Assembly (NCBI GenBank): GCA_965231215.1
Contig: OZ246423.1
Location: 768,001 to 832,000 of the forward strand
DNA from: Candidatus Altimarinota bacterium
GTDB lineage: Bacteria; Patescibacteriota; Gracilibacteria; UBA4473
Length of the DNA stretch: 64,000 nt
Direction: 5' to 3'
Shown: in pieces, positions 1 through 64,000 of the stretch
Numbering within the stretch: the first letter of the stretch is position 1
Layout: the number at the start of each line of letters is the position of its first letter
Program-made: the position numbers and the translations under genes
The notes under the pieces: model-generated
Told to the model about the DNA's origin: nothing
Seen by the model: the letters and a program-made list of their open reading frames with translations, nothing else
Database searches by the model: none

Positions 1-882
1 ACACGGGAAATTACCCGCAAAATTTTATCGGAAGAACTTGAGGTTCACTCTCGGGATCTTCGGCCGATCTTTTCGGTGAGCCAGGTGGCTACCATCATGC
101 CTCGAGGGAAAGGCATTGTGGTGAACTTAGGGGTGATAAAAATGTGTGTTTTAACCAATAAAGTAATAGTTTTTAATTTGGATGAATCGGAAATTGCAGA
201 AAAATTCATCCCCAACCTTATAGATAAATTAAAGGCAGAAAAACCATCTACAGATTTTGAAGCCTTTATGTTGGATTTTGCCTTTAATCACAAGGTAAAA
301 AAAATGAGAAGTGTTTTGGAAGCCTTGGAAAAAGCCGTAGAAAAAATGCTCAAAAAGATTCAGCGTTTTGCCGATGACAATTCACTTGAAAAACTACTAG
401 CACTGAAAAAAAGAATCTCAAAATTTGAAATTATTGTGAAAGAAAATGATGCTGCGGCTTTAGAAATATTGGAAGATGATGAAGAGTTAGCAGATCTTTG
501 TTTATCGCAAAAGAAAGCCAAAACCAAAAACATTAATTTTGATGAAATTGAATCTATCCTGGATTCTTTTACCGATCAAATTGAACAAATCGATTACAAG
601 CTAAGCAACCTAAAAGAAAATATAGATGACACACAGGAGATTATCACCCTCAAGTTACATCATCGCCGAAATACCATTATACGGTTTGATTTGATAGCGA
701 CGCTTGTTACCGCGTTGTTTTCATTTTTAGCCGTAATTACCGGTCTGTATGGCATGAATATCCGCAACAACCTGGAAAGCAACCACGAAGCCTTTTGGGG
801 TATTGTGATGATATTTGGGATTTTAGTGTTGATCTTTTTGGGGTGGACGTGGTGGTATTTGCGGCGAAATAAAATTCTCTAA
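1..882 (+). CDS. CorA/Mrs2-family Mg2+ transporter, 5'-truncated by the window edge
   Basis: Frame is open from base 1 (TREITRKILSEELEVHSRDLRP...). GMN motif (GLYGMN) lies between two C-terminal TM helices; RDLR and LEDDEELADLCLS motifs match the Mrs2 type. Confidence 0.85.
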   Translation, partial: TREITRKILSEELEVHSRDLRPIFSVSQVATIMPRGKGIVVNLGVIKMCVLTNKVIVFNLDESEIAEKFIPNLIDKLKAEKPSTDFEAFMLDFAFNHKVKKMRSVLEALEKAVEKMLKKIQRFADDNSLEKLLALKKRISKFEIIVKENDAAALEILEDDEELADLCLSQKKAKTKNINFDEIESILDSFTDQIEQIDYKLSNLKENIDDTQEIITLKLHHRRNTIIRFDLIATLVTALFSFLAVITGLYGMNIRNNLESNHEAFWGIVMIFGILVLIFLGWTWWYLRRNKIL

Positions 883-1442
883 CGATCATCAAAATCTTTT
901 TCAAAAAAGAAGCTGGTAATTAAAAAGGCAATAGCGGGTAAAGAGAACCAAATTTGGTAGTAATCAATCAATACTTGAGCTAATAAGGACTGCTCATATA
1001 CCTGAATTTCTTTAGCAAAAAGCATCCCTTCTACAAAAGAGTTTCCAGACATATAGATTAAAATTGTAGAGAGAAACAGCAAGGCCGAAAGCCCTGAAAA
1101 AAGTCCGTGTAAAAGCAGTCTAACAGCCCACCGTTCGTGTTTTTCTAATACCACATGAAACCCGCTTTTTACTACAAAAATAACCACCGCCACAATGAGT
1201 AAAATAATGCGTATCCAGGTAAAAATCTGTACTTCGTTTTCGCCAAAAAGTTGCTGAAATCCTGGAGAAGGGTCAAACACAAACCGCTTTAATACTCCAG
1301 CGACTCCATCAGAAGCTAAAATAGCAATATAGATAGATAGAATAAGTTTTATCGTAGAGTCTTGTCCTAGTAAAAAACTATAAGCACACAGCATTACAAA
1401 AGCTGACAGTATCACCAGGTTCCACGTCAGGGCAATTTCCAT
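879..1442 (-). CDS. Multi-pass membrane protein of unknown function
   Basis: 187 aa ORF with about 5 hydrophobic segments. Confidence 0.7.
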   Translation of the reverse strand: MEIALTWNLVILSAFVMLCAYSFLLGQDSTIKLILSIYIAILASDGVAGVLKRFVFDPSPGFQQLFGENEVQIFTWIRIILLIVAVVIFVVKSGFHVVLEKHERWAVRLLLHGLFSGLSALLFLSTILIYMSGNSFVEGMLFAKEIQVYEQSLLAQVLIDYYQIWFSLPAIAFLITSFFFEKDFDDR

Positions 1443-1567
1443 TCGTCCAGATTATGAACCATCACAGATTAATTACCAATTTTATTGTTTTTTTATAGCC
1501 CCACTTCGACCCCTAGAAAAGTCTTTTATAGCTTGAAAAAAAGTACTATCTGTGGTACAATTTCCTG

Positions 1568-2029
1568 ATGGTACTACGCTATAAGGTTCCGCAGAACGTA
1601 CAGAGGGAAGATCAAATTATTTGGTTTATCACTCTACGTCAGCTAATTGTACTACTTGTGACCGGTGGAATTTCTTACTTTTTGTACGTTACGCTCAGCA
1701 AAATTTATGTCCTTTCCCCTATAGAGATTTTTATTGTGTTTATGCCCCTGGTGATTGGAGCTGCATTTGCCTTTGTAAAGATCAAAGGGCTTAATCTAAC
1801 AAAGCTCTGTCTGCTGCTTTTAGAGCAAACTATTTTTTTGCCAGGACGAAGGTTTTGGCAGTCCAACACACACCCCTTTGTCTCAATGACTCAGCCTTTT
1901 TCACTTACCGAAAAAAAGGATGATGGCCCCAAACAAACGAAAGACTTTTCTAGAGAAAAAGTTAAAAACCTTGCTCATGTACTAGATACCGGAGGGTTCA
2001 AAAAAAAATCTAAACGTAAAAAATCATAA
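1568..2029 (+). CDS. PrgI-family (VirB3-like) membrane protein
   Basis: YKVPQNVQREDQII...TLRQL N-terminus and two TM helices, typical of PrgI. Confidence 0.8.
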   Translation: MVLRYKVPQNVQREDQIIWFITLRQLIVLLVTGGISYFLYVTLSKIYVLSPIEIFIVFMPLVIGAAFAFVKIKGLNLTKLCLLLLEQTIFLPGRRFWQSNTHPFVSMTQPFSLTEKKDDGPKQTKDFSREKVKNLAHVLDTGGFKKKSKRKKS

Positions 2030-2031
2030 TT

Positions 2032-2766
2032 ATGGCCAGAAAAGAAAAAGAAACCGTGCACACCAAGTCGAAAAACAAAATACTTTCGACCCAGAGGTAT
2101 TTGGACTTTGCTGGAGTTCATGATGATACGCTTATTCTCAAAAATGGTGGGCTCAGAGCCATTCTAGAAGTCAGCTCTGTCAACTTCAACCTCAAGTCAG
2201 AAGAAGAGCAAAACGCTATCATTTACGGATATCAAAGATTTGTGAATGCTCTTAATTTTCCTGTTCAGATTCTGGTAAAGTCTCGGAAGTTAGACATTGA
2301 TCAATACCTTGATAGTCTCAAAGAAAAACTTCGGCACCAACAAAATGAACTACTAAAGGCGCAGATGTCAGAATATATTGAATATGTAGCCAAGCTGGTA
2401 GAATACGCTGACATCATGGAGAAAAAGTTTTACGTAGTGGTGCCACAAAACCCACTTAGAGCTGAACAAAAAGGAACTTTGGTCAGTTTTTGGCAGAAGA
2501 TTCACCCGGATGATAAAGTAGAAGAAATTATCAAACGTCGAAAAGAATTTAAGATGCTTAAACGAGGACTAGATGAACGAATTAATATCGTTACTACCGG
2601 GCTCGAAAATTGTGGACTCAATGTTACACAGTTAGGAACCGAAAGAATTATTCAGTTGTTTTATCAATGCTATAATCCTCAACTTTCACGGCAAGAGAAA
2701 GTAGTTAAATATCAAGACTATGGATTGGATGATCAGCCAGAAGATAAACTCATCACCGAAGATTAA
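2032..2766 (+). CDS. TraC/VirB4 N-terminal-like protein of the CPR type IV secretion-like cluster
   Basis: STQRYL, SVNFNLKSEEEQNAII, LNFPVQI and FYVVVP motifs; starts 2 bp after the PrgI gene. Confidence 0.7.
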   Translation: MARKEKETVHTKSKNKILSTQRYLDFAGVHDDTLILKNGGLRAILEVSSVNFNLKSEEEQNAIIYGYQRFVNALNFPVQILVKSRKLDIDQYLDSLKEKLRHQQNELLKAQMSEYIEYVAKLVEYADIMEKKFYVVVPQNPLRAEQKGTLVSFWQKIHPDDKVEEIIKRRKEFKMLKRGLDERINIVTTGLENCGLNVTQLGTERIIQLFYQCYNPQLSRQEKVVKYQDYGLDDQPEDKLITED

Positions 2767-2767
2767 G

Positions 2768-3199
2768 ATGATTAAAAAAAATTATAGGTTTATTTATTTT
2801 TACAGGCCTCCCTCGGGTGAGGAGCGGGGATCAGAGGGGGAGCCAGAATACACAGAGAATCAGCGTAGAGCTTTGAAAAATATAGAGTTTGTTCAAACTC
2901 AATTAACTGATGGAGAGGATATTCCAGGGTTTTTAACGGAGTGTCTAAAACTCATTAAAGGCTCAACTTTTCTTAATAATGTTACAAACCAAGAAGCTTT
3001 AATAAATTACTTTGCCTCCCTTGACGCTCAGACTTTAGTTGTTGAAATTGAAATCAAGATTCCCTCATTGGTTCAAGATTTAACTTCGAAAAACCCAGGA
3101 ATTGAAATAATAAAATTTAAAAATCAATCCAAGTTTTACAGAGAAATCGTAGAAGTTTATTGCCGAAACTTTAGAGTAGACGGAGTTTTGGCAGATTAA
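2768..3199 (+). CDS. Hypothetical protein (N-terminal RFIYF motif)
   Basis: In-frame ATG 1 bp after the upstream stop codon; no recognisable domain. Confidence 0.6.
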   Translation: MIKKNYRFIYFYRPPSGEERGSEGEPEYTENQRRALKNIEFVQTQLTDGEDIPGFLTECLKLIKGSTFLNNVTNQEALINYFASLDAQTLVVEIEIKIPSLVQDLTSKNPGIEIIKFKNQSKFYREIVEVYCRNFRVDGVLAD

Positions 3200-5226
3200 A
3201 AATATACTTTCTCTGACACAATATGTTTTTGTAGTTGAGGGTATTTGGTGAGTTCTAGATCTGCTTCTAATATTTTAGTGGCCCAGTCGCGGGCATTTTT
3301 CATCATTGCTATATCATTAAAGTCGGCGCACTTGAGATCTGGTAAGCCACTTTGTCGAAGCCCATAAACTTCTCCCGCTCCACGAAGTTTCATATCAATT
3401 TCTGATAAATAAAATCCGTCATTACTACGCTCCATAGCTTGAAGACGAGCCTTAGATTTATCCTCAGGATTACCGACCATCAGAAAACAGTAAGATTGAA
3501 AATCATTTCGCCCAATTCGTCCTCGGAATTGATGGAGTTGAGCCAGGCCAAACCGTTCTGAGTTTTCAATTACCATAACGGTAGAATTTGGTATATCTAC
3601 TCCTACTTCTATCACAGAGGTGGAGACCAATATATCAAATTCGTGGTCTTTGAACTGAGCCATTATCGAGTCTTTTTCTTTGGCTTTGAGTTTGCCGTGT
3701 AAAAAGTTTACGCGACGTTTTGGAAATATTTGTTCGGCAATTCGGACATACTCATCATGCACATTTTTGGCTTCAATCTTGTCGGATTCATCTACCAGTG
3801 GGCAGACCCAAAAAATCTGTCTCCCCTTCTGAATCTGGTCATCTATGAATTTATAACACAAGGATTCGGTTTGAGCATCAGCCACAATACGGGTGATGAT
3901 TTCTTTTCTTCCAGCGGGTTTTTCACGAATGATAGAGAGATCCTGATCTCCATAAACCGTTAAGGCTAAACTTCTAGGAATAGGCGTAGCGGTCATCGCT
4001 AACACATGACTATTATTGCCTGCCAAGAGAGCTCTTTGCTCTACTCCAAACCGGTGTTGTTCATCTATCACTGCAAATCCAAGGGTTTTAAAGACCGTAC
4101 TTTCTGTCAGAATAGCGTGGGTGCCAACGATGATTTTAATGTCACCATTTTTGAGTTTGGCTTTAATTTTTTCTTTATTTTTGGCCGTTACAGAGCCGGT
4201 GAGTAGTTCATAGGTTCCAGTGTCAAAGAGTCCAAACTTTAGGAGAGAAGAGAAGTGTTGTTTGGCAAGAATTTCAGTGGGGGCGAGTATCGCCACTTGG
4301 TATCCAGCTCGGACAACCTGGAGGGCGGCGAGTAGACCAATAATAGTTTTTCCGCTCCCTACATCTCCTTGTAAAAGCCTGTGCATTGGACGATCCTTGG
4401 CAAAGTCTTCAAGGATGTCGGCGAGAGCTTTTTTTTGGTGAGTAGTGAGTGCGAAGGGAAGTTTGGCCAAATCTTGTTTTGTCACCTCAGGATCAAAAGA
4501 AATCTGATAGGGGTTTTTGTGCGTTTTTTCACGATGGATTTTCGCCTGCATAACTCGGAGTTGAATGCTAAAAATTTCCTCAAAACCAAGTCTATGTTTA
4601 GCTTTTTGCCAGTCATCTCCACTTTTTGGGAAATGAATGTTTTTTATAGCTTCGGACTTTCCCATGAGTTTTTCTGTATCCAAAATTTCCTGTGGTAGCA
4701 CTTCGGGAAAGTCTTTCGTAAGGGGGAGTAATCCATGAATTTTTTCTCTAAGCCACTTAGAGGTGATCGGTGGAGACTCTGGATAAATAGGCCTAATGCC
4801 GCCTATGTGTACATTTTCTTCCAAGTGAATTTCGGGATTTTTGCACTGAATAGAACCGTAATTTCGTTCTACCTTCCCCACTAAAAATACTCTTCGCGGA
4901 AGTGGTATATTTTTTAATTGATAGGGAATTTGGAACCAGACGACTTCAATACTACCTCCATCAGCAAGGACTAAATGGGCTTTCCCCAATTTTTTGCCAT
5001 TTTTAGTTCGTACTTGAGAAAAGTTTTGAAGAGTGCCCTCTAGTGTGTTTTTTTCCCCCAGTATGAGTTGGGCCACTTGGTTAGTTATATCAGTAGATTC
5101 TAAAGCTCTTGGGAAGAACCCTAAAAGATCTTCTCCTGTATAAATCCCCATTAAATTGAGTTTTTTAATGTGGTTTTTGGTCGTCCGTAGTATCTTTTCT
5201 AGTGGCGTCTTAATCATGGGTAACAC
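3196..5226 (-). CDS. recG: ATP-dependent DNA helicase RecG
   Basis: RLLQGDVGSGKT, DEQHRFGV, MTATPIPRSL and QLHQFRGRIGR motifs. Confidence 0.97.
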   Translation of the reverse strand: MLPMIKTPLEKILRTTKNHIKKLNLMGIYTGEDLLGFFPRALESTDITNQVAQLILGEKNTLEGTLQNFSQVRTKNGKKLGKAHLVLADGGSIEVVWFQIPYQLKNIPLPRRVFLVGKVERNYGSIQCKNPEIHLEENVHIGGIRPIYPESPPITSKWLREKIHGLLPLTKDFPEVLPQEILDTEKLMGKSEAIKNIHFPKSGDDWQKAKHRLGFEEIFSIQLRVMQAKIHREKTHKNPYQISFDPEVTKQDLAKLPFALTTHQKKALADILEDFAKDRPMHRLLQGDVGSGKTIIGLLAALQVVRAGYQVAILAPTEILAKQHFSSLLKFGLFDTGTYELLTGSVTAKNKEKIKAKLKNGDIKIIVGTHAILTESTVFKTLGFAVIDEQHRFGVEQRALLAGNNSHVLAMTATPIPRSLALTVYGDQDLSIIREKPAGRKEIITRIVADAQTESLCYKFIDDQIQKGRQIFWVCPLVDESDKIEAKNVHDEYVRIAEQIFPKRRVNFLHGKLKAKEKDSIMAQFKDHEFDILVSTSVIEVGVDIPNSTVMVIENSERFGLAQLHQFRGRIGRNDFQSYCFLMVGNPEDKSKARLQAMERSNDGFYLSEIDMKLRGAGEVYGLRQSGLPDLKCADFNDIAMMKNARDWATKILEADLELTKYPQLQKHIVSEKVYF

Positions 5227-5403
5227 TCTTATAATAGCTAAAGCCCTAAAAAACGGCGAATTTCTTCGTCCTCAAACTTCTGAGTTTTTGAGCCCTTTTC
5301 TTTGTTGAAGGCAAAAAACAGCAAAAAAATTTGGCAAAATACAAAATTTGCTGGAGAATTACGTAGAACTTCTTAAAGAAGCCTTTGTTTTCACCCTTTT
5401 ATC

Positions 5404-5778
5404 ATGAAAAAATACCTTGCTCCTGGCCTCGGCCTTATGACTGCTGCTGCTTTCTTCATAGATCCAGCATTTGCTCAACTTATCGACATTAACGATAGCC
5501 CCACTGAAATTCAAAATGTAACGAACTCTGAAACTAGTTTCAGACAAATGGTGCTCCGATTTATTAACTTCTTCCTCTTTTTCCTCGGACTTTTAGCCAC
5601 AGCCTTTGTGATCTATGGAGGATTCCTTTACATCACTTCTCAAGGAGACGATGCAGGCGTAGAAAAAGCCAAAAAAATTCTTACCTTCTCCGCTATTGGG
5701 ATCTTGGTAATCCTTGTTTCTTTTGCGCTTATCAACACGATCCTCACTGCTGGGCTTGGGAACAGAGCCCTCACGTAA
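5404..5778 (+). CDS. TrbC/VirB2-family pilin
   Basis: Signal peptide ending AFA, then two TM helices around YGGFLYITSQGD...KAKK. Confidence 0.85.
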   Translation: MKKYLAPGLGLMTAAAFFIDPAFAQLIDINDSPTEIQNVTNSETSFRQMVLRFINFFLFFLGLLATAFVIYGGFLYITSQGDDAGVEKAKKILTFSAIGILVILVSFALINTILTAGLGNRALT

Positions 5779-5803
5779 AAAGAGTATTTTTTCAAAAATA
5801 TAT

Positions 5804-5835
5804 AAAAAGCCGTCAGTTTATGACGGCTTTTTTTT
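5804..5835. terminator. Bidirectional intrinsic terminator
   Basis: A5-GCCGTCA-gttta-TGACGGC-T8 between convergent genes. Confidence 0.85.
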
Positions 5836-6910
5836 ATCGATCCCACTTGCAAGTTTCTATCACGGCCTGCATTTGTTCAAAGGTGAGTTGTCCTGGCTGA
5901 GCTCCGAGTTTTTGTATAACAGAGGCAGAGCTATGACTGGCCCAAAGAATTTGTTCATTTAAAGGTTTACCGTGTACTTTAGCCGCAATAAGCCCTACAG
6001 AAAAAGCATCGCCGGCGCCTAAGGTATCTACTCGGTGGACTGCTTGAGCAGGAGCTAAGAAATGGGCTTCTTTTGTAAAGACTTGAGCCCCTCTAGCGCC
6101 ATCAGTAATGGCCACTTGTGAAACGCCTGCATCTAGGAAGGCTTTTGCCAGTTTTCGGACATCACAGAAGAATTTAGGAACGTGCTCTGTTCCACATTTT
6201 ATTTTGGTTCCAAATTGCTCAGGAACATAGGCGTTTGCCTCGTGTTTAGTAGATTTAAGCCCGGTGAAATATTCGGCTTCTTCAACGGTTAAGATCAAAA
6301 TGTCGGTTTCTTTAAAAACGGGCTTAAAGTAATCAAACCCTTTTTTGAACTGTGTTTTTCCCGGGTTCCATCCAAAGATGCCGCCCCCATGTTTTTTCTT
6401 CCAGTCAGGGACTTCTAGCAAAATATCATTGGCACATTCATACAGGTGGCTGATGTAAATACTTTTGGCTTTAGGCGCTTTTCGGAGGTCTTCTTTATCA
6501 AAGTGGCTGCAGCTGGTTCTTTTATGAAAAACGGTTCGTTCTCCAGTCCAGGTATTAAGGATGACGGAAAAAGAAGAAGACTGATTTTTTGCTATGTCTA
6601 GGTATTTAGTTTCTACATTATGAGTTTCAAATTCTTTAAGGATAAAATCGCGGTTAGATTTATCTCCCAAAACGCCAAAGGCCGCGACTTTAAGTCCCAA
6701 TTTTGAAAACCCGATAGCAGAATTTGCAGAGCCTCCTCCACAAAAAGACAAGGCATCAGAAATCTGAATTTTTTCCCCTAAAACTACATCCAGAATGTTT
6801 TGACTATTTTCATCGGTACGAATATTCATATCCGCACTTTCTGGAACTTTGATAATTATATCCAAGGTAATAGACCCGAAGGTAAGAATATCAAATCCTG
6901 GCTGTTTCAT
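5834..6910 (-). CDS. PfkB-family carbohydrate kinase
   Basis: GGGSAN and VDTLGAGDAF signature motifs. Confidence 0.93.
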   Translation of the reverse strand: MKQPGFDILTFGSITLDIIIKVPESADMNIRTDENSQNILDVVLGEKIQISDALSFCGGGSANSAIGFSKLGLKVAAFGVLGDKSNRDFILKEFETHNVETKYLDIAKNQSSSFSVILNTWTGERTVFHKRTSCSHFDKEDLRKAPKAKSIYISHLYECANDILLEVPDWKKKHGGGIFGWNPGKTQFKKGFDYFKPVFKETDILILTVEEAEYFTGLKSTKHEANAYVPEQFGTKIKCGTEHVPKFFCDVRKLAKAFLDAGVSQVAITDGARGAQVFTKEAHFLAPAQAVHRVDTLGAGDAFSVGLIAAKVHGKPLNEQILWASHSSASVIQKLGAQPGQLTFEQMQAVIETCKWDR

Positions 6911-6949
6911 CTAACCATTATATCACAGAAGTACCCATTTTACAATGGT

Positions 6950-7594
6950 TTAAGTCCCATGGGCAAAGGCAATGGCATATACTTTTTTCACTCCGGCTGA
7001 TTTGAGGGTTTTAGCGGCTTCTTCTAAGGTGCTTCCCGTTGTCATTACATCATCTATAATGAGTACAGTTTCAGCTTTTATGGCTTTTTTGAGAGTAAAA
7101 GCTGATTGTATATTTTTTTGTCGTTCAGATTTTGAGAGCCCTATCTGCTGAGGGGTCTTTTTCGTTCGTTTTAGTCCCTTAAAAGAAGGAATATTGAGAG
7201 ACATTTGATCAACAATTAGCTCGGTCTGGTTGAAGCCTCTAGCTAGTTTTCGAGTCCAGTGAAGAGGCATGGGGACAAGGAGGTCTACTTTTTTAAATTT
7301 GGGGGGTAAATCCTGTTTTATTTTTTGTGCTATGAGTTCAGATAATTCTTTTTTTTGATAAAATTTTAGATGATGAACGAGTTGACGAACAGCTTTATGA
7401 TCAAACGCAGTCCGAACCCATAAGTCATCTACATATTTCCATTCAGTAAGGGGCGGCAAGGGGGGGGAGGGGGGAAGCGTAGTGTGATTTTCACACAAAA
7501 AAGCCCCTTCTTCCTTACAGACTAAACACTTTTTAGGGAAGAAGGCGGCTAGTAAATAATGATAAACGAAGGAGGCCTTATTGGCGGATTTCAA
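6950..7594 (-). CDS. comF: ComF-family competence protein (PRTase fold)
   Basis: CxxC zinc knuckle, PMPLH, RGFNQ and IIDDVMTTGST motifs. Confidence 0.9.
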   Translation of the reverse strand: MKSANKASFVYHYLLAAFFPKKCLVCKEEGAFLCENHTTLPPSPPLPPLTEWKYVDDLWVRTAFDHKAVRQLVHHLKFYQKKELSELIAQKIKQDLPPKFKKVDLLVPMPLHWTRKLARGFNQTELIVDQMSLNIPSFKGLKRTKKTPQQIGLSKSERQKNIQSAFTLKKAIKAETVLIIDDVMTTGSTLEEAAKTLKSAGVKKVYAIAFAHGT

Positions 7595-8126
7595 AATTGT
7601 CAGATGAAGATTGAGATCTAAATGGAGAAACTAACTGATTAATTGAATCACGAATAGTTCCATATTTTAGGTAGTCCATGAAATTCAGTCCGAACATCCG
7701 CCCTACAATAGTAACGAAAGTAAAACTAAGGATCGTTACAATCAGGCCAATAATTGAGTAACGGATAGTGTTAATGGCTTGTTTAATTTTTTCATCATTC
7801 CCTCCAGACAGGATAAAGGAAACCCCTCCAATAAAGATAAATACAGCCGACAGGGCGGCCGCAATAATGAAAGCATAGACCACAAACATTTGGATTAATC
7901 CCATAATAGTGAACTCTTGGAGCGTGCTGGTATCTATATTGATGTTCGCTCCAGGATCATACCCATAGCCTCCAGCATCATTAAAACTAGAAGTCGGTTC
8001 TGATGTAGCGCTACTAGTGGTACTGCGAGTCCCATATTCAATTCTTTCACTTGGAGGTGGAATTTGGTCTACAGGGATGCCCTGAAAGTCTTCATTGATT
8101 GCCGGTATAACTCGATTATCGTCCAT
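7578..8126 (-). CDS. VirB2-like pilin with an N-terminal extension
   Basis: FIFIGGVSFILSGGNDEKIKQA motif flanked by TM helices. Confidence 0.75.
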   Translation of the reverse strand: MDDNRVIPAINEDFQGIPVDQIPPPSERIEYGTRSTTSSATSEPTSSFNDAGGYGYDPGANINIDTSTLQEFTIMGLIQMFVVYAFIIAAALSAVFIFIGGVSFILSGGNDEKIKQAINTIRYSIIGLIVTILSFTFVTIVGRMFGLNFMDYLKYGTIRDSINQLVSPFRSQSSSDNFEIRQ

Positions 8127-8159
8127 GAAAATAGGATAATTTTTAAAATATGTATTATT

Positions 8160-8420
8160 TTAAGCGGTTGGTTCTAACACTTTCAAGTTAATTCGCTCGT
8201 TTTCTCGAGCTCCAATAATTCTTACCAATGTTCTAAGAGCCGAAATAGTTTGCCCATTTTTACCGATAAGTTTCCCCATATCGCTATCGGCTACATGGAC
8301 AGAAATGAGGATGCCCATTTCATCGGTTCGGTGCTCTACTTGGATTTGGTCTTTTTCTTCACAGATTTGATCCAGAATGTATTTTACAAAATCAACAGCG
8401 GTTTTAATAGATTCAGACAT
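8160..8420 (-). CDS. khpA: KH-domain RNA-binding protein KhpA
   Basis: DMGKLIGKNG KH motif; lies downstream of rpsP. Confidence 0.9.
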   Translation of the reverse strand: MSESIKTAVDFVKYILDQICEEKDQIQVEHRTDEMGILISVHVADSDMGKLIGKNGQTISALRTLVRIIGARENERINLKVLEPTA

Positions 8421-8462
8421 GATATTGTTTGGTTAAAGTTTAAAGTTTTGGTGCGAAAAAAA

Positions 8463-8918
8463 CTATTCAGCTTTTTTTTCAGCGTCGGGGGTTTCGGCCG
8501 GGGCTTCCTCTTTGGTCTCAGCTTCTTCGGCTTTTGGTTCTTCGGTAGGAGCTTCTGGTTCTGCATCGTTACTGGCTTCAGCCGCTGGTTCGGCCGGAGT
8601 TTCTTCTACTTCTTCTTTTGGGGGTTCAGTTTTCTTTGGTTTGGTAGGTCTGGTTTTGATAAATTTTCCAGCCAGCTCACAGCCATTTTTGACTAATAAT
8701 CGAGCTACCGCTTGAGAACATTGAGCCCCGTTATTAATGTATTTTTCAACGAGTGATTTGTCGTATACTAAAGTGCCTTTTCCTCCATCGGAAAGAGGAT
8801 TAAAGTGGCCAAGCTTAGCGATGAATTTTTTCTGTACTGGGCGAGATTTTTCAGCGGCCACAAGATCAAAAAAAGCCTGTCCTTTTCTTCCACGACGAGC
8901 GAGTCTAATAATTAACAT
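8463..8918 (-). CDS. rpsP: 30S ribosomal protein S16 with an acidic C-terminal tail
   Basis: MLIIRLARRGRK...LGHFNP...GAQCS sequence. Confidence 0.93.
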   Translation of the reverse strand: MLIIRLARRGRKGQAFFDLVAAEKSRPVQKKFIAKLGHFNPLSDGGKGTLVYDKSLVEKYINNGAQCSQAVARLLVKNGCELAGKFIKTRPTKPKKTEPPKEEVEETPAEPAAEASNDAEPEAPTEEPKAEEAETKEEAPAETPDAEKKAE

Positions 8919-9195
8919 GTGCGTTGGGTTTTAAGAGATTGAAAAGTGAGGTAATAACGCATAATTCCCCCTGAAATGTGGAGCGAATATAGTTTTCAAT
9001 GGGAAAGTGTCAAGATATTATTCCTCAATTTATAAAAGGTTTATATTCATTTTTTGGCCCCGCAAAAAACGAATCAAAAACCGCCCCCCTGATGAAATTT
9101 TAAAAAACTAAATTATGCACTTACTAAATTTTGAAAATTCGCTTCGCTCAGACACTTCAAAACTTTCTCAAAGGGGGAAATTCGGACTTGGAAAG

Positions 9196-9236
9196 ATTGT
9201 TTAAATGTTTATTGTTTAAATGTTTAACAGTTTAAA
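9196..9236 (+). repeat. Short tandem repeat (ATTGTTTAAATGTTT x2 plus partial copy) immediately before glmS
   Basis: Copies at 9196-9210 and 9211-9225, followed by aacagtttaaa. Confidence 0.7.
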
Positions 9237-9238
9237 TT

Positions 9239-10990
9239 ATGTGTGGAATTTTTGCGGTTTCGGGATTAAAGCCTAATGCAGGGATAGAAGTGCTGAAAGG
9301 CCTAAAAAAATTAGAATATAGAGGGTATGACTCTTGGGGAGTCGCGGTCAGAGCGGAATCTAATGGAATCCCAGTTGAAAAAGACACAGGAAAAATTTCA
9401 CATGTGGATAGAGCTTTTACTCCAGGAATTGAGGCCATTGGCCACACTAGATGGGCCACTCATGGGGGGGTAACCGCCGCGAATGCCCACCCTCATCAAG
9501 TAGGCAAAGTAACCGTGGTGCACAACGGCATCTTTGAAAATTATGCTGAGTATAAAAAGAAATTCCTGGCCGCTGGCAAAAAATTTCTATCAGAAACCGA
9601 TACCGAAGTAATAGGCTTCATTATTGAAGAAGCTTTGACCGAAGGGAAAACGCCGGCAGAAGCTATCCGGCAAACCGCCCAAAAGATTCAAGGTCGATTT
9701 TCACTTCTGGTAATGTTTGAAGATTTTTCTGGTATTTATGCGGCTCGCCGAGGTTCCCCTCTGATTATTGGGAGAGCCCCAGAAGAGACTTTTATTGCTT
9801 CAGATATTCCAGCTTTTTTAGAAAAAACTCGAATCGTAAATTATCTCGATGATGATGAAATGGTATTTATTGAGGGAGGGAAAGTACAGTTTTCGAGTCT
9901 TTTAGATGGGAACCCTATTGAAAAGCGTGATATTGAAGTAGCCTGGAAGCTAGAGGAAGCCGAAAAAGGGGATTATGACCATTTCATGATCAAGGAAATT
10001 TTTGACCAAAAAGACACTATAAGAAAAGCCATAAATCACAGTGATGAGATCCTCAATCAAGTAGTAGAAATGCTCAAAAGTTCCAATGGAACTTACCTTA
10101 TTGCCTGCGGAACAGCACATAAAGTATGCATGGCCGCAGAGTATTTTTTCTCCCAAATTGCCGGCCGAAAAATCAATGTAGTAGCTGCATCAGAGATGCC
10201 AGACTTTGAACGATTTATAAATTCCAAGACAGCCGTTATGGCTATTTCTCAGTCGGGCGAAACGGCCGATATTTTAGAAGTTTTTGAAAGAGCGAAACGC
10301 AAGGGGGCTAAACTGCTTTCCCTGACGAATGTTGAAAGTAGCTCAGTGGCACGAATGTCTAATGTGCATTTGCCTATCAATGCAGGTCCTGAAAAAGCCG
10401 TAGCTTCTACTAAGGCCACAACAGCTCAGATGGCTTTGTTATTTTTGCTCGCGCATGCAGATGCGGGCTCTCTAAATACTGGACGAGAAGTACTACGGTC
10501 TACTGCGGCGAGTATCAATGACATGCTCAATCCTCGGTACGAAGAGTATATTAAATCGGTAGCACACCATTTGGCTGAACATCCAAATATGTTTGTGATT
10601 GGTCGCGGAGCTTTGTATCCAATGGCCTTAGAGGCTTCTATCAAAATTCAGGAAGTTTCTTATATTCATGCCCAAGGGTTTGCCGCTGGAGAACTGAAAC
10701 ATGGCCCCCTAGCCCTCATCGAAGAAGGCGTACCGTGTTTGGTGCTTGGAGAAGATTTAGAAACAATTTCCAATGCCGTTGAGATTAAATCTCGAGGGGC
10801 TAAAATTATTGGTGTTTCGACCCAAAAAGCGGAAATATTTGATGAGTGGTTGAAGGTTCCAGATTGTGATGGAGCTCAAGCTATTGCGTCAATCATTCCC
10901 ATTCAGATTTTGTCTTACTACTTAGCCATTGCCAAAAATCTAGACCCAGACATGCCAAGAAATCTAGCAAAAAGCGTAACAGTAAAATAA
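9239..10990 (+). CDS. glmS: Glutamine-fructose-6-phosphate aminotransferase
   Basis: MCGI N-terminus, LEYRGYDS, GHTRWATHG, SQSGETAD and PRNLAKSVTV motifs. Confidence 0.97.
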   Translation: MCGIFAVSGLKPNAGIEVLKGLKKLEYRGYDSWGVAVRAESNGIPVEKDTGKISHVDRAFTPGIEAIGHTRWATHGGVTAANAHPHQVGKVTVVHNGIFENYAEYKKKFLAAGKKFLSETDTEVIGFIIEEALTEGKTPAEAIRQTAQKIQGRFSLLVMFEDFSGIYAARRGSPLIIGRAPEETFIASDIPAFLEKTRIVNYLDDDEMVFIEGGKVQFSSLLDGNPIEKRDIEVAWKLEEAEKGDYDHFMIKEIFDQKDTIRKAINHSDEILNQVVEMLKSSNGTYLIACGTAHKVCMAAEYFFSQIAGRKINVVAASEMPDFERFINSKTAVMAISQSGETADILEVFERAKRKGAKLLSLTNVESSSVARMSNVHLPINAGPEKAVASTKATTAQMALLFLLAHADAGSLNTGREVLRSTAASINDMLNPRYEEYIKSVAHHLAEHPNMFVIGRGALYPMALEASIKIQEVSYIHAQGFAAGELKHGPLALIEEGVPCLVLGEDLETISNAVEIKSRGAKIIGVSTQKAEIFDEWLKVPDCDGAQAIASIIPIQILSYYLAIAKNLDPDMPRNLAKSVTVK

Positions 10991-11085
10991 CTTTAAATCC
11001 TAAAAAGGTAAAAAAGAGGCTTGGCTTTTCTTTTTTTTTAGAGAGAGGGACATAGAGCTGAAAATGCTAAGACGGCCTTTAAGTT

Positions 11086-11112
11086 TTAGCACTCTACAAA
11101 AAAGACTGCTAA
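11086..11112 (+). promoter_or_regulatory. CIRCE element (HrcA operator) upstream of htpX
   Basis: TTAGCACTC-N9-GACTGCTAA, one mismatch from the consensus TTAGCACTC-N9-GAGTGCTAA. Confidence 0.85.
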
Positions 11113-11173
11113 TTTGTTGCAAAATGTATCCTGATTCGTAATTTGAAAATGTAGTTTATTAAACACAAATAAT

Positions 11174-12070
11174 ATGACCTGGATAAAACGAATAGCGTTA
11201 CTTGTAGGAGTAAATATCGCCGTAATTGCCGTGCTTATGACTATCGTGTCAGTCTTTGGGTTGGATACAACTTACCTAAAAGACACGGGGTTAGATCTAC
11301 GAGCCTTGGCCATTATGTCCTTAATTGTAGGGTTCTCCGGCGCCTTTATTTCACTGGCTATCTCACGGATGACGGCTAAATGGATGATGAAGATCCATAT
11401 TATTGAGACTCCTCAAAATGACTTAGAGGCCTTTCTGATGAACAAAATTGAACACTTCGCTCAACAAGGAGGGTTCAAAACTCCAGAACTTGGGATTTAT
11501 GATTCGCCTGAGATAAATGCTTTTGCCACTGGCCCAACTAAAAACAGATCTCTCGTTGCTTTTTCATCTGGGCTTCTGAACAGCATGGGGCGCCATGAAA
11601 TTGAAGGCGTATTAGCTCATGAAATGGCGCATATTCGTAATGGAGATATGGTAACTATGACGCTTATTCAAGGCGTTATAAATACGTTCGTAATTTTTGC
11701 TTCGAGAGTCGCGGCCTATGCGGCTATGCAGGTTTTAGGAAGAGATAATCAAGCCATAGGAGGCTTGGCTTACTTTGTAGTCTCTATGGTATTCCAAGTG
11801 CTCTTTGGGATGTTAGCTTCAGTGATTGTTTACGCTTTTTCTCGATGGAGAGAATATGGAGCCGATTATGGGGGCGCTCAATTTGCAGGGAAACAAAAGA
11901 TGATTGCCGGATTGAAATTTTTACAAAATCATAAAGCAGCGATTGATACCTCAAACCAAGCTTTGGCTACTATGAAAATTGCCGATAAAGCTAGTTTTGC
12001 GGAGTGGTTTTCTACCCATCCACCGCTAGAGAAAAGAATTGCAGCGCTTCAAGCAGCCCCAATTTCTTAG
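11174..12070 (+). CDS. htpX: Membrane zinc protease HtpX (M48)
   Basis: NAFATG, AHEMAH, FSRWREY.AD and STHPPLEKRI motifs. Confidence 0.95.
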   Translation: MTWIKRIALLVGVNIAVIAVLMTIVSVFGLDTTYLKDTGLDLRALAIMSLIVGFSGAFISLAISRMTAKWMMKIHIIETPQNDLEAFLMNKIEHFAQQGGFKTPELGIYDSPEINAFATGPTKNRSLVAFSSGLLNSMGRHEIEGVLAHEMAHIRNGDMVTMTLIQGVINTFVIFASRVAAYAAMQVLGRDNQAIGGLAYFVVSMVFQVLFGMLASVIVYAFSRWREYGADYGGAQFAGKQKMIAGLKFLQNHKAAIDTSNQALATMKIADKASFAEWFSTHPPLEKRIAALQAAPIS

Positions 12071-12143
12071 TTAAGGTTAACTGGTTCTTGCTAGAAAACT
12101 CGGAAAATCCTAAATTTATTTACTAATTAATAAAACAAATAAC

Positions 12144-12752
12144 ATGTCCTTTCTTGCACAACTCAACTGGCGCCATGCAACCAAGTCCTTTGAGCCTTCA
12201 AAAAAAGTATCAGATGCAGATTTAGCCAAGCTTAAAGAAACTATCGTAATGTCTCCCACTTCTTTTGGATTAGAGCCGTTTCATGTGCGGATTGTGACTG
12301 ATCAAGCCTTAAAAGATGAAATTCAGCCAGTATCATGGAATCAAGCTCAAGTTGGAACGTGTTCTCACTTACTCGTTTTTTGCGCTCGAACGGATGTAAA
12401 AGATAGAATAGAAACCTATTTTCAGATAGCCTCTGGTGGCGATGCAGCAGCTAGAGAAAAACTCAAGGACTATGAAGATATGATGCGAGGGTTTTTTGCC
12501 GAGAAAGATGATAAATTTATATATCAATGGGCCCGAAATCAAGCCTACATTGCGCACGGATTTGCTTTGGCCGCGTGTGCGGAGTTGCAGATTGATTCCT
12601 GTCCGATGGAAGGTTTTGATCCAGAAGCGGTTGATAAAATTTTGGATCTCCCTTCTCATCTAAAATCTGTAGTGATGATGCCCATTGGATACCGCGAAAA
12701 AGAACCTGATCACTCTAAGGTGAGATATCCAGAATCAGATCTTTTTAGCTAA
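12144..12752 (+). CDS. Nitroreductase-family NAD(P)H oxidoreductase
   Basis: WRHATKSF, SPTSFGLEP and DSCPMEGF motifs. Confidence 0.92.
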   Translation: MSFLAQLNWRHATKSFEPSKKVSDADLAKLKETIVMSPTSFGLEPFHVRIVTDQALKDEIQPVSWNQAQVGTCSHLLVFCARTDVKDRIETYFQIASGGDAAAREKLKDYEDMMRGFFAEKDDKFIYQWARNQAYIAHGFALAACAELQIDSCPMEGFDPEAVDKILDLPSHLKSVVMMPIGYREKEPDHSKVRYPESDLFS

Positions 12753-12867
12753 TTATTGAAAGCAAAGCCGAGCGTGGTCATCGTTTAAGAAGGTAGAGCT
12801 AGAGGGGATATATACGCATAGTTTATATTGAAAATACAAACGAAGTGAGTAAAGTCACTGGCGACAA

Positions 12868-12941
12868 GATCCCGTAGTTTAATGGAAGAACATCGGTTTG
12901 CGGAACCGACGATCCAAGTTCGATTCTTGGCGGGATCACCA
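12868..12941 (+). tRNA. tRNA-Arg (GCG)
   Basis: Acceptor stem GATCCCG/CGGGATC, anticodon arm TCGGT-ttGCGga-ACCGA, TTCGATT T-loop, encoded CCA. Confidence 0.93.
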
Positions 12942-12980
12942 GTAAAAAATTAACAGATACTTCCCAGCGAAGTAAACGTT

Positions 12981-13601
12981 TTAATCATCATCAGCACAAC
13001 AACGAACGGCTATGGATCTATTGCTATGTCCTTCCCCAGTATAGTGAGTGGCGTTTAAATCTTCGATGCAAACTGAATTTTCTGGAGCTAACCCCGAACC
13101 TATAACGGCCATAAAACCACCCCCTGCACAAGAGGTCGCCGACCATATGAGTCTTGAATCATGGTTACAGCCTGAATGGCTTGAAGCTTCGGATTCTAAT
13201 TCTGGTTGCGTACATAATCTTCCCCCGGCATTGTGGCAAGCTTCATAAGCATCAATCCACTTAACATCTTTAATACAGGATAATCTCCCAGCGTCTGAAT
13301 CTCCACAGTCAGCGGGTAAAGCAGTGTCATTAGGGGCATAGGCCGTAGAAAAAGAAGTACTGGAGCAGTCTTCGGCTGATCGGTAAGGAAAATCTGTTTC
13401 AGAACAATTGGCACAGCTATCATCCCCCGCAAAAAAACATTCTGACAGCGCCTTTTTACAGCTATCGATAAAGCCTGCTTTAAAGGCAGCCTCTTCGGCC
13501 TTTCCGCGATATCCAAGTAGCGTTGGGACACTCACTCCAGAAAGAATACCGACTATGGTAATAATCATTAATAACTCTATTAATGTGAAACCCTGTGGCA
13601 T
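12981..13601 (-). CDS. Type IV prepilin-like protein with a Cys-rich C-type-lectin-like C-terminal domain
   Basis: G|FTLIELL class III signal peptide; W..A...C...GGRLCT..EL...AVRCCAD pattern. Confidence 0.75.
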   Translation of the reverse strand: MPQGFTLIELLMIITIVGILSGVSVPTLLGYRGKAEEAAFKAGFIDSCKKALSECFFAGDDSCANCSETDFPYRSAEDCSSTSFSTAYAPNDTALPADCGDSDAGRLSCIKDVKWIDAYEACHNAGGRLCTQPELESEASSHSGCNHDSRLIWSATSCAGGGFMAVIGSGLAPENSVCIEDLNATHYTGEGHSNRSIAVRCCADDD

Positions 13602-13645
13602 TGTTTTAAATTTTTAAATGAAGAAATGATTCCATTGTAGCTCCA

Positions 13646-14815
13646 TCAAACCAACTTCCCAAACTTTCGTTTTCCAACTTTTAGAATTTGGGGTTGATCC
13701 GTAATTTTAATAACGGTTTGAGGGTCGGTGATTTTTTTACCATCTAAACTGACACCACCACCATTAATGGTTCGACGAGCTTCACCATTGGAAGTAGTGA
13801 ATCCGCATACTTGGGTCATGAGATCCAAAATCCCAATTTCTTTTTGGCCTACAAGAAACTCAGGTATTTCATCTGGAATTTCTTTTTTTACAAATTTGGT
13901 TTCAAAGTCTTTCAAGGCACCTTCAGCAGCGGATTTGTCATGTAGCCAAGTCACAATGTGTGTGGCCAGTTTTACTTTGGCATCCCTTGGATTTTGGTGG
14001 ATAAGGGTTTTCGCTTCCTCTAAATTTTCATCAGTAAAAATTTCAAAGTAGGTCATCATTTCCTCATCTTTCATACTCATAATTTTCCCGAACATTTCAT
14101 TGGGAGCTTCATCCAGGGCTACATAATTTCCGTAAGATTTACTCATCTTTCGTCCATCAGTCCCATTAATGATTGGCACAGAAAGGACCCACTTTTCTTT
14201 ATCTTTGTACTGGCGAAGCAGCGTCCGTCCCATAAGCATATTAAAGGTTTGATCTGTACCTCCAAGTTCTAGATCAACCTCCATTGCTACCGAATCATAC
14301 CCCTGAAGGAGTGGATAAATAATTTCATGTCCATGAATAGGTTTCCCAGCCTTCAAACGATCTTGGAACATGTCTCGCTCCATGAGTTGTTGGATCGTTA
14401 CATTGGCCATAAGTTTAACCATGTCGGCATAGGTCAGAGCATCTAACCAATCACCATTGTATTTGATCTGTATCGTGTCAAAATTGAGCACTTTAGAAGC
14501 CTGAGTTTTCCAGTCTTCAAAGTTAGCCCGAATGGCTTCATCTGTGAGCATTGGGCGAGTGCTGTCTTTACCGGTGGGATCCCCAATGCGAACGGTTCCA
14601 TTTCCGATTAACAAAATCACATCGTGCCCAAGGTTGGCAAATTCTTGGAGTTTTTTCAGCCCCACCGCATGGCCTAGGGTGAGATGCGATCCGGTTGGAT
14701 CAATTCCAAGATAAAGCCTGATTTTTCTTTTAGACATAAGGTGAGCGAGCGTATCAGGTTTTGGTAAAACTTCGGCTACCCCACGAGTGAGAAGTTTTTG
14801 AATATCTTCAGACAT
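13646..14815 (-). CDS. tyrS: Tyrosine-tRNA ligase
   Basis: YLGIDPT, HLTLGH (HIGH), GGTDQ, KMSKS motifs and a C-terminal S4 domain. Confidence 0.97.
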   Translation of the reverse strand: MSEDIQKLLTRGVAEVLPKPDTLAHLMSKRKIRLYLGIDPTGSHLTLGHAVGLKKLQEFANLGHDVILLIGNGTVRIGDPTGKDSTRPMLTDEAIRANFEDWKTQASKVLNFDTIQIKYNGDWLDALTYADMVKLMANVTIQQLMERDMFQDRLKAGKPIHGHEIIYPLLQGYDSVAMEVDLELGGTDQTFNMLMGRTLLRQYKDKEKWVLSVPIINGTDGRKMSKSYGNYVALDEAPNEMFGKIMSMKDEEMMTYFEIFTDENLEEAKTLIHQNPRDAKVKLATHIVTWLHDKSAAEGALKDFETKFVKKEIPDEIPEFLVGQKEIGILDLMTQVCGFTTSNGEARRTINGGGVSLDGKKITDPQTVIKITDQPQILKVGKRKFGKLV

Positions 14816-14838
14816 AAAATTTTGCTAAAATTACTTTC

Positions 14839-16038
14839 GTGTGGTTTATACGCAAAAGCTTACAACAAATCAATTACAAAGCCCCTGAACGGGAGATTTT
14901 TGTTTGGGCTTTTGTTGGGGCCTTACTGTATGCAGTTGGATTATGGCTAGATACGGTTTGCTTTCCCCTGCTTATAGGATGGCAGACTCCGTTTTTAAAT
15001 GCTTTGGTGATTTGGCTTACAGAGCAGTTTATCTACATTATCTTGTTTGTGTTTGGATTAGTCACAACGTACAGAGTTTGGAAGCACCCAGACCACCAGA
15101 GTAAACTGGTTCCAGCTATATTTGCGATAATGACTGCTGGAATTTTAGCCTTTGTATTTAAGTCTGTATTTGCAATTGATCGACCTTTTATTCAAATGGC
15201 TTTAGAGCCCTTGGTTCCTGGAAGATCCTATAGTTTTCCTTCCGCTCATACAGCGGTAGCTTTTGCTTTACTGATTCCCTTTTGGCGTATTTCAAAATTC
15301 ATTGGATTGGCCTGGTTTATTTTTGCGGTAGCTGTTGGGTTTGCGCGAGTCTATGAGTTGGTACATTTTCCCTCAGACATTGCAGCGGGAATTTTTTTAG
15401 GAGGAGTAGTCGGTGCTATCTTTTCTCATAGAGAGGTTCAAAAACTCATAAAAATCCTCTGGGAAGAGCTAGAATTTAGGCGCCAAAGTTTCCATTTTTT
15501 GTTTGGGTTTTTCTGTGTGTTTTTGCACTGGGCCGGAGTTTTGAGGCTGCGTTATATTGCGGTAATATTGCTTCTAGGACTTTTGATTTCAATCATTTCA
15601 CAGTACAAAAAAATTCCTATCATTAGTCACATTTTAGGTTTATTTGATCGCCCTAGGGATGAAGGGTTCCCAGGCCGTGGAGCGTTTTATTATGTAGCGG
15701 GAATTTTTATCTGTTTTTTAATGTTTCCGATAAAAATTGCCTATGCGGCTATACTCATTTTGTCAGTAGGCGATAGCTTGAATCACCTGTTTGCGAGCCA
15801 AGTTCAAAAAATAAATCTCCCCTGGAATAGAAGAAAAAACATAGTAGGGATTATGAGTGGAATATTAATGGGGACTTTTGCGGCTCAATTTTTTGTACCT
15901 TTGTTTCCGGCCTTTATTGCGTCGAGTTTAGCAATACTTTCAGAAACCATTCCCTGGCGAATAGGGCGATACTTTATTGATGATAATATAGTGGTTCCAT
16001 TTGTAGCGGGGTGTTTGCTTAGTGTGATGTTGACCTAG
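14839..16038 (+). CDS. PAP2 phosphatase fused to a CTP-dependent dolichol/phytol-kinase-like domain
   Basis: K......RP, SFPSAH and ARVYELVHFPSD (PAP2), then EFRRQSFH, VGDS, RKNIVG and DDN motifs. Confidence 0.8.
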   Translation: MWFIRKSLQQINYKAPEREIFVWAFVGALLYAVGLWLDTVCFPLLIGWQTPFLNALVIWLTEQFIYIILFVFGLVTTYRVWKHPDHQSKLVPAIFAIMTAGILAFVFKSVFAIDRPFIQMALEPLVPGRSYSFPSAHTAVAFALLIPFWRISKFIGLAWFIFAVAVGFARVYELVHFPSDIAAGIFLGGVVGAIFSHREVQKLIKILWEELEFRRQSFHFLFGFFCVFLHWAGVLRLRYIAVILLLGLLISIISQYKKIPIISHILGLFDRPRDEGFPGRGAFYYVAGIFICFLMFPIKIAYAAILILSVGDSLNHLFASQVQKINLPWNRRKNIVGIMSGILMGTFAAQFFVPLFPAFIASSLAILSETIPWRIGRYFIDDNIVVPFVAGCLLSVMLT

Positions 16039-16104
16039 AAAATGTTACAAAAGCTTCATGAAGTTTTATTCAAAATTTTCTCAGACGAGGGGAACTGGAA
16101 TCCT

Positions 16105-18978
16105 TTAACTCTCCAGCATTTTTTTCAAGAAATTTCCAGTATAAGAAGTTTTGTGCTGAGCGATTTCTTCGGGGGTTCCGGTAGCGACTATCTCCCCTCC
16201 AAATTCTCCACCATCAGGGCCAATGTCCACCAAGTGATCACAAGATTTTATAACATCTAAGTTGTGTTCAATGACGATTACAGAATTTCCTTTATCTACC
16301 AAGGTCTGAAGCACGGCAAGTAACTTTTTTACATCAGAAAAGTGGAGTCCGGTAGTGGGTTCATCTAACACATAAATAGTTTTTCCGGTAGATTTTTTCA
16401 TTAATTCTGTGGCGAGTTTTACCCTTTGGGCTTCTCCTCCAGAAAGGGTAGTAGCACTTTGTCCTAGATGAATATAGCCTAGTCCTACTTCGTTAATGGC
16501 ATCTAATTTATGCTTAATATTTGGAAAATTTTCAAAAAATTCAGCCGCTTCTTCAATGGTCATAGACAATACTTGGGCGATGTTTTTTCCTCGGTACGTA
16601 ATTTCTAAAGTTTCATCATTATACCGCTGTCCTTTACAGACTTCACATGGAACATATACATCTGGCAAGAAGTGCATTTCAATTTTTTTGATTCCGTCTC
16701 CACTACAGGCTTCACATCGTCCACCCTTTACATTGAATGAAAATCGACCTGAGTTGTATCCTCGGAGCCGAGCTTCTGGCGTAGCGGCAAACACTTCACG
16801 AATATCGGTAAATACGCCGGTATAAGTAGCAGGATTAGAGCGGGGGGTTCGTCCAATGGGGGACTGATCAATAGAGATTAGTTTATCCAACTGTTCAATG
16901 CCTTGAATATCATCGTGCAGGCCTGAAGGTTTTTTGGCTCGATTGAGTTCTCGTGCGAGTGTTGGCACTAAGATTCGGTTAATGAGTGAAGATTTTCCAC
17001 TTCCAGAAACGCCCGTAATCCCTACAAAACATCCCAGAGGAATTGTAGCGTCTATACTCTTTAAGTTATTTTCTCGTGCCTTCACAATTTTGAGTTCCCC
17101 ACTTGCTTTTCTTCGAACTCGTGGAACACGAATAGCCTGACGGCCAAATAAAAAATCTGATGTTTCGGTTTCAGTGTTTTCCATTTCTTTGATTGTTCCA
17201 GAAAACACTAAGTTGCCTCCGTGAGCTCCGGCTTTTGGTCCAATTTCCACAATATGGTCAGCGACTCTCATGGTATCTTCATCATGTTCTACAACCAGTA
17301 CGGTATTGCCTAAATCTCTAAGGTGTTCAAGGGTCGTGATAAGTCTATCATTATCTCTTTGGTGTAGTCCGATTGAGGGTTCGTCTAAGACATATAAAAC
17401 CCCTTGGAGTTGTGATCCAATTTGAGTAGCGAGACGAATACGTTGAGCCTCTCCACCAGACAAGGTATTAGCGGTTCGAGACAGGGTAAGATAGCCTAAA
17501 CCTACGTTTTCTAAGAAGCTAAGTCTGTCTATAATTTCTTTTTGGATAGGCTTTACAATTTCTACATTTTCAGAAGTTTCTTCTACACTCTGAATCCAAT
17601 TTTTGGCTTGAGGTATAGACATGGTACAGACATCAAAGATGGTTTCTTCTCCTACAAAAACATTCCGCCCAAAGACATTAAGGCGAGCGCCTCCACACTC
17701 TTGGCAGGTAGCTTCTATCATAAATTCTTCTAATTTTTTGCGTACAAAATCGGAATCAGATTCATTAAACCTTTTTTCAGTTTGAGCCACTAACCCTTCA
17801 AATTTGGCTTTGGTACTGCGTCCATGGAACGCTCCTCTGAGTTTGATTTCAAATTCTTCACCTCCAAACCCTACAAAGATCTTTTCCATTACCTCAGGTT
17901 TGATTTTGTGCATTGGTTCATCAATAGAGAATCCATATTTTTTACCCACGGCCTCCATCACAGAAAAATACCAACTTTGTGAGTTGGTTCCTAGTGACGC
18001 CCAAGGTAAAATACCGCCTTCTCTGATAGAAAGCTTGGGATTGATAGAAGCTTCGCGATTGAGCTCTAGTCGATAGCCAAGACCATGACAGGCCTCACAC
18101 GCGCCATGCGGAGAGTTAAATGAAAAGAGCCTAGGTTCTATCGGGGGAAAAGAAAATCCGGTTTCTGGGTCTGAAAGATTCTCAGAAAAAAGATGATTAC
18201 TTTCATCACTCATTCGGAAGGCAATCATAATGCCTTCCCCAAATTTTAGGGCGGTTTCTACAGAATCAAGCAACCGCATTCTTTCATCATTTTTTTCATC
18301 TATGGTGTCTCCACTAGAAAGCGCAATAGATTTTTTACTGTAGTCATTTTTGGTCAGACGATCTACGACAATCTCAATGTCGTGCTTTTTATTGGGGTCA
18401 AGTTCAATGTCTTCATTAATAGTATGGATGTGGTTGTTGATTCGAACTCGTACAAATCCGGCTTTCTGGATACGTTCGAGTACATCTCGATGTTCTCCTT
18501 TTTTGCCTCGGACTACTGGAGCCAAAATCATAAATTTTTCGCCTTCGTCCCATTTATCGATAAGATCTACAATTTGGGCTGGGGTTTGTTTTTGAAGTGG
18601 TCGTCCGGTTTCTGGATGTCTTGGAACTCCAACTTTGGCAAAAAGAAGTCTTAGGTAATCATAAATTTCAGTTACCGTTCCCACGGTAGATCGCGGATTT
18701 CTAGGGGCGGTTTTTTGGTCAATAGAAATAGCAGGGCTCAATCCTTCAATAGATTCTACTTCAGGTTTTTCCTGCATTTGTAAAAACTGTCTGGCATAGG
18801 TAGAAAGGCTTTCTACATACCTTCGTTGTCCTTCGGCATAAATTGTATCAAAAGCGAGGGAAGATTTTCCACTTCCAGAAACACCGGTTACGACGGTGAG
18901 TTTCTCTCTGGGGATTTCTACATCTATATTTTGTAGGTTATGCATGCGGGCTCCACGAACGACAATTTTTTTAGACAT
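16105..18978 (-). CDS. uvrA: Excinuclease ABC subunit A
   Basis: Two GVSGSGKSS Walker A motifs, LSGGEAQR twice, zinc fingers. Confidence 0.98.
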
Positions 18979-19106
18979 TAAATGCGATAAAGTTTTAAAA
19001 ATACAAAAACACCCCCAAAATGGGGCGATTGGTCGAAATCGACCCTAGCGATTGGGTTGTATTTTGTCAAATATTTTGGTATAATGAAGCGCACTTCTAT
19101 ATAAAA

Positions 19107-19472
19107 ATGACTGAAGTTGTTGATACTGAAAAACGAAATGCAGATTTTAGGGCTCTATGTGCTGTTACAAACCTAGAAGATCAGGAGCTTCCTACTTGGT
19201 TACGCAAGGATATTTTGGAGCCGTGTGGTGTTAAGGGAGGTGCTCAGCAAATAACAGATGAGAAAATTGATAATGTTTTTGATTTAGTAGCACAAAAATT
19301 CCCAGGGGCAAATATCTTAGCAATACTGACGGAAGCTACTCAAGATCAAGGAAAAGGAGAAGCTTCCCTTGATGATGAGGTTTCAGCAACTACTTCAATG
19401 GTTAGAGGTGTGGTTGGAAAAAATATAGCTGAAAGTCCTGATGGACCACCAGAAGGAGTAACAGTTCATTAA
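19107..19472 (+). CDS. Acidic hypothetical protein
   Basis: ATG at 19107 follows a TGGTATAAT extended -10 element. Confidence 0.6.
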   Translation: MTEVVDTEKRNADFRALCAVTNLEDQELPTWLRKDILEPCGVKGGAQQITDEKIDNVFDLVAQKFPGANILAILTEATQDQGKGEASLDDEVSATTSMVRGVVGKNIAESPDGPPEGVTVH

Positions 19473-19532
19473 AAAATTTATACTGGTTTTTTCATTAAAA
19501 ATCTGTTATAATAATCAGATTTATGTTTTTAA

Positions 19533-19985
19533 ATGAAAAAATTTCTTTCTCGGCTTCAAAACAGTGATATTGAAACACGGTTTGCTTTTAAACTTTCAAC
19601 AGGGCCTCAAGAGGACCTTGGAGGCAAAGAAAGAATAGGTCGAGGGGACCTTGAGGCTAAGGTGGCTAAAGAAACACAAGGAGATTTAGCTTTTTTCCAG
19701 AGAGAAATGTTGCTTTTGGATGCAAAACGCAATACTCAAGAAAGAGTTTCAGCAAATACAAAGGATGCAGAAGTCGCAGATATTTCAGAAGTTGAAAATA
19801 CTTTGAGCAAGAAAGGACCGGAAGCACTAACAGCTCAGGAAACAGCAGCCATTAGAGCTACACGGAATAGAGAAATTGCTGATAGAGTAGGAGCTGATAC
19901 TATGGCGGGAATTATTGAAGCTACAGAATCTGAAATTGCAGCTAGGAATTTAGGTAATATAGATTCAACGACACGGTCTGTTTAA
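19533..19985 (+). CDS. Acidic hypothetical protein (N-terminal ETRFAFK motif)
   Basis: 150 aa ORF with TGTTATA(A)T-like -10 upstream. Confidence 0.65.
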   Translation: MKKFLSRLQNSDIETRFAFKLSTGPQEDLGGKERIGRGDLEAKVAKETQGDLAFFQREMLLLDAKRNTQERVSANTKDAEVADISEVENTLSKKGPEALTAQETAAIRATRNREIADRVGADTMAGIIEATESEIAARNLGNIDSTTRSV

Positions 19986-20021
19986 TTTGCATTTTAAAAT
20001 ATTTTTTATATTTTTCAGTAG

Positions 20022-20603
20022 ATGAAGAGAAACTTAGACGGAGGTCAAGATCAAGGAGCAGTAATAATTAATCTGACTGATTTTAGAAAAGAAACGAGCG
20101 GAGGAGAATTGGCTGAAGAAGTTAACCAAGAAATGTCTGAGGAGCTTTCTCAGCTTTTAAATTTTGAAGCTAAAGCTTTGTATGATTTGCGTCATCTACC
20201 TAAAAATAAGCAAATATTTGATAAATTTGATCAAAAAGCTATTTCAAGAGTAGAAGAAGTACTTGCAGCAGATGGCTTTGCCGTTGACGAAGATGCAGAA
20301 GTAGCTTTTGATATGGCTGAAGGTAAGTTTGTGCTGAAGACTCCCTTAGAGAACGGAGCAAGCCGTAATCTTGTTTTGGAAGATGTAATAGAGCAAGCTC
20401 TTTTAGAAGGAAGGTCTCCTAGTGAAGAAAATCTAAGTCTTGATCTGTATAGTTTCTGTTTGGTTTTGGATGAAATGGTATCAAGAAATATTACGGAACC
20501 AGATAAAATTGAAATTATAAATAGTGAAGCAAAAATCCTTTTTAATAAACTAGTACCACCAGATGGAGGTGGTGGAACGTCTCTTGATGTAGCAGCGGCT
20601 TAG
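20022..20603 (+). CDS. Acidic hypothetical protein
   Basis: 193 aa ORF; no recognisable domain. Confidence 0.65.
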   Translation: MKRNLDGGQDQGAVIINLTDFRKETSGGELAEEVNQEMSEELSQLLNFEAKALYDLRHLPKNKQIFDKFDQKAISRVEEVLAADGFAVDEDAEVAFDMAEGKFVLKTPLENGASRNLVLEDVIEQALLEGRSPSEENLSLDLYSFCLVLDEMVSRNITEPDKIEIINSEAKILFNKLVPPDGGGGTSLDVAAA

Positions 20604-21769
20604 CTATCCAAAAGTATCTCTAACATCCGCTTCTTTGTTTCTGCGAGGTTGTAGTGTTTTTTTACAAATGCATGCGCGTTTTCGGTAAGTATTGAGGTTT
20701 TTTGTGGGTTGTCCGCAAAATAGGCAATGGTTTCAGCGAGAGTCATAGCATTGCCGGTTTCACATAGCAGTATATTTGGGTCCTCAATTGAGATACCTGA
20801 TTTTTGGCAAAAATTGATATAGTTTTTGAGGGTTTCTTTTGGGCCGGTTTGGTCAAAAGCAATCACTAATTTTCCACAAGCTAAAGCCTCAATCACAACT
20901 CTTCCAAAGGTCTCTGGTTCTGTGGGAGTAAAGATAATGCAATCATATTGCATGATAGTTTCAAACACTTTTTCTGTATGAGGTTTTAGAGTGCAATTTT
21001 TGAGCGTCCTTTCTTTTATAAACGCTTTGATTTGGGTTTCATATTCTGTCGTAGCTGGGTCGCTGGCTACACTACTGCCTATAATAGTGAATTGGAGGTC
21101 AGGGTTTCTTTCTAGCAGTAAGTCGGCGGCTTCTATGAAATATTTTTGTCCTTTTCGTGGATCAATTCTCCCTATGTTCAAAATATTTCGGATTTCAGTA
21201 GGCGGCTGAGGGGTTGGAAAGTCTTCAAAATTTATTCCATTCTCTACAATTCGAATTTTTTTATGCTGTGATTCACTTAAATTTTTACGCACATAATTCC
21301 TGGTTGGAATCGAGTTTGAGATTATGATATCTGATTTTTTGCAAATATATTGCAAAAGGGATTTTGGCCGAGTAGTGAAATCGTGAAACATACACACCCA
21401 TTTGCCTCTCCATCCCCAAAATTTTAAGAAAGAGGCAATAAAATGAGTTCTAGGGGTATTGGTAAAAATCTGAGTTACGCCTTCTTTTTTGCAAATATTT
21501 TTTAACTTCCGTGCTTTAAAGAAAAGTTTCCATACGGCCAACATTTTTGCAAAAAATCCACCTTTAACTCTTGGATAATCAAATTCTATAATGGAAATGT
21601 TTTCCGGTAGCTTGGCCTTGTATTCTGGACTTTCGGCTCCTATAACAATGGGGTTTAGTCTTCTTATATCGTTAGAACTCAGACTGTTAAAAAAATCGAG
21701 TGAAAAGTATTCAGCTCCACCCAAGAATTCCCCTTGGTCTAAAAATGCTACTTTTCTTGGTCGTTTCAT
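20600..21769 (-). CDS. Glycosyltransferase family 4 (GT-B)
   Basis: GGAE, IGRIDPRKG and ETFGRVVIEALACG motifs. Confidence 0.92.
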   Translation of the reverse strand: MKRPRKVAFLDQGEFLGGAEYFSLDFFNSLSSNDIRRLNPIVIGAESPEYKAKLPENISIIEFDYPRVKGGFFAKMLAVWKLFFKARKLKNICKKEGVTQIFTNTPRTHFIASFLKFWGWRGKWVCMFHDFTTRPKSLLQYICKKSDIIISNSIPTRNYVRKNLSESQHKKIRIVENGINFEDFPTPQPPTEIRNILNIGRIDPRKGQKYFIEAADLLLERNPDLQFTIIGSSVASDPATTEYETQIKAFIKERTLKNCTLKPHTEKVFETIMQYDCIIFTPTEPETFGRVVIEALACGKLVIAFDQTGPKETLKNYINFCQKSGISIEDPNILLCETGNAMTLAETIAYFADNPQKTSILTENAHAFVKKHYNLAETKKRMLEILLDS

Positions 21770-21796
21770 ATGTGCACAGATTCTCCGTAATTGAGG

Positions 21797-23245
21797 TTAA
21801 AAATCAAGTTCGGCTTCAAATGGTTGTAAATACTTTTTTTGATAGGTGTATGAAAAAAGACTCCAAAAGGTGAGCATAAAAAGCATAAAACCGGTTATCA
21901 AACTCCAAAATTTTGAAATTTCAAAGTGACCAAATAAACTAAATATATGGGCGATCATAAGCAGTATTTCTATGCCTAAAAAGCTAGGAATAGAAATAAT
22001 CTCGCTGATGAAGGGAGGAGCACTACCAAGAAGACCTATAATGGTGTTGCTTAGCATCAGAAAGGGGACGAGTGGTTCGGCGAGTAAATTACTTAAAAAC
22101 CCACTAAAGGGGAAACTCCCAAAAGTATAAATTAGAACTGGAAATACTGCTATCTGAGCACAAAAACTTACCCCTAAAAGGAGCCTTAAATAATTATGAT
22201 TTTTTAGGAATGAAGTGTAATGCCAAAAGAGAGGCATGCCTAAAATGATGCCGAGTGTAGCTGAAAAACTCAGCCAGAAGCTTACATCCTGGAGAAGCAT
22301 TTTTGGATCCCACAAACTTAAAACTATTGCTGCAAATAAAATGAGATTTCGTGCATCACAAAATCGACCCAGGGCCAGACTAACGCCCGTAAGGCTTCCA
22401 AAAATGGCCGCTCTGAGAACTGGCGGATCAAAGCCAACCAAATTTACATACAGTAAGGTGCAAAAAATACTCAAAATCAATACGAGCCTGGGGCCCAGTG
22501 GTTTAAAAAAGATAATTAAGCAGGCTAAAAGCAACGTTATATTGGTTCCCGAAACCACCAGCAAATGCTGTAACCCAGAGGATTTAAAATCATGAGCTAT
22601 GGGTTTTGGGAGGGCTTCTTTAAGGCCAATAAGCACCCCTTGGGCAATCTGTTGATGTGGGGTTGGTAAATTGTTTTTTATGTTTTGAGAAAAGGATTTT
22701 CTTAGTTTTTGCAATAGTGAGGTATTTTTTTGTTTTACCCTTATTTTTGGATTTTTTATCTCGTAAAAAATATCAAATCGCGACCAATATTTTTGTAGAT
22801 CAAAATCGTCAGAAAAATTACGAATAGGCCTGATTTTGCCTTCTATTTCCAGTTGATCACCAATGGCATAATAAGGGTCAAGCTTGGTTATAATTAAGAT
22901 TTTAGGCTGAGTCTCTATGTTAAGGACTCGAGTTTGTAGGTATTGTTGAGTCAATTTTCTGTCTGGTTGTCGAATAATCTGAACGCTCAAATTAACAGTC
23001 TCAAATCTATATTTTTTGAGTAGATCAGGGGATGAAAAATAGAACTCATATAGCACTGGGTAGAGACAGCCAAAACTAAAACAAAAAAAGGCTAAATGCC
23101 AATATCTAAAGTGAGAAAAGACAACAATACTAGTAATTAAAAACAAAAGACTGCCTACATAGAGGTTTAAGTATTGAGATATATAAAGACCCATAAGGAA
23201 CCCAAATAAACTCCAGCGTAATTGCCAAGAAGGCAGGTGACTCAT
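21797..23245 (-). CDS. comEC: ComEC/Rec2 competence channel (no beta-lactamase domain)
   Basis: SGLQHLLVVSGTN, PPVLRA and SFWLSFSATLG motifs. Confidence 0.9.
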   Translation of the reverse strand: MSHLPSWQLRWSLFGFLMGLYISQYLNLYVGSLLFLITSIVVFSHFRYWHLAFFCFSFGCLYPVLYEFYFSSPDLLKKYRFETVNLSVQIIRQPDRKLTQQYLQTRVLNIETQPKILIITKLDPYYAIGDQLEIEGKIRPIRNFSDDFDLQKYWSRFDIFYEIKNPKIRVKQKNTSLLQKLRKSFSQNIKNNLPTPHQQIAQGVLIGLKEALPKPIAHDFKSSGLQHLLVVSGTNITLLLACLIIFFKPLGPRLVLILSIFCTLLYVNLVGFDPPVLRAAIFGSLTGVSLALGRFCDARNLILFAAIVLSLWDPKMLLQDVSFWLSFSATLGIILGMPLFWHYTSFLKNHNYLRLLLGVSFCAQIAVFPVLIYTFGSFPFSGFLSNLLAEPLVPFLMLSNTIIGLLGSAPPFISEIISIPSFLGIEILLMIAHIFSLFGHFEISKFWSLITGFMLFMLTFWSLFSYTYQKKYLQPFEAELDF

Positions 23246-23308
23246 TGGCTGTATTGTGTAGAGAATTTGCTTTCAATAAAGGTTTAAACTTTGGTGAAAG
23301 TTAATCTT

Positions 23309-24394
23309 TTATTGAAAGTAGTTAAAGGGATTTACTTTCCGACCTCTTATACGAAGTTCAAAATGCAGGTGGATTCCTGTAGCCCCAAAAACCCGTCCAC
23401 TGTTTCCCATTAGCGCCACGAGTTGACCTGATTTTACAGTGTCACCTTCCCTTACTTTTAGGACTTGATTATGGGCATAGAGCGTTTCCACGCCATTGCC
23501 ATGATCAATAATAAGGTAGGTTCCATATCCATAATTCCATCCACCACTCCGAGCAAGTTTAATAGTGCCCCCGGCAGAAGCGTAGATAGGAGTATTTCTT
23601 TTATTGGCAATATCTATAGCGTAATGACCACGCTTATAGCCCTGGGTTAAGACGCCACGTGTAGGACGAATAAGTCTAAATCCAATAGATTCAATTCCTT
23701 GGCTTGTAGAGCTCCCAGCTCTTCCATAAGTAGGGTTGTAGTTACTGCCTGCGAATTTAGGTTTTGAAGCTACATAAACTCTTTGGGCGCCTGGAACAAA
23801 GAGCTCTTGATCAACTTTTACTACATCTTTTTTGAGGGCATTATAGGCTCTGATTTTGCTAATATCTACGCTATGGGCTTTTGCAATTTCTCCAAGAGTG
23901 TCATTGTTTTGAACCTTGTAATACACCCCGTCGGTAGGCGGTATTTTTAGCTTGTCTCCAACCTGGAGACTTTGTTTAGCATTAATATCATTGGCCCACA
24001 GAATCGTAGAAATTTTAAGCCCAAACTTATGCGCAATTTTTGAGACATTGTCCCCTGTTTTTACGGTATAATACATAGTATTGTCCCGTTTTTTCATAAT
24101 AACTCTTTTGCCATCCGCATCTTCTACCAAAATTTGTCTAAGGCCAGCGGTATCAACGCCTACTGAGTTTTCTAAAAACCCTGGTTCTAAAACTTGTAAG
24201 AAATTTTTTGATTCAGAGGCTCCAAAGTCTTCAAAGCTCTGCAATTGGCTAAAATAGGGAGGGCGAAAACTCAGCAAAAAAAACAGTAAAAACGTCAAAC
24301 ACATTAGCTGAAAGCCAAAGGGTGAATTGAGTGCTCTTTGGACGAGTAATTTTCTCATACTGAGCCAATATAGTGCTCTAGATTCCAATGTCAA
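23309..24394 (-). CDS. LysM x2 + M23 peptidase
   Basis: Two YxVxxGD-type LysM repeats; HYAIDIA, YAH and HLHFE motifs. Confidence 0.92.
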   Translation of the reverse strand: MTLESRALYWLSMRKLLVQRALNSPFGFQLMCLTFLLFFLLSFRPPYFSQLQSFEDFGASESKNFLQVLEPGFLENSVGVDTAGLRQILVEDADGKRVIMKKRDNTMYYTVKTGDNVSKIAHKFGLKISTILWANDINAKQSLQVGDKLKIPPTDGVYYKVQNNDTLGEIAKAHSVDISKIRAYNALKKDVVKVDQELFVPGAQRVYVASKPKFAGSNYNPTYGRAGSSTSQGIESIGFRLIRPTRGVLTQGYKRGHYAIDIANKRNTPIYASAGGTIKLARSGGWNYGYGTYLIIDHGNGVETLYAHNQVLKVREGDTVKSGQLVALMGNSGRVFGATGIHLHFELRIRGRKVNPFNYFQ

Positions 24395-24400
24395 AGGGGG

Positions 24401-26764
24401 CTAAAACTCTTGAGAAAGCTGCTCTTCAATCCGTGTTTTTAGTTCTGAATTGAGGGTTTTAATATTGAAACTTTCATCTTCAAGTTTGAATTGGTTTCTG
24501 CCTGATTGGACATTTACTTCGCCTATCTTTTCTGTATCGCTATTATAGATAAATTCCAATCGGTATTGGTTATCGAGTATGGCATTTGTAATTTCAAATT
24601 CCGTAAAGTCATTATTGGTAATAGTTACGTCATTTCGGCTTACAACCACGTTTTGAGATTCCAAAGTTTTTACAACAAGAGTTCTTAGCACTATAGCGGT
24701 ATCGGTATTATTGGCTGGCCCTTCATCAATCTCTATTACTTGGGTTTGGTTATTATTTTCTTCTGACATTCGGGCCAACATTTGAGGGAAAATATCGGCC
24801 GTAATATCAATTAAGCTACTATTTTCAGAAACAGTCCCCACTTTAAGGAAGCTAAATATTTGGCTTTGAGTTTGAAATGTTCCAGAAACTTTGTGCTTGT
24901 TGAAACTAACATCGCTAAAGAGTAGGAAAGTGTTTCCATCAGATTTTTCTTTTCTCCGAATTACCACGCCTTGCGTATTAATACCACTATCAAAGAGTAA
25001 TTTTTCCAGTCCTTCTTCGTCTTGAATCCCAAAGGCTTCTTCGGCTACAGGGTTTTGGTTTTCTTGTATGGTTTGTTCAATTTCTTGGAATTTCCATCGG
25101 GCGGTTTGAAGGAGTGACTGTTGTTCTCGAATATTTTCTAGATCTTCTTCAGAGAGTTTGCTGTTGTTAATAAATTGAACGAGCTCAATCGTTTCGGTTT
25201 CTTCAGAAGTAAAGAAGTCACGTCCAAATTCTGTTGCAATTTTATCAATATCTAAACGTTTGTAGGTTCTAACCAATATTTGGGAAATCTCTTTGGCGCT
25301 TTCAATATCAATAAACTCTTTTAAGAAAAATAGAATGTTTTGAGCCGTTTCAAGTGAAATTTCGTTTTTTTGTTGATTGTTATCTAGGTAGAGAGAGAGC
25401 TCTTCAACTACCAAATCTCCATAGAGTTTAAAGCTGGATTCATTTCGCAAAAAAGGCTCATATTTAAGAAGTTCAAAAAGCAGGCGTCTAATCCGGGTTA
25501 AATCTTCTCTATTTTCAGTCGTAATATCATTAATGGTTTCAAAAGATTCAGAAAGAGCTTGGAAATTTTCTTGGGCTTTGTTACTAAATCCTCGTGAAAT
25601 TACCTGTTCGCTTTGGGTAAACTTTTTTTTGAACTCAGCAAAAGAAGTAATTTCGTTTTGTGGGAACCAAACCGTATTAAAGAGCTGTTCAGGTTCGTCT
25701 GGAAATATATTTCGTAGCCAAATTCTTTGAGATCTACTAAAGATTTCCCAAGATTTAGCATAATCTGGGTTTTCTATCAAAAACCGATTCCATTCATGGC
25801 TTTTTAGAGTTTGGGCAAAAACTTCTGCGGAACTTTGAGCCTCAGAGATGTTATTATTTTCAAAAGCAAAAAAAGCATCTATGAGGGTTTTTCTAAAATA
25901 ATTAAATTGATATTCTCTTTTGAACTGTTTATCGATGCCTGCGGCATAGTGTCTTTGGAGGTATTCTACGACCTGCATAATAGTGCCCATGGCGCTACTG
26001 GGTTTAAACCGAGACCAATTTAAAGCTATGGATTGAGCATAGTTTTCAATGAGTTGAAATTGTTGATCTCTTGCTACTAACGCTGATTTTACCTGAGATA
26101 TCAAGATAGCATCTGCTTCTGAAAGTGCTTCTTCAGAGGGGTTTAGGTAAGACATTTGGAACTCCTTTTTAAGCTTTGTATAAAACAGTTTTCCTGTTCG
26201 CTCAATGCGTGAATCTTTCATTTTTACCTTGTTTCTTGGGGGTAAAACGAAAGGCGTTTCAGCTCCAGGTAAAAAGATAGAAATTGCGTGGTCATGGGCG
26301 TAAACAATGGTTTCTTCACGGATATTGTCCCGAATTATAAAACTACTAGCGCCAGGAATACTGACCACAATTTTCCCCACTTTTATTTGGCCTACGTTTA
26401 GTGAAAACTGCTCAGGATCAAAGTTTGGGACAAAATTTTTGTGAGAAACAAGCTTGTCATTCTCCCCAATAAAATTAGCGCTAAAAAAGAGCTTTCCTTT
26501 TACCAATTCCCTACTTGCCCCTTTGAAGTTAAGAGCACTATCGGGGAATACTTCTAAGAATTCACCATCTTTAGTAAAAATATACCGAGAGTCTTCATTT
26601 TCCCCTATTTCTATAACTTCATTGATAGTTTCGGCTTCCTTAAACGGGTTTGGAACTGATATTTCCTTATTAAATCGGGCTTGTTCAGTAATAAAAATAC
26701 CCGCGAAAAATAGCAACGCGATACTTGAAGCAATAAAAAACTGACTACTTTTTAAACTTTTCAT
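24401..26764 (-). CDS. Large membrane-anchored hypothetical protein (possible FecR-like N-terminal domain)
   Basis: N-terminal TM helix; 787 aa; beta-rich region followed by a helical region. Confidence 0.6.
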   Translation of the reverse strand: MKSLKSSQFFIASSIALLFFAGIFITEQARFNKEISVPNPFKEAETINEVIEIGENEDSRYIFTKDGEFLEVFPDSALNFKGASRELVKGKLFFSANFIGENDKLVSHKNFVPNFDPEQFSLNVGQIKVGKIVVSIPGASSFIIRDNIREETIVYAHDHAISIFLPGAETPFVLPPRNKVKMKDSRIERTGKLFYTKLKKEFQMSYLNPSEEALSEADAILISQVKSALVARDQQFQLIENYAQSIALNWSRFKPSSAMGTIMQVVEYLQRHYAAGIDKQFKREYQFNYFRKTLIDAFFAFENNNISEAQSSAEVFAQTLKSHEWNRFLIENPDYAKSWEIFSRSQRIWLRNIFPDEPEQLFNTVWFPQNEITSFAEFKKKFTQSEQVISRGFSNKAQENFQALSESFETINDITTENREDLTRIRRLLFELLKYEPFLRNESSFKLYGDLVVEELSLYLDNNQQKNEISLETAQNILFFLKEFIDIESAKEISQILVRTYKRLDIDKIATEFGRDFFTSEETETIELVQFINNSKLSEEDLENIREQQSLLQTARWKFQEIEQTIQENQNPVAEEAFGIQDEEGLEKLLFDSGINTQGVVIRRKEKSDGNTFLLFSDVSFNKHKVSGTFQTQSQIFSFLKVGTVSENSSLIDITADIFPQMLARMSEENNNQTQVIEIDEGPANNTDTAIVLRTLVVKTLESQNVVVSRNDVTITNNDFTEFEITNAILDNQYRLEFIYNSDTEKIGEVNVQSGRNQFKLEDESFNIKTLNSELKTRIEEQLSQEF

Positions 26765-26902
26765 GATAAATTCCGTTCATTATAGCTTAAATACACTATT
26801 TTTTCAATTATTTAGGCTTCACTTTTTGTGTAAATTATTTGCTTTTTTTTGAAATTTTTTCACAATTGAAATGAAAGGAATAATTTGTCAAATACCTAAA
26901 AC

Positions 26903-28705
26903 ATGAAAGGGGTTATTTTAGCTGGAGGTACGGGAAGTCGTTTGTATCCTTGTACAAAGGTTACAAACAAGCATCTTTTACCGGTTTTTAATAAACCTAT
27001 GATTTACTATCCTATAGAGACCTTAAAGCGCTCTGGGATTAACGATATCCTGATTATTTCTAGCCCAGAACATGCTGGAGATTTTATGCAATTGCTGGGT
27101 TCTGGAGCTGATTTTGACGCTAATTTTACCTACAAGATACAAGACGGAGCCGGAGGCATTGCCCAGGCACTTAGTTTGGCTGAGGATTTTGCCCAAGAAG
27201 ACAGTATTGCGGTTATCCTTTCGGATAATATTTTTGAAGATAGCTTTGCTGATGATGTGCTCTACTTCAGGAAAGGCGCTCAGATATTTGTAAAAGAAGT
27301 AGAAGATCCGTCTCGATTTGGGGTAGTAGAGCTTAAAGAAGACGGAACCGTACGTTCTGTTGAAGAGAAACCAGCCTTCCCAAAATCAAACTTTGTTCAG
27401 ACTGGATTTTATATTTATGACAGCCAGGTTTTTGATTTTATTAGACAGATTGGCCCTTCTAAGCGAGGAGAATTAGAAATTACAGATGTAAATAATCTAT
27501 ACCTTGATAAACAGCAGCTAAAAGCCCGAACCTTTGGAGGTATGTGGGCTGATGCGGGAACTCATGAATCGCTTCTTGAAGCTAATATTTTGGCTCATGA
27601 AGCCTTTAGTGGGGAATCACTCAGAATTAAATCCGAAGCGGAAGCACAGCTAGAGGTACATCACTATGCCCCTAAGGTAACCGTAGGCCTTCTTACGTGC
27701 AACTCTGAAGGCTATATTGAGCCATGCCTTAAATCTTTACTGGCTCAGGATTACGAAAATTTAGAAATTGTGATGCTGGACAATCACTCTGTAGATGAAA
27801 CCCGGAGTATTGTTAAGAGCCAGTTTGAAGGCGATGTAAAACTCATTGAATCTGAAGAGAATTTAGGTTTTGGGAGAGGGCATAACCGAATTGTGAATGA
27901 GACTGAAGGCGATTTTTATGCTTGTGTAAACATTGATATGGTTTTTGAACCAAACTTTATTTCTACCCTCGTAAAAGCCATATCAGAAAAACCAATCTAT
28001 GGATCAAGTGGAGGGAAAATTAAGCGATGGGACTTTAAAGGCTATCAAGAAAATCAAGGCGCCATAAAAGAAATGGGCAAAACTAATTTTATTGACTCAG
28101 TAGGGATTCGAATGCTTCGGAACCACCGGTTTGAAGATATGGGACAGGGAGAAGTAGACCACGGCCAATATGATGAAGGAAAAGACCTGTTTGGAATTTC
28201 TGGTGCGGCTGTTTTGTACCGTAGAAAAGCCTTAGAAGATGTAAGTTTTGTAAATGAAAAAGGAGTTAAAGAATACTTTGATGAAGCTATGTTTATGTAC
28301 AAAGAAGACATTGACCTGTCTTACCGATTGCAGTGGGCTGGATGGAAATGTAGATATACACCGCAAGCGATTGCGTATCATGACCGAACGGTTAAATCTC
28401 TTGGTCAGAGTACTTGGGAGATTGTTAAAAATCGGCACAAAAAACCGTCACGAATTAACCAGATGTCTTATTTGAATCATCAAATTTTACTGCAAAAAAA
28501 CTATGCGGATGACTTTTCTATAGGCGTTAGAAGTGCGACTGGATGGTACAATTTTAAGATCTTTATGTATTTACTTTTGTTTGAACAAGAAACGCTTGGA
28601 CAATGGTGGAAATTGATGAAACTCCGTAAAAAAATTAAAGATCAGCGGCACACTATGCCTCGTAGAGTTACACAGGCAGAGATTGAAAAGTTGATGGAGA
28701 TATAA
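26903..28705 (+). CDS. Sugar-1-phosphate nucleotidyltransferase (RmlA/SpsI-like) fused to a GT2 glycosyltransferase
   Basis: GVILAGGTGSRLYP, RGELEITD and WADAGT; then LDNHSVD, NLGFGRGHN and FMYKEDIDLSYR. Confidence 0.88.
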   Translation: MKGVILAGGTGSRLYPCTKVTNKHLLPVFNKPMIYYPIETLKRSGINDILIISSPEHAGDFMQLLGSGADFDANFTYKIQDGAGGIAQALSLAEDFAQEDSIAVILSDNIFEDSFADDVLYFRKGAQIFVKEVEDPSRFGVVELKEDGTVRSVEEKPAFPKSNFVQTGFYIYDSQVFDFIRQIGPSKRGELEITDVNNLYLDKQQLKARTFGGMWADAGTHESLLEANILAHEAFSGESLRIKSEAEAQLEVHHYAPKVTVGLLTCNSEGYIEPCLKSLLAQDYENLEIVMLDNHSVDETRSIVKSQFEGDVKLIESEENLGFGRGHNRIVNETEGDFYACVNIDMVFEPNFISTLVKAISEKPIYGSSGGKIKRWDFKGYQENQGAIKEMGKTNFIDSVGIRMLRNHRFEDMGQGEVDHGQYDEGKDLFGISGAAVLYRRKALEDVSFVNEKGVKEYFDEAMFMYKEDIDLSYRLQWAGWKCRYTPQAIAYHDRTVKSLGQSTWEIVKNRHKKPSRINQMSYLNHQILLQKNYADDFSIGVRSATGWYNFKIFMYLLLFEQETLGQWWKLMKLRKKIKDQRHTMPRRVTQAEIEKLMEI

Positions 28706-28749
28706 TTTTCAGGGAAAACCACGAGACCTTAAAATCCTTTATTGTTTAA

Positions 28750-29190
28750 TTAGAGAATTTTTTCGAGCTCTTTTTTGAAGGTTTCAACGTCTTTGAATTG
28801 TTTATAAACTGAAGCAAACCGAATAAAGGCAATTTCATCAATATCTCGGAGCATTTCTACTACATCTTCACCAATTTCGGTAGTGTGGACTTCTTTTTTT
28901 TGAGACCATTTTTCTTCAAGTTCCGAAATTTTTTCACGAATTTTGCTCAGCGAAACGCGTCTTTTCCCACAGGCAATAAGAATCGCTTTTTCTAGTTTTT
29001 CTCTATCGTAAGGCTCAGTGCTTCCGTCTTTTTTATGAACCATAACATTGGAGGTCTGGGCTTTTTCAAACGTAGTGAATCGGAATTCACATTTTTCACA
29101 TTCACGCCTTCTCCGGATAGAAGTGCCATTGTCTGAAACTCGTGAATCAATCACTTTTGTACTTTCAAATCCACAACTAGGACATTTCAT
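28750..29190 (-). CDS. nrdR: Transcriptional repressor NrdR
   Basis: MKCPSC, VIDSR, IRRRRECEKC, ATP cone and IRFASVY. Confidence 0.97.
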   Translation of the reverse strand: MKCPSCGFESTKVIDSRVSDNGTSIRRRRECEKCEFRFTTFEKAQTSNVMVHKKDGSTEPYDREKLEKAILIACGKRRVSLSKIREKISELEEKWSQKKEVHTTEIGEDVVEMLRDIDEIAFIRFASVYKQFKDVETFKKELEKIL

Positions 29191-29233
29191 AAAAAGGTTC
29201 TAACGAAAATTTATCAAATGATCAATAAAAAAG

Positions 29234-29254
29234 TGGTATCCCCGCTTCGGAATC
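29234..29254 (-). repeat. Duplicated 3' end of tRNA-Arg(TCT)
   Basis: TGGTATCCCCGCT is identical at 29234-29246 and 29385-29397, and both copies are followed by GGAATC. Confidence 0.7.
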
Positions 29255-29384
29255 TTCTTATCTAAACAAAGTTTAGAACGAAGCGTTCAGCACCAAATCA
29301 AAGATTTGGGCTTGCCGTCGAACCTACGGTTCAATTCCTGGCAATTAGCCAAAAAACTATAAGAAAAAATTATACTTTTTTAGC

Positions 29385-29459
29385 TGGTATCCCCGCTAGG
29401 AATCGAACCTAGATTTTGGCCTTAGAAGGGCCCTATTCTATCCATTGAATTACGGGGAC
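29385..29459 (-). tRNA. tRNA-Arg (TCT)
   Basis: GTCCCCG acceptor strand, anticodon loop ctTCTaa, CTAGG-TTCGATT-CCTAG T arm, CCA. Confidence 0.93.
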
Positions 29460-29608
29460 GTCGTCGTTGGTGACTTTATTCACTCCGTTTAGTTTTTCAA
29501 ACAAAAATTGCGCTCATTCTGTGATCTCCTCCTCTCAAAAAAGGCGCACTTAAATTTTTTTTAAAGATTCTAACACTCTCCGCCTTTTTTGGGGATCTCA
29601 AATTAAGT

Positions 29609-30400
29609 TTAGTTTTCAAAAAAAGCATTACCCATAACTTCGGGTTCGAGTTCTTGGTCGTGCCAGATTTTGAATTGTTCTAGGGCTTGGTATACCAGCA
29701 TAAGATCACCCGTAATCGTTTGAGCTCCACTATCGGCTGCATCAGATAAGAACTTGGTTTCCAACGGATCATAGACAATATCAAAAGCCGTATGATTAGG
29801 GGTCCAGAATGAGGCTGGCAGGAGAGATTTCCATTCTTTAAGCCCTACCGAAGTTGTATTAATAACCAGATCAAAATTATCTGGATTTAATGCCTGTAGG
29901 TTTTCTACAGCATCAACTTCAAATTCATCGGCTAAAGTTTGGGCTTTGGATTCGGTTCGGTTCCAAATATAGATCTCTGATTCGGCTACTTTCAAAGCAA
30001 AAATAATAGCTCTTGAGGCTCCTCCAGCCCCTAAAACCAAAACCTTTTTTCCTTGAAGATTGGGGATTTCTGACTGAAGCGCTTTGAGGGCGCCAACACA
30101 GTCGGTGTTGGTGCCGCACAGCACATCATTTTCCCAGTAAAGGGTGTTGATAGCTCCAATAGCCTGGGCGGCATCGGTTACTTTTTCCACAAAAGGAAAA
30201 AGGGTTTCTTTATGCGGAATGGTTACGGCTAATCCGTGATAGTCTTTTACCTTTAATTTCAGCCACTGTTCGAGACTTTCGGGGGCTATGTCCACTTTTT
30301 CAAACGTGGCATCAATTTCCAGCTCTACAAAACCAGCCTGGTGTAAGGTAGGGGATTTAGAGTGTTCTATTGGGTGACCTATGACAGCAAATTTTTTCAT
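29609..30400 (-). CDS. aroE: Shikimate dehydrogenase
   Basis: HSKSP, VTIPHKE, GAINT, NTD, LGAGGA and DIVY motifs. Confidence 0.95.
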   Translation of the reverse strand: MKKFAVIGHPIEHSKSPTLHQAGFVELEIDATFEKVDIAPESLEQWLKLKVKDYHGLAVTIPHKETLFPFVEKVTDAAQAIGAINTLYWENDVLCGTNTDCVGALKALQSEIPNLQGKKVLVLGAGGASRAIIFALKVAESEIYIWNRTESKAQTLADEFEVDAVENLQALNPDNFDLVINTTSVGLKEWKSLLPASFWTPNHTAFDIVYDPLETKFLSDAADSGAQTITGDLMLVYQALEQFKIWHDQELEPEVMGNAFFEN

Positions 30401-31137
30401 TTCCAGAATTTTAAACTATTAAGCATACTTTTCTGAGTCTTTTTTATTTCCGCAGGCAAAAACTTATAACTTAGATATATAAAGGGGGTATCAATAAAGG
30501 CTACTAGAATTTTTATTAAATAAGTGGCTAAGCAAACTTCCCAAAAAATCTGAACAGGAATAAGGCCTCCAAACGGAATAAAATTAAAGGCCGTAAGCCC
30601 TACGGCAGTAAAAATAACCGTATCTATCGCCTGAGAGATAAGGGTCGAACCGTTATTTCTCAGCCACAGATACTTACTTTTGGTCCACTTTTTTATTTGA
30701 GTAAATAGCCACACATCAATCGTTTGAGCTATGAAATAAGCGAACATTGATCCTAGTAAAATTCTAGGGGTAATAGTAAATAACGTTTGGATAGATTCAT
30801 GAGCAAAATCATCAGAACTAGGCGTAAAGGCAATTAAAATCTGAGTAGCTACCACGAATATACTACTTACAAAAAATCCGGTTAAAACAGCTTTGTAAGC
30901 CTCCCGTTTTCCGAAGTGTTCGGATAGTAAATCTGTGAGTAAGAATACAGCTCCATAGAGAGCATTTCCTCCAGTTATAAGCAGGCCAAAAAGTTCAAAC
31001 TGCTTAGTTACAAAGATATTCATAAGCAATGTATAAACAGCAATTAATACGAAAATATAAATTTTACCAAGTCTAAAGGCTATCAAATTTATAGTGAATA
31101 GGGTCAAAGCAAAGCTAAGGAAAAGTATTTCGTTCAT
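30397..31137 (-). CDS. yhhQ: Queuosine precursor transporter (YhhQ/Vut_1 family)
   Basis: TDLLSEHFG, RILLGS, WLRNNGSTLISQAIDT and DTPFIY motifs; ATGA overlap with aroE. Confidence 0.88.
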   Translation of the reverse strand: MNEILFLSFALTLFTINLIAFRLGKIYIFVLIAVYTLLMNIFVTKQFELFGLLITGGNALYGAVFLLTDLLSEHFGKREAYKAVLTGFFVSSIFVVATQILIAFTPSSDDFAHESIQTLFTITPRILLGSMFAYFIAQTIDVWLFTQIKKWTKSKYLWLRNNGSTLISQAIDTVIFTAVGLTAFNFIPFGGLIPVQIFWEVCLATYLIKILVAFIDTPFIYLSYKFLPAEIKKTQKSMLNSLKFWK

Positions 31138-31226
31138 AAGTCTAAATTTTGTTTTTTTGGGGCAGTACCTTTTGGACACTCGAGCTTATATCCTCTATTT
31201 TTTATTTCGCTTTTAGACCAAGAAAC

Positions 31227-31260
31227 CCCATTTTTTTCAGGGTTTCCAAATGAACCATGG
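31227..31260 (-). promoter_or_regulatory. Possible preQ1 class I riboswitch-like element upstream of yhhQ
   Basis: CCAUGG-UUCAUUUGGAAAC-CCUG-AAAAAAAUGG resembles a stem/UUC loop/C/A-tract pseudoknot, but needs a bulge in P1. Confidence 0.3.
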
Positions 31261-31281
31261 ATAATAAAAGCAGTTTTCATA

Positions 31282-32349
31282 TTATAGCCCTGTTTGAGCT
31301 TTATGAAGCATCGCCTGATCCAGAATCACCAGAGCGGTCATGGCCTCTAAAATAGGAACCGCACGTGGAACCAAAACGGGATCATGACGGCCTGTGATCT
31401 GAATATCTACGTTTTCGCCTTTTTTATTGGCCGTAGTTTGAGGTTGAATGATCGAAGAAGTGGGTTTAATTCCCACGCGAAACCAAATATCATCGCCAGT
31501 TGAAATACCTCCCAAAATCCCACCATTAGCGTTTCTTTCCGTGTGAAATGTGCCGTCCTCAGCGATAAAAGGGTCATTGGCTTCACTTCCTTTTTGGGTG
31601 ACGAGATCAAATCCTTCCCCAAATTCTATGCCCTTTGTAGCCGGGACCGACATTACGGCTCGAGCCAGTTCAGCCTCTAATTTTCCAAAGACAGGACTGC
31701 CTAAACCTACCGGGGGGTTTTCTACCCGTATTTGCACGGCTCCACCAATAGAATCGCCAGCTTTTTTTACGGCTTCAACTGCTTCCAGAGTGGTTTCAAA
31801 GTTTTCTTCATCGGCCATTCGGAGAACGTTTTTTTCTACAAAGGCCTTATCAACGCCTGTAAACATAGATTCTCCAATTTGGTCTACAAATCCCCAGACA
31901 TCCACCTCAAATTTTTCTTTCAAAATCTTTTTGGCAATCGCGCCGCCAATGACTCGGGCAATGGTTTCTCGAGCAGAGGCTCTGCCTCCACCACGGTAGT
32001 CTCTAATGCCATATTTTTGGTCATATCCAAAGTCTGCGTGAGAGGGTCGGAAAATATCTTTTATATTGTCATAATCCCTAGATTTCTGGTCTTGATTCCA
32101 AACGACAACCGCGATTGAGGTTCCAGTAGTCTGGCCTTCAAAAGTACCAGAAAGGATCTCACATTGATCTTTTTCGTCTCTGGGAGTAGTAATATCACTT
32201 TGTCCTGGACGTCGTCTATCGAGTTCTTTTTGAAGATCAGATTCATCCAGTTGGATCAAAGGAGGGCAGTTATCAACGATAACGCCAATGGCTTTCCCAT
32301 GACTCTCCCCAAAACTGGTGATTCGAAACAAATTTCCAAAGGTATTCAT
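31282..32349 (-). CDS. aroC: Chorismate synthase
   Basis: FGESHG, RRRPG, RPSHAD, GGGRASARET, KPTSS and GRHDP motifs. Confidence 0.97.
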   Translation of the reverse strand: MNTFGNLFRITSFGESHGKAIGVIVDNCPPLIQLDESDLQKELDRRRPGQSDITTPRDEKDQCEILSGTFEGQTTGTSIAVVVWNQDQKSRDYDNIKDIFRPSHADFGYDQKYGIRDYRGGGRASARETIARVIGGAIAKKILKEKFEVDVWGFVDQIGESMFTGVDKAFVEKNVLRMADEENFETTLEAVEAVKKAGDSIGGAVQIRVENPPVGLGSPVFGKLEAELARAVMSVPATKGIEFGEGFDLVTQKGSEANDPFIAEDGTFHTERNANGGILGGISTGDDIWFRVGIKPTSSIIQPQTTANKKGENVDIQITGRHDPVLVPRAVPILEAMTALVILDQAMLHKAQTGL

Positions 32350-32455
32350 GTGATTTTTGTATACAGGATTGAGGTTTAATTATCAAGTACTAAGAGTACG
32401 TCATTGCTTCGTGTTTGGGCCGTAAGTTGAATCTGCCTCGCGATAACAAAGAAAC

Positions 32456-32488
32456 AAAAAAGAGACGGCGTTTTGCCGTCTCTCTTTG
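32456..32488. terminator. Intrinsic terminator hairpin downstream of the large surface protein gene
   Basis: AGAGACGGC-gtttt-GCCGTCTCT with an A-tract on the left (U-tract on the minus strand). Confidence 0.75.
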
Positions 32489-32504
32489 TTGGGATTTATA
32501 GTGT

Positions 32505-35500
32505 TTATTGGCCTTTAGCGACCAGATCACCACCTTGTTTTGCGATACCCCTTTGTGGGTTATTATTGAACACGTCTCCAAGAACCACTTTTTTGCCTCT
32601 GTGTCTCATAGAAATAAGGTTCATATGTTTTGGTCTGATTCGTGAAGGGGCTGGGTCTCTATAACTTTTTCTGGCAAACTTGTTTACGTAGTTCGCGTCG
32701 TAGTTTCGTTTGGTGTAGAGTGAAGGATAGATTTTAGCTTTTTTATCATATCCCACAGGAAGATCAGTAATGATCAGTTCCATTTTTTTAGTTTCTACAC
32801 GAGCTTCAGCTGGCTTGATTACCACTAATGTTTCAGAATTTTCTGAGGCTTCACTTTGGGTTACCTCTTTAATGTTTTTAAGGAGGTATTCTCCAGTGTC
32901 AGTTTGTACAAGTACTTCGGTTTCATTGTCTTGGAATACGCCTTTGATGTCTCTTTGTTGTGGCGCTAGATCGCGGGTTGCAAATTCTCCAAATCGCCCG
33001 TTTCCAGTTTTTCGTCCTCGGAAGATGACGTAGTCTTTTCCAGAAAAACGTTTCATTCGATCTAGAGCGAGTCGGCCTTTTTGGTATCCAGCAAATACCG
33101 TGTATCCATTAAAGTTGACGTATTGGTGTACTCGATAGCTGAATCCTTTGTTTAGAAGTTTGGCAAATTTCATACTTTCTTCGTACGTAGTAAATTCCCC
33201 AGCTACACGATCGGCTCTAGAAATCCCAGGAGCAAAACCAGTGTTAGCGCCCCCGAGGGGTTTTCGAGTTCCTACTCGGTTAGAACCGGAAGCAAAAGTG
33301 CTGCTTACAGAACTGGCTGAATTAGTCGTATCGGTTATAGATTGAATTTTTCCAGCCCCGGTAATGGTGAAAGTATTATTCGTATTCTTGAGGATGACGA
33401 CATTTGGATTATTACTGGTAACACCAGTGATTTGACCAGTACTAGTTACCGTAATACTTCCATCTGGGTTTTGCGTAAAGAGAGGGTCTCCAGATTTACT
33501 AGTAGCCGTTACTTGGGTGATAAGGGTTTTAGTACCAGCAACGAAAGTCGTATCAGTAGTAATAGTCGTTCCTTGTCTTCCGGTTTGTACATCACCGTCT
33601 TTTACGTGTAGAAGTTGAATATTTGAATTAACGCTGGTGGTAGTCACTACTAGATCATCTTTAGCAATGTAGTAGTTTGGCGTTTTAATAGCATCAATCT
33701 TATAGGTAGTATTTGGGGCTATAACGGTAGAATATTTTCCATTTGTATCGGTAATTCCTGTACAAATGTCTTGGTTAGGGAGGTGGCAGATACTACCGAA
33801 TGGGGCGATAATATTTACAAAAGTTCCACTTATAGGCAGGCCAGTATCCTGGTCTGTTACGGTTCCTGTAGCGGTAATTCCATATTTTTGAGTATAGAGT
33901 AGTTGCTGGGGACTCGTATTTCCAGCTTTATCGGTTGTCTGCATTCGGAGTTCGTAAGCCGTAAGGTCTGGAATCACGATAGCCGGAACAAAAGCGCGCG
34001 TAGTTACCGTTTGAGTTTCATCGATAGCTAAGGCTGGGTTTTGATAGTGTACCGTATAGCTTTGAATGCCTGAAACCGGCGTTCCTCCCCTTGGGTCTGT
34101 ATCGTTTGTCCAGCGGTAAGAGGCTTGTTCAAACGGTTTGAATCCAGTAGTTTCAGCTCCTCCTAGATCGACCACATCCGTGGGGTTAGTGGGTTTCTTT
34201 TTATCAAAGATTACTTGAGACGTATCGGTTACCGTGGTTACGGCAAATTCATTTCCGGTAGAGGCGGCATTACTGGTGTTATCATAAATAGTGAAACTAA
34301 AGGGGACAACGCCTTCAGGGTCTCCCGCATCGGTAGTCACTTCTGCACGCCAGGTTCGGAAAACCCCAGTCCCAGATGCAGGAGTAGTACAGGTGCCACC
34401 ACTACTAAGTCCTTGGTCAGTAAAAGTAGCGACATTGCCCAAAATAGTGCCTGTATGCGCAATTGTCGGAGTGGAGCTATTTGAATCTACATAGTCACAG
34501 ACATCCATTTCTACTCGAACTGTATCGCCTCCCTTTGCGTAGTAGGTAGGGGCGTCTCCGGTAAAAGCGGAATTGTCGCTACTTATAGCGCTAATAGTTA
34601 CGCTTTGAACCAACGGATCGGTTCGATCAAATTGCACTTGAGAGCCATCGGTTGTAGTGGTAATAAGACGACTCACATTCCCAGCACTATCTTGCACAGT
34701 GAATTCAAAGGGGACCACCGTTTCAGTGGTTTCTGAACCATCAGTAAACCGAGTAAGAGTTTGCCCCGCCGCTACGATAGTTACATTTGGGGTAGCGGGC
34801 CGCCCTAAAATAGTAGGAGCTGGTGTGCCCATAGAAGCTCTAGTACTAAGGTTATCGGCTACAGTGAAGGTAAGGGTGATTGTATCGTTGGTTTTGGCTA
34901 GAGTGGTATCTCGGCCATTGTTTGAGGCAATAGAAACCACAGGCACAGTTGGAGCCGTGTTATCAATAGTAACAGAACTCGTATTGGTGGTTGCAGTTAC
35001 CTGTGTCCCAGAGTTTCCAGCTCTATCTTCGAAATCAATAGTAAAGTTTGCCACGCCTTCTGGATCAGTATCAGATACAGTAATACTAGCGGTGTAACTA
35101 GTACAAGATGACCCACTACAACCAGGCGTTACCGTTGCCGTTTTCCCCGCAATGGTGGCGGTTGTTTGAAAATTCTTGAGAACTTCACTAGCGGTAAAGC
35201 TAAGGGTGATTGTATCCCCTGTTTTTGCCCATTGGGGATCATTAGCATTGTCTGAAGCGATACTTACCGATGTAAGGGTTGGAGTGATAGTATCGGCTGT
35301 AAGCGTATTGCTGGCACTACCTCCTGTAATTGGGGCTAGGCTGGTAATGGTGGTTGCATTACCGGCGGCATCAGTAATATCGAAATTAACCGTAGGAGTC
35401 ACTAAACCATTATCCCCATTCTGCACTGTAAAAACTAGTGTATCGGTACTCGCGCTTGCCGCATCTACTTCTGTCATAAGTGTAGAAGCATTAGCGGCTG

Positions 35501-36692
35501 TGCTAGCTGTATTTACAGCCGTCACTGTTACATTTTCATTAAAGGTAATGGTGTAAGTTACAGTGTTTCCGGCTTTTACAAATCCTGGCCATGCAGGAGT
35601 TCCGTTCCCAGCCTGAACCGTTCCAGTAATACTGGGGGGAGTGACATCAATATTTAAATCATTCGCGCTTGTCGCATAAGAAATATTCCCAATCGTGTCT
35701 TCAGCCTTGGCACAGATAAAGTTTTGGTTGTTAGTTTCAGTGTTAATCGTGAAAGGCGTACCCGAAGTAAAGCTATGCCCATAAGTATCAGTTGCATCAC
35801 AGATGGCATCAGCACTAAATCCATACTCAAAAGTAGCCGTATTGGCATTAATATCGGTAACGGTAATAGAAATATCATCGCTCTGAACCGGCCCTGGAGC
35901 TACATCATCAGTAAAAGAAAGAACCGGCATACCCGTGTCCACGGTTAGGTTTGGAGTTGGTGCTCCGGGGAGGAATCCTACAAGAGCGTTTCCAGCTTTA
36001 TCAGTAAAGTTGAGGGAATCAATATTGAGAATGCCGTTGCTTCCAGCCACAACGGTGAATGAACGACTTCCTGCAGTTTTGGTAGTGGTTCCGCTTGTAC
36101 TTACAAAAGCCGATGGCAAGGGGGTTGAAGCGCCAGCTCCAATACTATAATTTAGTGTATTTCCTTGAGCCCAAGTATCGGCAGCCGCCAGAGTCAAAGT
36201 AAAGGTGACACTATCGCCTGTTTTAGCTATAGTATTTGTGGCGTTGTTGGATACAGCCCCAATATTGAGAAGCGTTGGAGCCTGTGTATCTATCATGATT
36301 TTACTATCAAAAGGAAAACTGGGTAACCCCGAAATATTGGTTAACCCTGTGTTTTTAAACGTAATACCTGTAATAGCGACGATTCCATTTTCGCCTCCTG
36401 GCACAAGTGCTGTGGCTGTGTGAGTCAATCCTAATGGGCTTGCAGGGATAGAGGCGTCTGGTTGTGCTACACCACCAATGGTATAGCTTATAGTTCCTCC
36501 GACGGAGTCATCTGCGGCTTGAAGAGTCAGCGTGAAAGTAAGGATGTCACCAGACTTGGCGTAGCTAGCTGGAGTTACCGCATTATTAGAACTTACGGCC
36601 AAACTATGGTAGGTAGCGGCCGAAACTAAATCAGCCGAAAACAAACCTAGGCCTAATAGGATTGTGAAAAATAAAGGCTTTATGAATCGCAT
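32505..36692 (-). CDS. Large secreted surface protein with Ig-like repeats and a carboxypeptidase-regulatory-like domain
   Basis: Signal peptide; repeated AKxGDxxT, DxAGN and DxTxP motifs; Thr-rich; basic C-terminal region. Confidence 0.85.
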   Translation of the reverse strand: MRFIKPLFFTILLGLGLFSADLVSAATYHSLAVSSNNAVTPASYAKSGDILTFTLTLQAADDSVGGTISYTIGGVAQPDASIPASPLGLTHTATALVPGGENGIVAITGITFKNTGLTNISGLPSFPFDSKIMIDTQAPTLLNIGAVSNNATNTIAKTGDSVTFTLTLAAADTWAQGNTLNYSIGAGASTPLPSAFVSTSGTTTKTAGSRSFTVVAGSNGILNIDSLNFTDKAGNALVGFLPGAPTPNLTVDTGMPVLSFTDDVAPGPVQSDDISITVTDINANTATFEYGFSADAICDATDTYGHSFTSGTPFTINTETNNQNFICAKAEDTIGNISYATSANDLNIDVTPPSITGTVQAGNGTPAWPGFVKAGNTVTYTITFNENVTVTAVNTASTAANASTLMTEVDAASASTDTLVFTVQNGDNGLVTPTVNFDITDAAGNATTITSLAPITGGSASNTLTADTITPTLTSVSIASDNANDPQWAKTGDTITLSFTASEVLKNFQTTATIAGKTATVTPGCSGSSCTSYTASITVSDTDPEGVANFTIDFEDRAGNSGTQVTATTNTSSVTIDNTAPTVPVVSIASNNGRDTTLAKTNDTITLTFTVADNLSTRASMGTPAPTILGRPATPNVTIVAAGQTLTRFTDGSETTETVVPFEFTVQDSAGNVSRLITTTTDGSQVQFDRTDPLVQSVTISAISSDNSAFTGDAPTYYAKGGDTVRVEMDVCDYVDSNSSTPTIAHTGTILGNVATFTDQGLSSGGTCTTPASGTGVFRTWRAEVTTDAGDPEGVVPFSFTIYDNTSNAASTGNEFAVTTVTDTSQVIFDKKKPTNPTDVVDLGGAETTGFKPFEQASYRWTNDTDPRGGTPVSGIQSYTVHYQNPALAIDETQTVTTRAFVPAIVIPDLTAYELRMQTTDKAGNTSPQQLLYTQKYGITATGTVTDQDTGLPISGTFVNIIAPFGSICHLPNQDICTGITDTNGKYSTVIAPNTTYKIDAIKTPNYYIAKDDLVVTTTSVNSNIQLLHVKDGDVQTGRQGTTITTDTTFVAGTKTLITQVTATSKSGDPLFTQNPDGSITVTSTGQITGVTSNNPNVVILKNTNNTFTITGAGKIQSITDTTNSASSVSSTFASGSNRVGTRKPLGGANTGFAPGISRADRVAGEFTTYEESMKFAKLLNKGFSYRVHQYVNFNGYTVFAGYQKGRLALDRMKRFSGKDYVIFRGRKTGNGRFGEFATRDLAPQQRDIKGVFQDNETEVLVQTDTGEYLLKNIKEVTQSEASENSETLVVIKPAEARVETKKMELIITDLPVGYDKKAKIYPSLYTKRNYDANYVNKFARKSYRDPAPSRIRPKHMNLISMRHRGKKVVLGDVFNNNPQRGIAKQGGDLVAKGQ

Positions 36693-36879
36693 AATTATTT
36701 AAATAAAAATATTTTGTTGGCAGGTCGGCTTCTAAAGGATTTTTCGACTCTTGTCAATTACTTAATATTATTTTAATATAAAACTCGATCAAAAAATGTA
36801 CTCGTGTGTATGATTTGTACACAACAAAAATACCCGAGGTTTATTTCGAGTATTTAGTTTGGGGCTTTGAATCCCAGTT

Positions 36880-37452
36880 TTAGTTTATTGCGTACACATT
36901 GAGTAGACCATTATCATCTCTATCAGTAATTCTAGAAGTGGTTACTTGGAATTGGTCTAGTTTGGCCTGAAGGTTCGCTTGCTTTTTAGCATCGTTGGCT
37001 CGTTTCAAGGCCAAAGCTCCATAAACATCCTGTTTAGCTCGAGCGTATCCGGCGAGGGCTGGGTTGTGTGGTGCTCGAGCAGTTTTTTTGGTTTCTACCT
37101 TTTCCACTGCTGTTTCATCGTTCAAGTCTGGAAGTTGAGCGTAATTTACCACTCCTTCACCTTCATCAAGCGGTTGATCGTTGAGCAAACCGTGAGTGTA
37201 TTTGAATTGTGGTTCGAGATCTAGGTTTTCAAATTCAGCAAACTTAATAGATTTATTACCTCTGAATTTCACTTGTTTTCGGATTCTTTGATAATTTAGA
37301 ACTTCTTGAGGCACCATCACTTCAGAATAAACAATTCGGTTTTTACTAAGGTCAGTAACGTTTTCATCTAAGGTGTTTGTAGCTTCCTGGAAAGCGTTAA
37401 CAGGACTTCCGATAAAAAGAGCACATAAAATAATGGATAGTAATTTTTGCAT
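36880..37452 (-). CDS. Secreted hypothetical protein sharing a motif with the C-terminus of the downstream surface protein
   Basis: Signal peptide ending VNA; VKFRGNK..FAEF...DLEPQ motif. Confidence 0.75.
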   Translation of the reverse strand: MQKLLSIILCALFIGSPVNAFQEATNTLDENVTDLSKNRIVYSEVMVPQEVLNYQRIRKQVKFRGNKSIKFAEFENLDLEPQFKYTHGLLNDQPLDEGEGVVNYAQLPDLNDETAVEKVETKKTARAPHNPALAGYARAKQDVYGALALKRANDAKKQANLQAKLDQFQVTTSRITDRDDNGLLNVYAIN

Positions 37453-37533
37453 AATTTTGGAAATAATAATTTGTAGGTGATACTTATTTACAAACTTAAA
37501 CTCCTTTTGTCAAAGAAATACCGATAAACTTAT

Positions 37534-39870
37534 CTATTCGGGTCTGCCAAAAATTTCTCGAGGTTTAGAGCCTTTAGCCGGGCCCACTATGCCTCTAGAT
37601 TCCATCTGATCCAATAACCTAGCAGCGCGAGCATAGCCAACTTCTAATCTTCTTTGGAGGAAGCTGGCAGAGGCTTTATCGGTTTCTAGTACCAACTCCA
37701 CAGCTTCGTTAAATAGATCATCCAAATCACTATCACTGACTTCATTCACGCCAGCGGTGAGCACGCCTCCTTTGGCCATGCCTTCAATAGATTGATTGGT
37801 AATTTCGTCATTAGCGACCATTTCAGGAAATTGGAGTTTTATGTGGTTTGTTACGCGTTCTACTTCTTGAGTGCTCACATACAGCCCTTGGATTCTGGTA
37901 AGTTCCCCAGAATTTCCATCCATGTATAGCATATCTCCCATTCCCAGTAGGTCTTCGGCTCCAATGCCATCAATAATGGTTCGAGAGTCAATTCCAGAAG
38001 AAACACGGAAAGCGATACGAGCCGGCAAATTGGCCTTGATAAGCCCCGTTACGACATCTACAGAAGGTCTTTGGGTGGCTACAATCAGATGCATCCCAAC
38101 CGCCCGAGCCATTTGGGCGATTCTACAGATAGCGGCTTCTACATCTTTACCGGCTACCATCATGAGATCGGCCAGTTCATCTACGACCACCACAATGAAA
38201 GGCTCTTTTTGGTCTGGGAATTTTTCATTGTGTTCAGCGATGTTTCGGCAGCGTTTGGCCGCAAAATCTTTGTAACGGCGGTTCATCTCGGCGACGGCCC
38301 AAGCCAGAGCAGAAACTGATTTTTCCGGTTCGGTAATAACCGGGGTCAAGAGGTGTGGGAGGTGATTGTAGGGCTCTAGCTCTACGCGTTTTGGATCAAT
38401 CAAAATCATGCGTAGACTCTCTGGGGAATTATTCCATAGCAGTGAAACCAAGAACGCATTCATCGCTACCGATTTCCCAGAACCGGTTTTCCCCGCAATC
38501 AGTAAGTGCGGCATCTTGGCTAAATCAGCGACAATCGGTTTCCCGGCTACATCACGGCCAACAGATAATTTAAGATTAGAGGTTTGTTTGTCCCAGTGTT
38601 CAGATTCCAATATTTCTCGCATGCCAACCGTGGCTCGTTTTTCATTCGGGATTTCAATACCTACGAGTTTTTTACCTCGGATTGGGGCCTCGATCCGTAC
38701 ATTTTCGGCGGCAAGTGCTAAGGCTAAATCGGGTTTGAGGGCTGTAATTTTGTTCAGTTTTACTCCAGCAGCAGGTTCCAGGGTAAATTGCGTAACGGTT
38801 GGCCCTACATGCACTGAACGCATGGTTACTTCAATACCAAATTGATCGAGTTTTTCTCTAATAGCTTCAGCTTTTTGTCTGAGGCGTTTCTCGTCTACCA
38901 CAATGGTTGAAGGTTTATCTTCAAGGAGATCGAAGTGAGGGGCTTCCCAGGCCCCAAATTTTCTGTCTTTCGCCTCAGAAAGCTGATCAGCTTCTGTTTT
39001 TTTGCGGATCTCAATAGAGGTTTTTTCAAATTTAGCTTTGGATGTTTTTTTCTCAGAAGCTTCTTCCCTCTGAGGTTTCATTGAGTCAATAATTTCTACC
39101 TCGTTTTCAAAGTGACGGCGTTCAGATTTAGGGGGCTCTTTTTCAGCTTTTTTGGAGTGAGTTTTTTCAGTGGTTTTTGAAGTCACTTTTACCTCGTCCT
39201 GGGTTTCTTTTGGAGTGATGATATCCTTAATTTTTATGCCAAAAGCGACAACCCCAGTAAGCCAGAAGATGGCCATAAGCATCACTGCTGCCACCAGGTC
39301 TCCTAAAAATTCTCGTGGAAAAAACCCAACGGCAAAACCCAAAGCGCCACCGTAGTTTTTGGCCAGACTTAAACTTTCATCATGGCCTATCATCAGATTT
39401 AGAAGTCCACAGATACAGGCGAAAAAAATCAAAAAGGCAAACACTCTAGGAGCTGGGAAGTGTATGTCTTTACGCCAAAACAGAATACCTCCCAGTGCAA
39501 TACATCCAAGAGGGACTAACCATCTAGCTGAACCAAACAGCTGTCTAAAAAATTCAAAGTTAAGCCACTGGGCTAGCGGCGCTTTACTAAAGAAGATAGC
39601 TAATATTACAAGCCCCGCACAAATCCAAAGAGAGCCAATGATTTCACGTACAAAGTGATCATCAAAAAAGTTTTTAATGACCTCTTTTTCGACTTTTTGA
39701 GCTTCTACCTTTTTGGCGGCTTTTTCTTTGGCTTTAAGTTTTATAACTTTTTTTTGTTCTTTTTTGCGTTCAGCCGCAATCATCTGGCGAGCGGCTTTTT
39801 GGGCTTCTCGTTTTAGAACGCTGCTGGGGATTTTTACACTTGGAGCCTTTTTCTTACGGCTAAACATCAA
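37534..39870 (-). CDS. ftsK: DNA translocase FtsK/SpoIIIE
   Basis: N-terminal TM domain, PHLLIAGKTGSGKS, DELADLMM, ATQRPSVDV and gamma domain LQRRLEVGYARAARL. Confidence 0.96.
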   Translation of the reverse strand: MMFSRKKKAPSVKIPSSVLKREAQKAARQMIAAERKKEQKKVIKLKAKEKAAKKVEAQKVEKEVIKNFFDDHFVREIIGSLWICAGLVILAIFFSKAPLAQWLNFEFFRQLFGSARWLVPLGCIALGGILFWRKDIHFPAPRVFAFLIFFACICGLLNLMIGHDESLSLAKNYGGALGFAVGFFPREFLGDLVAAVMLMAIFWLTGVVAFGIKIKDIITPKETQDEVKVTSKTTEKTHSKKAEKEPPKSERRHFENEVEIIDSMKPQREEASEKKTSKAKFEKTSIEIRKKTEADQLSEAKDRKFGAWEAPHFDLLEDKPSTIVVDEKRLRQKAEAIREKLDQFGIEVTMRSVHVGPTVTQFTLEPAAGVKLNKITALKPDLALALAAENVRIEAPIRGKKLVGIEIPNEKRATVGMREILESEHWDKQTSNLKLSVGRDVAGKPIVADLAKMPHLLIAGKTGSGKSVAMNAFLVSLLWNNSPESLRMILIDPKRVELEPYNHLPHLLTPVITEPEKSVSALAWAVAEMNRRYKDFAAKRCRNIAEHNEKFPDQKEPFIVVVVDELADLMMVAGKDVEAAICRIAQMARAVGMHLIVATQRPSVDVVTGLIKANLPARIAFRVSSGIDSRTIIDGIGAEDLLGMGDMLYMDGNSGELTRIQGLYVSTQEVERVTNHIKLQFPEMVANDEITNQSIEGMAKGGVLTAGVNEVSDSDLDDLFNEAVELVLETDKASASFLQRRLEVGYARAARLLDQMESRGIVGPAKGSKPREIFGRPE

Positions 39871-39977
39871 GCTTATTGTAGATCAAAAAATGTGTTCGTC
39901 AAATGATAAATTGTGGTTATTTATATACTAAATAAACTTCATGTTTTGTCTCTTTTAGGGTATAATCAATTGAACTT

Positions 39978-40580
39978 ATGAATTTGATAAATACGGATTC
40001 ACCAACAATGGAATTAGCTTATGCAAAAGCTGATTCCGTCGCCTTTCAGCTTTTAAATGGAGATACGACCTTAGAGCATTTTAAACCTCATTTTTTGGCC
40101 GTTGAAGGAGAGGCTGCTACAGAGAAAAAAGCAGAAGCAACCTTTCAAGCACAAGCGCATAAGTTAGGGAAGCTTTTTGGAAACTTGTCTCATCAGCTCA
40201 TTACTGGAACTTGTAGAATTTATGCTATTGAAATTAAGATGGCCTTGGTTGAGGAAGGCCTTAGCTGTAGAGTTTTGAAAGATAGAGAGGGGCATTATTG
40301 CCTTCAATTAGCACAAGACCATGATTTAATTTTATTTGACCCTTTTAATAGCTATTTGTTAAAGCAAGCACGTGAAAATCTTTCGGATCCAGGGACATAC
40401 TTAGACTTTTTAAAACACATAGTTACAGAAGAGTTAAATCCTCGGACTATAGCGCGTGTAATGTTTCATGTGAGACCTGATGGGTTTGAGGATTATCTTG
40501 GTACAGTAGCAATAGATACAGAAACACTAAGACAGGTTAAAATTTTAGATAACGAACTTGTTAGGTTCTCATCTTTTTAA
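39978..40580 (+). CDS. Hypothetical protein (C...H...D pattern, possibly transglutaminase-like)
   Basis: 200 aa; GTC, GHY and FDP motifs; TATAAT immediately upstream. Confidence 0.55.
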   Translation: MNLINTDSPTMELAYAKADSVAFQLLNGDTTLEHFKPHFLAVEGEAATEKKAEATFQAQAHKLGKLFGNLSHQLITGTCRIYAIEIKMALVEEGLSCRVLKDREGHYCLQLAQDHDLILFDPFNSYLLKQARENLSDPGTYLDFLKHIVTEELNPRTIARVMFHVRPDGFEDYLGTVAIDTETLRQVKILDNELVRFSSF

Positions 40581-41631
40581 GTGTTTCTAGCGCTTTGGCA
40601 TTGGTTTTTAAAAAATTGATTTTGTGAAAATCCTCAGGACTTACCCAGTTGAGTTCTTGGTTCTCTAAAGGTTTTGGGGTGCCAGATTGGATCTGACATC
40701 GATGAAATCTCAAGAGAAGGTTTTTCCCTTTAAACTTGTGGGTTTGTTCAAAAAAGTGAGGACGAACCGAAATTTTTGTCCCGACTTCTTCCATAATTTC
40801 ACGTTTAACACATTCTCGAAAACTTTCTCCTGGTTCACGTTTGCCGCCAGGAAATTCCCAAAATCCAACAAAGCTTTTGCCCTCTGGTCGAGACTGAATT
40901 AAATACTTACCGTCTTTATGAATACAGGCGACTCCTACTTCTATCGTAAATACTTTTTTTCTAGGATTGTTTTTAAGTTTTGGGTTTTTGCGTTTAGGTT
41001 TGAATTTTTCAACTACTGCTGGTGGGAAAAAAGTTTCCCCCAAGGGTCCTTCAATCACTTTGCCAGCCCGGAGTTCTGTCGCCAAATCCATCATAGCGGA
41101 GTTCCAAACATATCCCGAACTAGCAGGGGCAATAAGGGCTTCTGCAGCTTCTACAACATTGACCTTGGGCCAAAGAGTAAGAATAATTTTAGAAATATTG
41201 GTATCTACGGCCGGGAGCCGATGGCCAAGAGCAAAGCTCAAAATAGCATGAGCTGTATACTTCCCAATGCCAGGAAGTTGCTCAAGTAGTTCTGGAGATT
41301 CAGGAAATTTTCCGTTGTATTTTTCCACTATAATTTTAGCGGTTTTCTGCATATTTTTACCTCGGTTGTAATATCCAAGGCCCTCCCAAACAGGATAGAC
41401 TTCTTTTTCCCAGTCAGCTTTTGCAAAGGCCTCAAGGGTAGGGAAAGCCTCCAAAAATCTTGGAAAAAATTTTTCAGCTACACGATCAATCTGGGTTTGA
41501 TGTGACATAATCTCTGATATCCAAACGTGATAAGGATCGCGAGAATGTCGCCAAGGAAAATCACGAGCATTAGAGGCAAACCAAAGCTCTAGGCTTTCAG
41601 TAAATTTTTGATAGTTTTTCATAAGTAGCAA
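40561..41631 (-). CDS. MutY-type HhH-GPD glycosylase fused to a MutT/Nudix domain
   Basis: RDFPWR, WISEIM, GLGYY, LPGIGKYTA and VDTN; then GGKREPGESFRECVKREIMEEVG. Confidence 0.9.
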   Translation of the reverse strand: MLLMKNYQKFTESLELWFASNARDFPWRHSRDPYHVWISEIMSHQTQIDRVAEKFFPRFLEAFPTLEAFAKADWEKEVYPVWEGLGYYNRGKNMQKTAKIIVEKYNGKFPESPELLEQLPGIGKYTAHAILSFALGHRLPAVDTNISKIILTLWPKVNVVEAAEALIAPASSGYVWNSAMMDLATELRAGKVIEGPLGETFFPPAVVEKFKPKRKNPKLKNNPRKKVFTIEVGVACIHKDGKYLIQSRPEGKSFVGFWEFPGGKREPGESFRECVKREIMEEVGTKISVRPHFFEQTHKFKGKNLLLRFHRCQIQSGTPKPLENQELNWVSPEDFHKINFLKTNAKALETLKKMRT

Positions 41632-41696
41632 AACCCCTTAAAGAGGCGCAAAGTATTCATCTCTATTTCTACCTAAAAAGTGTATTGAGATCAAAT

Positions 41697-42650
41697 CTAA
41701 CTGTTTATTCCTGGAAGGACAACAAATCGGACAATAGTCCAAGCAGAGAAGGCGAGAACAATGCCGATCAGTACATAAATAAAGATCTTTTTAGCTTTGT
41801 TTACCGCTTCTTCGTTTCCGAAGTTAGCGATCATAAGTATTCCGGCCCAGACCAGCGCTACCACTGCAAAGAACGCCACAAATCCAAGAAGTATGTTAGT
41901 CCATTTAGCAAACTCAACATTAAGGAACACAAGATTAATGCCTTGCAGTTGTCCGCTTTGGTTAAACCCAAAGAAGATGTCTACAATAGTGTAAGCGAGG
42001 AACATAAGCGTGATCCCTAGGACAGAAAAAATAATACCTCGAATAGCTTTTGATCGGTTTTCTTCGTTTCCACCAGAAAAGATAAGCCTGACTCCAGAAA
42101 GTACGAGGTAAAGCACCGCTAAAGCAATAGCAAACGAGGTAATAAAATTAATAAATCCGTTAATTTCAGATCGGGCAATAACTCCGAATTGAACGACATC
42201 TCCGGTTTGCATGATCTCTCCTTGAGTGCCAAAGAACATTTTATCGACAATGGTAAAACTAGCGACAAGCAGTCCAAAACCCACCGCCATCCAGACTACC
42301 TGACGTACCCGGTTTTTAAACTGTTCTTCGTTATTTCTGTTAAGTAAAAGCACCAAGGCGCCCCAAGATAGAAATACAATTCCAATGGGGATGAAAAATC
42401 TTTCAATAAATCTTATAACCGCTGTTATAATATTTCTAATATAATAAGCTCCTGGGTTACTAATGTTTGGGTTTGGATTTATGTTGTCTTGAAGCCCGGT
42501 GTAGTCTTGTACATTTTCGTTATTAAGAATCAGCTCGCTATTAAACACAAAGTTTGGATTTGGAGTGATAGCCGATTGAGCTTCTGCAACTTCGCTTCCC
42601 AGCCCTAGAACTGAAAGTATAAAAGCGAAGCTGAGGATTATTTTTTTCAT
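41697..42650 (-). CDS. Triple-repeat VirB2-like pilin
   Basis: Signal peptide plus three TM-(G.EE...KAK)-TM units. Confidence 0.75.
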   Translation of the reverse strand: MKKIILSFAFILSVLGLGSEVAEAQSAITPNPNFVFNSELILNNENVQDYTGLQDNINPNPNISNPGAYYIRNIITAVIRFIERFFIPIGIVFLSWGALVLLLNRNNEEQFKNRVRQVVWMAVGFGLLVASFTIVDKMFFGTQGEIMQTGDVVQFGVIARSEINGFINFITSFAIALAVLYLVLSGVRLIFSGGNEENRSKAIRGIIFSVLGITLMFLAYTIVDIFFGFNQSGQLQGINLVFLNVEFAKWTNILLGFVAFFAVVALVWAGILMIANFGNEEAVNKAKKIFIYVLIGIVLAFSAWTIVRFVVLPGINS

Positions 42651-42653
42651 TTT

Positions 42654-43589
42654 TTAAAAGAAAAATCGAACAAGACTGTAGGCAGAGAAGATCACAATAA
42701 GAGCAATAACACAGCTAATAATTATATTTTTAGCTCGGTTCGTTCGTTCTTCATCGCCAAGACTAAGAACAAAATAGAGACTGGCAAAGACCATCATTAT
42801 TAGAGCTGCAGCAGCGGTAATAGTCAAGAGTGTGTTTACAAGTCCTACAATTTCTCTAATCCCTATAAGTACCCCTTGATTGGTAATAGCTTCTCTATTA
42901 GCTCCAGGGAGGAAGAATACGCCTCGTACTAGAATTTCAGCGCCTAAGATCATTACTACAGCTAGTAGGAAATTTTTTAAAAGTTGTTTTTCTTTTTCCC
43001 ATGATTCTTCTTTCCCTTCACTAGAAATAAGGACATATCCCGTAGAAACGAGTGAAAGTAGGGCTATTCCTCCAATGACGATTTGTATGAGGAGTTTTAT
43101 TTCCATAGCCTTTTGTTCTACAAGGTTGGTCACATTTTGATTTACCAAGAAACTATTGTTTACCTGCGTATCAGGGTTAAATACCAAGAAGGCGGCAATC
43201 TGCGCAATAGAAACGACAATCAACCCTAAAATAATATATCCAAATTCTTTCTGACTGTTCTTGATAAAGTCTTCTTTCCCTTCTGATACAATGAATCTTA
43301 TTCCAAGCATAACAAAGTAGAGTATAGCCACAATGCCAATAATGATATTGACGGTAGTAAGATTTTCTTTGGAAAATATAGAATATATAGCGGGTTTTAG
43401 GTCAGAGGTGCCAACCGCATTAGCGATTCGGTTGTTGGCCACAATGCTACCGCTATAAGAGCCACTTCCTGGTAAAGGAAGTGTGTTTTGGGCCATTAAT
43501 TCAGGCATGAAAAACATCATTCCTAGGGCAGCTAGAGCCCCGAGAAGCATGTGTTTTGGTTTTAGAAATGACATTAGTTTCAATTTCAT
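42654..43589 (-). CDS. Triple-repeat VirB2-like pilin
   Basis: Likely start MKLKLM at 43589; signal peptide; three SEGKE/SLGDEE pilin units. Confidence 0.72.
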   Translation of the reverse strand: MKLKLMSFLKPKHMLLGALAALGMMFFMPELMAQNTLPLPGSGSYSGSIVANNRIANAVGTSDLKPAIYSIFSKENLTTVNIIIGIVAILYFVMLGIRFIVSEGKEDFIKNSQKEFGYIILGLIVVSIAQIAAFLVFNPDTQVNNSFLVNQNVTNLVEQKAMEIKLLIQIVIGGIALLSLVSTGYVLISSEGKEESWEKEKQLLKNFLLAVVMILGAEILVRGVFFLPGANREAITNQGVLIGIREIVGLVNTLLTITAAAALIMMVFASLYFVLSLGDEERTNRAKNIIISCVIALIVIFSAYSLVRFFF

Positions 43590-43688
43590 TCTCGTAATTT
43601 TACCTGATTTTAGCACTTTTCTCAACAATTTTTTGACAAAAAGGACTTGCTTTATACAATCTCGTGGCTTTTTTGTTCTTTTTGGCTT

Positions 43689-43937
43689 ATGGACAAGTTT
43701 ATTGCACTGCTGTTGATTCCAGGCGGGATCCTCATGATTATCTACACAAAACCTATAGTAGATTTTACAGGTCGCTTCGACTTTGCAGAACGTTGGTTTT
43801 TGCAAGGGGGGACTTATACTTTTATCAAACTTTTAGGTTTGGGGTTGGCGATTCTGTCTTTCATGTACTTGGTTGGCGGTCTAGAGGCTTTCATTGGAAG
43901 CACTGTAGCCCCGTTTGTACCAGGTTTAGGTGCGTAA
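43689..43937 (+). CDS. Small 2-TM membrane protein
   Basis: MDKFIALLL...FTGRFDFAERW..GGTY.FIKL; resembles a conserved CPR family. Confidence 0.65.
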   Translation: MDKFIALLLIPGGILMIIYTKPIVDFTGRFDFAERWFLQGGTYTFIKLLGLGLAILSFMYLVGGLEAFIGSTVAPFVPGLGA

Positions 43938-44077
43938 GTAGACAAAAAAGTAACTCTCTTTAACCCAAATAAAAGCGAAGAGCGCCAAGCAACACTTTTA
44001 TGAAGAGAGGCGGAGGTTGCAGGGTACTGCAGTAAAGTTCTAACTTTATGGAAGTACGTAGCCACCGATAACGATAT

Positions 44078-44154
44078 GGGGCCTTAGCTTAGTTGGCTAG
44101 AGCGCCTGCTTTGCAAGCAGGAGGTCATCGGTTCGAATCCGATAGGCTCCACCA
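44078..44154 (+). tRNA. tRNA-Ala (TGC)
   Basis: GGGGCCT acceptor strand with G3:U70, CCTGC-ttTGCaa-GCAGG anticodon arm, CCA. Confidence 0.96.
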
Positions 44155-44155
44155 A

Positions 44156-44230
44156 GGGTGGGTAGCTCAGTGGTAGAGCATCTGGCTTTTAACCAGTTGG
44201 CCGCGAGTTCGATCCTCGCCCCACCCACCA
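44156..44230 (+). tRNA. tRNA-Lys (TTT); integration target
   Basis: GGGTGGG/CCCACCC acceptor stem, ctTTTaa loop, CCA; starts 1 nt after tRNA-Ala. Confidence 0.95.
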
Positions 44231-45813
44231 TAAGAGTTTTTCCACTTATTTGAATCCTCCCCCTCATTGGGGTTGGACTCAGAGTCAGAAGTGGATTTCT
44301 CAATCGTTAACCTCAGTTGAACATCATTCTTGGTAATGATGATTTTTCTGATTAGGAGCTGGCAAATAGCTCTCTGCTCTTGGTAGGAGAGGTTTTTTAG
44401 CCGGCTTTTGTACTGTGCGGAATAGTTTTTTAGCGTCTCTACTTTACGCTTTAAATCCGTGTTAGTAGCAAGTTCTGCCTCAATAAATTCCAATTCTTCT
44501 GAAGCATCTTTTTTGTTCTTAGCGTATATGGTAGCTTGCTCAGAGGCTTCTTCCATGCTGATTAACTCTCCTGAAACTAAGGTTAAAAAATTTGCCCTTC
44601 CTCGCTCTAGCGTCTCTAATTTAGCTTCAACTTCTTCCTTACGTGCTTTAAGTTTATTGATTCTGTCTTCCTTGCTCATCTCCTCTACGAGGTTTTCAAG
44701 CGTGCCTTTAGGATTGCTAATAATGCTGACTAATTTATCCCACACTAGAGTCTCTAATATTCTTTCTGAAATAGCTCCATTGGTACACTTCTCTCCCGTA
44801 TTCTTCTGTCGTGGACAACGGTAGTTTTTAGCCAACGTCCCACTCTTCATTTTTTGTGCGTATGGAGTCATTTTTCGTCCACAACAACCACAGTAAACTT
44901 TGTTTGAAAATAGGTACTCATGTTTAGCTCTATTGGAAGGGCGGTCAGCTTTGCGCTTCTTTTTCACTTTTTCAAATAGCTCCTCAGAAATTATTGAGGG
45001 ACATTCTAAAGGGATTTCTTTAAAGTAGTATCGCCCTATGTAGGCCTCGTTATCGAGTATTTTTCTTATCTGTCCCGGACTCCAACTGTAGGCAGGGTTA
45101 CGCTCCATACGGGTCTGTTCTTTCTCTGTCAGCGCTTCTTTAAGGTCACATCTTCGTGGTATCTTTAAAAGTTTGAGCTCGTCCCTTATTTTTTCGACAC
45201 TAAAGCCTTTGTTATACCAGTTAAAAATCTTCTGCACTATCTTCGATTCTTCTGGATGAACCTGCATAACACGGTTTTCATCAGATAAATAACCAAAGGG
45301 AATCGTTCCACCAACATATCGCCCTTTCTTAGCTGCAGCAATTTTCCCATTAAGAGTGCGTTCCATAATAAGACTTCTTTCGAACTCCGCTAACATGGCA
45401 AAAATTTGAAACATAAGTTTTCCCACGGCAGTTGTATCAAAGTGTGGTTCACTCACCGAAATAAATTGAATTTCTTTGCCTCCAATCTTCTCAACGGTCT
45501 CTAGCAACAAACGAGTATTTCTAAACAAACGGTCTATGCGATAAACCATAACCGCATCAACTTCTTTACGCTCTACCTTTTCCATTAGCTTTTTTAGCTG
45601 AGGCCTTTCGTCTACTTCTAAACTTCCTGAATAGCCCTCTTCCTGAAAGATGTTCTCTGGCTTTAATTCCCACTTCACTCCAACATCATTTTGGTTTTTC
45701 GATTTTATGTATTCCTTAATTTTTGCCTTTTGAGCATCAAGCCCAAATTTTTGTACTTGCTCATCCGTTGAAACACGAATGTAAGCAGCGATTTTAATAA
45801 TTTTTTTAGTCAT
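44167..45813 (-). CDS. Large serine recombinase (integrase) with zinc ribbon and coiled coil
   Basis: YIRVSTDEQ, DRLFR, AEFER, PFGY and CGCCG...YRC motifs; the last ~20 codons are antisense to tRNA-Lys. Confidence 0.93.
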   Translation of the reverse strand: MTKKIIKIAAYIRVSTDEQVQKFGLDAQKAKIKEYIKSKNQNDVGVKWELKPENIFQEEGYSGSLEVDERPQLKKLMEKVERKEVDAVMVYRIDRLFRNTRLLLETVEKIGGKEIQFISVSEPHFDTTAVGKLMFQIFAMLAEFERSLIMERTLNGKIAAAKKGRYVGGTIPFGYLSDENRVMQVHPEESKIVQKIFNWYNKGFSVEKIRDELKLLKIPRRCDLKEALTEKEQTRMERNPAYSWSPGQIRKILDNEAYIGRYYFKEIPLECPSIISEELFEKVKKKRKADRPSNRAKHEYLFSNKVYCGCCGRKMTPYAQKMKSGTLAKNYRCPRQKNTGEKCTNGAISERILETLVWDKLVSIISNPKGTLENLVEEMSKEDRINKLKARKEEVEAKLETLERGRANFLTLVSGELISMEEASEQATIYAKNKKDASEELEFIEAELATNTDLKRKVETLKNYSAQYKSRLKNLSYQEQRAICQLLIRKIIITKNDVQLRLTIEKSTSDSESNPNEGEDSNKWKNSYGGWGEDRTRGQLVKSQMLYH

Positions 45814-45929
45814 TTTAATAAAAAGTTAATTGATAATGTTTTAGGTTCGTTAAAACCTTTAAAAATTCCGCTTCTAACGGATTTTGGTTGAGCATTAAGC
45901 TCTTTGTTCGTTTTTTGTCCTAAAGCCTG

Positions 45930-46358
45930 TTAGGGCTTAGAATTTAAAAGACCCTTTACTGTATGCAAAGGATTGTGGTTAGTTTGTTTCCATTTCTGGA
46001 AATCAATGTGTGACTGTCGAGTTGCTTTCTCAACCAGTTCATCAAATACACCTTGTTCATAGGCATACTTCTGAAAAGTAATAAGTTGGCTCTCGCAGAT
46101 AGTGGATAATCCTTCAGCTTTCCAAACTAAGTATTTAGGTTCTAGCATTTCAAAAGTGTCACATTCTCCTGTTGCTATACAACGAACCTTTGCTGTTTCT
46201 ACCTCCATATCTTCGACATATCTCATGGCCTCATCTAACACTGCTGATTTTTTGTCGAGGTCATACATAAAATAAATAGACCAAACTAGCGGGACAAATC
46301 CCGCCAAGAACCCATACAAAGTGTGTTTTATTCGGTCTTTATTCCAACCTTTCATCAC
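45930..46358 (-). CDS. Single-TM hypothetical protein
   Basis: N-terminal hydrophobic helix; 142 aa. Confidence 0.6.
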   Translation of the reverse strand: MMKGWNKDRIKHTLYGFLAGFVPLVWSIYFMYDLDKKSAVLDEAMRYVEDMEVETAKVRCIATGECDTFEMLEPKYLVWKAEGLSTICESQLITFQKYAYEQGVFDELVEKATRQSHIDFQKWKQTNHNPLHTVKGLLNSKP

Positions 46359-46429
46359 TAACCATTATATTTTTTAGTTGAAATGTTACAACTATTTATG
46401 TGACAGAATCAAGATAAAATGGTTTTTTG

Positions 46430-46645
46430 ATGAGACAAGAAATCAAGGAACCAAAATTACTTTCTAGCGGAGACGCTAGGAAGCTGCTTGGCATTTCTTA
46501 TCAGGCCATAGAAAAGCTTGTAGACTCTGGAAAGCTTCCTTTTTTCAGTACTTCTTCAGGTAAAATTTTTAGAGAAAGCGATGTCCTAGTGATTCAAAGC
46601 GAACGAGAGGCAAAAGCGAAAACCGACAAGCGGGTTAAACTCTAG
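46430..46645 (+). CDS. Excisionase-like MerR/HTH_17 DNA-binding protein
   Basis: LLSSGDARKLLGIS...LVDSGKLP...KIFRESDV pattern. Confidence 0.8.
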   Translation: MRQEIKEPKLLSSGDARKLLGISYQAIEKLVDSGKLPFFSTSSGKIFRESDVLVIQSEREAKAKTDKRVKL

Positions 46646-46648
46646 TAG

Positions 46649-47404
46649 CTATTGTTCTAACTCAAAAACCCAGTATTTAAATTTACATGGAGGGTTTAAG
46701 TTTCTTCCTAGCTCTTTTTGAGTGAGGCCTAAGAACCTCAACATCATATCTTCAAAAAGGTATCTGAAACCTGAAACAAATACATCCAAAAAGTATTCCA
46801 AATCTTTCATCTCAGAGAACTCAGATTCGTAAACTCTTTTCGCATGTTCATATCCCTTAGGGGTTAGAGAGCGAGATAGCCCAGACAGTCCGCCATGGTG
46901 AGTTATACCGTTTCTGATATGACTAATTAGTTCAGCACAGTCTAGCGACATTTGTACGTCAAAGTCTTTATAAACCATATCAAACAATGGCTTAACTACC
47001 CGACCTCCAACCTGTCCCATTCCGCCACTTTCGGGGAACTCCGCTCGATATATGTAGCCCTCTAGTAACATCAAGGCATAAGCAAATTGTAAACGTGCTT
47101 TCTCGCTCTGTACAAAATTAGGTGATTGCATTTCTAGATAGTAGTCATACATGTAAGCCATAACCCCATCATGCTTTTTCTGCCACTCATCGCTTGTGAT
47201 AGTGGCAAAAATTTTATGAATATTTCTGATATTAGTGTTTGGGTCAAAATCAAAGGTTCTCTCGACGATTCTTATGACGAGGTCTAAGTCTTGCCCAAGA
47301 TATATAGCCCCAAGTACAGAACTACCTTCGACTGATAGGTCTTCTGGTTTATAACCGTCTGGGGCGGGTACGGTGTATTCTTCTTTAGTTGGCATCTTGT
47401 TCAA
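46649..47404 (-). CDS. Putative HEPN-domain RNase
   Basis: Helical protein with IRNGITHHG (R-X4-H) and an upstream LLE. Confidence 0.55.
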   Translation of the reverse strand: MNKMPTKEEYTVPAPDGYKPEDLSVEGSSVLGAIYLGQDLDLVIRIVERTFDFDPNTNIRNIHKIFATITSDEWQKKHDGVMAYMYDYYLEMQSPNFVQSEKARLQFAYALMLLEGYIYRAEFPESGGMGQVGGRVVKPLFDMVYKDFDVQMSLDCAELISHIRNGITHHGGLSGLSRSLTPKGYEHAKRVYESEFSEMKDLEYFLDVFVSGFRYLFEDMMLRFLGLTQKELGRNLNPPCKFKYWVFELEQ

Positions 47405-49880
47405 TTTTTTCCAAAAATTTCCAAATCAGACTTTCTGGAGTTCTTTCGTCAAACTCTTTAAAAAGAGTTTCATATGTTGCATCGAACCAATTAAAGTAGC
47501 CTGATTGGTCTGACAACCTCCACAATTGATTTCCTCGTGAATAAAAATCTCTACTTCTTTCTGGATAAAAAGAATGGTTAAAAGAACCACGCTCAACAAA
47601 CTCAGAATTTTCTTTCAGAAATTGCTTCAGCCTTTTATACAGTGGGTTGTTACTTCTCAGGTAAACATCAAGCCAGAATCCGTACATTAACAGTCTTTTG
47701 TAGAGATGTCTTCTCCTATGACAGTGCTCATCATTTTGTTCATTAAGTGATTCAAAATAATGGATAACTCTATCAATAGAGCGTTCTAGTAAAGCTTTAT
47801 GGTTCTCATCGCTGTAATAATCTTTAACAGCAATAGCTATAATTACCGAAAATTCATCTATACAATTCACCGGAAAAAATGTTCTTTCCAAATAACGATA
47901 TCTCACATCAAAAAGGAAAGAGAAATCGACCAAAGTTTTCCTTAACTGTCTCTTCAAACTTTCATTCTCTGTTTTGTGGTATGTGCCATGGACTAGAGCA
48001 AAGAGGTGCATTGTCGCCCCAACCTGTTCTTTTTTCAGAGCCTCTTTATCATCTTCACCAACCGAATTTGCTTCTCCTGCAACGTTTAAAAGAAGCCAAA
48101 ACAAATCTCTGTGTTTGTACTGGATAGCTTCTTTTTGTTCATTTGTTAAAGTGCTTTCGATACCTGTTTGAGCTATGATTCTAGAAACAACATCAAAAAT
48201 ATTTTTATAGAGTTGAGAGTCCAACGACTTCTTTGCTGAGATAGAAGATTTGTGGAGGCTGATTAGAGCCTCTTGAGAACCTCTTTTGGCATCATCAAAA
48301 AATTGTCCCCAATGGCGCTGGTCTGAGGTTTTAAGACTTTCTAAGACAATTTCCAACATAGACTGAACTGACTGCAGGCACTTAGATTGAGCCCATCCAA
48401 TCATGTGCGGCTTAAGGACTCCTGATTCTTTAATAATTGCTGGTATAGCGGCAAAATAAGTGGCTAAAGACTTTAGATGTTCCAACACAAAAGTTGCCTT
48501 TATAAATTCTTCCTTTTCGACGTACACTGAGGCGATTTTTTTAAGGTAGGCTATACTCATTCCTGTAGCAGGCGTATTTTCTTTAGCAAAAGACTGAGTA
48601 GCGAAATCTTCTAGTAAATCCTCGAGGAGGCTCGTTACTTGAGCGCTATTTATGTGGAACTCTTCGTCTGAAACATTCTCTAGAAGTAGCAAAGAAGTTT
48701 CCCCAACAAAGTGAACTATCACCTCTATTCCATCCTCGTAGTTAAGATTAAGAGCCTTTTTGAAAAGTAGCTTAGTCTCCGGATACATCACCTCTGATAT
48801 GTACTTATCGCTAGAACTCCATACAAACCCTCGTTTTTGAATGTAGAAGCGATTAATTTCATACAACGCAGAGAAAACACCATCAAGTGAGTCAAATTGC
48901 TCGCTGGCAAGCTTAGCGTTCGCTACACGATAAAGAATTTTTAACTGAGGCAGTATGTCCTCAAAGTCTTGGTCTAAAATATTGAATCTGCGTTCTCCTT
49001 CAAAAAACAAATATTGGGCTTTGTAGTCCCGTTGCCTACCATCAAGGAAATAAAACCATGAGTGAATTATGTTCACAGGAGCGAATAACCAATTTCTAAT
49101 TTTCACTCGTTTTGGTATTCCTTCAGTCAAAATATCCATCCTATTTAGGTCTGAAGGGATGTGTGGTCTTGGGTAAAAACGCAAGCTCAACTGTTTCTTT
49201 AGAGCTTTTGTAAAGTATGCTATTACGTTTTGTTCTGGAGCTGAATAGTCACGAAAACTTTTTACTATGAACGCAAACAGGGCTACCGTAAAAGTAAAAA
49301 CTTGGGCAATTACAGAGTAGTCAAATGGCAAAAATTCTGTTTTAACTTCTTCTGTTAACACTGCCTTCTGAAGGATAAATAAAAGCGAAAAGGCTAATAA
49401 AACAGATAAAATCAGGTAAACAACAAAGAATTTATTAGTTGTGTTAAAAGCATAGGCTCGAGCAATATTGCCGTGCCATTCTTTAGAAATCCTGCTTATG
49501 ATATCTAAGAAAAATGGAACTCCTAAAGCTAGAACTCCAATCAAAAGCGCTAGATAGCTTTCAAGAATTCTAAGGGTTAAATCATTTATGCTTTTGGGAG
49601 TATTTGCAAAAACAAAAAACCAAGTCACTACTCCGATTAGTACCAAAATCTCAGTAATATTTTCTTTAAGGAAGACCATGATTCTTGATTGTGTGGCTTC
49701 CCATCTACCAGAATCCATAAAGATAGCCTCTCCTGAAACAAACAAAATTAGCCCTAGAATCGTTAATGTTTCATAGCTAACCCCAAAGACCACCATCGCA
49801 AAAATAATCGCTGAGTATACCCCTATCTTGACAGGTAAAACTCGCAGATGGTTCAACAGGACATTTCTATCTAAGTTCAT
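47385..49880 (-). CDS. Large membrane protein (DUF2254-like TM region plus long helical domain)
   Basis: About 6 N-terminal TM helices, then ~600 aa of helical sequence; overlaps both neighbours. Confidence 0.65.
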   Translation of the reverse strand: MNLDRNVLLNHLRVLPVKIGVYSAIIFAMVVFGVSYETLTILGLILFVSGEAIFMDSGRWEATQSRIMVFLKENITEILVLIGVVTWFFVFANTPKSINDLTLRILESYLALLIGVLALGVPFFLDIISRISKEWHGNIARAYAFNTTNKFFVVYLILSVLLAFSLLFILQKAVLTEEVKTEFLPFDYSVIAQVFTFTVALFAFIVKSFRDYSAPEQNVIAYFTKALKKQLSLRFYPRPHIPSDLNRMDILTEGIPKRVKIRNWLFAPVNIIHSWFYFLDGRQRDYKAQYLFFEGERRFNILDQDFEDILPQLKILYRVANAKLASEQFDSLDGVFSALYEINRFYIQKRGFVWSSSDKYISEVMYPETKLLFKKALNLNYEDGIEVIVHFVGETSLLLLENVSDEEFHINSAQVTSLLEDLLEDFATQSFAKENTPATGMSIAYLKKIASVYVEKEEFIKATFVLEHLKSLATYFAAIPAIIKESGVLKPHMIGWAQSKCLQSVQSMLEIVLESLKTSDQRHWGQFFDDAKRGSQEALISLHKSSISAKKSLDSQLYKNIFDVVSRIIAQTGIESTLTNEQKEAIQYKHRDLFWLLLNVAGEANSVGEDDKEALKKEQVGATMHLFALVHGTYHKTENESLKRQLRKTLVDFSFLFDVRYRYLERTFFPVNCIDEFSVIIAIAVKDYYSDENHKALLERSIDRVIHYFESLNEQNDEHCHRRRHLYKRLLMYGFWLDVYLRSNNPLYKRLKQFLKENSEFVERGSFNHSFYPERSRDFYSRGNQLWRLSDQSGYFNWFDATYETLFKEFDERTPESLIWKFLEKIEQDAN

Positions 49881-50193
49881 TCAAAAGGCTTATGGATAAG
49901 TGAACCAAGTAGACAAATAGCACCGCTATGAGAGCACCTAAAAGCCAAATGTTTAGCAGACTCTTAACAACTTCGTATAAGGGCAGATGACTATTACCAA
50001 TTAATACTGTTGGTAGTGTAAACCATATGTCAATGTAGCCTAAAGCTATCGAAAGCCCCCCCCAAAGCAGAAAGTAGATAGCAACTCTAAAAATAATTGA
50101 GTAAAAATGCTGCCATAGGCTTAGAAGGGTGGACAGAAAAGATAGTAGTAATTTCTGTGCCTGGACTTTTATCATCTCTTCTATTTTGTTCAT
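49867..50193 (-). CDS. Small 2-3 TM membrane protein
   Basis: 108 aa, strongly hydrophobic; overlaps the next gene by 14 bp. Confidence 0.6.
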   Translation of the reverse strand: MNKIEEMIKVQAQKLLLSFLSTLLSLWQHFYSIIFRVAIYFLLWGGLSIALGYIDIWFTLPTVLIGNSHLPLYEVVKSLLNIWLLGALIAVLFVYLVHLSISLLNELR

Positions 50194-50211
50194 ACTTTAA
50201 ATCATAGCTAC

Positions 50212-51147
50212 TTAGACTATTTTTTCTACTTTCGATTCTAGGTCCTCAAACCTGTTCTGCGTATAGATAGCGGTAGTGTTTAGGTTAGAGTGTCCTAGAA
50301 TCTGAGAGAGTGCCACGAGGTCTGAAGGATTCTTTTTGAGAAAGGAATAGGCAAAGGTATGGCGTAGTTGGTGAGGGCAGGTTTTTAATCCTGCTTTTCG
50401 AGCGTACTTCTCCACTATCTTATTTACCCCTAGTGTCGTGAGGTCTCCTCGCTGTCCCTGAAAGATTCTGGAGTGGCTCCCTATGAGTTCTTTCTGCTGT
50501 TCATAGAATTCATTAAAAACAGTCCTCAGTTTTAAGTTCATAGGGATTTTTCGGCTCTTTGTCCCTTTGCCACACCTTATCAGTATAAAGCCACTCCTAG
50601 GCGAGATATGTACGTCTGAATGATTCAATGATACTAGTTCTGAACATCGTAGTCCCGCCCACAAGAAGCAGCTAAAAATCAGTTGGTCTCTTAGATTCCC
50701 TCTCAGCTCAACCTCTCTCATCAGTCTGCGTGCTTCAGCTTCGGTTAATGACTTTGGGGCTAAGGCTACGTTCTGTACTAATTTGAGGTTGTCCGTGAGA
50801 TTTTTTTCAATAAACCCAAGTTCATGAGCCGTTTTAAAGAGTGTTTTTAGGCTGGAAATATGTCGGTTGATAGTGGAAGGCTTATACCGCCGTATAAGTA
50901 ATTCCTTTTTGAAATCTAGGAGGTCTGAAAAGGTGCAACGGTCAAAAGAAAAGGGCTCATGGTTAGTACTCTTGAACCACAATAGAAACTTCTTACTGTC
51001 TGCCATGAAAGCAGCCTTAGTATTTCTAGAGGTGTCCTTGGTAAGAAGTACGTTTTCAATGATTCGTTCTAGGTCAGATTTTGCTCGTCTGACTTTATTT
51101 AGCGAGTTTTGAGGGGGATAAATAATACCTTGGGGGGTGTTTTGCAT
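50212..51147 (-). CDS. Tyrosine recombinase (XerC/TnpI-like)
   Basis: GLRCSEL, GKG, HQLRHTF, LGH and TAIY catalytic residues; SAM-like N-terminal domain. Confidence 0.92.
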   Translation of the reverse strand: MQNTPQGIIYPPQNSLNKVRRAKSDLERIIENVLLTKDTSRNTKAAFMADSKKFLLWFKSTNHEPFSFDRCTFSDLLDFKKELLIRRYKPSTINRHISSLKTLFKTAHELGFIEKNLTDNLKLVQNVALAPKSLTEAEARRLMREVELRGNLRDQLIFSCFLWAGLRCSELVSLNHSDVHISPRSGFILIRCGKGTKSRKIPMNLKLRTVFNEFYEQQKELIGSHSRIFQGQRGDLTTLGVNKIVEKYARKAGLKTCPHQLRHTFAYSFLKKNPSDLVALSQILGHSNLNTTAIYTQNRFEDLESKVEKIV

Positions 51148-51442
51148 CTGTTTAAGGGTTAAAAAGTAAAAATAAGGATAATTATTTAGCGAGTATAAGT
51201 TCGCTTAGTACCAGTATCAAGGTAGAAAGGGGGTAGGTAGGTCACTCACTTGGAACGATGTATGGCGCTGTGTTTTATGAAATTTGTCAAAGTTGAGATT
51301 TGTGCAAAGTTCAGCCAATTTTGAATACCGAAATGTCAAAGAGCAGATGTTAAATCAAGGTAGACTTTTCCCAATACTGAATGACTTTATATTTCCAGTT
51401 CAGTAAAGGCTTAGTGCTATTTTTTGATTTAGGCTTATGAGC

Positions 51443-51895
51443 TTAAAACTCATCCAGAGAGAAAAAGTAGCCTTGGTGTAAATGGCTTGGAAGTACTTCA
51501 TCTTCTACGTCTTGAACCAGGTTCTTCATCAACTTCAAGCATCCCGTTATAGTTTTTGATTTCACCAGGTGCGTTTGTTGACTGTTAACGAACTTCGTCA
51601 CTTCTAACTTGTAAAACTCCTGTCCTACAAAGCGGTAGATACGAATGAGGTAGTAGCCATTGTTGTAAACTACTAAGACTTTTCTTCCCTCGGAGTACTT
51701 GTCACAGCTAGGCTTTTTGAGAAGCACTAGAGCTGGGAGTAGTAACCTTTTTTGTTGAGGTGGTATATCTTCCAACTCTTTGACTGAGAGAGCGGATATG
51801 CGCATTAAGACGCTCTCCATAGTCCAGTTAGGTAGAAGCCCTGCCACCTCTAGTTTTTTCGCACTATGTGCGTGTACAAAAAACCGGTCATTCAT
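51443..51895 (-). CDS. Hypothetical protein
   Basis: 150 aa ORF, overlapped by an upstream small ORF. Confidence 0.6.
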   Translation of the reverse strand: MNDRFFVHAHSAKKLEVAGLLPNWTMESVLMRISALSVKELEDIPPQQKRLLLPALVLLKKPSCDKYSEGRKVLVVYNNGYYLIRIYRFVGQEFYKLEVTKFVNSQQTHLVKSKTITGCLKLMKNLVQDVEDEVLPSHLHQGYFFSLDEF

Positions 51896-52031
51896 TTGAA
51901 TGTTGGGTTAAGAAATTTTTGGCAGGCACAACAGTCTCCACTACGGCCTCCATAATCTCGGTGCAGTCTTCTGCATCGCCCGAGAAGGAGATTTTTAGTG
52001 TGAGCTCGTCAAGACTTCTTTTGCTTGCCAT
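51888..52031 (-). CDS. 47 aa small ORF (MASKRSLDELTLKISFSGDAEDC...)
   Basis: ATG at 52031, TGA at 51890-51888, 8-bp overlap with the next start; absent from the ORF track. Confidence 0.45.
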   Translation of the reverse strand: MASKRSLDELTLKISFSGDAEDCTEIMEAVVETVVPAKNFLTQHSNE

Positions 52032-52054
52032 GCGCTAACTAAAACACACATGGG

Positions 52055-52082
52055 TCGCCAAAACCTCGCCATTAAGTCGCCA
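52055..52082. promoter_or_regulatory. Three TCGCCA direct repeats at 11-bp periodicity
   Basis: Copies at 52055, 52066 and 52077; further copy at 52150 and an inverted copy at 52180. Confidence 0.6.
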
Positions 52083-52194
52083 TAAGAGGGTTACATTTAA
52101 TAGCACTTAAAAGCACTCTTAGAGAGACTTAAGTTGATTTTTACAAATATCGCCAACCTGAAACTTCTTCTATGTTTTTTGGCGACTATTTTGG

Positions 52195-53157
52195 CTATGT
52201 TAAGAAGTATCCACTTCCTCTCTTACACTTAATATAGTTAATATTTTTACCATCGGTGTCACCAAGCAAAGCGTTGAGTTTACACATAGCATCAGTTAAT
52301 CTTCGCTTTTTTTCTTTAACTTCCATTTTCTTTGGAAGTTTCATCAATTCAAATAGGTCATCGTAAATAATGGTGCTACCATTGGCTATAATTAGTTTTG
52401 CAAATATATTCCTCTTTGTCTCTGAAATTTCTATACGGTGGTTATCAAAAGTGACTTCGGTTGTATTCATTGAATCTATATGTGAACTAAGCCTCCCACT
52501 ATACAAAACGTGAAACCCCTTATAAATTAGAGGTTCTTTGTTTTCTGAAGCCAAAATTTTGGCACTAGTTTGTTCCAGAGTAAATTCAAGTTCGTTTAAC
52601 AGTCCTTGGTCTAATACCCTAGAAGTAATAGATACTTTAGATATTTTAATTCTTTGTTTTTCTTCTAGGTAAAAAATTAGCAAGTACCAGTTTATCCCAT
52701 TGGTGACTTCCTTAGGCAAGTTTCTAATACTAAACTGGTTCCCTAAAGAATCACCGATAGTTTTAAGAAGTTTGTTTGATGATTTAAATAAAGATTTCTT
52801 ACTATTAAGAGCTCTGGATTGGCTAACTTTTCGAGTTAGGTAGTTTGTACAACTTTCCCTAAAGTTTTTAGGCAGTTTTATACTAACAATCCTTTCGAAT
52901 TCGGCTCCAACATCAGCTATGTACTGAGGAGCTACATCTTTTTCAATCACCTGCAGGTCACTTTCTATACAGTTATTTCTTAATAAGTCTGGAAAGTTTT
53001 CCAGTGTTTCTGAAGCACCCAAAGTAGAAGTCGTCAGGCTAAATTCAAATTCTGTAATTTTCCCCCACCTACTCCTCTCTTTTATATCATACAAAAGAAT
53101 TAAAGGCGCTACACTATTAAAGCAAGATTCTAGGTGTTTAAACTCGTCATCACTCAT
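52195..53157 (-). CDS. Protein with a C-terminal OmpR/PhoB-type winged-helix domain and no receiver domain
   Basis: IFAKLI..NG..IIYDDL...LTDAMCKLN..L...IKCKRGSGY pattern. Confidence 0.7.
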   Translation of the reverse strand: MSDDEFKHLESCFNSVAPLILLYDIKERSRWGKITEFEFSLTTSTLGASETLENFPDLLRNNCIESDLQVIEKDVAPQYIADVGAEFERIVSIKLPKNFRESCTNYLTRKVSQSRALNSKKSLFKSSNKLLKTIGDSLGNQFSIRNLPKEVTNGINWYLLIFYLEEKQRIKISKVSITSRVLDQGLLNELEFTLEQTSAKILASENKEPLIYKGFHVLYSGRLSSHIDSMNTTEVTFDNHRIEISETKRNIFAKLIIANGSTIIYDDLFELMKLPKKMEVKEKKRRLTDAMCKLNALLGDTDGKNINYIKCKRGSGYFLT

Positions 53158-53687
53158 CAGTAATTAACTCTACCTCAAAAAGTTGAAAAAGTTAACAAAG
53201 ATGAAAAAGTGATTTCATTGGAAAAGTACAAAAATTTGGACTTATACGGTCATATAACCTAACCTTTGGGCTTATCCAATAAAACCTAACGCTTCAAATC
53301 AAAACAAATTTTAAAATAACTACACGCGCTCTTATTACCACAAAAAAATTGACATACCTCTTGGTGTGGCTTTTTTTTATTTGCATTGAGGGGAGAGCTC
53401 AAGTCCAGAGTTCGATACGAGGAGCAAGCATAACAACAAGGGCCCCCACAGGGGGTAGTTGGTTTTTCAAGACGCGTAGCGGTTTGTGCGAGGGGCGATG
53501 ACCATGAGTTTGATATTTCTAATTTAGATAAAGAGATATTCCTCCATTAATTTAATTCCTCGCTAGAAGGATCCTGTTTAGAACCGCTTACTTCCCACCC
53601 CCAAGGTTGGTAGGTCTAAAGGCGCCAAAATCTTGTTTTGATAAAGTTTAAGTTTTAACATGTGTATGATTCTTAACTTTTTAAAAA

Positions 53688-54128
53688 ATGAAAAAACAGG
53701 AAATAGCCCTCCCAATTCCCCAGTGCAATAGTATGGGGTTGGCCTTAACGCGGATAGGTGTAGGTCTCTTTTTTGCACTTTTTGGACTTATGAAATTTAT
53801 GGGAGCTCTAAAAAGTGACCCGCAATTATTCGGCATGGTAGAAGGTATTTTTGGGACAGGAGGTATGATGTTGACAGTGCTTGTTTGGGGACTGGTAGCG
53901 GCTGAACTTGGCGGCGGAATTATGGTCATTTTAGGAAAGCTAGTCCCTAAAATTATGTATCAACTTTCACTCGTTTCTTTTATAATCATTACGGTGATAG
54001 GCACTGTCTTTATGCACATGGGGAATGTTCCACAAATGCTCTGGCATGGAATGTTAATGCTTATTTTGGTAGGCCTTATTATGAGTGAACCTAAGTGTGC
54101 TTGTGGTATTACCGGAAGTAAAAAATAA
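53688..54128 (+). CDS. DoxX-family membrane protein
   Basis: LTRIGVGLFF..FG..K and AELGGG motifs; 4 TM helices. Confidence 0.85.
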   Translation: MKKQEIALPIPQCNSMGLALTRIGVGLFFALFGLMKFMGALKSDPQLFGMVEGIFGTGGMMLTVLVWGLVAAELGGGIMVILGKLVPKIMYQLSLVSFIIITVIGTVFMHMGNVPQMLWHGMLMLILVGLIMSEPKCACGITGSKK

Positions 54129-54143
54129 CTCAATATTTAGATT

Positions 54144-54179
54144 TAAAAAAAGTGGCTTGTTTTGAGCCGCTTTTTTTTT
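54144..54179 (+). terminator. Intrinsic terminator-like hairpin
   Basis: A7-GTGGCTT-gttt-TGAGCCGC-T-tract. Confidence 0.6.
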
Positions 54180-54191
54180 ATGTTGGAGGGG

Positions 54192-54530
54192 ATGTTTATC
54201 TATGAATTAAACAATATTGAAGTCTGGGTTTACCTAGGGATAACTCCAGAAGAGCAAGGTTCAAAGCAAAAAGTTTTAATCTCTTTGGCTTTTGAATTTG
54301 ATGGTTCAAAAGCCGCTAAATCTGATGATATTAAAGAGACTCAAGATTATTTTTTAATTCAGCAGCATATCAAAAACTTCCCCAAAGAAAATACCTATGC
54401 CCTCTTAGAAAAGCTCCATAAAGATTTATCGGAGAGTCTGAACACCCTGTTTCCTGAAATCGTAATCAAAAATTTGAGTCTTGAAAAATTCCCATTTGAA
54501 GATGGATCTATAACCATAAAAACCCCTTGA
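54192..54530 (+). CDS. folB: Dihydroneopterin aldolase
   Basis: YLGITPEEQ..Q, SDDIKET.DY and ALLE motifs; GGAGG RBS before the ATG at 54192. Confidence 0.82.
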   Translation: MFIYELNNIEVWVYLGITPEEQGSKQKVLISLAFEFDGSKAAKSDDIKETQDYFLIQQHIKNFPKENTYALLEKLHKDLSESLNTLFPEIVIKNLSLEKFPFEDGSITIKTP

Positions 54531-54913
54531 AGGGTTCTTCTGGAACCATTCTCACACGTTAAATAGACCCGTTGACAATACTGTGTTTAAGGGGGGCTTC
54601 AGGAAATACTAAACCACCTCAAGGCACTCGAAGCGTCAAACAAAAAACCCCTCGCCAAGGTTGAAGGCCTTGGAAGTCAAAATGACGCAATTCTTAGCTG
54701 TATAAAAAAGTTACTCGCTTCTTCATTAAAACCTAATCACGGAGAGGACTAGTGTAATGCTGGTAATACCACTTATTTGCAAAAATTCTCCAATGCCGCA
54801 TAGCCTTCAGACTGGTAAAATTTCCCCAAAGTCAAACTTTTTTTGTCAATAAAATTTGACAAAATTGCAATTTTCCCTAGAAAATAGAGATACTTATCCT
54901 AATTTTTGCACAA

Positions 54914-55462
54914 ATGGGAATCAATGAAGGACGGCTTCCGGCAGACGAGGAAGTAGTAACTAGTGGCAAAAAAATTGCTAATCCCGCTGTTATGGTAGCA
55001 TTAGCAGGAGCTCTAACAGCGGCAACACCAGCCATAGCTGAAGACAAGACCGGCCAAGCCACGTTAGCAGCCGCTACCACAGAGACATCACAGCAAATTA
55101 CAGCCGCTACCCATTGCCCGACTTATGCCAGAGAAGGAAACACCCGCGCAGAAAAAAAAGCACGGCTTGTAGAATGTCGAACACATAAGCAACAGCTTGA
55201 AATTGCAGCACTGGACAATCGAATTGCGGAACTCCAATCATACATCACAGAACAAGGACTGGTTCTCAATAAGCTCCGTATTCTGAACGACAAAGGTGAA
55301 GAACTCGCTCGAATCGTGGAAGAAAATGGGCGACTGAGACTGGAAATTGGTGATATCAATGCAGAGATTAGTGGACTAAAGGCAAGTCAGGAAGCTACTC
55401 GACAACGTATTATAGCCACTCTTCAAAGGATTGATGCCTTCCTCGCTTCACGGCAAGGGTAG
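54914..55462 (+). CDS. Coiled-coil hypothetical protein with an internal signal-peptide-like segment
   Basis: KKIANPAVMVALAGALTAATPAIA|ED followed by heptad repeats. Confidence 0.65.
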   Translation: MGINEGRLPADEEVVTSGKKIANPAVMVALAGALTAATPAIAEDKTGQATLAAATTETSQQITAATHCPTYAREGNTRAEKKARLVECRTHKQQLEIAALDNRIAELQSYITEQGLVLNKLRILNDKGEELARIVEENGRLRLEIGDINAEISGLKASQEATRQRIIATLQRIDAFLASRQG

Positions 55463-55526
55463 AAATTTCGTAAACATTTGAATTTATGGCTTATTTCTGG
55501 TATACTAACCAGAGTATTTTTTATGC

Positions 55527-57503
55527 ATGAGTGCAGAAAGACCTGGTGACAATGAACGACCTCCGTCAAAACCACCTCGTGGTAACGGTGATGAAAACGA
55601 GGGGCTCAATAATCCAGAAGATCATCGTCATGTGATCCAAATTTTGCAAGATCCAGCATTTGGACTTCAAAATTACCTCCAGGGAATGGACACCCTCAGT
55701 CCACAGGAAGTGGCAAAGATCTGGAACGGCGAAAACCTCACCATGCTTCGGGGTTTCCCCACCAAAGGCACCCCAGATGAAAAAAACGCCTATTTAGCTG
55801 AAAACCCAAACCTGCAAAGCCTGATTGATCAGACTCGGCAAATTCTGTCGAAACGAGCTGAAGACGAAAAAGCCAGGAATCCAGAACCAACAGAAGACCT
55901 GGACGCCGCATTAGCGCAAGACCTTGATGGAGTTGCTGATCCCGACAAACCTGATGCCAATGAAGCCGCAGAAACCCCAGACCAACGAAATAAGCGTTTA
56001 GAAAATTATGTCGCAGAATATTTCAAAGAAGAATGTCCTGCAGAATTTCGCAATGAGGCGGCTGGAGTTTGTATGGCATATGAAACCGAATTGCGTGAGA
56101 CATTTGAAGAACCTGAACTTGAATTGACCGAAGAAGACATAGCTGATGTCAAACCGCAGGTGATCAATGCTGTAACCACAGCAAAGAGAGAGAAAACGGT
56201 TACGGACTTGGAAACCACTGCTGCCGAAATCCCAAAAGCAAAAGAAGCAGAAATTGCCAGATCGGAACAAATCGATGCACGGGTTAAAGCTGCCACCGGT
56301 ACAGATTTAGGACTGAGCCAAGGGCTCAACAACCCAGGCCTGAAACCGGCTGACATAGATAGTAAAATTTCCACCGTTGATACGGCCACAGCTAAGGCTC
56401 GGGATGAAAACGAATATCTAAAGAAAAAAAAGGAAGATAAGATCGAACAAAGAGATCAAGAAAAAGTCAAAGATCAGAATTTGAAGGAAAAAGCTGAAGA
56501 AGTTTCAGATGATGAAAAAATCCTTGCAAAAGAATATGATAGACTTCTGGATTCTGGAATAGGCCAAGCTGCCACCCTCAAGCAATTGATGGGTATGGTG
56601 AAAAGTCCAGAAGTCAAAGCCAGACTACAAAACTTCCTCAATATGGTGGGGCAACTGCAAACCGTCCTACCGGTAAAATCGGGCATCGTGACGAAGTACT
56701 TGAACGCATCAAAACTCAATCTGGGTTCAACGTCAGTGGTAGCCGCATTCGCGCCATTCATTGCCCAAATTGATGCCGCTCCGGATTTGACCGACGAAGA
56801 CAAAGACACCATCCGTAAAGCGCTTCACCATCAACCAAACAATTCTCGTGATGCTCAATCGGCCATCCTACAGGGACGGGGCGTAGAAACCGATCCAGAA
56901 ACCGGCAAAGTTACCAAGCTTCCTTATGACAAAGATCATCCATTGGAGCTCGAAGGAGGTGGAGTGATGTATTCAGACAACGGAGCTTTGGTGGTAGCCA
57001 CAGAAGACGGTTGGACGTACCGAGTTGATGGTGGAATTTTACCAGGTGATCTGACGCGGATTGTGAGTTTTGGAAAGGATCAACATAAGTTCAAGTCTGC
57101 TGGAATTGAAGATTTCATGGGCTTCAAGTTTGGTCTTCACAAACCGGAAAAGCATCTCAAACAGTTTCAGGATATCAAAAATCAACTGTTGGGTGGTTCT
57201 CGTGGATTGGAAGGCACTTATGCTTCCGAGAGAGATTCACACCGATATATGCACATTGTGAAATTCATCAGCCATTTTGGAGAAAGCCCGGTCAAAGTGA
57301 ACGAGGGCACAATGGCCAAAAGCATGAAAGGTCTGGGCCTAACACCACAGGGTATTTTGGAGGTCGATAACGCTGTTCTCAAAGAGATCGGGGCGTTTTT
57401 TCAGGAATCTCCCACGGCCCACGGTGAGGAATCTTATAAGGTTCTGCAAAAGCGGCTGATCGACAAAGGATTGATTGATTCGAGTTTAGCTCACACGGAA
57501 TAG
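55527..57503 (+). CDS. Large acidic hypothetical protein
   Basis: 658 aa ORF; TGGTATACT -10 upstream; no recognisable domain. Confidence 0.75.
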   Translation: MSAERPGDNERPPSKPPRGNGDENEGLNNPEDHRHVIQILQDPAFGLQNYLQGMDTLSPQEVAKIWNGENLTMLRGFPTKGTPDEKNAYLAENPNLQSLIDQTRQILSKRAEDEKARNPEPTEDLDAALAQDLDGVADPDKPDANEAAETPDQRNKRLENYVAEYFKEECPAEFRNEAAGVCMAYETELRETFEEPELELTEEDIADVKPQVINAVTTAKREKTVTDLETTAAEIPKAKEAEIARSEQIDARVKAATGTDLGLSQGLNNPGLKPADIDSKISTVDTATAKARDENEYLKKKKEDKIEQRDQEKVKDQNLKEKAEEVSDDEKILAKEYDRLLDSGIGQAATLKQLMGMVKSPEVKARLQNFLNMVGQLQTVLPVKSGIVTKYLNASKLNLGSTSVVAAFAPFIAQIDAAPDLTDEDKDTIRKALHHQPNNSRDAQSAILQGRGVETDPETGKVTKLPYDKDHPLELEGGGVMYSDNGALVVATEDGWTYRVDGGILPGDLTRIVSFGKDQHKFKSAGIEDFMGFKFGLHKPEKHLKQFQDIKNQLLGGSRGLEGTYASERDSHRYMHIVKFISHFGESPVKVNEGTMAKSMKGLGLTPQGILEVDNAVLKEIGAFFQESPTAHGEESYKVLQKRLIDKGLIDSSLAHTE

Positions 57504-57584
57504 ATAATTCGAGAGAATAAAGGAAACAGATTTATTTTTCTAGAGGCACATTTAATCTGCTTTTAATTAAATTTATCCCTTTTT

Positions 57585-57900
57585 ATATAACGATCTTTGA
57601 ACGAAAATTATTAATTTCAAATTGTACACTGGGGCTGCTGTCTTTATCAACTTCCTTCGACGTAAAATCCAAAGGCTCCCTTTTCCAGCTCTTCAATCTT
57701 ATGGCGCATCAAATCAGGCTGGAAATCCGTTCGGTTTAAAATCAATTCAAAGAATTGAAAGCATCATCATTACTCAAATAAATTTCTGTTATCTGATCGT
57801 CTGATAAAAATTCCAAAAACAATGATTTGAGAGAGCTTTCCTGGATTTTAGAACAAAAAACAAAATTGTTTTTCAGGTCAATTTCTGATTAATTCGGATC
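57585..57900 (-). pseudogene. Possible degraded gene fragment
   Basis: Protein-like frames (EIDLKNNFVFCSKIQE..., DLMRHKIEELEKGAFGFYVE) broken by stops and frameshifts. Confidence 0.25.
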
Positions 57901-58100
57901 AGTCACAACGGTATTTTCTAAAGCGTATAGCCTACCGCCCCTCCTTTCGATCTGAGGATTGCAATGGGATGGTACCCCCCAACCGTAAATATTTCGATGT
58001 CCGAAATCTGGTTTGTTTTCAATAAGCAGAGAGGTTTTTGAACCTCAAAGCAGCCTCAAACTTGCTTTTTAAGTACCTATTTTCGAACGTTCTTCGTTCA

Positions 58101-58177
58101 TGGAGCCACCTGTCGGAATCGAACCGACGACCTGCGGGTTACAAATCCGCTGCTCTAGCCAGCTGAGCTAAGGTGGC
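58101..58177 (-). tRNA. tRNA-Thr (TGT)
   Basis: GCCACCT/AGGTGGC acceptor stem, ttTGTaa loop, GTCGG-TTCGATT-CCGAC T arm, CCA. Confidence 0.95.
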
Positions 58178-58346
58178 CCGTTGTTGGTTACTTTCTATAC
58201 TTTAGAATCTCACTTTGTTTGATAACTGTGTATACAGTGGTAACCGCCGCTTCTCTTCACAAAAGTAGACCTTCGCTTTCCGCTTTTGCAAAGCCAAAAC
58301 AGATTAAAAATAAATTTTTAAAACGCAAATTTTGATGCTAGATTTT

Positions 58347-58556
58347 TTAGCTAGCCGCTTGTCCAACTTCTTTACCAGCCCAAGCTCCAATCACCGTCCC
58401 GCCTAGCACAGCGGCTATTTTGCCCAAAATAGACCCCGTAGCTTCGGCCACATCTAACCCCGCAATTAACCCGAGAGCGGCTCCAGCGTATTTGCCAGCC
58501 GTTTCAAGCACAGAGCCACTTTCATGAATGTTTAGAACTGATTCTGAGTGAGACAT
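58347..58556 (-). CDS. Small glycine-zipper protein
   Basis: GxxxGxxxG repeats in two hydrophobic helices; starts 2 bp after the femX-like gene. Confidence 0.6.
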   Translation of the reverse strand: MSHSESVLNIHESGSVLETAGKYAGAALGLIAGLDVAEATGSILGKIAAVLGGTVIGAWAGKEVGQAAS

Positions 58557-58558
58557 GA

Positions 58559-59596
58559 TTATTTTTTTATAGCTTTAGCAATCTTATAACATGAATGCCA
58601 AAATTTGTCTAGTGTTATTTCTTTTCCGGCAGCGTAAGTATCCCTGTAACCTCCAAATCTGGTTTTGAATTGGGTTATTCCAGCATAAGGATGATGCGGT
58701 TCATTTTCTGGGGTGATGCCGGTAAAGTCATAGGTTTTACAGCCTTTTTGTTTGGCGACTTTAATCATTTCCCACTGAAGCAAATAAGGCGCTCGCAGAT
58801 CTCTAAATTGAGACTCAGAGCTTGAAGCTCCGAAATAATAAATGGCCTTGTCATGGCAAAAAGTATTGATAGCTGTGGCTATTGGATGTCCCTGGTAGTA
58901 GGCAAAAAATAATTGGGTATAAGGAGCCAATTTTTTTACAAACTGAAAGTAGTAGTTTTGCTCATGGCCAGAGAACCCATCGCGAATGGTCGTTTCTTGA
59001 TTTAGGGTATAAAAATCCTGAAGGTCTTTGGCTGTTAAATTTTCAGGGGTAATGGACCGAATTTTTATCCCCGCATTTTGAGCTTTTTTTAGGTTTCGGC
59101 GTCCTGTGCGTTTCATTTGTGCCAGTATTTCATCTTCACTCATTTCAAGGTTGAGCAGAAGCGAATCTGTAGGCTGAAAATTTTTGGTGGCAGATGTATA
59201 GGCTACGCCTAAGTTGTGGTATTCACTTTCGGTAAAATACGGATCAATACGCCAAAAAATTCCTTTCTTTTCTTTGAGCGTTTTTTGCATTGTGTTAATG
59301 AGTAAAAGGCCCGCTGCTTTGTGTTTTTCCGTATCAAAAACGGGCCCTCTGGCTGAATAGTACCAGTGCGTATTTAGAAGTCCGGTTTCCATCCTTACCG
59401 CTAAACACGCGGCCTGTATTTCATTAGTTGGAGTATGCTTAACGCCTAAACCAATAACCTCCCCTCTCCCTGGGATAGCGCTCTGGAAATGGCTCCAAGT
59501 GGAACTCTGATGAATAGAGCCTTTAGGGGAACTAAAAATAAAATCATCCCATAGGTGGGCACTGTTTTTATCTAGTTCAAAAATTTCCAAAGCCAT
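58559..59596 (-). CDS. FemABX-family peptidoglycan aminoacyltransferase
   Basis: HQSSTW, RGPV, YYFGAS, YLLQWE, YDFTG and FKTRFGG motifs. Confidence 0.9.
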   Translation of the reverse strand: MALEIFELDKNSAHLWDDFIFSSPKGSIHQSSTWSHFQSAIPGRGEVIGLGVKHTPTNEIQAACLAVRMETGLLNTHWYYSARGPVFDTEKHKAAGLLLINTMQKTLKEKKGIFWRIDPYFTESEYHNLGVAYTSATKNFQPTDSLLLNLEMSEDEILAQMKRTGRRNLKKAQNAGIKIRSITPENLTAKDLQDFYTLNQETTIRDGFSGHEQNYYFQFVKKLAPYTQLFFAYYQGHPIATAINTFCHDKAIYYFGASSSESQFRDLRAPYLLQWEMIKVAKQKGCKTYDFTGITPENEPHHPYAGITQFKTRFGGYRDTYAAGKEITLDKFWHSCYKIAKAIKK

Positions 59597-59729
59597 AAAA
59601 ATTACTGAAAAACTAAAAATTTCTTTGTCCGTTTCAAAATATCTTCGAACACGGACAAAGTAAATACGCTTTTCTGTGGTATTTTTTCCCCTCCTTGAAA
59701 TTTTTGTTTTCGAGTCATTTTACTTATCA

Positions 59730-61235
59730 CTACTGGCTGAGGTCTATGGGCGTATACACAATTTTAATTTCGGTTTCGCTTTGAGTGCTGTCAGGGCCAA
59801 AGGCCACAACCTTATACAGGTTTTCCCCTTCTTTCATATTTCCATAGTTAGCATTAGCGATATAAGAAAACGCCGTGTCTCCAGGTTTGAATTTTCTGAG
59901 TCTGAATCCATTTACTTCAACGGCATTAGTACCGCGAGGCACCGTTCCGGCAAAGGTTACCACTGTAGCAGAAGTTTCATATGTGGCACTTGGGTTATCG
60001 GTAAATATAGCGGGCCTCGTGACGACGGGGGGAGGGAATGTGCTTTGAGTTTCAGTTGTAGAGTCATTACTGGTTTCTGGAGTTACGCCTTCATAATTAA
60101 TAGTAACTTTAGCTGGCGTAGATTTTTTTCCTTCACGTGAAATAGCCATAACGCTATATTGGTTAGTTCCAGATTTAAGGGTTCCAAATTTGGTCGCCGC
60201 AAAATAACTCCACTTCCGGTCACCTGGTTGGAATTTGGAAAGGGTGTATCCGTTTACCTGAATTTGAAAGGCTTCTACTGGGGCAGTTCCTTCAATTTTT
60301 ACCAAATCCACTGTCGCTGGAACGGTTTCGCCTTCAGCAGGCGAAAGAATGGTTACCGATGGAATTTCTCCAACAATTTCTTCCGTATTTTCTTCGCTTG
60401 CTTCACTGTCGGTATCATTAGTCACGGGGGGAGTTTGAACTTCAATCTTACTTTTTATGTCGTTGGCTTCTTCTGGGAAAAAGACCATTAGATTGTCCAA
60501 ATGCCAGGAAGACTCAATGAATTCGTTAGGGATAATGTTAATCACATCCACTCCCGAATCGAGTTTGGCCGTTAAGCTATCATCCACAATAAGCTCTTGG
60601 CCTACTCCAAGTTCCAAAGTCTGAGTTACTTCGCCTTCTGAATCCAAAATATCTACTTCGGCTTTTCCTTTGATGAGTTTTACGGTGTCAGCCTCGCTTG
60701 ACGAAGTTATGTTTATAATGGTTCCCTTTATGTGCGCTACCAATCTTTTCGTTTTAAATTGAAAATCGGCTAAATCAGCATCCTGAAATTGAGCACTATC
60801 AATCCGAGCCCAGATTTGGCCTTGATCTAAATATAGGTGTGAGGTTTTCTTGCCAGAAGATTTTTTTGATAAAGCTTCGAAAGTCAGTTCAGATTGTTGA
60901 TCTAAAAAGAGGGTGTTTTGAGTCAGAAACCCTAATTTTACCTTACTATTTTTGACTGTTTTTATTTGATCCCCTTCTACAAAAGTTTGTCCAGTAAAAG
61001 CAGGAGTCCAACTACTGTCTTCTTGTGAGAGTTTAAATTCAGCTCGTCCTTTTAAAATTTCTAAATCGCTGGAAGCAATTTCAGTCCGTACCGTAGAGAA
61101 AAGGAGCGAGAAAAATTGAAACAACACCCAAAAGAAAAAACTCAAAACCCCCACAAAGACGAGAAAAGGAATCCAATTTTTCTTCTGTCTCCTATGTGAA
61201 AAACGACGACGACTTCGGCGTGAGTAGGGATGCAT
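59730..61235 (-). CDS. Membrane-anchored FecR-domain protein with two C-terminal Ig-like repeats
   Basis: Basic N-terminus plus TM; GDQIKT, LDQGQIW and IKGT; duplicated VNG..L.KF.PGD..SY.A unit. Confidence 0.8.
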   Translation of the reverse strand: MHPYSRRSRRRFSHRRQKKNWIPFLVFVGVLSFFFWVLFQFFSLLFSTVRTEIASSDLEILKGRAEFKLSQEDSSWTPAFTGQTFVEGDQIKTVKNSKVKLGFLTQNTLFLDQQSELTFEALSKKSSGKKTSHLYLDQGQIWARIDSAQFQDADLADFQFKTKRLVAHIKGTIINITSSSEADTVKLIKGKAEVDILDSEGEVTQTLELGVGQELIVDDSLTAKLDSGVDVINIIPNEFIESSWHLDNLMVFFPEEANDIKSKIEVQTPPVTNDTDSEASEENTEEIVGEIPSVTILSPAEGETVPATVDLVKIEGTAPVEAFQIQVNGYTLSKFQPGDRKWSYFAATKFGTLKSGTNQYSVMAISREGKKSTPAKVTINYEGVTPETSNDSTTETQSTFPPPVVTRPAIFTDNPSATYETSATVVTFAGTVPRGTNAVEVNGFRLRKFKPGDTAFSYIANANYGNMKEGENLYKVVAFGPDSTQSETEIKIVYTPIDLSQ

Positions 61236-61347
61236 CCAAATGCTATTGTGAAAAAAAAGTTTAATTTGGCAAGTTTTTTCGATGACTCAGACGCGCATTT
61301 CTTTGCATGGATAAATTTCAAGACATATAATGATCTAGAAAATAAAT

Positions 61348-64000
61348 ATGGAATACTTGTTTCGTCTTTCATTTAGGGCTTTGTTTCTTACCCTTTTAGC
61401 CCTAGGTTCGGTTTCTTTTGCACAAGATTCAGTAATACTGGATCCTTCAGAAATTGCTGAATTGAATTTAGACCAAGCGGTAGATATACGTACAACTTCT
61501 TTGAAAGCGCTAGATGTAGCTTTTTTTGGCCCGCTTGAAGCAGATGAGTTAAATGGGGTTATTTCTTCAGGGGCAGGAAATATTGCCGAAGCGGATCGAC
61601 TCGTTATTGATATTTGGGATAAGACTGGGGCCAATATTCATCGAGCAGAAATTTTAGCTGAAGGGAACTGGGAAGAGGCCTTTAAGAGTTATAACTATGG
61701 AATTAAATTTCAAGGAACGGGAGTAAGTCCAGGGAGCCGGGTTGAAGCGACTCTGTATAAAGGAGATAAATTGGTCGCTATTGGAGATAAAATCCTTCCA
61801 AAAGAGCTAGCACTTCCAGACTATACCGTTGAGGATCTAGAAATAGAGGTCTCTGGCGATTTAGGATTAGTAAGTTTCGTGTTTACCAATACTACTCTTT
61901 CAGGGGTTACGGCTATTCCTCAGTTGACCGTAAGGAATCTGAATCTTGAAGACCAAAAAGTGATACTTCAAAAATATATTTCAGCTCAAACGGTAGGCGC
62001 CAAAAGTGAAGTAGCAGTCTCTTATGATTTTAGGCTTCCAACAACACCTGGAGTTTATGAGTTAGAGATTTGGAATTTTAATGAAGAGAAAACACTGATT
62101 ACAGGAGCCCTTCGTGATACTTTTGTAATAGGCGGGGATTTTGGGATTATTTCAAATATTAGTCTGGAGCGATTAGAAGCAGCACAAAATGAAAATTTTG
62201 AATTCTCTGTAGCAGGGGCGGTTGAAAATATTGAAGGCAATTTTGAATTACATATTAATGGGCAACAAGTTTTTCCTGGGACTAACTCAGAAGCGCCTGT
62301 AACTATAGTGGCTCCGCTGCCAAAATTTCAGGATCGGTATTTTGAGTACAAAGCGCCCATATCGTTGAGAGAAGTTATCGGATCTAAATTTGTAGGAACT
62401 TTGGAATTGTATGGAGAGGGGAAACTTACGGCTTTTAAAACATTTGATTTTGCCGTGAGTGCCACGCCAGGAACAGAGCTTACCCCTCAGGATTGGATTG
62501 GAGAGTTGGTCATAGATGAATCTCAGGAGGTGGTGGATAAGCGCATGGCCTCGTTGGTTTTATTTGGAATTTTGGGATTATTGGGGTTAGTGCTGATTGT
62601 TTCAATTTTTCACTTTGTAAAAAAAAGACGCACTGACCGGTTTATGATTTTGCTTATAGCTTTTTCTATTTGGAGTTCTGGGGCACAGGCCTCAGTGTTA
62701 CAAAACTTTTGGTATCATCCGATTGAAAATTGGGCTTTTAATCCGGCGGCTCCTTCAAATTTTCAGGAATTTAGAACTATGCGTTTTCAGGGAAATATCT
62801 TCAACACCTTAACGCAAAAAGGATTTTTTCAGACCGATCCAAGTAGAGTTATTGTCAAATTTTATAGAGCCCCAGATCAAGAAATTTTTTTAGAGGCTTT
62901 TAACTTTCAGGTTGAGGACCGAAAGACCTATACCGTAGATGTCACCATTCCAACGATAGTGTCAGAGGGAGATTGGGGATTACAGATTTATTTTTTAAAA
63001 GATGGAACTTGGTACACTTCTCAGTGGTTGAATGAATCTACCAGTCAGCCAAATATAGTAAAAGTTGATTCTACGCCACCAACTATTTCTGGTATTCAAT
63101 ATGATGGGCAAACTTACGGGCCATCAGATAAATTGGTATGGCCAGGAGTAGTAACTCGTCAAGCGGCTAAGAAAAATCTGTTAACCCGAAAGAAAGAGCA
63201 TGTTTTGGACAGGTTTGCGACTGATTTTCAACGAAAAAACAAAATAGATGAGCGGGTGAGAAAAATCCATATTCGGAATCATTTTATCAAGATTCTGAAG
63301 GATGCAGAATTTGCTGAAGCTGTAGGCGCGCCACCACCACCGCCGCCGCCAGGTTCTCCGGCTAATGCTCCACCGTTAACGGTGGAAAATTTGGTTAATG
63401 GGATCAACACAAAAACAGCTGAAATTGATGCCCTCACAAATGAATTAGGAATACCGGTATCTGCCGGTTCTATTTTTTCTACTAGTCATTTACTAAGTGA
63501 TGGTGAAATTAGTGATGTAAATTTAATTCCCTCAGTTCCTGTAGGAGTCAATATTTCGTGTCCGCTTTCTAGTAGTAGTACGGCCAGTGATGTTAATCAA
63601 TCAGACCTGACTGACTGTGTAAATTATTTTGATACAGAAATTTCGGGTCTAAATACCCAAATTCAAGCTAAGCGTGATGATCTTCGTTCAGTGAAAACAA
63701 GGTTTAAAAAAGAGGGGATTCAGACGGCTTTTATCTGTGATGATACCGTGGCGGGATGTGACCCAATGTGTAATCCAGCTAGTAGCACCTGTGATATAGA
63801 CTGTACGCTTAATCCTGGAGGATGTCAGGCTTACCAAACGGCGAATCCAACAGGATACGTTAATAACTGCTCTGGAAGTCCTCAGACCTGTACCGTAGAT
63901 TGCTCACTTGATCCTGAAATCTGTAGAAAGAAAAGTTTTTTAAATACTATTCGAGGAAACTTTTGTGATGATCCGGCTCATTGTGATGACGGAGCTTCGC
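61348..64000 (+). CDS. Large secreted/membrane protein, 3'-truncated, absent from the ORF track
   Basis: ATG at 61348 (MEYLFRLSFRALFLTLLALGSVSFA|QD); no stop found in frame to the window end; TM plus second signal peptide at 62545-62691; poly-Pro and Cys-rich region. Confidence 0.85.
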   Translation, partial: MEYLFRLSFRALFLTLLALGSVSFAQDSVILDPSEIAELNLDQAVDIRTTSLKALDVAFFGPLEADELNGVISSGAGNIAEADRLVIDIWDKTGANIHRAEILAEGNWEEAFKSYNYGIKFQGTGVSPGSRVEATLYKGDKLVAIGDKILPKELALPDYTVEDLEIEVSGDLGLVSFVFTNTTLSGVTAIPQLTVRNLNLEDQKVILQKYISAQTVGAKSEVAVSYDFRLPTTPGVYELEIWNFNEEKTLITGALRDTFVIGGDFGIISNISLERLEAAQNENFEFSVAGAVENIEGNFELHINGQQVFPGTNSEAPVTIVAPLPKFQDRYFEYKAPISLREVIGSKFVGTLELYGEGKLTAFKTFDFAVSATPGTELTPQDWIGELVIDESQEVVDKRMASLVLFGILGLLGLVLIVSIFHFVKKRRTDRFMILLIAFSIWSSGAQASVLQNFWYHPIENWAFNPAAPSNFQEFRTMRFQGNIFNTLTQKGFFQTDPSRVIVKFYRAPDQEIFLEAFNFQVEDRKTYTVDVTIPTIVSEGDWGLQIYFLKDGTWYTSQWLNESTSQPNIVKVDSTPPTISGIQYDGQTYGPSDKLVWPGVVTRQAAKKNLLTRKKEHVLDRFATDFQRKNKIDERVRKIHIRNHFIKILKDAEFAEAVGAPPPPPPPGSPANAPPLTVENLVNGINTKTAEIDALTNELGIPVSAGSIFSTSHLLSDGEISDVNLIPSVPVGVNISCPLSSSSTASDVNQSDLTDCVNYFDTEISGLNTQIQAKRDDLRSVKTRFKKEGIQTAFICDDTVAGCDPMCNPASSTCDIDCTLNPGGCQAYQTANPTGYVNNCSGSPQTCTVDCSLDPEICRKKSFLNTIRGNFCDDPAHCDDGAS

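What the first reader, a model, noticed from the sequence alone, without database searches (positions are those of the whole stretch)
44167..53340. Serine-integrase element whose att site lies inside its own gene: integration swaps the integrase C-terminus
The left junction is ...CCACCC-ACCA-TAAGAGTTTTTCCACTTATTT and the right is AAATAACTACACGCGCTCTTATT-ACCA-CAAAA. Joining them gives attP = AAATAA-N9-CTCTTAT-TACC-ATAAGAG-N9-TTATTT, a symmetric two-part inverted repeat as expected for a large serine recombinase, with only a 4-bp core at the tRNA CCA end. The integrase frame crosses this site. Integrated, it ends ...KNSYG-GWGEDRTRGQLVKSQMLYH (antisense tRNA-Lys); excised, it would end ...KNSYG-NKSACSYFKICFDLKR. 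This could be a state-dependent stability or directionality switch, and its mRNA would be antisense to the tRNA. It also defines a complete integrase/attB/attP set.
Basis: partly seen in the sequence, partly recalled or inferred. Interest (0 to 1): 0.78.

Follow-up and report, generated by a model that had tools for sequence, protein, structure and literature searches.

The report
Serine integrase reading through its att site
A 9.1-kb mobile element sits at the end of this small bacterium's only lysine tRNA gene, and the gene for the enzyme that inserts it runs across the insertion point, so the enzyme's floppy tail changes on insertion; many related elements share this layout, and whether it serves a purpose is unknown.

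Summary
A 548-aa large serine recombinase (LSR) gene (44167-45813, minus strand) runs 64 nt antisense into tRNA-Lys(UUU) (44156-44230). Only ACCA is shared between the two predicted element ends.

The boundaries are supported. Three same-genus genomes have an empty tRNA-Lys site followed by a terminator hairpin, and the 5' stem of one hairpin is identical to the sequence 12 nt past the predicted right end. The same palindrome test finds a far end with an identical NCCA core in five related elements.

The layout is not a one-off. In 64 homologous loci of the same class, the integrase ORF enters a convergent tRNA or tmRNA in 48, and 46 of those use one reading frame. It recurs in other phyla.

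The tail swap follows from the sequence. It affects a region predicted to be disordered, and the tails are not conserved. A regulatory switch therefore remains a hypothesis. No circle or empty-site junctions were seen, but only assembled contigs were available.

Verdict: a real LSR element with attP embedded in the 3' end of its own gene. It belongs to a broad family that I did not find described in eight literature searches.

The parts
44078..44154 (+). tRNA-Ala(UGC), first gene of the tRNA pair upstream of the insertion
   Evidence: ARAGORN. The same tRNA-Ala then tRNA-Lys order occurs in G002, G003 and G004.
44156..44230 (+). tRNA-Lys(UUU). Its 3' end is the B arm of attB and attL. It is the only tRNA-Lys gene ARAGORN finds in the 1.33-Mb genome.
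   Evidence: 35 tRNAs, one Lys.
44227..44230 (+). attL core ACCA (discriminator plus CCA). The crossover dinucleotide is inferred to be AC.
   Evidence: This is the only identity between the two junctions. The symmetry centre of the reconstructed attP falls between A and C.
44231..44254 (+). P' arm of attP, embedded in the last codons of int before the junction. It holds the inner motif ATAAGAG and the outer motif TTATTT.
   Evidence: The motif TTTTC-n-ACTTATTT sits at a fixed distance from CCA in the five closest homolog loci.
44167..45813 (-). Large serine recombinase (integrase), 548 aa when integrated. The last 64 nt, including the stop, are antisense to tRNA-Lys.
   Evidence: catalytic-domain residues invariant, including R13, S15 and R70. 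The AF2 model is folded to about residue 505.
45930..46358 (-). 142-aa ORF next to int, with no family match
46427..46645 (+). 72-aa HTH_17 excisionase-like protein, a candidate directionality factor or regulator
   Evidence: Pfam PF12728, E 3.2e-6, 27.7 bits against a cut-off of 27. PHROG 66 'excisionase and transcriptional regulator', 3.4e-6.
46649..47404 (-). 251-aa ORF, with no family match
47385..49880 (-). 831-aa ORF with a hydrophobic N-terminal part by eye, and no family match
49867..50193 (-). 108-aa hydrophobic ORF
50212..51147 (-). Tyrosine recombinase (XerC/D- or phage-integrase-like), internal to the element. Most likely a resolvase or accessory recombinase rather than the integrase.
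   Evidence: PF00589, E 2.1e-28. PHROG 216. Homologs sit inside 3 of the 7 other related elements.
51443..51895 (-). 150-aa ORF, with a homolog in the G261 element
   Evidence: Family F9.
52195..53157 (-). 320-aa ORF, the last gene before the P arm. Its homolog is also the last gene before the predicted P arm of the G349 element.
   Evidence: Family F10. The G349 homolog has a weak Trans_reg_C match.
53314..53336 (+). P arm of attP, with the outer motif AAATAA and the inner motif CTCTTAT
53337..53340 (+). attR core ACCA, the right end of the 9,110-bp element (44231-53340)
53341..53378 (+). B' arm and the displaced terminator of the tRNA operon (hairpin 53353-53368 followed by T8)
   Evidence: Terminator-like site. 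The hairpin stem ACATACC is identical to the one that follows the empty tRNA-Lys site of G002.

Best explanation
This is a 9,110-bp integrative element (44231-53340) inserted by its own large serine recombinase at the CCA end of the genome's only tRNA-Lys gene.

How insertion works (inferred). attP is an imperfect inverted repeat of about 50 bp, centred on the discriminator and C74 dinucleotide (AC). Its P' half lies inside the last codons of int. Recombination with attB, which is the tRNA 3' end plus the spacer before the operon terminator, leaves the tRNA intact because both B' and P' begin with CA.

Consequence for the protein. The int ORF reads across the crossover point, so integration replaces its last 16 residues with 19 residues of antisense tRNA.

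How common it is. This layout is inherited. It defines a large clade of LSRs, abundant in Peribacteria/Peregrinibacteria-type Patescibacteria and present elsewhere, that target tRNA and tmRNA 3' ends and always read the CCA in the same frame (xxT GGN).

What the swap most likely means. It affects a disordered tail and is most likely a tolerated by-product of packing half of attP into the gene. The ORF is, however, kept open up to the junction in every case, which I cannot explain.

Shown versus inferred. Shown here: the anatomy, the empty sites, the family-wide pattern, and a predicted disordered tail in a structure model. Inferred: the exact crossover dinucleotide, current mobility, and any function of the tails.
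For: LSR identity: all three Pfam domains match, the catalytic-domain residues are invariant in a 22-sequence alignment, and PDB matches include TP901-1 integrase and a 500-aa integrase chain.

Junctions: the ORF overlaps the tRNA by 64 nt. Only ACCA is shared between the junctions. The reconstructed attP pairs at 15 of 23 scored positions, with 0.022 such sites expected by chance.

Empty sites: G004, G003 and G002 (same genus) have tRNA-Lys(ttt) followed about 10 nt later by a hairpin and a T-run, with no insert. The 5' half of the G002 hairpin stem matches window 53352-53358. A terminator-like site lies at 53353-53368.

Same geometry in relatives: the top NCCA-core hit scores 18/23 in G349 (tRNA-Met), 18/23 in G280 (tRNA-Val), 17/23 in G261 (tRNA-Arg), 21/23 in G388 (tRNA-Thr) and 16/23 in G373 (tRNA-Met). 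The expected number of chance hits is 0.003-0.016 each. G060 has an empty tRNA-Thr site about 1.1 kb from the same conserved flanking gene that lies about 1.3 kb beyond the far end of the G388 element.

Shared genes: the tyrosine recombinase and the last gene before the P arm recur among these elements.

Family pattern: the int ORF enters a convergent tRNA or tmRNA in 25 of 30 loci and 23 of 34 further loci from the class. It does so in 7 of 10 loci from the phylum sample. It does so in 12 of 80 loci from all prokaryotes, including Ruminococcus, Omnitrophota and Actinomycetota MAGs.

Reading frame: 25 of 25, 21 of 23 and 12 of 12 share one frame.

Open frame to the junction: in the 90 nt before the junction, stops occur in the int frame in 0 of 25 loci, against 24 of 25 and 20 of 25 in the other two frames.

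Disordered tail: AF2 gives pLDDT below 50 for residues 506-548, and the last strand is at 498-502.
Against: No read or contig shows the circle or the empty site of this strain. Only Logan contigs were available, and they show the integrated form. No close relative of the integrase (above 42% identity) was found in any collection, so there is no strain-level comparison.

The right boundary rests on three things: a 4-bp core, a palindrome significant at about 0.02, and a 7-nt hairpin-stem match to a diverged congener. The intergenic alignment to G004 was uninformative.

In the more distant subfamily the palindrome test found no far end within 20 kb in 9 loci (L057-L065). In the two tmRNA loci (L054, L055) the best palindrome hits were weak (13 and 12 of 23). 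Some loci carry 13-19-nt repeats of the tRNA or tmRNA 3' end beyond the int gene (L052, L054, L055, L063). So att sites in those branches may share a longer core, and the crossover point there is not established.

A tyrosine recombinase is also present in the element.
Confidence: 0.85

Rival explanations
1. The tail swap is a functional switch. The excised and integrated isoforms would differ in stability or in the direction of the reaction. Alternatively, in the integrated state the int mRNA runs antisense into a strongly transcribed tRNA gene, so that Int is made mainly from the free circle.
For: The ORF is open up to the junction in 25 of 25 loci, although the other two frames carry stops in 24 and 20 of 25. 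The frame across CCA is the same in 58 of 60 overlapping loci. Predicted excised tails share a (S/T)YF-like start followed by aromatic or hydrophobic residues, and one ends in LVAA. There is a precedent: in mycobacteriophage integration-dependent immunity, attP lies in the repressor ORF and integration removes a C-terminal degradation tag (PMC3694055, passages read).
Against: The tail is predicted disordered. Integrated tails are antisense tRNA of very variable length. Excised tails are 16-66 aa with no common end. The YF motif is what the palindromic DNA motif encodes. The two copies of the far end in G280 and G388, and the G207/G369 pair, differ mostly by non-synonymous changes. The conserved frame can be explained by descent plus the DNA-level constraint of the half-site. 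No expression or protein data exist.
Confidence: 0.15
2. The tyrosine recombinase (50212-51147) is the real integrase, as in classical tRNA-targeting islands, and the LSR has another role such as resolution or inversion.
For: tRNA 3' ends are the classical targets of tyrosine integrases (PMC8092301, passages read; PMC10484663, passages read). A tyrosine recombinase is present here and in 3 of the 7 other related elements. One relative (G388) has a 19-nt direct repeat of the tRNA 3' end 155 nt beyond the far end.
Against: Here the two junctions share only 4 bp, and no repeat of the tRNA 3' end of 10 nt or more lies in the roughly 19.6 kb downstream that was scanned. That fits a serine integrase, not a tyrosine integrase. 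The tyrosine recombinase is internal, about 6 kb from the tRNA, and no homolog was found in 4 of the 8 elements compared. The LSR always abuts the tRNA with a fixed frame. The joined ends form an LSR-type inverted repeat.
Confidence: 0.04
3. The element is a fixed, no longer mobile remnant, and the ORF extension into the tRNA is an accident of a stop-poor, GC-rich antisense tRNA.
For: No circle or empty-site junction was found in the contigs of four runs, and element depth (about 289) is close to the flanks (283-333).
Against: All nine ORFs are intact and the int catalytic residues are conserved. The element is absent from the three congeners in which the tRNA-Lys site was examined. The two half-sites still pair. 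Contigs cannot show rare forms. The same architecture in 48 of 64 class loci is not an accident.
Confidence: 0.1

Closest known systems
Phage and ICE large serine recombinases (phiC31, Bxb1, A118/LI, TP901-1, SPbeta SprA)
   Same: The domain order is the same: resolvase, recombinase domain, zinc ribbon with a long coiled coil. The att sites are short and simple, attP is an imperfect inverted repeat, and only a few bases of identity lie at the crossover. This matches the 5-8 bp cores described for mycobacteriophage Int-S systems (PMC8092301, passages read).
   Different: The best phage matches are only about 29-31% identical (Streptococcus prophages). The target is the CCA end of a tRNA rather than a protein-coding ORF; in that M. 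abscessus paper all three Int-S sites are in ORFs. Half of attP lies inside the integrase's own coding sequence, so the ORF crosses the crossover point. I recall no characterised LSR with either property, and eight literature searches found none.
SSV-type ('suicidal') archaeal tyrosine integrases
   Same: The recombination site is carried inside the integrase gene, giving a compact int-att module, and the targets are tRNA genes (PMC8371274, passages read).
   Different: The recombinase family is unrelated (tyrosine rather than serine). There the gene is split and inactivated, whereas here only a disordered C-terminal tail is exchanged and the gene stays whole. That review states that recombinases disrupting their own gene are found only in archaea.
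Integration-dependent immunity of mycobacteriophages (BPs, Brujita, Charlie type)
   Same: attP lies inside an ORF near its 3' end, so the viral and prophage forms of the protein have different C-termini (PMC3694055, passages read).
   Different: There the ORF is the repressor, the integrase is a tyrosine recombinase, and removal of the tag is experimentally shown to matter. Here the ORF is the integrase itself and no effect is shown.
Classical tRNA/tmRNA-targeting genomic islands with tyrosine integrases
   Same: The site is the 3' end of a tRNA or tmRNA gene, the integrase gene sits next to the tRNA, and the tRNA is kept intact.
   Different: Those elements carry a direct repeat of tens of bases of the tRNA 3' part (25-76 bp common cores in PMC8092301). 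This one shares 4 bp and is moved by a serine recombinase.

Membership tests
Large serine recombinase (serine integrase) | N-terminal resolvase-type catalytic domain with the serine nucleophile | tested here: met
   PF00239, E 1.4e-37, residues 8-166. Y11, R13, S15, T16, Q19 and R70 are invariant in 22 homologs.
Large serine recombinase (serine integrase) | Recombinase domain followed by a zinc-ribbon domain | tested here: met
   PF07508, E 1.4e-16 (187-288), and PF13408, E 2.1e-13 (301-361).
Large serine recombinase (serine integrase) | Long coiled coil inserted in the zinc-ribbon domain | tested here: met
   The AF2 model has helices 382-414 and 420-474, followed by strands 488-493 and 498-502. 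This is a prediction only.
Large serine recombinase (serine integrase) | Simple attP of about 40-50 bp, an imperfect inverted repeat around a central dinucleotide, with only a few bases shared with attB | tested here: met
   15 of 23 positions pair, against 0.022 expected by chance. The shared core is 4 bp. The same geometry appears in five related elements.
Large serine recombinase (serine integrase) | Catalyses attP x attB without host factors, and the reverse reaction needs a directionality factor | not testable with these tools
   No activity data exist. The candidate factors (the 72-aa HTH_17 protein and the 142-aa ORF) are guesses.
SSV-type suicidal integrase | Tyrosine recombinase fold and catalytic residues | tested here: not met
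   The integrase next to the tRNA is a serine recombinase.
SSV-type suicidal integrase | att site inside the integrase gene, so that integration splits and inactivates it | tested here: not met
   The site is inside the ORF, but only the residues after G528 change and the 548-aa ORF stays whole.
Tyrosine-integrase tRNA island | Direct repeat of the tRNA 3' segment (typically 15 bp or more) at the far end | tested here: not met
   The 20-nt 3' end with up to 3 mismatches matches only itself. No exact repeat of 10 nt or more lies in the roughly 19.6 kb downstream that was scanned.
Integration-dependent immunity switch | attP inside a repressor gene, with a C-terminal degradation tag removed by integration | tested here: not met
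   The ORF crossed is the integrase, and no repressor gene spans the site. No common tag appears in 10 predicted excised tails from 8 elements.

The most novel reading that the evidence does not exclude
A widespread and apparently undescribed clade of serine integrases uses the universal CCA end of tRNAs and tmRNA as the crossover point and keeps half of attP inside its own coding sequence. Translation, and the mRNA, always cross the recombination site in one fixed frame. On this reading, the read-through is selected because it lets the element sense its own state. The excised circle would make one Int isoform from an undisturbed transcript. The integrated copy would make another isoform from an mRNA that collides with, and is antisense to, an essential and highly transcribed tRNA. 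That would make it a bacterial, serine-recombinase counterpart of archaeal SSV-type integrases and of mycobacteriophage integration-dependent switches.
Probability: 0.2. Interest if true: 0.8.

Novelty: new variant of a known kind. Interest (0 to 1): 0.6.

Why it matters
Serine integrases are the standard tools for unidirectional genome insertion, and their natural targets are usually described as protein-coding genes. This finding points to a large natural set of them aimed at tRNA and tmRNA 3' ends. More than 15 different tRNA identities appear among the homolog loci examined here. The integrase and half of its attP form one compact cassette, and attB can be read directly from the host tRNA.

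That would give a ready series of predicted integrase/attP/attB triplets, including for Patescibacteria, which have almost no genetic tools. It also raises a testable question: why is the ORF always kept open across the crossover site?

For this genome, the sole tRNA-Lys gene is overlapped antisense by a mobile-element gene and has been separated from its terminator.

Tried and rejected
Reads: the look-up of sequencing runs found four runs from two studies, all kept as Logan contigs. Read laying showed the integrated form in X2, with contigs spanning 44202-51192 and 51163-55000, and no joint for a circle or an empty site. Contigs drop rare forms, so this says nothing either way. The loose end at 44230 in X2 and X3 matches the sequence after tRNA-Lys(ctt) of the G004-type congener. 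It is not an empty site of this strain.

Close relatives of the integrase: none were found in metagenome contigs (two hits at 22-23% identity) or in viral contigs.

Nucleotide alignment of the right flank to G004 was uninformative. Rfam at a permissive E-value on 53200-53750 gave only chance-level hits. Folding 53337-53395 was not better than shuffles (z -0.95), so the terminator call rests on the pattern scan and on the congeners.

PADLOC gave no hit for the eight cargo proteins. PHROGs matched only the HTH protein and the tyrosine recombinase. Pfam on ten proteins of related elements gave little. The cargo remains unknown, and nothing marks the element as a phage.

My first palindrome control used a centre one base off and gave a meaningless 'obs 5'. 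It was redone correctly.

The palindrome scan found no convincing far end within 20 kb for the distant subfamily (L057-L065) and only weak ones for the two tmRNA loci. A search for an empty site for the G349 element found no match in 25 relatives.

I looked for similarity between the B and P arms, and for a 5-bp-shifted outer motif in attB, by eye only and saw none. I make no claim about it.

Supplementary files of papers were not consulted. Large LSR att-site catalogues may list tRNA targets that I could not see; I recall Durrant et al. 2023, which is cited in PMC12884075 but which I did not read.

Literature: eight searches found no description of an LSR whose ORF crosses its att site at a tRNA end. 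That is absence in this library only.

Full report
**1. What is in the sequence**

ARAGORN finds tRNA-Ala(tgc) at 44078-44154 and tRNA-Lys(ttt) at 44156-44230, both on the plus strand. The tRNA-Lys ends in ACCA at 44227-44230. On the minus strand an ORF runs from 45813 to 44167. It is 548 aa, and its last 64 nt, stop included, are antisense to the tRNA. Pfam finds the three domains of a large serine recombinase (LSR): Resolvase (1.4e-37), Recombinase (1.4e-16) and Zn_ribbon_recom (2.1e-13). PDB sequence matches include TP901-1 integrase and other resolvase-family proteins.

The sequence ACCA recurs at 53337-53340. It also reproduces both C-terminal tails, 548 aa when integrated and 545 aa for the circle.

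**2. Is the right end real?**

- Only four bases are shared by the two junctions. The 20-nt 3' end of the tRNA, with up to three mismatches, occurs nowhere else in the window. No exact repeat of 10 nt or more lies in the roughly 19.6 kb downstream that was scanned. That fits a serine recombinase and not a tyrosine integrase.
- I scored every ACCA in the 18.4 kb to the right for pairing with the tRNA-proximal arm, with the geometry fixed at a centre between the discriminator and C74. Of 68 sites, 53340 scores 15 of 23 and the next best scores 11. The expected number of sites scoring 15 or more is 0.022. An earlier control with the centre misplaced is void.
- The genome is a single 1.326-Mb contig. 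Three genomes of the same genus have the same tRNA-Ala and tRNA-Lys(ttt) neighbourhood without the 9-kb insert. These are G004, G003 and G002.
- In all three the tRNA is followed, after about ten bases, by a hairpin and a T-run. In the window, a terminator-like hairpin with T8 lies at 53353-53368, 13 nt after the predicted end. Its 5' stem, ACATACC, is identical to the stem in G002.
- Synteny alone brackets the end between 53158 and 53687.

Together these place the element at 44231-53340 (9,110 bp), give or take the ambiguity within ACCA.

**3. The same thing in relatives**

The integrase has no close relative anywhere I could search. The best match is 42% identity. Distant homologs are common, however: 68 of 401 genomes sampled from the class have one at E <= 1e-20.

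*ORF running into a tRNA*
- In the 30 loci fetched, the homolog's ORF runs antisense into the 3' end of a convergent tRNA or tmRNA in 25.
- L024 and L025 were first read with the wrong code. Under table 11, L024 ends 22 nt inside the tRNA. L025 has the same tRNA end and the same frame.
- In 34 further loci the count is 23. One more has a tRNA 111 nt beyond the ORF, two are cut by contig ends, and eight have no convergent tRNA in the flank.

*Reading frame across the CCA end*
- The overlap length is always 1 modulo 3 in the first set (25 of 25) and in 21 of the 23 in the second set. The CCA is therefore read as xxT GGN, which gives a nearly invariant glycine (G529 in alignment A3).
- Two loci use another frame (…WW…).

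*Outside the class*
- In other classes of the phylum, 5 of 8 new loci show the overlap, three of them in the WW frame.
- In a scan of one genome per prokaryotic species, 12 of the best 80 loci show it, all in the main frame.
- Seven of those are MAGs titled Peribacteria, Peregrinibacteria, Gracilibacteria or Altimarinota. The other five are titled Ruminococcus or Ruminococcaceae (three), Omnitrophota and Actinomycetota.
- Those record titles, the small genome and the TGA-recoded relatives suggest the window's host is a Peribacteria/Peregrinibacteria-type member of the Patescibacteria. I did not try to identify the record.

**4. Far ends of related elements**

I applied the palindrome test unchanged to 20-kb stretches of homolog loci. 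The best NCCA-core hits, with the expected number of chance hits in brackets, were:

| Locus | tRNA | Score | Distance | Expected by chance |
|---|---|---|---|---|
| G349 | tRNA-Met | 18/23 | +12,918 | 0.0045 |
| G280 | tRNA-Val | 18/23 | +15,887 and +16,919 | 0.016 |
| G261 | tRNA-Arg | 17/23 | +12,389 | 0.0031 |
| G388 | tRNA-Thr | 21/23 | +11,244 and +12,774 | 0.011 |
| G373 | tRNA-Met | 16/23 | +10,043 | 0.0026 |

- The P' arms of the closest subfamily share TTTTC-n-ACTTATTT at a fixed distance from CCA, and the P arms carry its inverse. This is a DNA motif that on one side also has to encode N-K-x-K.
- The elements share genes: a tyrosine recombinase in 4 of 8, and the last gene before the P arm in the window and G349.
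- For G388, a same-family genome (G060) has tRNA-Thr about 1.1 kb from the same conserved gene that lies about 1.3 kb beyond the far end of the G388 element, with no element in between.
- In the distant subfamily the test failed (L057-L065). Some loci instead carry 13-19-nt copies of the tRNA or tmRNA end, sometimes several in tandem. The att sites and crossover point of those branches are therefore open.

**5. What the tail swap amounts to**

- An AlphaFold2 model built on 22 homologs has mean pLDDT 78. It is folded through the coiled coil (helices 382-474) and the last strands (488-493, 498-502). pLDDT is below 50 for 506-548.
- The junction codon (G528/G529) therefore lies about 25 residues into a tail predicted to be disordered.
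- Integrated tails in relatives are antisense tRNA, from about 3 to more than 30 residues.
- Predicted excised tails are 16-66 residues. They begin with what the palindromic motif encodes, (S/T)YF, and continue with Phe-rich sequence because the DNA there is A-rich. They end differently in each element.
- Near-identical copies differ mostly by non-synonymous changes.

None of this points to a selected peptide.

One result does not fit pure neutrality. In the 90 nt before the junction, the int frame has no stop in 25 of 25 loci, while the other frames have stops in 24 and 20 of 25. So the ORF is kept open to the crossover site through a poorly conserved, disordered region. Possible reasons are the half-site's sequence constraint, a role for the lysine-rich stretch, or a real need to translate or transcribe across the site.

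**6. Mechanism proposed**

The circle carries attP across the last codons of int. Int dimers bind attP and attB, which is the acceptor and T-arm end of tRNA-Lys plus the spacer before the terminator. They cut at the central dinucleotide, probably AC, and exchange strands. Both B' and P' start with CA, so the tRNA keeps its CCA.

The tRNA operon loses its terminator, which now lies 9.1 kb away, and int becomes convergent with it. ARAGORN finds only one tRNA-Lys gene in this genome. G004 also has a tRNA-Lys(ctt) at this locus.

Excision would need a directionality factor. The 72-aa HTH_17 excisionase-like protein and the 142-aa ORF next to int are candidates only. The internal tyrosine recombinase is more likely a resolvase of the free form. 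All of this is inference from anatomy and from what is established for LSRs.

**7. Comparison with what is known**

By domains and att-site logic, this is a member of the LSR family. It differs from characterised members in target and in the position of attP. In the M. abscessus prophage survey that I read in passages, Int-S systems have 5-8-bp cores and all three of their sites lie within ORFs, while tRNA sites belong to Int-Y systems with 25-76-bp cores (PMC8092301). A genomic-island survey likewise ties tRNA targets to tyrosine recombinases (PMC10484663).

Carrying the att site inside the integrase gene is known for archaeal SSV-type tyrosine integrases. A review says that recombinases disrupting their own gene occur only in archaea (PMC8371274). 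In that system the gene is destroyed, whereas here it is not.

A C-terminus changed by integration is known for the repressor of some mycobacteriophages, where it is functional (PMC3694055).

Eight searches found no paper describing this LSR layout. Supplements and large att-site catalogues were not visible to me.

**8. Verdict**

The switch is unproven, at about 15-20%. I rate this a new variant of a known kind, with interest 0.6. It is an unexpectedly regular and widespread architecture that yields many predicted integrase/attP/attB sets aimed at tRNA ends, and it leaves open why the reading frame is always kept open across the recombination site.

Noticed in passing
window 44156-44230; whole genome G000: ARAGORN finds only one tRNA-Lys gene (UUU) among 35 tRNAs in the 1.33-Mb genome, and it is the one overlapped by int. 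The congener G004 has an extra tRNA-Lys(ctt) and a tRNA-Thr at this locus. In the window, tRNA-Thr(tgt) lies at 58101-58177 on the other strand.
   Followed up: partly
window 53540-53610: This stretch lies between the element and the DoxX-like gene. MAFFT aligns it loosely with the tRNA-Lys(ctt) of G004, and it ends in ...CCCACCCCCA. It may be a decayed relic of that tRNA. The similarity is weak and Rfam gave nothing.
   Followed up: partly
L050 (G280) +15887/+16919; L052 (G388) +11244/+12774; L063 (G054) +9961/+10134/+10304: The far-end arm plus core occurs two or three times in tandem, 0.17-1.5 kb apart, with diverged flanks. This looks like leftovers of earlier related elements stacked at the same tRNA. 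If so, a resident attL or a degraded element can still serve as a target, which would mean low specificity for the B' side.
   Followed up: partly
L052 13205-13380 (G388): A 19-nt exact copy of the tRNA-Thr 3' end lies 155 nt beyond the second far end. The intervening GC-rich stretch is of unknown nature. It may be the scar of a different element with a longer core.
   Followed up: no
window 46045-46328, 49207-49375, 50591-51194, 51434-51972: A run from another study, labelled coral metagenome, holds low-depth contigs (about 3-4x) that are mostly 90-95% identical to four cargo regions of the element (one short piece about 99%), and none for int. A related element or strain therefore exists elsewhere.
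   Followed up: no
G000:C1:345163-346029: The genome has a second, very distant serine-recombinase-like ORF (22% identity to residues 68-364; open frame 438 aa).
   Followed up: no
L185, L189, L201 (Ruminococcus/Ruminococcaceae MAGs); L145 (Omnitrophota); L138 (Actinomycetota, tRNA-SeC): LSR homologs outside the Patescibacteria also read 22 or 58 nt into a convergent tRNA in the same frame. The three Ruminococcus-type proteins end ...GDPYGN inside tRNA-Glu.
   Followed up: partly
L098 (G300), L117 (G355), L086-L088 (another class of the phylum): A second lineage reads the CCA end in another frame, giving a ...WW... junction at tRNA-Lys or tRNA-Val.
   Followed up: no
window 53442-53456: A perfect GC-rich hairpin (GCCCCC-ACA-GGGGG) followed by a T-rich run lies between the element and the DoxX-like gene. 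It is a second terminator-like site, scored on both strands.
   Followed up: no
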